Shown in pieces: positions 1 through 13,017 of a DNA stretch of 13,017 nt. The number at the start of each line of letters is the position of its first letter. Position 1 is the stretch's first letter. Position numbers and translations under genes: made by a program. The notes under the pieces were generated by a model. That model saw only the letters and a list, made by a program, of their open reading frames with translations. It was not told the DNA's origin and made no database searches. The stretch is from a virus. Lineage: Duplodnaviria; Heunggongvirae; Uroviricota; Caudoviricetes. The stretch covers positions 1 to 13,017 of IMG/VR virus record IMGVR_UViG_2698536418_000004; one strand, written 5' to 3'.

Positions 1-14
1 CGGATATCCTGCAT
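1..14 (-). CDS. L: 5' end of a second copy of minor tail protein L (start codon plus 4 codons; rest lies off the left edge)
   Basis: Reverse complement of 1-14 reads ATG CAG GAT ATC CG (M Q D I R), the same start as the L-derived ORF at 1335, and overlaps the stop of the M copy at 14-16. Positions 1-13 align with 1322-1334. Confidence 0.5.
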
Positions 15-343
15 CAGTTCACCACCTGTTCAAACTCTGCGCTGAACTCAACACGCAGCATACTGACCCGCGACGACCATTTTGCGCAGGTCACCTTTAT
101 CTGCCGGTAGCCATAAGGCGGCGTCCACAGAAAGGCCTTCCAGCCCCCGTGCTCAGCCAGAAACGACTCCAGCGCCGCGGCCTCCCAACGGGGAACAGAA
201 AGCGTCACGCTGTACGTTTTCAGGTCAGTGTTCAGCCCGGCAGGCGCTCGCTGGGAATAGCCATCACCAAAGCGCACCTTTCTTACGGAAGGGGCAGAAG
301 CCACATCCATACCGGGTTTCACTTTCCAGCGGAAGGTTTTCAT
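14..343 (-). CDS. M: minor tail protein M (second, diverged copy inside the duplicated unit)
   Basis: 109-aa ORF, same length as lambda gpM and near-identical to my recollection of it (MKTFRWKVKPGMDV..., ...SRVSMLRVEFSAEFEQVVN). Differs from the copy at 1335-1664 at 9 of 109 residues. Start overlaps the stop of the upstream ORF. Confidence 0.9.
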   Translation of the reverse strand: MKTFRWKVKPGMDVASAPSVRKVRFGDGYSQRAPAGLNTDLKTYSVTLSVPRWEAAALESFLAEHGGWKAFLWTPPYGYRQIKVTCAKWSSRVSMLRVEFSAEFEQVVN

Positions 344-1335
344 CGTCCACCTCCGGAGAACAGACCACCATCGCGCATCTGCCCGGTCACAACATCCATT
401 GCCGCCTTACGGGCTACGTCATAAACAGCCTTCAGTGCCTGTGGCCCTATCTGACCGTTCGTGCCGTCGTTGTTAATCACCACATGGTTATTCTGCTCAA
501 ACGTCCCGGACGCCTGCGACCGGCTGTCCGCCATGCTGCCCGGTGTACCGACATAACCGCCGGTGGCATAGCCGCGCATCAGCCGGTAGAGATTCCCCAC
601 GCCAATCCGTCTGGTTGCCTCCTTCGTGAAGACGAATTCACCGCGGTGAACAATTCCCGCTGGCTCATATTTGCCGCCGGTTCCCGTAAATCCTCCGGTT
701 GCAAAATGGAATTTCGCCGCAGCTGCCTGAATGGCTGTACCGCCTGATGCGGATGCGCCGCCACCAACAGCCCCGCCAATGGCGCTACCGATACTCCCGA
801 CAATCCCCACCATTGCCTGCTTAAGCAGAATTTCTGTCATCATGGACAGCACGGAACGGGTGAAGCTGCGCCAGTTCTGCTCACTGCCGGTCAGCATCGC
901 AGCGCTCAGTTCGCTGCACTGCTCGATGCGCCAGCGGCTGATCACCTCCTGCTCCGGATCGGCGTAACTGTTTCCGTTGACGAAGTTCACCGCATCCAGA
1001 AAACGGGCGTAAACCTTACGCCGGACCACCGTTCCGCCGACCAGACTCTGCATATCTTCCGCCATCCCGGTGACCATACCGTACAGGTTAGAAACCGTCA
1101 GCGTGGGGCGCGTACTGGTGCCTTTGCCATTCAGTTCAAAACCGCTCCCCTGAATGGGATACGGCTGATACTGTCGCCCCTGCCAGGTGACCGGCTCACC
1201 TTTTTCGTTCTGCTCATTACAGAAAAAATAACGTTCTCCACCGACCTCTGTCAGGTCGATTTCCCAGAGCACCACGCTGGCCGACTGCTCCGCACGGGTG
1301 CATTCATTCAGTGTTTCCTGCCGGATATCCTGCAT
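340..1335 (-). CDS. in-frame chimera: N-terminal 145 codons of tail-tip protein L fused to C-terminal 186 codons of tape measure protein H
   Basis: Residues 1-145 (MQDIRQETLNECTRAEQSASVVLWEIDL ... RWRIEQCSELSA) match the lambda gpL N-terminus. From residue 146 (AMLTGSEQNWRSFTRSVLSMMTEILLKQAMVGIVG ... MRDGGLFSGGGR) the sequence is the C-terminal tail of gpH, as in the intact H gene at 1661-2221. Nucleotide junction lies between 900 and 901. The Cys-rich C-terminal part of gpL is absent. Confidence 0.8.
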   Translation of the reverse strand: MQDIRQETLNECTRAEQSASVVLWEIDLTEVGGERYFFCNEQNEKGEPVTWQGRQYQPYPIQGSGFELNGKGTSTRPTLTVSNLYGMVTGMAEDMQSLVGGTVVRRKVYARFLDAVNFVNGNSYADPEQEVISRWRIEQCSELSAAMLTGSEQNWRSFTRSVLSMMTEILLKQAMVGIVGSIGSAIGGAVGGGASASGGTAIQAAAAKFHFATGGFTGTGGKYEPAGIVHRGEFVFTKEATRRIGVGNLYRLMRGYATGGYVGTPGSMADSRSQASGTFEQNNHVVINNDGTNGQIGPQALKAVYDVARKAAMDVVTGQMRDGGLFSGGGR

Positions 1336-2221
1336 CAGTTCACCACCTGTTCAAACTCTGCGCTGAACTCAACACGTAACATACTGACCCGCGATGTCCA
1401 TTTTGCGCAGGTCACCCTGATCTGCCGCCAGCCATAAGGCGGCGTCCACAGAAAGGCTTTCCAGCCCCCGTGCTCAGCCAGAAACGACTCCAGCGCCCTG
1501 GCCTCCTCGCGGGAGACAGAAAGCGTCACGCTGTACGTTTTCAGGTCAGCATTCAGCCCGGCAGGCGCACGCTGGGAATAGCCATCACCAAAGCGCACCT
1601 CCCTGACGGAAGGAGCCGATGTCACATCCATCCCGGGTTTCACTTTCCAGCGGAAGGTTTTCATCGTCCACCTCCGGAGAACAAGCCACCATCACGCATC
1701 TGTGCCTGAATTTCATCACGGGCACCCTTGCGGGCCATGTCATACACAGCCTTCAGCGCCTGTGGTCCAATCTGCCCGTTCGTGCCGTCGTTGTTAATCA
1801 CCACATGGTTATTCTGCTCAAACTTCCCGGACGCCTGCGACCGGCTGTCCGCCAGACTGCCCGGTGTACCGACATAACCGCCGGTGGCATAGCCGCGCAT
1901 AAGCCGGTAAAGATTCCCCACGCCAATCCGGCTGGTTGCCTCCTTCGTGAAGACAAACTCACCACGGTGAACAATCCCCGCTGGCTCATATTTGCCGCCG
2001 GTTCCCGTAAATCCTCCGGTCGCAAAATGGAATTTCGCCGCAGCTGCCTGAATGGCTGTACCGCCTGATGCGGATGCGCCGCCACCAACAGCCCCGCCAA
2101 TGGCGCTACCGATACTCCCGACAATCCCCACCATTGCCTGCTTAAGCAGAATTTCTGTCATCATGGACAGCACGGAACGGGTGAAGCTGCGCCAGTTCTG
2201 CTCACTGCCGGTCAGCATCGC
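1322..2221. repeat. direct repeat, copy 1 of the duplicated unit (3' end of H, all of M, start of L)
   Basis: Partner of 1-900 at offset 1321. Similarity ends abruptly after 2221/900, where copy 1 continues as H (tgccatattctgtgc) and copy 2 continues as L (agcgctcagttcgct). Confidence 0.9.
1335..1664 (-). CDS. M: minor tail protein M
   Basis: 109-aa ORF near-identical to lambda gpM along its whole length. Stop overlaps the ATG of the L-derived ORF (TGATG); start overlaps the H stop. Confidence 0.93.
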   Translation of the reverse strand: MKTFRWKVKPGMDVTSAPSVREVRFGDGYSQRAPAGLNADLKTYSVTLSVSREEARALESFLAEHGGWKAFLWTPPYGWRQIRVTCAKWTSRVSMLRVEFSAEFEQVVN

Positions 2222-4276
2222 TGCCATATTCTGTGCAATACCGTCAAAGGTCTGCGTGGCCACGCTTTTTACCTGCGAAAAACTGTCCGTCGCACTTTCC
2301 GCCCACTCACCCCAGCCGGACTTCATCCCGGCCATCCAGCTTCCACGAAGCTGCTCCTCCGCAGACCAGGTGTTCTTCAGTGCAGATGTGGCCTTCGCCA
2401 GCGCATCCGGATTATCACCGTACACCTCACGAAGGCGCTGCTCTTCCGACTCCCGCTGCGCCTGACGGTCGGTGAGTCCGCGGGCTTTTGCGCTGATTGC
2501 CGCCTGCTTCGCACTCTGCTGCTGTTCAAACCGCGCCGCCTGCTGTGCCAGCTCATTCAGCCGTTTCTGGTGTTCAACCTTGTCGCCCAGCTCAGCCAGC
2601 TGGCGTTTGTACTCCAGCGTCTCTTTCTCATGAGCCAGCAGGGATTTTTCCTGCTCAGATAACTGCCGTTTCGTGGCGGCCTCTTTCAGGACCACATACT
2701 GATTTTCCGCTTTCCATAAATCCCGGCGCTGCTGGCTGATTTTTTCATTCGCACCGCTGTGCTTCTCCAGCGTCCTGAGCTCAGTTTCAAGCGACAGCAT
2801 GGCTGCATGCGCCCGGTCTTCCTGGCGCTCACCGGCAGACACCTTCACACCTGACGGCTTTTTCTGCGTCGATTCATAATCCTTTTTTGCCGACGCCATC
2901 AGCGTGTTGTAATCCGCCTGCAGGATTTTTCCGTCTTTCAGGGCCCTATTCAGCTCTTCCTGCCGGGCGGTATATTTCTCCAGTGGCGTCAGCAGGCGCT
3001 CATACGCCTTCTGCGCCTCTCCGGTATACTTCAGCTGTGACGACTCACGCTCAGCCCTGTCCCTTGCCGCCAGTTCACCGGCTTTTTCCATATCCGACTG
3101 CAGCGTTGCCGCTGCCAGACCCAGACGGGCATTTTCCCGGTCATCCCATGCGCCCTGAAGGTTGGCCCGGAAAGAGGAGGTTTTACCGCGGCGCTGGCTC
3201 CGGCTCTGGTACCACTGCCATTTTTTATCCGCCTCATCAAATGCCTTCTGCGCACTGGCGAGCATATCCGCTGAGGATTCCGGACGACCGATATCCAGGA
3301 TGGCATCCCACATCGATTTGAACGCCTTCCCTGTTTTATCCGCCCAGGTCTCCAGCGTCCCCATGTTTTCTTTCAGGCGACGGGTCTGCTCATCAAAGCC
3401 TTTCGTGGCAATATCGTTCGCCGCCTGCAATGCCCCGGCCTCATCACCGGAACGCTGTAACTGTGCAACATACGCAATCTGCTCTGCCGTCACGTTATGG
3501 AACAGCTTCGCCATCGCAATCAGCCCCGACGTCGGGTCAGTGGTCAGTTTTCCGAAAGCCTCTGCAACCTTGTCCACCTCCACGTCGGATGCAGAAGCAA
3601 AACGCGCGACACTCTGGTTGATGGCATCAAACTGTTCACCACCACGCACACCGGCATTCACCATGGCTGCCAGTGACTCTCTCGCCTGGTTAAACGTCAG
3701 CCCCGCGGCCTGTCCGGCTCTGGAGAGCGTCAGCATGCGATCGGCAGTCAGTCCGGACTGATTACCGGAAAGAACCAGCGTTTTATTAAATTCTGAAAGC
3801 GTGGCGTCGCCCCGGTACCAGGCATACGCCAGCACCCCCGTGGCAGCAGCAAGCGCACCAATTCCGACAGCAGGCAGCGAGACGGCCCCAGCCAGTCCCC
3901 GGAACATGGGGATCATCCCACCGAACGAGTCCTTAATCTGCCCGCCCTGTTGCAGCAGAATTAGCCAGGGATTCTGACCACCGGCAAGCTGCGTGGTCAC
4001 GTCGGTGAACTGCATGGGTAGCGTACGCATGGCCGCTTTATACTGCCCGACGGAAATCCCGGCTTTTTGTGCAGCCAGCGCCTGACGGCTCAGCCCCTGC
4101 TCAACAGCAGCGGCCTGTTTCTTAAAAGACTGGCTGACACGCACGGCCATCAAATCCGCAAGGTCACTGGCTTCACCCAGTTCTTTCTTTACCCGTGCAG
4201 CCTCTTCAGAAAAACGGGTTGAATCCAGTGTAAGAACAGCTGTCAGATCGGCAAAATTACCCGCCATAGCGTACAC
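1661..4276 (-). CDS. H: tail tape measure protein
   Basis: 871-aa ORF (lambda gpH is about 853 aa). Long blocks match remembered gpH: SRQALAAQKAGISVGQYKAAMR, FNKTLVLSGNQSGLTADRML, VEVDKVAEAFGKLTTDPTSGL, KISQQRRDLWKAE, and the Gly-rich C-terminal segment GIVGSIGSAIGGAVGGGASASGG. Start overlaps the end of the T frame. Confidence 0.95.
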   Translation of the reverse strand: MYAMAGNFADLTAVLTLDSTRFSEEAARVKKELGEASDLADLMAVRVSQSFKKQAAAVEQGLSRQALAAQKAGISVGQYKAAMRTLPMQFTDVTTQLAGGQNPWLILLQQGGQIKDSFGGMIPMFRGLAGAVSLPAVGIGALAAATGVLAYAWYRGDATLSEFNKTLVLSGNQSGLTADRMLTLSRAGQAAGLTFNQARESLAAMVNAGVRGGEQFDAINQSVARFASASDVEVDKVAEAFGKLTTDPTSGLIAMAKLFHNVTAEQIAYVAQLQRSGDEAGALQAANDIATKGFDEQTRRLKENMGTLETWADKTGKAFKSMWDAILDIGRPESSADMLASAQKAFDEADKKWQWYQSRSQRRGKTSSFRANLQGAWDDRENARLGLAAATLQSDMEKAGELAARDRAERESSQLKYTGEAQKAYERLLTPLEKYTARQEELNRALKDGKILQADYNTLMASAKKDYESTQKKPSGVKVSAGERQEDRAHAAMLSLETELRTLEKHSGANEKISQQRRDLWKAENQYVVLKEAATKRQLSEQEKSLLAHEKETLEYKRQLAELGDKVEHQKRLNELAQQAARFEQQQSAKQAAISAKARGLTDRQAQRESEEQRLREVYGDNPDALAKATSALKNTWSAEEQLRGSWMAGMKSGWGEWAESATDSFSQVKSVATQTFDGIAQNMAAMLTGSEQNWRSFTRSVLSMMTEILLKQAMVGIVGSIGSAIGGAVGGGASASGGTAIQAAAAKFHFATGGFTGTGGKYEPAGIVHRGEFVFTKEATSRIGVGNLYRLMRGYATGGYVGTPGSLADSRSQASGKFEQNNHVVINNDGTNGQIGPQALKAVYDMARKGARDEIQAQMRDGGLFSGGGR

Positions 4277-5119
4277 CTCCTGGAATTCCCTCAGACACCA
4301 TCATCAGCATGGCTTCATCCTCTGTACTGCTCCGCATGTCATCACTGACCATAACGATTTCCTTCCCGTCAGCCCCAAAGCGGACACCACCAGAAAGACC
4401 TGCCGCTTTCCGCATCAGCATATCGTCCTCATCCGGCATCTCCGTCTGCTCATCATCACGTCGGGGTGCCAGCAGACTGAAATCAGAGGGATGCATATCC
4501 GGATCGCAAAAAAACAGGCTGAGTACAGCGTACGTCAGCCCGGAAAAATGCATATCCAGCTGGGTATCCTGAAAATAATGCGTGCGGTAAAAACGGTGCC
4601 AGTCGGCATATTCGGTGGATGTCATCCCGGCAAGCATGGCGCGCCAGTCGGGTCTCCCCATCTCACGCGCCAGTCTGAGGGCAAAGTTCAGCTCACCGTC
4701 GAAGACTTTCCCGCAGAAAAATCATCATCAGTCAGCGTGTTATTTTTCGCCACTTCAGTAATATCAGTATCCGGACGAACAGCTTCGATCATCCCGGACA
4801 GGCACAACACCACGTCTTCCGCCCGGGCAATGGCATCGGCAGGCCAGGTGGTGAGCACTTCCTGCTCTATCTTCATCACGGCCTCATTCATTGACGGTGA
4901 CTGCGTTTTCTGTGGATGGTTATGCCACAGGGACATCGCCACCAGAAACGCGCCGGTTCTGACAAGATCTTCCACACTCACCTGCAGGTTGCCGCTGGCT
5001 TCAGCCTCTTCTGCCCGCCGTTTCAGGAGGGCAAGATGCTCAATACGCTGCAGCGCAGACAGCTCAGAAAGCGTGACGGATACACCGTTATATTCAAATT
5101 GTTCTGTTTTCAGGAACAT
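4257..5119 (-). CDS. G-T: tail assembly chaperone G-T, made by programmed -1 ribosomal frameshift (G frame 5119 to 4706, then T frame to 4257)
   Basis: Slippery heptamer G GGA AAG on the minus strand at 4712-4706, in the G frame just before the G stop. After a -1 shift the frame reads GKVFDGELNFALRLAREMGRPDWRAMLAGMTSTEYADWHRFY..., matching lambda gpT, and runs open to the stop at 4257. Confidence 0.8.
4688..5119 (-). CDS. G: tail assembly chaperone G
   Basis: 143-aa ORF: MFLKTEQFEYNGVSVTLSELSALQRIEHLAL ... AFLVAMSLWHNHPQKTQSPSMNEAV ... SAGKSSTVS, matching lambda gpG from start to stop. Confidence 0.93.
   Translation of the reverse strand: MFLKTEQFEYNGVSVTLSELSALQRIEHLALLKRRAEEAEASGNLQVSVEDLVRTGAFLVAMSLWHNHPQKTQSPSMNEAVMKIEQEVLTTWPADAIARAEDVVLCLSGMIEAVRPDTDITEVAKNNTLTDDDFSAGKSSTVS
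4706..4712 (-). other. -1 programmed frameshift slippery heptamer (G GGA AAG)
   Basis: Plus strand 4706-4712 is ctttccc, reverse complement gggaaag, read G GGA AAG in the G frame 6 codons before the G stop. Same heptamer and relative position as the lambda G/G-T recoding site. Confidence 0.8.
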
Positions 5120-5137
5120 CGCTTATCTCTCAGCTCT

Positions 5138-5884
5138 TTAGCCACCCGGCACATTATTAACGGTAATTTCAGCCACCGCAGCAAACTGACCATTACCGGA
5201 AATCACAGGGATGCTGACTTTTCCATCCTTAACCCCCGTCACAGTAATCGTCATATCTTTCACGCTAATGGTGGCTTTTGATGGATCGGCGGAAATCGCC
5301 CTGAATGTCTTATCCGTTGCATTTTCCGGTTCCACAGTAACGGTCAGGGTGGTTGTTTTCCCTTTTTCAACCGTACCTGTCGGCGTTACCTTAATCGCAG
5401 TGACCGGCGTAATTTTGCTGCGTTCTTCCGCTACAGAAGGTTTACCCACGTTAGTGACTTTCACCGTGCGGGTGATCACTTCTTTCGCCGTCACGGCCTT
5501 ACCGATACTGCTGACCCAGCCACGAAACACATCCACCGTGCCATTCGGAAAACGGATTTTATAGGCCCGGACATCGCCGCTTTCAAACCAGCCTATAAGC
5601 CCTTTCTGGCCTTCCTCTCCCGGTTTCCAGGCCAGTGTAAAACTGGTATCACCTGCAGATTTCTGTCCCTGCCCGGTCGCGCTCCAGTCCGCGTCTTCAT
5701 CATCCAGGTAGTTATCATCGTAGGATTCTGCCGTCATCTCGCCCGGCGTCAGATCCTTCACCTTAGCCAGTCGCTGCCAGTCATCATCTGACAACGGGTT
5801 GGCATAAGCATCATCCTTGCCGGTGTACACCCATAGTGTGGTGCCGGAACCTTTCACCGGCTCAAGAGGATTTGGTATTGCCAT
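5138..5884 (-). CDS. V: major tail protein with C-terminal Ig-like domain
   Basis: 248-aa ORF with long stretches matching lambda gpV: [103 protein letters not shown]. The C-terminal ~90 aa are Thr/Val-rich, consistent with the Ig-like domain of gpV. Confidence 0.95.
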
Positions 5885-5891
5885 ATCGTCC

Positions 5892-6290
5892 TCACATCTC
5901 GTAGGTAATTTTCCACAGGAGATCTGCCGATCCCCACATCATAAACTCATCATCCCGGCGGTAGTCATACCCCTGAAGATTCATCTTCAGCAGTAACGCA
6001 CTGAGGCCGGGAACCGCCTCCAGCGCAGGAAGGATTTTCTCTTCCATCCACATATCCAGTGCCGAGTCCGGTTCTTTTGCCCTGAGAAAAACTTCAATAT
6101 GCAGTGTCGCCTCCCAGGTCCCCTCATCAACGAACTCGTCAGCAGCAGACGCATCAGTCAGGTAAACAGCAACAGCAGGCAGTTCCTGTTCATCAATAAA
6201 AACCGGGCGGCCGTCAAACCAGCTCACCCGCTCAGAAATATTGTCTTTCAGGGCAGACAGAACTGCCGTCCGTATTTCACGGTGTTTCAT
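5892..6290 (-). CDS. U: tail terminator protein (minor tail protein U)
   Basis: 132-aa ORF (lambda gpU is 131 aa): [38 protein letters not shown] and C-terminal ITYEM match gpU. Confidence 0.93.
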
Positions 6291-6302
6291 ACACCCTCCC
6301 TG

Positions 6303-6932
6303 TCATTTTCTTTTCAGCACCAGGCGTAACTGATGCGTCATGGCTTTCATCATCTGCGCCGGTAATTTTTCCCGGTACATCCGGTCCCGTTCACGTTCAA
6401 AAGTTTCTGCCAGCGGTCCGGCAGTCGGAATTTTCACCACTTCAATCGGCAGACGGTAGCGTTTCGGCCTCCCTTTGCTGTCAGCACCGGTGGACGATGG
6501 TGCCCACGGCATACGCTGCATCACATGCCAGCGTCCGTTAGCCAGCCGGGTGATAAAGGCGTCCGGGATCCGTCTTTTCCCCACAATCAGCACACTGCCG
6601 CCCCCTTTCTTGACCGAACGCTCGCCTTTCTTTCGTCGCTTTCTGCGGGAAAGCCGCACGCTGGCCGTCCCCAGTTTTATGGCGGGCAGATTACCGGTGT
6701 TGATGATGACCTTCGCATAAATCCTGTCTGCGCTAGCCCGTTGCAGGCGGATACGCTCACGGATGAGACGGCGCGGAACCGCCAGCTCCCTGGCAACCGA
6801 AGAGGCCGTTTTCGCGATGATGGACTCCGCCACACGGTTAAGTGTCGTGGCGGCAGCCCGGGGAACGGCACGGCGGTCAATTGCATCCAGATTTTTCATG
6901 GCCTGCGCCAGACCTTTTATTGCCATACTCAT
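6303..6932 (-). CDS. Z: tail completion protein Z-like
   Basis: 209-aa ORF: MAIKGL, VPRAAA, NRVA, LSRRKRRKKGERSVKKGGGSVLIVGKRRIPDAFI, NGRWHVMQR and HQLRLVLKR match remembered lambda gpZ (192 aa). The true start may be the ATG two codons downstream (6926), since lambda gpZ begins MAIKGL. Confidence 0.85.
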   Translation of the reverse strand: MSMAIKGLAQAMKNLDAIDRRAVPRAAATTLNRVAESIIAKTASSVARELAVPRRLIRERIRLQRASADRIYAKVIINTGNLPAIKLGTASVRLSRRKRRKKGERSVKKGGGSVLIVGKRRIPDAFITRLANGRWHVMQRMPWAPSSTGADSKGRPKRYRLPIEVVKIPTAGPLAETFERERDRMYREKLPAQMMKAMTHQLRLVLKRK

Positions 6933-7210
6933 TCCTGTTCGACAAAAATCCGGGGTTTACCGTTGTACGTGTCATAACGGGTCACCGTCAGTGTGCGCCC
7001 CGCAAACACAACAACATCATGACGGGCCGGACGGTACCGGGCTGAAAACACCACCAGTGACAACTGGCTGCCCGAAAGCGCCCCCATCTCCGCGGACTCT
7101 TCCTCCGGCATCACGTCATACACGACGCCGTTAATCTCCGCCTGTTTGCCCATCACCCGAACGGTCGCCCCGTCCATCCGGCAACACATTCGCGTAAACA
7201 GATCAGACAT
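6929..7210 (-). CDS. head-tail attachment protein, FII-like (in prophages often annotated 'ATP-binding sugar transporter-like')
   Basis: 93-aa ORF in the FII position between the head genes and Z. Only a weak resemblance to lambda gpFII in overall size and beta-rich composition; the call rests mainly on synteny. Confidence 0.5.
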   Translation of the reverse strand: MSDLFTRMCCRMDGATVRVMGKQAEINGVVYDVMPEEESAEMGALSGSQLSLVVFSARYRPARHDVVVFAGRTLTVTRYDTYNGKPRIFVEQE

Positions 7211-7529
7211 TGATTTTTACCGCCACAGTGGCGCTGTTTGCAGGAGCATTTTCCCAGGCTACCCCCGCGGCCACCGCACCCTCTGCAGCCAGCTGCACAA
7301 CCCCGTCCTTCAGATAAACCACCGCGCCGGACTGAATGTCGTCAGCAGACTGTTTGGGCAGAAGGAACACGCCTTCGGCAAAACCGTCACCGGCATCACC
7401 GGCAGGAATATCTGTAATGGCCACGGCCACCATACTGCCGACCACCACCGCAGCACCGCTCAGGATGGTCTGATCTCCGGCATTCACCAGTTCAATGGTG
7501 GTACCGTCCTGTACAAAATTTTTCGCCAT
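7203..7529 (-). CDS. small Gly/Ala/Val-rich head protein, possibly a decoration/cement protein (DUF2190-like) or FI-position packaging factor
   Basis: 108-aa ORF directly downstream of the capsid gene with a GGAGA ribosome-binding site about 10 nt upstream of the ATG. Sequence (MAKNFVQDGTTIELVNAGDQTILSGAAVVVGS...) does not match lambda gpD or gpFI from memory; function assigned by position and composition only. Confidence 0.4.
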   Translation of the reverse strand: MAKNFVQDGTTIELVNAGDQTILSGAAVVVGSMVAVAITDIPAGDAGDGFAEGVFLLPKQSADDIQSGAVVYLKDGVVQLAAEGAVAAGVAWENAPANSATVAVKINV

Positions 7530-7544
7530 AATGCTGTTTCTCCG

Positions 7545-7594
7545 GACAGCCCCTGTGGGGCTGTTTTTCAGGCATAAAAAAAGCCCTTTCGGGC
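7545..7594. terminator. pair of GC-rich hairpins with flanking T/A runs in the capsid-to-decoration intergenic gap; possible bidirectional or partial terminator
   Basis: Plus strand 7546-7564 acagcccc-tgt-ggggctgt (8-bp stem) followed by ttttt. 7576-7594 aaaaaaa-gccc-tttc-gggc, which on the minus strand is GCCC-GAAA-GGGC followed by TTTTTTT. This is the only intergenic gap over 20 nt in the window. Confidence 0.4.
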
Positions 7595-7664
7595 AGTGAT
7601 TGTGATAACTCGGTTATCAGGCCACCGACGAACGCACCAGCCCGCGCCAGTCAAGTGGTGCCAC

Positions 7665-9596
7665 TCAGGCATCAATACGGATTTTTGTGGCAATGCCGTC
7701 AGTGGTGAAACCTTCCTGCTGATCAATGTATGGCGTGTCCACACCATCCAGCCAGGCCACTTCAATGGTGTCAGTGCCCTGTGCCGCCGCCAGATACCAG
7801 GTTTTCGGATCTGCCGCATCAAGACGCGCTTCTGCAATCACCTCAGCAAAGTTCTGGATGGGGTTAATGACACCGGCGTTTGCATCCGCCCCTTTCACAC
7901 TGGCCGATTTGATGGTCTGGTTCGCCACCGTCTCCAGTGCCACCGGTACCAGCATAAAGGCCGGACGGATATTCAGGGCGCGATCGCCTTCTTTCTGCAG
8001 GCGCATCATCTGACGGGCCGCATCCAGTCCGGAAACGGAAATCCCACCGGTGGCAATATTTTTGTGATCGGCATGGAACAGCGCCTTACCGTCTGACAGT
8101 TTCGGGTTATCCGTCAGCACCTTGTAAACCAGGTCACCAATCGTTGCCTTCGCCGCACGCCCCATCTTCATCGGCACGTCCACCAGCATATTCAGATCAT
8201 CATTGATAATGGCCTGGCGGGTGATGGAGAAAATCTCCCCGTAAGTGGCCAGTGCAATGGTCTCCTTGCGATCTGAGGTGGTGATGTATTTATACTCCGC
8301 CCCCTCACGAACCTGGCGCAGAGAACCAAAACCGCCCATCCCCACGCGATACGCTGTTTTGAAGTCTGACAGGCGTCCCTTACGGGTCCACTTCTGGAAG
8401 GTTTCTTCTGATTCCTCCCAGCCCTGGATCAGCCCCTTGTTCGACACATCCAGCAGAATATTGCCAAAATCAGAGGTGCTGTGCGTCAGCGCCAGCCCGA
8501 CCATCTGCATGGGGTTATAACTGGCCACCCCAATACCGCGCTCCGTCAGTGACATGCGAGCCCATTCACGCAGGGTCATCCCGTTATAGGCGTTATCCTT
8601 CTCGACATTTTCAAATCCGGCACGGGCCAGCATCGCCTGGCGGATCCCGTCCCCCACAAAATTGCCGTTTCCGGCATAAATATGAGCCGGTGTATTTTTG
8701 TTGGTCGGCGAGGACTCCTTGCCCATTTCATTCAGCAGACGTTCACGGGCCATTTCCAGCGAACAGTCAGGATCAGCCACGCACTGTGCCTGAAGCGTCT
8801 GATAGCGACCGCCGAACATGGCAAACAGATCGTTAATGCCTGACATGCGGGCTTTCTGTTCTGCCATAACGCGGGCGCGAATGGTCGCCTCATCAGACAC
8901 TGCCGGTACCGGTGATGGTTCTGTTACCGCCGGTGCAGGGATTGTCACTGTGGTATCACGCGGGGCACTGTTGTATGGCTGCGTGATCATATTTCGGATG
9001 GATTCCGGCATCTTTTTAAATTCCTCTGTACGTTTTGACTGAATACATGCCATTGCCTTAACGGCTGGCGTCACCTGGTCTGCAAATCCGTGTGCCAGAC
9101 ACTCGGCACCGGACATCCAGGTCTCATCCGCCAGCATGGCGGCAATTTCATCGGTAGTTTTTCCGGTTTTCTGCGCATATACCGGCACCATAACCGACTC
9201 AAGTTTGTCCAGACGTTCGGCATAAGTGCGCATTTTCTCCGCATCACCACCGCTGATCCCCCAGGGTTTATGGATCATCATGAAGGCATTTTCCGGCATA
9301 ATGACCGTGTCACCGGCCATCGCAATCAGGGATGCCATCGAGGCGGCAACGCCATCCACATACACGGTAATGGCCGCACCGTGATTTTTCAGGGCATTAA
9401 AAATGGCGATGCCTTCAAAGACATCGCCACCCGGTGAGTTGATGTGGAGATTAATGTGGGTGATATCACCCAGGGCATTCATATCGCTGACAAACTGCTT
9501 CGCGGTAACTCCCCAGAAACCAATCTCGTCATAAATATAAATATCCGCCTCACCCTGACCACCCGCCTGCATCCTGAACCAGGATTTATTCTTCAT
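7665..9596 (-). CDS. tripartite capsid gene: ClpP-like prohead protease, scaffold-like linker and HK97-fold major capsid domain in one ORF
   Basis: ORF open from 9758, but the ATG at 9596 (MKNKSWFRMQAGG...) overlaps the portal stop (cagcATGaagaaTAA) and is the likely start, giving about 643 aa. N-terminal ~200 aa carry ClpP/S14 motifs: INSPGGDVFEG, VDGVAASMASLIAMAG (catalytic Ser), MIHKPWG (His). The middle is Pro/Ala/Glu-rich. The C-terminal ~340 aa resemble phage major capsid proteins. Start codon choice is uncertain (9596 versus 9572 or upstream). Confidence 0.8.
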   Translation of the reverse strand: MKNKSWFRMQAGGQGEADIYIYDEIGFWGVTAKQFVSDMNALGDITHINLHINSPGGDVFEGIAIFNALKNHGAAITVYVDGVAASMASLIAMAGDTVIMPENAFMMIHKPWGISGGDAEKMRTYAERLDKLESVMVPVYAQKTGKTTDEIAAMLADETWMSGAECLAHGFADQVTPAVKAMACIQSKRTEEFKKMPESIRNMITQPYNSAPRDTTVTIPAPAVTEPSPVPAVSDEATIRARVMAEQKARMSGINDLFAMFGGRYQTLQAQCVADPDCSLEMARERLLNEMGKESSPTNKNTPAHIYAGNGNFVGDGIRQAMLARAGFENVEKDNAYNGMTLREWARMSLTERGIGVASYNPMQMVGLALTHSTSDFGNILLDVSNKGLIQGWEESEETFQKWTRKGRLSDFKTAYRVGMGGFGSLRQVREGAEYKYITTSDRKETIALATYGEIFSITRQAIINDDLNMLVDVPMKMGRAAKATIGDLVYKVLTDNPKLSDGKALFHADHKNIATGGISVSGLDAARQMMRLQKEGDRALNIRPAFMLVPVALETVANQTIKSASVKGADANAGVINPIQNFAEVIAEARLDAADPKTWYLAAAQGTDTIEVAWLDGVDTPYIDQQEGFTTDGIATKIRIDA

Positions 9597-11088
9597 GCTG
9601 GCTGTCGGTGGCCTGCTGACGCTGTTGTTCAGTTCCGGCACTGTTGCCTCCTTTGTCGTTGACGGGGTCAGTATCAAAGACCAGCCCCAGTCTGCTGTTT
9701 TCATCAATTTCAGCCTTGCGGCGACGTTTGACCTCATCCGGATTGCGCCCGCCGGCACGCACCCAGTCAGATTCTGTCGCTACACCACCCCGGATCTGAA
9801 TTCTCCAGGCTTCAGCTTCCTTAACCGGGTCGATCCACGGCATCACCGGACCGGAATACGTCGCGTTATATAGCGTTTTCATCTCCACATCCGCCGGAAT
9901 TTTCAGCAGACCTGCCGCAACCACCATATTCAGCCATGTCCGGTACACCGGACGGGTTACCGCGCCAATAAAACAGTCCTGCAGGATCAGGTAACCATCC
10001 GTGGACTCGACCAGCTCCTGCCGCTGGGCACTGTAGGTGCCGTTATAGTTACGCGCCGCACTGGAAAAACTCAGACGACTGCCCGCTGCCACTGCACGCA
10101 ACTGGCCGTTGCGGAAAGTTTCAAGGTTGGGATTGGGACGGTCTGATTTGACCATGCCGATATCCTCGCCCTTGCGCAAATCGTCATAAATAATACCCGG
10201 GGTGATATGGACTTCCCGGTCGGTTTCTTTGATCCCCGGCTCTTCATAGTCCTGCCCGTCACCTTTACGGATATACAGTCCCAGCGCCGCGGCAATACGC
10301 GCCGCAGTGAGTTCCGCATCCTCATACTCCTTAAGGGCACTGATCCGCATCAGCACCCCCGATAACATGGATGAGCCTCGCGTCTGATGCAGACGACGAG
10401 TGAACTTCAGGTGGATCATTTTTCCGGCAGCGATTTCTTTCGTATCACTCTGCCGGCCGCTGACCGGATAATTTTTATAAACCAGATATTTTTTCGGTCT
10501 TCCCCACTCATCAAGAAAAACCCCCTGATTCAGTCCGGCGGATTCATCAGTGCGCATGGGAACAAAATCCGGCTCCATCGCCTCAAGCCAGAATGGCACT
10601 CCCGCCGTCCGTTCCAGACCGTTTCCCGCACCACTGACCATCTGCGCAAACACTTCACCATCCCGCAGCCAGGTCCGCAGCAGTAAACGTTCAAGCACGG
10701 GACGGGTATACTGCCCTGTCACATCCGGACTCACGGACCACTCAGCCCACAACCGGCGGATATCCGCAGCCAGCTCTGCCGCCATTTCCCCGTTTTTTCG
10801 TAATGGCTGAGGCTCCACAATAATTCCCCTGGCACCAATCACCCGCTCTTCCAGCTTGTCAAACACACCAATCACCAGGTCATGATTGATATCCAGAAAA
10901 CGGGCCTGCTCCCGCAGGGAAACCGCACCGTATTTACTGAGCTGATCAGCAGAGCGATTTTCCCGCCGGGCTTTATGTGTCCGGGTCGGTTTCACCGCCT
11001 CATAGGCCATGATTAACGCCCTTGAACGCAGTCTGGCTGCTTTCCAGCCGGGGGAAAACACGCCTATCACATCATCAATAATTGCCAT
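9586..11088 (-). CDS. portal protein
   Basis: 500-aa ORF between the gpW-like gene and the protease-capsid gene; size and position fit a lambda gpB-type portal. Start overlaps the W stop (TAATG). Confidence 0.85.
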   Translation of the reverse strand: MAIIDDVIGVFSPGWKAARLRSRALIMAYEAVKPTRTHKARRENRSADQLSKYGAVSLREQARFLDINHDLVIGVFDKLEERVIGARGIIVEPQPLRKNGEMAAELAADIRRLWAEWSVSPDVTGQYTRPVLERLLLRTWLRDGEVFAQMVSGAGNGLERTAGVPFWLEAMEPDFVPMRTDESAGLNQGVFLDEWGRPKKYLVYKNYPVSGRQSDTKEIAAGKMIHLKFTRRLHQTRGSSMLSGVLMRISALKEYEDAELTAARIAAALGLYIRKGDGQDYEEPGIKETDREVHITPGIIYDDLRKGEDIGMVKSDRPNPNLETFRNGQLRAVAAGSRLSFSSAARNYNGTYSAQRQELVESTDGYLILQDCFIGAVTRPVYRTWLNMVVAAGLLKIPADVEMKTLYNATYSGPVMPWIDPVKEAEAWRIQIRGGVATESDWVRAGGRNPDEVKRRRKAEIDENSRLGLVFDTDPVNDKGGNSAGTEQQRQQATDSQHEE

Positions 11089-11324
11089 TAAAACCTCGCC
11101 AGTTTAAATCCTGGTTTTCCCCGCCTGCGGCTCACCATCGCGGCAAGCCTGCGTTCCCACTCCTGACGTCCGGCGCGGATCTGAGAAAGGCTTTCCAGCG
11201 TCAGTTGCTGTCCGTTGAAGGTGACAGACTTCCCCTCCAGTACGGCCATTTCCGCTTCACGGTACCGCTGTATCATTTCTCTGGCTTCTTCTGTGCTCAC
11301 AACCAGCCTCCTGATGTTATCCAT
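11088..11324 (-). CDS. W: head completion / head-tail joining protein, gpW-like
   Basis: 78-aa ORF between terminase and portal. C-terminus RRRGKPGFKLARF resembles the lambda gpW C-terminus (RRRGPAGFYV); size and position match gpW. Confidence 0.75.
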   Translation of the reverse strand: MDNIRRLVVSTEEAREMIQRYREAEMAVLEGKSVTFNGQQLTLESLSQIRAGRQEWERRLAAMVSRRRGKPGFKLARF

Positions 11325-13017
11325 GGATTATCTTCCGCACGCTCCGTCCGCAGTTTTTTCTTCCGGCGACGGCGTTTTTCTGCCCCGGCCGTCAGTTCCG
11401 GGGATACCGTTTCACCAGAACGCTCCTGCGGGAAGACGAGCCACGTTTCCCGCTGTGCCCAGTCCGGTGCGGAGGGCCAGCGGATCTTTTCGTAACCATG
11501 CAGAACGGCAAGCGCATCCGCATAAACCAGCAGGTCAAACGCCTCGTTAGCTCCCCTGCCCGGTTTTCGCCATTTTCCGTCACTGCCGCGCTCTTCATAG
11601 GTCAGCTCATCGTAAAACCATCGCCCCAGCCAGTCGGGAAAGTGGATATAGTTCGGCCCTGGTGTGTCACGCCACAGGGCATTATTTACACGGTCCTTAA
11701 ACGCATCCGTCTGAACCAGCCACAGCGCGACATCGCCACTGGCTCTGGCACGGCGGGCACTTCTGCCGGTATTATCCGGGAAGGTACGGTTAATCAGCCT
11801 GTCACGGCGAAGTCCATCCCCCTTGAACAGAAACACCCTGTTGCCCAGTCCGTCACTCCGGCAACGACGCCAGAAACGATAGGCGTTATCTGTCACCCCG
11901 GCTTCCCCTCCCGTATCCACCGCCATGGCCATCAGACGCATGCGCACATCCGGATCAGAAGCCAGCGGCCATGTTTTATGGAACACATCCGTCAGCAACA
12001 AATCCCAGTCCTCCGGATATGCCGCCGGATCAACCGGCAGACTTTCACCGTTGGGACTGCAGCGCAGTGAATGCCGGATGTTATAGCGATCAACAATCCA
12101 GCGTTCCCCCTGCTCTCCGTATCCGGTGATCTGCACAACAAAACGGCGATTTTTACCGCCCTGTACGTCAACCGTTGCCTCAATAAAACGCACACCATCC
12201 GGCACAGATCGCCGGGGAAACGGCTCGGCACGCTGTTCAAGCAGTTCACTTTTACGCTGTTCCGTGGCTGAACGGGGCAGATAGGGGCGTCCGATATCGG
12301 TGTTCACCACCGCTTTCAGGGTCTCTTCACTGCCGGTTCGCTCATACTCTTCTTCTGCCGCCAGCAGTTTAAAAATCAGTTGTTCCCAGGTCTGAAACGC
12401 CGCAGCCGGCCCCTCCATCCAGAATGACGCAATCCGGGAATTTCGTGGCGTTCCGGTGATACTGCCGTCCGCCACCGCCCGTTCACCTTCACGAAGCCAG
12501 ATCCCTTTGTTATTCAGTTCGCGTTTCTGCTCAGGGGCAATCAGCCCGCGACAATGCGGACACATCAGACGGGCAGCCTGACCGGCAGCCACAAAATCCG
12601 GGTTATTCCGGTATCCGGTCATGTTATCCATCACCGGCTGAAAATATTCCCCGCAGTGCGGACACGGCCAGTACCACCGGCGGCGGTCTCCCCGGTTATA
12701 CAGTGACAGGATCCCCGTTGTTGGCGGTGCCTCATGTGCGCCGCCACAGCGCCATTTGGTGTCAGTGATATCCCGCCCCGGCGAACTCTCGACCAGGGTC
12801 ATCCCCGAGGACATAAAGGTGGTGGTACGCTTTGATGCCAGGGTGAAGGCATCCCCTTCCCCGTCCACGTTTTCAGGGAAACGGTCATAATCCGTCAGCG
12901 CCACACGACGGTAATCCGTAAGCGTCGTCTCAGCACCGTCTGGCAGATCCTGAAATTCCTGAGAGAATAGTGGACACCAAATATGGTGGACGCTATCCAT
13001 GAAATCATTAACCGCAG
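11297..13017 (-). CDS. A: terminase large subunit (GpA family), 5'-truncated by the window edge
   Basis: ORF open to the right edge with no stop upstream of the first in-window Met. WPCPHCGEYFQP and a following CPHC motif resemble the paired-Cys region I recall in lambda gpA. About 570 codons visible; the N-terminal ATPase segment must lie beyond 13017. Confidence 0.85.
   Translation of the reverse strand, partial: AVNDFMDSVHHIWCPLFSQEFQDLPDGAETTLTDYRRVALTDYDRFPENVDGEGDAFTLASKRTTTFMSSGMTLVESSPGRDITDTKWRCGGAHEAPPTTGILSLYNRGDRRRWYWPCPHCGEYFQPVMDNMTGYRNNPDFVAAGQAARLMCPHCRGLIAPEQKRELNNKGIWLREGERAVADGSITGTPRNSRIASFWMEGPAAAFQTWEQLIFKLLAAEEEYERTGSEETLKAVVNTDIGRPYLPRSATEQRKSELLEQRAEPFPRRSVPDGVRFIEATVDVQGGKNRRFVVQITGYGEQGERWIVDRYNIRHSLRCSPNGESLPVDPAAYPEDWDLLLTDVFHKTWPLASDPDVRMRLMAMAVDTGGEAGVTDNAYRFWRRCRSDGLGNRVFLFKGDGLRRDRLINRTFPDNTGRSARRARASGDVALWLVQTDAFKDRVNNALWRDTPGPNYIHFPDWLGRWFYDELTYEERGSDGKWRKPGRGANEAFDLLVYADALAVLHGYEKIRWPSAPDWAQRETWLVFPQERSGETVSPELTAGAEKRRRRKKKLRTERAEDNPWITSGGWL

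Follow-up and report, generated by a model that had tools for sequence, protein, structure and literature searches.

Lambda-like prophages of E. coli are known to exchange modules as well as short identical tracts, a behaviour referred to as mosaicism. Short-read assembly of such genomes brings in a second source of composite sequences. In a Velvet-type graph, a node placed after a gap adds one base per k-mer and drops the k-1 bases that come first along its direction of travel, and Velvet itself writes at least 10 N for each gap. The authors of a widely used pipeline combining Velvet, SSPACE and GapFiller, in which k is set at 66-90% of the read length, pointed out that greedy steps can create false joins (PMC5320598).

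The locus described here can be compared with several of these systems. With lambdoid mosaicism it has in common that two prophages, designated A and B in the following, share an exact tract amid 6-9% divergence and possess different head modules next to similar tail genes. In this respect nothing about the locus is unusual, and the boundary at positions 700/701 is not the scar of an event that took place here. Homology-facilitated illegitimate recombination and tandem duplication by microhomology would be resembled, if the structure were real, in the combination of one homologous junction with one junction of 4-nt microhomology, and in the net insertion which leaves a tandem repeat. The locus differs from both, however, since the base at the junction contradicts the microhomology, no independent occurrence was found and the breakpoints track landmarks of an assembly graph. 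The likeness to false duplications made during assembly comprises two versions of about 93% identity arranged in series, a shared node, breaks at node edges, a cut of k-1 bases, a filler base and two arms each of which matches a separate locus in finished genomes. It differs from those in that the ‘haplotypes’ are here co-resident prophages of a haploid bacterium, and in that the case is known from the assembled sequence.

The window, 13,017 bp in length, is the entire contig CYCB01000064.1 of the draft E. coli assembly GCA_001283405.1, and both of its ends are therefore assembly breakpoints rather than arbitrary cuts. A literature search for CYCB01 and GCA_001283405 gave no match. The gene order is lambda-like with all genes located on the minus strand. 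At the right side of the contig lie the gene of the terminase gpA (11297-13000), which is cut by an insertion sequence (IS), and the portal gene (9586-11088). They are followed by a single long gene (7665-9758) encoding a fusion of a ClpP-like prohead protease with the major capsid protein (Pfam CLP_protease and Phage_capsid_4); phages of the VT1-Sakai type likewise carry such a ClpP/capsid fusion gene. Between this gene and the tape measure gene H we found the head-tail genes and then Z, U, V, G and T, with G at 4688-5119 and T at 4257-4661. Near the 3′ end of G, the minus strand shows the slippery heptamer GGGAAAG at position 4712, which we take to be the classical -1 programmed frameshift site of lambda G/GT.

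The tape measure gene H (1661-4267, minus strand) encodes a chimeric protein of 868 aa, whose coding sequence is that of prophage A between the start codon and the tract shared by both prophages, and that of prophage B from position 2021 to the stop codon. It is followed on the same strand by the minor tail protein gene M in its prophage-B allele (1335-1664) and by an open reading frame of 331 aa (340-1335), whose translation revealed an in-frame fusion of L and H. This L::H reading frame is composed of the first 145 codons of L (B allele, 902-1335) and the last 186 codons of H (A allele, 340-900), and its product matches Pfam Phage_tail_L and, weakly, Tape_meas_lam_C. The list of open reading frames ends with a second gene M (14-343, minus strand; PF05939), which represents the prophage-A allele. 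At the opposite edge, about 95 nt of an IS66-family element (12919-13017) interrupt the terminase gene, and homology to intact terminases breaks off at about 12918-12922. The contig ends within this IS, as expected of a short-read contig. A sister genome carries an ISEc22-like element at the same place, with the N-terminal remnant of the terminase located beyond it. A second copy of the IS end at the right edge, which would reveal a fork at 13017/13018, was not found in the 54 kb of two sister regions searched.

The initial annotation had described positions 701-900 as identical base for base to 2022-2221, next to about six differences per 100 nt between 601-700 and 1922-2021 and a similar divergence of the two M copies. 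An ungapped comparison at an offset of 1321 confirmed this pattern. Mismatches were absent over the 200 nt of 701-900 (0/200), two were present in 651-700 and four in 601-650 (sites 610, 634, 637, 643, 655 and 700 in total), and the M copy at 14-343 differs from the one at 1335-1664 by 27 nt and 9 aa. All 64 mismatches fall into the comparison of 1-700 with 1322-2021. The divergence is hence unevenly distributed when identity is determined window by window, the check that had been proposed. The C-termini of H encoded by the two copies differ at 10 of 186 aa, every one of them downstream of the identical block, and the similarity of the copies ends sharply at 901 versus 2222, beyond which 33-40 mismatches per 50 nt were counted. 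When 64 mismatches were scattered randomly over 900 sites, a mismatch-free run of at least 200 nt did not occur in any of 200,000 trials, and at the mismatch rate of the flank (9.1%) the probability (1-p)^200 amounts to about 5e-9. The identity gradient is therefore present in the sequence, non-random and not due to chance.

The origin of each segment became apparent from two complete genomes, FDAARGOS_1059 (NZ_CP066032.1) and the O111:H2 strain 12A (NZ_CP077479.1), which are relatives of the sequenced strain and not the same isolate (4 SNPs). Positions 1-900 are 100% identical to 4447376-4448275 of NZ_CP066032.1 and to 3345616-3346515 of NZ_CP077479.1. Positions 2222-13017 (10,796 nt) match 4448276-4459071 (4 SNPs) and 3346516-3357311, respectively, with an identity of 100.0% in both cases. 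In both sister genomes the match of 1-900 directly adjoins the match of 2222-13017, with 0 nt between them. The segment 902-2221, by contrast, shows 100% identity across 1,320 nt with 4725898-4727217 of NZ_CP066032.1 and with 3626850-3628169 of NZ_CP077479.1, where it belongs to a different prophage (B) located about 278 kb from prophage A. The contig thus reads A (1-900), one base, B (902-2221) and A (2222-13017). The first A segment contains the first 14 nt of L, the M allele and the last 186 codons of H; the B segment contains the N-terminal 434 nt of L, M and the C-terminus of H in the B version; and the second A segment extends from the remainder of H through the portal gene to the terminase gene cut by the IS. 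It is the left copy which is native to the right-hand flank, while the right copy is the foreign one. This A-B-A pattern is real in the sequence file but probably not in the bacterium, and the L::H reading frame is probably likewise confined to the assembly. Across the 10,796 nt, differences from prophage A of FDAARGOS_1059 are confined to positions 2946, 7667, 9782 and 11869. The SNP at 2946, located in H, was considered as a prophage-B allele resulting from paralogue collapse, and this was rejected because the base is not that of B.

The junction of 900 with 902 was then searched for elsewhere using a 241-nt query (780-1020), and none of 5,426 complete E. coli genomes gave a contiguous match. 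The part 780-900 on its own is a widespread block, as more than 1,500 genomes contain it with an identity of 99% or higher. Two records matched both halves of the query, NZ_CP148445.1 and NZ_CP104509.1, both from poultry E. coli. In these, a C-terminally truncated H is joined to an N-terminally truncated L and M is lost. They were rejected as carriers of the same junction because these H-L deletions retain the normal gene order and have other breakpoints. Genuine rearrangements between H and L do occur in finished genomes, with different breakpoints. At the protein level, the exact sequence of the L::H fusion was found on CYCB01000064.1 only, among 153 billion indexed gene positions. The chimeric H protein also gave an exact match on this contig only, a result which is weakened by the strain-specific SNP 2946 within H. 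As far as independent genomes and assemblies are concerned, the junction is accordingly represented by one draft contig.

For a comparison of the breakpoints with the structure of an assembly graph, prophages A and B of the sister genome were aligned, every mismatch was listed and a k-mer simulation was performed on the sister sequences. Judged from these two parental prophages, the identical tract comprises 248 nt (2022-2269) and not 200. Prophage B remains identical to the window for 48 nt past 2221, the first mismatch being at 2270; in A-coordinates the run extends over 701-948 and is bounded by A/B mismatches at 700 and 949 (NZ_CP066032.1). The block 701-900 is the first 200 nt of this tract, the left copy of which stops at 900. 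The difference, 248 - 200 = 48, equals k-1 for k=49, a value of k which is deduced solely from the nucleotide sequence. The B segment begins at 902, exactly where the L genes of A and B enter a stretch of 64 identical nt (902-965), just past the polymorphic site equivalent to 901. To the left of 901, A/B mismatches recur every 10-37 nt for at least 270 nt, so that the leftmost node common to both prophages begins at 902 for k of about 37-64, including k=41-63. The contig itself begins at the first base of another A/B-identical run of 55 nt (1-55, also 1322-1376), which is flanked by mismatches at the base before position 1 (equivalent to 1321) and at 56 and which forms a shared node at any k≤55. 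The proposed k=49 fits this limit, which is set independently by the left end of the contig. The nodes shared at k=49 are 902-965 (16 k-mers), 1-55 (7 k-mers), 312-362 (3 k-mers) and the H tract with exactly 200 k-mers.

Two other accounts of these landmarks were set aside. A SPAdes contig with k=55, suggested by the 55-nt run at the left end, was replaced by k=49, as only 248-(k-1)=200 accounts for the cut at 900. A third prophage copy diverging at 2222 might also account for this cut, but the k-1 offset made it unnecessary as an explanation; the sister genome contains 2-3 homologous places in addition to the one place listed per record.

The single base between the A and B segments, an A at 901, matches no parent: the equivalent base is T in H (2222), T in the L gene of B and C in the L gene of A. 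At the join, H reads ATCG-CTGC-CAT and the L gene of B reads TGA-CTGC-GCT, which results in a 4-nt microhomology CTGC, where the contig has CAGC. The A at 901 converts CGCTGCG into its reverse complement CGCAGCG. Base 901 looks like a closed placeholder gap between two node ends; a sequencing error or a repair error are the alternatives.

We regard it as highly probable, at roughly 0.88, that the repeat is a false tandem duplication. During short-read assembly, the two arms of a bubble formed by the A and B paralogues would have been placed in series. The sequenced strain, like its two complete relatives, would carry two lambda-like prophages with L-M-H regions of about 93% identity that have a few exact runs in common, and in a de Bruijn graph the two versions of this region would appear as a succession of bubbles. 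A walk along the minus strand would lead from the H gene of A into the 248-nt shared node and from there into the B arm with the H C-terminus, M and the L N-terminus; read from left to right, the switch from B to A would lie somewhere within 2022-2269. This first path would end at 902, in the last shared node before the paths of A and B part permanently. The displaced A arm, consisting of the shared node, the H C-terminus, M and the 55-nt node, would have been appended behind it, across a gap that was later closed to one base. Appended after a gap, the node would have lost its first k-1 bases, which would leave 200 of the 248 nt in the left copy. The identity gradient would then represent nothing but the shared node, where the copies are identical, followed by the two bubble arms with 6-9% divergence.

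All predictions of this model were observed: the H node appears again at 900 to 701, the first path ends at 902 and the second one at 1. Moreover, the sequence is a draft contig with both ends in repeats (the A/B 55-mer at the left and the IS at the right), each segment is about 100% identical to a separate locus in finished relatives in which the join is absent, and the internal breakpoints lie on a node edge or at the k-1 offset under one and the same k (49). From the segment origins, the absence of the junction and the coincidence of breakpoints with nodes, all of which are direct observations, we infer an assembler with Velvet-like scaffolding and gap filling. That GCA_001283405.1 descends from the Velvet/SSPACE/GapFiller pipeline is an assumption. 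With k set at 66-90% of the read length, a k of 49 would presuppose a read length of about 75 nt. As a Velvet gap comprises at least 10 N, an additional gap-closing step must be assumed for the single A at 901.

An improbable alternative is that the A-B-A arrangement exists in the bacterium and arose when 1.32 kb of the resident prophage B were copied into A by ectopic repair. A double-strand break in the tape measure gene of the decaying prophage would have been repaired with the 248-bp H tract as the homologous anchor, with synthesis proceeding through M into L and an illegitimate join at CTGC, where one base would have been mis-incorporated at the seal. Such an event would be classed either as homology-facilitated illegitimate recombination or as over-copying in the course of gene conversion, and it would leave prophage A, defective as it already was, with a chimeric H, an additional M and L fused in frame to H. 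The topology, with one homologous and one non-homologous junction, is the one that such repair would give; the anchor and the 4-nt CTGC, which illegitimate joining would use as well, do exist, and the donor B is known from the relatives. As IS elements have already degraded prophage A, a change of this kind would be neutral. Rearrangements of H and L are known from the two complete genomes with an H-L deletion, and a strain-specific change is conceivable because the sister genomes are relatives with 4 SNPs. Against a real event stands that the junction occurs neither in the two close relatives nor in any of the 5,426 complete genomes, and that the fusion protein is restricted to one draft contig. 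The base at 901 is an A, whereas both partners of the microhomology have a T. Furthermore, the B segment begins on the edge of a graph node, for which the chance is about 2-4% at the local density of A/B SNPs, and the A segment ends k-1 short of the end of the tract for a k which also fits the left end of the contig. Finally, short-read contigs should normally end, and not continue, at a genuine duplicate of 1.3 kb of B with 100% identity.

The initial annotation had proposed a different sequence of events, namely a duplication, specified here as one of 1,321 bp in situ and in tandem, followed either by an exchange with a related lambdoid phage that replaced everything to the left of about position 700, or by gene conversion of the 200 bp next to the junction. 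The copies are indeed in register at an offset of 1321, with the identical block at the junction and the divergence past it, and a related lambdoid allele is involved, as one copy matches the second prophage B at 100%. We nevertheless consider this explanation very unlikely. The copies did not start out as identical ones; they represent different L-M-H alleles, one per prophage, with about 278 kb between the two loci. Each is found at 100% in the sister genomes, and the copies do not originate from the same locus. The polarity is reversed as well: the supposedly replaced left copy (1-900) is native to the flank 2222-13017, and the foreign copy is the right one (902-2221), which, including its L part, is 100% prophage B up to the junction. 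Conversion at the junction is not needed, because the 248-bp A/B tract exists in genomes without the tandem arrangement. None of the 5,426 complete E. coli genomes was found to hold an intermediate with identical copies. The idea that a 1,321-bp unit comprising the L N-terminus, M and the H C-terminus had truly been duplicated in tandem was dropped for the reason that 1-900 are contiguous with 2222 onwards in the relatives and 902-2221 belong to the other prophage.

Comparing each copy with other prophages, as had been recommended, turned out to be decisive. A different prophage, resident in the sister genomes, does match one of the copies, although it is the right copy and not the left one. 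The suggested breakpoint within the H C-terminal coding region likewise corresponds to a real mosaic boundary at 700/701, but this boundary is historical, occurs as well in genomes without any such tandem and was not made here. We consider the tandem arrangement itself to be, most probably, a product of the assembly. A chimeric molecule or read from library ligation or PCR, which would have given the graph a false edge, has hardly any probability: chimeric molecules typically show an orphan base and a very short microhomology at their joint and the junction is confined to one assembly, but random joining rarely links points 1.3 kb apart in paralogous copies of one gene cluster and would not put both breakpoints on node edges or at a k-1 offset.

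The biology that remains after a false join has been taken into account is ordinary lambdoid mosaicism, represented by a 248-bp exact tract in two co-resident tape measure genes. Prophages A and B have different head modules, and their L-M-H regions are about 91-93% identical. An identical run of 248 nt is far beyond the expectation from the flank, (1-p)^248 being about 5e-11, and it is present independently of CYCB01000064.1. The possibility that the tract is an invariant part of H was addressed with nine lambdoid alleles (A, B, lambda, VT1-Sakai, 1720a-02, Stx2_14744, 204576, PhiR68_2 and Kati). Their mean pairwise divergence is 5-15% in the tract compared to 10-26% in most neighbouring windows of H, a moderate reduction only, and invariance was rejected. 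The identity of A and B in this tract therefore reflects shared ancestry or past exchange.

If the arrangement is an artefact, the L::H reading frame, the chimeric tape measure protein and the ‘duplicated M’ are database artefacts of a public draft genome and should be scored neither as genes gained nor as breakpoints of recombination or new fusion proteins. Breaks at node edges, a cut of k-1 bases, an orphan base and arms matching different prophages of a finished relative would then provide a diagnostic for draft genomes of prophage-rich E. coli. If the A-B-A arrangement were real, it would be a non-reciprocal, partly illegitimate repair event caught in the act of exchanging tail gene segments between co-resident lambdoid prophages.

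The two prophages differ in their state of preservation. Prophage A is degraded, with IS66-family elements interrupting K and the terminase gene; in the sister genome, K is disrupted by IS679. Prophage B is intact and lambda-like, and it possesses a head module of the lambda type with separate C, D and E genes. Downstream of its tail fibre genes, prophage B of NZ_CP066032.1 encodes the effectors cif, nleH and nleB2 and a truncated nleC (4714843-4718397), a type III effector cluster which marks the lineage as EPEC/EHEC-like.

Follow-up and report, generated by a model that had tools for sequence, protein, structure and literature searches.

A truncated allele of the Gifsy-2-type protease/scaffold/major capsid fusion gene in an apparently defective Escherichia coli prophage

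The stretch of DNA analysed here (the window, 13,017 nucleotides) carries a gene in which a ClpP-like prohead protease, a scaffold-like segment and a major capsid protein are encoded as one chain. This tripartite head gene belongs to an ordinary, already catalogued family, and there is nothing new in its architecture. The window copy is a member of that family by descent, but it is a truncated allele. We consider it very probable that the gene belongs to the Gifsy-2-type tripartite head family and that this copy is a dead allele, decaying under relaxed selection within a small lineage of E. coli.

A preliminary description, made from the letters of the window, had placed the gene at 7665-9596 with the strand unstated. 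An ORF with these ends does exist, on the minus strand, running from an ATG at 9596-9594 to a TGA at 7667-7665 (643 codons), and the mechanical ORF of the gene reaches upstream to a GTG at 9758. The true start is probably the GTG at 9641, 15 codons upstream of the ATG at 9596, which gives a gene of 658 codons (7665..9641, minus strand) with a premature TGA end. By direct reading, a Shine-Dalgarno sequence, AAGGAGG, lies at 9647..9653 on the same strand, 5 nt upstream of this GTG (9641-9639), and homologues begin at the position of the GTG as MPELN... or MPK.... In many of them the residue aligned to the Met1 encoded by ATG 9596 is Leu, Pro or Ala, so this ATG cannot be their start. Both products are found exactly in public records, the 643-aa form as WP_162773579.1 (RefSeq) and the GTG-start form as CTW04689.1 (658 aa), and the annotated lengths for the same gene vary (643, 648, 656, 659, 671 and 674 aa), the start calls being inconsistent. 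Internal initiation of the Nu3 type was also considered and rejected: an AAGG is present 2 nt before the invariant Met182 and a GAGG 11 nt before the invariant Met196, neither of them convincing. Scanning of positions 7400-9800 returned promoter-like sites only at chance level, and listed no terminator-like site at the end of the fusion gene. A 4-bp hairpin with U7, missed by the terminator scan, follows the ancestral stop codon of the gene.

At the N-terminus, residues 17-176 (counted from the ATG; 9069..9548, minus strand) form a ClpP-like head-maturation protease domain of the S14 type. The three motifs first noticed in the sequence were confirmed (INSPGG, residues 52-57; AASMAS, 84-89; MIHKPWG, 107-113), and the profile search that had been proposed for this half matched Pfam CLP_protease at residues 30-176 far beyond chance (E=1.4e-36). 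The NCBIfam model NF045542 (Clp_rel_HeadMat) matches residues 17-175 with 220.9 bits, against a cutoff of 120. In alignments with the solved ClpP structures 6hwm and 1y7o, Ser86 (9341-9339) and His109 (9272-9270) fall on the catalytic Ser and His of ClpP and Glu158 falls on its Asp; S86, H109 and E158 are invariant across the 30 sequences of our family alignment.

Behind the protease comes a hypervariable linker, approximately residues 205-236 (8889..8984, minus strand), delimited by composition and alignment, which is the sole indel-rich, hypervariable block of the family alignment (columns 233-272). It had been described as rich in Pro, Ala and Glu. The first two hold, but Glu does not: the linker is rich in Pro, Thr, Ala and Val, and residues 201-240 contain seven Pro, six Thr, five Ala, four Val and two Glu. 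It is followed by a conserved helical segment, approximately residues 237-292 (8721..8888, minus strand), with helices at 236-259, 266-274 and 280-290 in both AlphaFold models, whose mean pLDDT is only 35-36; the segment alone reaches a pLDDT of 68-80, in the second model only. This segment may represent a scaffolding or delta-like domain, and the equivalent part of the MD8 protein gp5 has been proposed as scaffolding (PMC8508860).

The remainder of the chain, from about residue 306 to residue 643 (7668..8681, minus strand), is a Mu-gpT-like major capsid protein with its C-terminal end missing. Pfam Phage_capsid_4 matches residues 369-642 (E=2.8e-50), as the preliminary description had anticipated for this half, and Mu-like_gpT also matches the C-terminal part (E=6e-10). 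The Phage_capsid_4 match is in frame and covers positions 7-246 of the 262 of the profile, so that the capsid domain encoded here is incomplete at its end. In a profile comparison with solved capsid proteins, the C-terminal part matched those of JBD30 (8rkc/8rkx, E=1.6e-6) and Mu (9jod, E=5e-5), matches confined to residues 151-289 of a query fragment of 348 residues. The two AlphaFold2 models (mean pLDDT 35.2 and 36.4) were built from alignments that were too shallow, of 29-30 sequences that are 75-97% identical to the first one, which was the window protein in one case and a full-length homologue in the other. Because these pLDDT values are unusably low, it is the homology to the solved capsid proteins of Mu and JBD30 that supports an HK97 fold of the C-terminal half; we infer this fold, and likewise the place of the lost tail in it, from those relatives and from a published model of a homologue with 57% identity. 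The JBD30 capsid protein, gp38, adopts the canonical HK97 fold and bears minor capsid proteins in trimers (PMC11445458), and a Phyre2/HHpred model of MD8 gp5 based on HK97 extends to residue 690 of 693 (PMC8508860).

That these parts follow one another in one gene, in the order protease, linker/scaffold, capsid, is confirmed by NF045540, by PHROG 133 and by both Pfam domains. NF045540 matches with 968 bits (cutoff 475), aligning residues 17-643 to positions 2-637 of its 652, and PHROG 133 matches with 1117 bits; PGAP calls near-identical copies 'ClpP-like prohead protease/major capsid protein fusion protein'. The existence of these curated families also agrees with the earlier view that the gene is of the Gifsy-2 type and has precedents. 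The same gene is carried by 2,070 of 5,426 complete E. coli genomes, with up to 6 copies per genome, and occurs as a single fused gene in the propagated phages mEp460, mEp043, Ayreon and phi458, as well as in the Pseudomonas phages CF140a/LESphi3. In total, 7,568 proteins are related to the window protein at E<=1e-30; an uninterrupted single frame is kept in Escherichia, Salmonella, Citrobacter, Kosakonia and Pseudomonas phages, and full-length fusions were found down to about 36% identity. After clustering at 50%, both halves are spanned by one protein in 133 of the 149 representatives (36-80% identity), and at least 80% of the query is covered in 79 phage records, which disposes of the suggestion that a sequencing error might have fused two genes. 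The tripartite architecture is thus genuine and already known, as its presence in the 2,070 genomes, in propagated phages and in fusions of about 36% identity indicates; judged from this conservation, the fusion is also ancient.

The copy in the window departs from its family at the 3' end. The stop codon TGA at 7665..7667 (minus strand) stands where relatives have GGA (Gly), base 7667 being A on the plus strand and C in the relatives. Comparison with these relatives identifies it as a premature stop, not the normal end of the family, which removes the conserved last 16 residues. The orphaned 3' remnant is still present in frame, as 15 codons (VAPLDWRGLVRSSVA) and the ancestral stop at 7619-7617 (7617..7664, minus strand). 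A 61-mer with the TGA had no exact match among 459 E. coli records or 8 phage records, and the otherwise identical 61-mer with GGA is found at 100% identity in 449 E. coli records. Every complete homologue has the tail, in which G644, V645, P647, D649, R651 and G652 are invariant across 29 sequences, and all 140 distant representatives that reach the stop site continue for 14-22 residues further. Consistently, the Pfam and NCBIfam profiles extend some 15-16 positions beyond the end of the window protein. Apart from the stop, the allele shows no amino-acid change relative to the full-length form. It was found on 5 contigs from at least four draft assemblies in two accession series, and the otherwise identical full-length form on 730 contigs; the nearest genome differs by 4 SNPs in 10.8 kb. 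The TGA allele is real, seen as it is across several draft assemblies: four TGA-bearing contigs from four assemblies (series JHSN/JHRP and CYBY/CYCB) are identical over a shared 7.6 kb. We also considered programmed read-through of the TGA, and rejected it because no relative has a stop at 7665-7667.

The neighbouring genes belong to the same head module. Directly upstream lies a lambda-family portal gene (9586..11088, minus strand; Pfam Phage_portal_2, E=2.8e-80, and the annotation of a near-identical locus), whose 3' end overlaps the 5' end of the fusion gene, and directly downstream a head decoration (cement) protein gene (7203..7529, minus strand; Pfam Phage_cement_2, E=5.2e-19). The fusion gene, between portal and cement genes, is the sole capsid gene of the module: no other capsid gene was found by Pfam among ten neighbouring ORFs, nor between the portal and tail genes. 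The terminase large-subunit gene (11297..12922, minus strand) lacks its 5' end and matches the GpA_ATPase profile at positions 127-247 only. It is adjoined by part of an IS66-family element (12923-13017). In the PGAP annotation of an identical locus the terminase is a pseudogene without its N-terminus, beside IS66-family genes, and genomes with an intact terminase match the window only up to 12922. All four contigs with the TGA allele begin at the same base. With its terminase gene cut by an IS element and its capsid gene truncated, this E. coli prophage is, as read from its genes, defective. At the left end of the window, an apparent duplication of tail genes was rejected as a biological rearrangement, being an assembly join, at which an N is present (position 901).

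The following course of events would account for these observations. In the intact family, translation would start at the GTG behind AAGGAGG and yield a chain of about 674 residues, with an N-terminal ClpP-fold serine protease using Ser86 and His109 (ATG numbering), a variable Pro/Thr/Ala-rich linker followed by the conserved helical scaffold-like segment, and some 360 C-terminal residues forming a Mu-gpT-like, HK97-fold major capsid protein. On a lambda-type portal, the capsid parts would build a procapsid that encloses protease and scaffold. The protease would then cleave off itself and the scaffold, with a cut expected between about residues 290 and 310; the shell would expand, and trimers of the downstream decoration protein would cement it. 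For the intact fusion, the processing and assembly steps were reportedly shown in the Gifsy-2 study of Effantin and colleagues in 2010. In the window copy, a G-to-T change would have converted the Gly codon GGA to TGA, with loss of the last 16 residues of the capsid domain. Terminase function may have been lost to the IS insertion before the nonsense mutation arose, an order suggested solely by the nearest relative, in which the IS is present and the TGA is not. The truncated protein is presumably non-functional. Autoproteolytic release of the capsid, which had been expected from the fusion, probably describes the family and not a working process at this locus, since the copy carries the TGA and the terminase gene is cut by the IS.

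Could the gene nevertheless be intact and working, with its natural end at 7665, as it was first delimited? The ORF is long, every domain is recognisable and the 643-aa product (WP_162773579.1) is listed in RefSeq like any ordinary protein, but we regard this as very improbable: no other examined sequence ends at 7665, the 449 E. coli records have GGA and none has TGA, the distant representatives all continue into a tail with six invariant residues, the profiles overrun the end of the protein, and the prophage also has a disrupted terminase gene. There is similarly little probability that an error of sequencing or assembly produced the TGA and that the actual gene is full length. The window is indeed a 13-kb draft-assembly contig (CYCB01000064.1), and it has at least one artefact of assembly in another place, the join at position 901; yet the same TGA is found in four contigs from four assemblies of both accession series, and its site lies outside any homopolymer run. 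That the fusion itself is artificial, a protease-scaffold gene and a capsid gene joined through a missed stop or a mid-gene frameshift, is next to impossible. Older annotations label the whole gene only 'protease/scaffold protein', and in many phages the ClpP-like head protease has a gene of its own, but the single frame is conserved in thousands of sequences across several host genera, propagated phages have the same single gene and the curated models are full length.

A different reading accepts the truncation and gives it a purpose: the shortened polyprotein would be a selected, dominant-negative poison subunit that blocks the capsids of related Gifsy-2-type prophages or of superinfecting phages. 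If true, this would amount to an interference or defence function derived from a prophage. Co-assembly with the subunits of related phages is conceivable, since an E. coli genome can hold up to 6 copies of the gene, and the stop is the only change in the protein; but a mutation of very recent origin (4 SNPs in 10.8 kb relative to the nearest genome) would leave the protein just as free of further changes, the allele is rare (5 contigs versus 730), late-gene expression from a prophage needs induction, and we found no evidence of selection. We therefore give this reading hardly any credence, and retain the view that the gene is a dead allele of a Gifsy-2-type family.

The tripartite gene illustrates the extent to which phages can pack head assembly into a single chain, as known since the work on Gifsy-2, and the finding matters little beyond annotation. 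There, two points deserve attention. The labels 'Clp protease ClpP' or 'protease/scaffold', which many copies carry in the databases, hide a capsid gene; and a gene that looks complete to profiles may be a dead allele, as was seen here only by comparing the last 16 codons with those of relatives. Truncation and IS-cut terminase would together mark the prophage as non-inducible, a point to bear in mind when asking whether prophages of this kind can still form particles in pathogenic E. coli.

Gifsy-2 is the closest parallel. Its genes are described as fused (PMC12315714), and a trimeric cementing protein sits at its 3-fold axes (PMC8538268). As in the window, the order is ClpP-like protease, linker/scaffold and capsid, between lambda-type portal and cement genes, and Salmonella homologues are 75% identical to the window protein over the full length; in contrast to Gifsy-2, the window copy stops 16 residues early and the terminase of its prophage is disrupted. 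MD8 gp5 likewise combines protease, scaffold and capsid in a single gene (PMC8508860). The gene of the MD8-like phage vB_Pae_CF140a is 57% identical to the window protein over its full length, and Mu gpT is the nearest capsid protein of solved structure to both MD8 gp5 and the window protein; MD8 gp5 differs in coming from another host genus and in being complete, at 693 aa. Mu gpT and JBD30 gp38 are homologous in sequence to the C-terminal half (E=1.6e-6 to 5e-5), but they are stand-alone proteins of about 305 residues, with separate protease and scaffold genes. In HK97, the scaffold (delta) is fused to the N-terminus of the HK97-fold capsid protein and is removed in the procapsid by the phage protease (PMC8508860). 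The HK97 protease, gp4, is a separate gene product of another fold family, and HK97 lacks a decoration protein, whereas the window protease is ClpP-like and lies on the same chain as the capsid. With lambda the window shares the gene neighbourhood (terminase gpA, portal and gpZ/U/V/G/T tail genes), a protease and scaffold in one frame, and an encoded trimeric decoration protein. In lambda the capsid gene E is separate, and Nu3 is made by internal initiation within C. This C/Nu3/E arrangement is absent from the window, which has no separate capsid gene: its capsid protein is Mu-gpT-like (Phage_capsid_4) and, unlike that of lambda, fused to the protease and scaffold.

Positions 7665-9596 hold a minus-strand ORF of 643 codons, running from ATG 9596 to TGA 7667-7665; the preliminary description had read an ORF here without giving its strand. 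The plus-strand translation of 7665-9596 is interrupted by stops throughout, and the mechanical ORF reaches farther upstream, to GTG 9758. The motifs that had been claimed were found as described: INSPGG (residues 52-57), AASMAS (84-89) and MIHKPWG (107-113). Profile searches matched both halves of the protein, with the N-terminal ClpP-like protease corresponding to Pfam CLP_protease (residues 30-176, E=1.4e-36) and the C-terminal capsid half to Phage_capsid_4 (residues 369-642, E=2.8e-50); Mu-like_gpT gave a weaker Pfam match (E=6e-10). Over its full length the protein matched PHROG 133 (1117 bits), and it scored 968 bits against NCBIfam NF045540, 'ClpP-like prohead protease/major capsid protein fusion protein', for which the curated cutoff is 475. 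The fusion architecture is confirmed, but it is already known and curated, and our additions are limited to the strand, the start codon, the composition of the linker and the recognition that this copy is truncated and its prophage decaying.

ATG 9596 is not preceded by a Shine-Dalgarno sequence. By contrast, GTG 9641, 15 codons upstream, has AAGGAGG in front with a 5-nt spacer, its position is a start common to many homologues (MPELN..., MPK...), and many homologues carry Leu, Pro or Ala where the window protein has Met1. For these reasons GTG 9641 is likely to be the true start, and it is the one used in GenBank CTW04689.1, CTW48341.1 and CTW65510.1. Counted from it, the protein here is 658 residues long, and intact relatives have 674. 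If GTG 9641 is the true start, the gene shares 56 bases (9586-9641) with the portal gene's 3' end, read in a different frame.

The preliminary description had considered that a sequencing error might have fused two genes artificially. Thousands of homologues and working phages speak against this. A search of 5.8 billion proteins gave 4,113 relatives with E<=1e-10 among 8,000 candidates scored, and the 120 listed, which come from Escherichia, Salmonella, Citrobacter, Kosakonia and other genera, are fusions 640-690 residues long, bar a few partial sequences. When 1.84 billion cluster representatives were searched exhaustively with HMMER, 7,568 proteins had E<=1e-30; the protease and capsid halves were both spanned by 133 of the 149 best cluster representatives (36-80% identity). 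At least 80% of the window protein was covered in 79 phage records, including the Pseudomonas phages vB_Pae_CF140a and LESphi3 (57% identity), while some 940 other phage records mostly matched through a stand-alone ClpP-like head protease only. At the DNA level the gene shares 99.5% identity with Enterobacteria phage CP-1639 and with several Stx2a-converting phages, and about 78% with the propagated phages mEp460, Ayreon, Tritos, phi458, cdtI and others. A match was present in 2,070 of 5,426 complete E. coli genomes, in up to 6 copies per genome, and PGAP gives the E. coli copies the NF045540 name. The 133 representatives spanning both halves and the 79 phage records indicate that the fusion is an old, conserved and functional architecture, ruling out a sequencing artefact.

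Annotation of this gene is uneven. It appears as 'Clp protease ClpP', 'peptidase S14', 'protease/scaffold protein', 'head-tail preconnector protein Nu3', 'major capsid protein' or 'terminase protein', so its capsid function is often hidden, and inconsistent start calls give it lengths of 643, 648, 656, 659, 671 or 674 aa. In VT1-Sakai, the Stx1 phage of E. coli O157:H7 Sakai (AP000400.1, 23287-26531), IS629 splits the same fusion gene, and the annotation there shows several small ORFs instead, a separate case in which this gene was inactivated independently.

Within the protein, Ser86 (GVAASMAS) and His109 (MMIHKPWG) align with the catalytic Ser and His of solved ClpP structures, and Glu158 with the ClpP Asp position; all three are invariant in 30 of 30 aligned sequences. 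The linker (about residues 205-236) is the only hypervariable, indel-rich block of the family alignment. It had been called Pro/Ala/Glu-rich, of which Pro and Ala hold but Glu does not (2 Glu in residues 201-240), Thr and Val being abundant as well. Directly after it comes a conserved helical segment (about residues 237-292), likely to be the scaffold judging from its position, from analogy with the HK97 delta domain and from the analysis of the phage MD8 protein. Two AlphaFold2 runs gave a mean pLDDT of 35-36 overall, and this segment was the sole region with some confidence (68-80 in the second model). From about residue 306 (IYAGNGNF...) onward lies the highly conserved capsid part. Alone, the C-terminal half matches the solved capsid proteins of phage Mu (9jod, E=1.7e-5) and JBD30 (gp38; 8rkc/8rkx), and a 10-sequence profile of it gave E=1.6e-6 for JBD30 and E=5e-5 for Mu.

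Does the gene end naturally at 7665? All comparisons contradict an intact gene with its end there. In FDAARGOS_1059, the nearest complete E. coli genome, all 643 residues are identical, GGA stands in place of the TGA, and the gene is 16 codons longer (GVAPLDWRGLVRSSVA). The tail is present in every complete homologue among the 120 listed, and 29 sequences share its residues G644, V645, P647, D649, R651 and G652 without exception. All 140 distant representatives reaching the last residues run 14-22 residues past the end of the window protein, 101 of them by exactly 16, and the Pfam and NCBIfam profiles extend some 15-16 positions beyond it. The 61-mer centred on the TGA had no exact match in 459 E. 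coli and 8 phage records: each listed match was one base off, and the GGA version was 100% identical in 449 records. Judged by sequence comparison, the stop at 7667-7665 is premature. The lost segment is probably part of the capsid fold and no floppy appendix, since the HK97-based model of MD8 gp5 reaches residue 690 of 693.

A sequencing error is contradicted by the finding of the TGA in four assemblies. The window equals contig CYCB01000064.1 (13,017 bp; assembly GCA_001283405.1) except at base 901, and the truncated protein is public as WP_162773579.1. The truncated allele is in 5 contigs; the otherwise identical full-length protein is in 730. Its presence in 4 of 4 contigs retrieved, in at least four assemblies and in two accession series, argues that the TGA is genuine, an allele carried by a small lineage, and no one-off error. 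A role of the truncated protein as a selected 'poison subunit' is conceivable but very unlikely, and nothing supports it.

On the minus strand at 7547-7594, just after the ancestral stop, lies a hairpin, GCCC-GAAA-GGGC, followed by seven U, and a second, stronger one, CAGCCCC-ACA-GGGGCUG, precedes the cement-protein gene. The 96-nt stretch has a folding z of -2.9. This region may be a partial terminator that sets how strongly the capsid gene is expressed relative to the genes downstream; a consensus terminator scan misses the first hairpin because its stem has only 4 pairs.

The gene sits in a lambda-like morphogenesis module in the order terminase gpA, small ORF, portal, fusion gene, Phage_cement_2 decoration protein, PF13856 'Gifsy-2' family protein, gpZ, gpU, tail tube protein, gpG, gpT and tape measure protein, and the module has no other capsid gene. 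The terminase large-subunit gene (11297-12922) lacks its 5' end and covers only positions 127-247 of the GpA_ATPase profile. An identical locus is a pseudogene according to PGAP and adjoins IS66-family genes; in genomes with an intact terminase the match ends at 12922, and in the nearest complete genome the counterpart of the window's last ~95 bases is the end of an IS66-family element. All four retrieved contigs carrying the TGA share the same first base, which lies inside the IS boundary. Across 2222-13017 there are 4 SNPs relative to FDAARGOS_1059, one being the nonsense change. That genome has the IS but retains GGA. The most economical account is an IS insertion that killed the prophage, followed by the nonsense mutation under relaxed selection.

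Towards its other end the window departs from the nearest complete genome most often: of 75 differences, 71 lie at 966-2021 (gpL 5' part, gpM and tape-measure 3' end), leaving 4 SNPs in the remaining 10.8 kb. This stretch may be a mosaic patch swapped with another lambdoid prophage, or part of the assembly problem at 901. There, window 1-900 repeats 1322-2221 (gpM and tape-measure 3' end) in direct orientation at 93% identity, and the join creates a chimeric ORF (340..1335, minus strand) of gpL N-terminus and tape-measure C-terminus. The junction is absent from complete E. coli genomes, sister assemblies have different arrangements, and base 901 is N in the public record; it is most likely an assembly artefact across repeats of several lambdoid prophages.

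The steps of the family's mechanism were reportedly shown in the Gifsy-2 study, whose primary paper is reported to show procapsids and capsids in models built from HK97 gp5 and lambda gpD. One chain would hold protease, scaffold and capsid protein; its capsid parts would assemble on the portal into a procapsid enclosing protease and scaffold, and the ClpP-like Ser/His protease would then cut off the N-terminal ~300 residues. The conservation pattern can only place the putative cleavage site between about residues 290 and 310. The shell would expand, and trimers of the decoration protein encoded downstream would cement it. If expressed, the window copy would give a chain missing a conserved end element of its capsid fold, in a prophage predicted to be unable to package DNA.

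Comparable proteins are known from other systems. Fusion of the Gifsy-2 genes is mentioned, citing 2010 work, in PMC12315714. The fold of JBD30 gp38 is the canonical HK97 one (PMC11445458). Pseudomonas phage MD8 gp5 is the same tripartite single gene, of 693 residues, with its protease part modelled on ClpP and residues 456-690 on the HK97 procapsid; by HHpred, the closest relative is the Mu capsid protein (PMC8508860). CF140a, at 57% identity to the window protein, belongs to the MD8-like phages.
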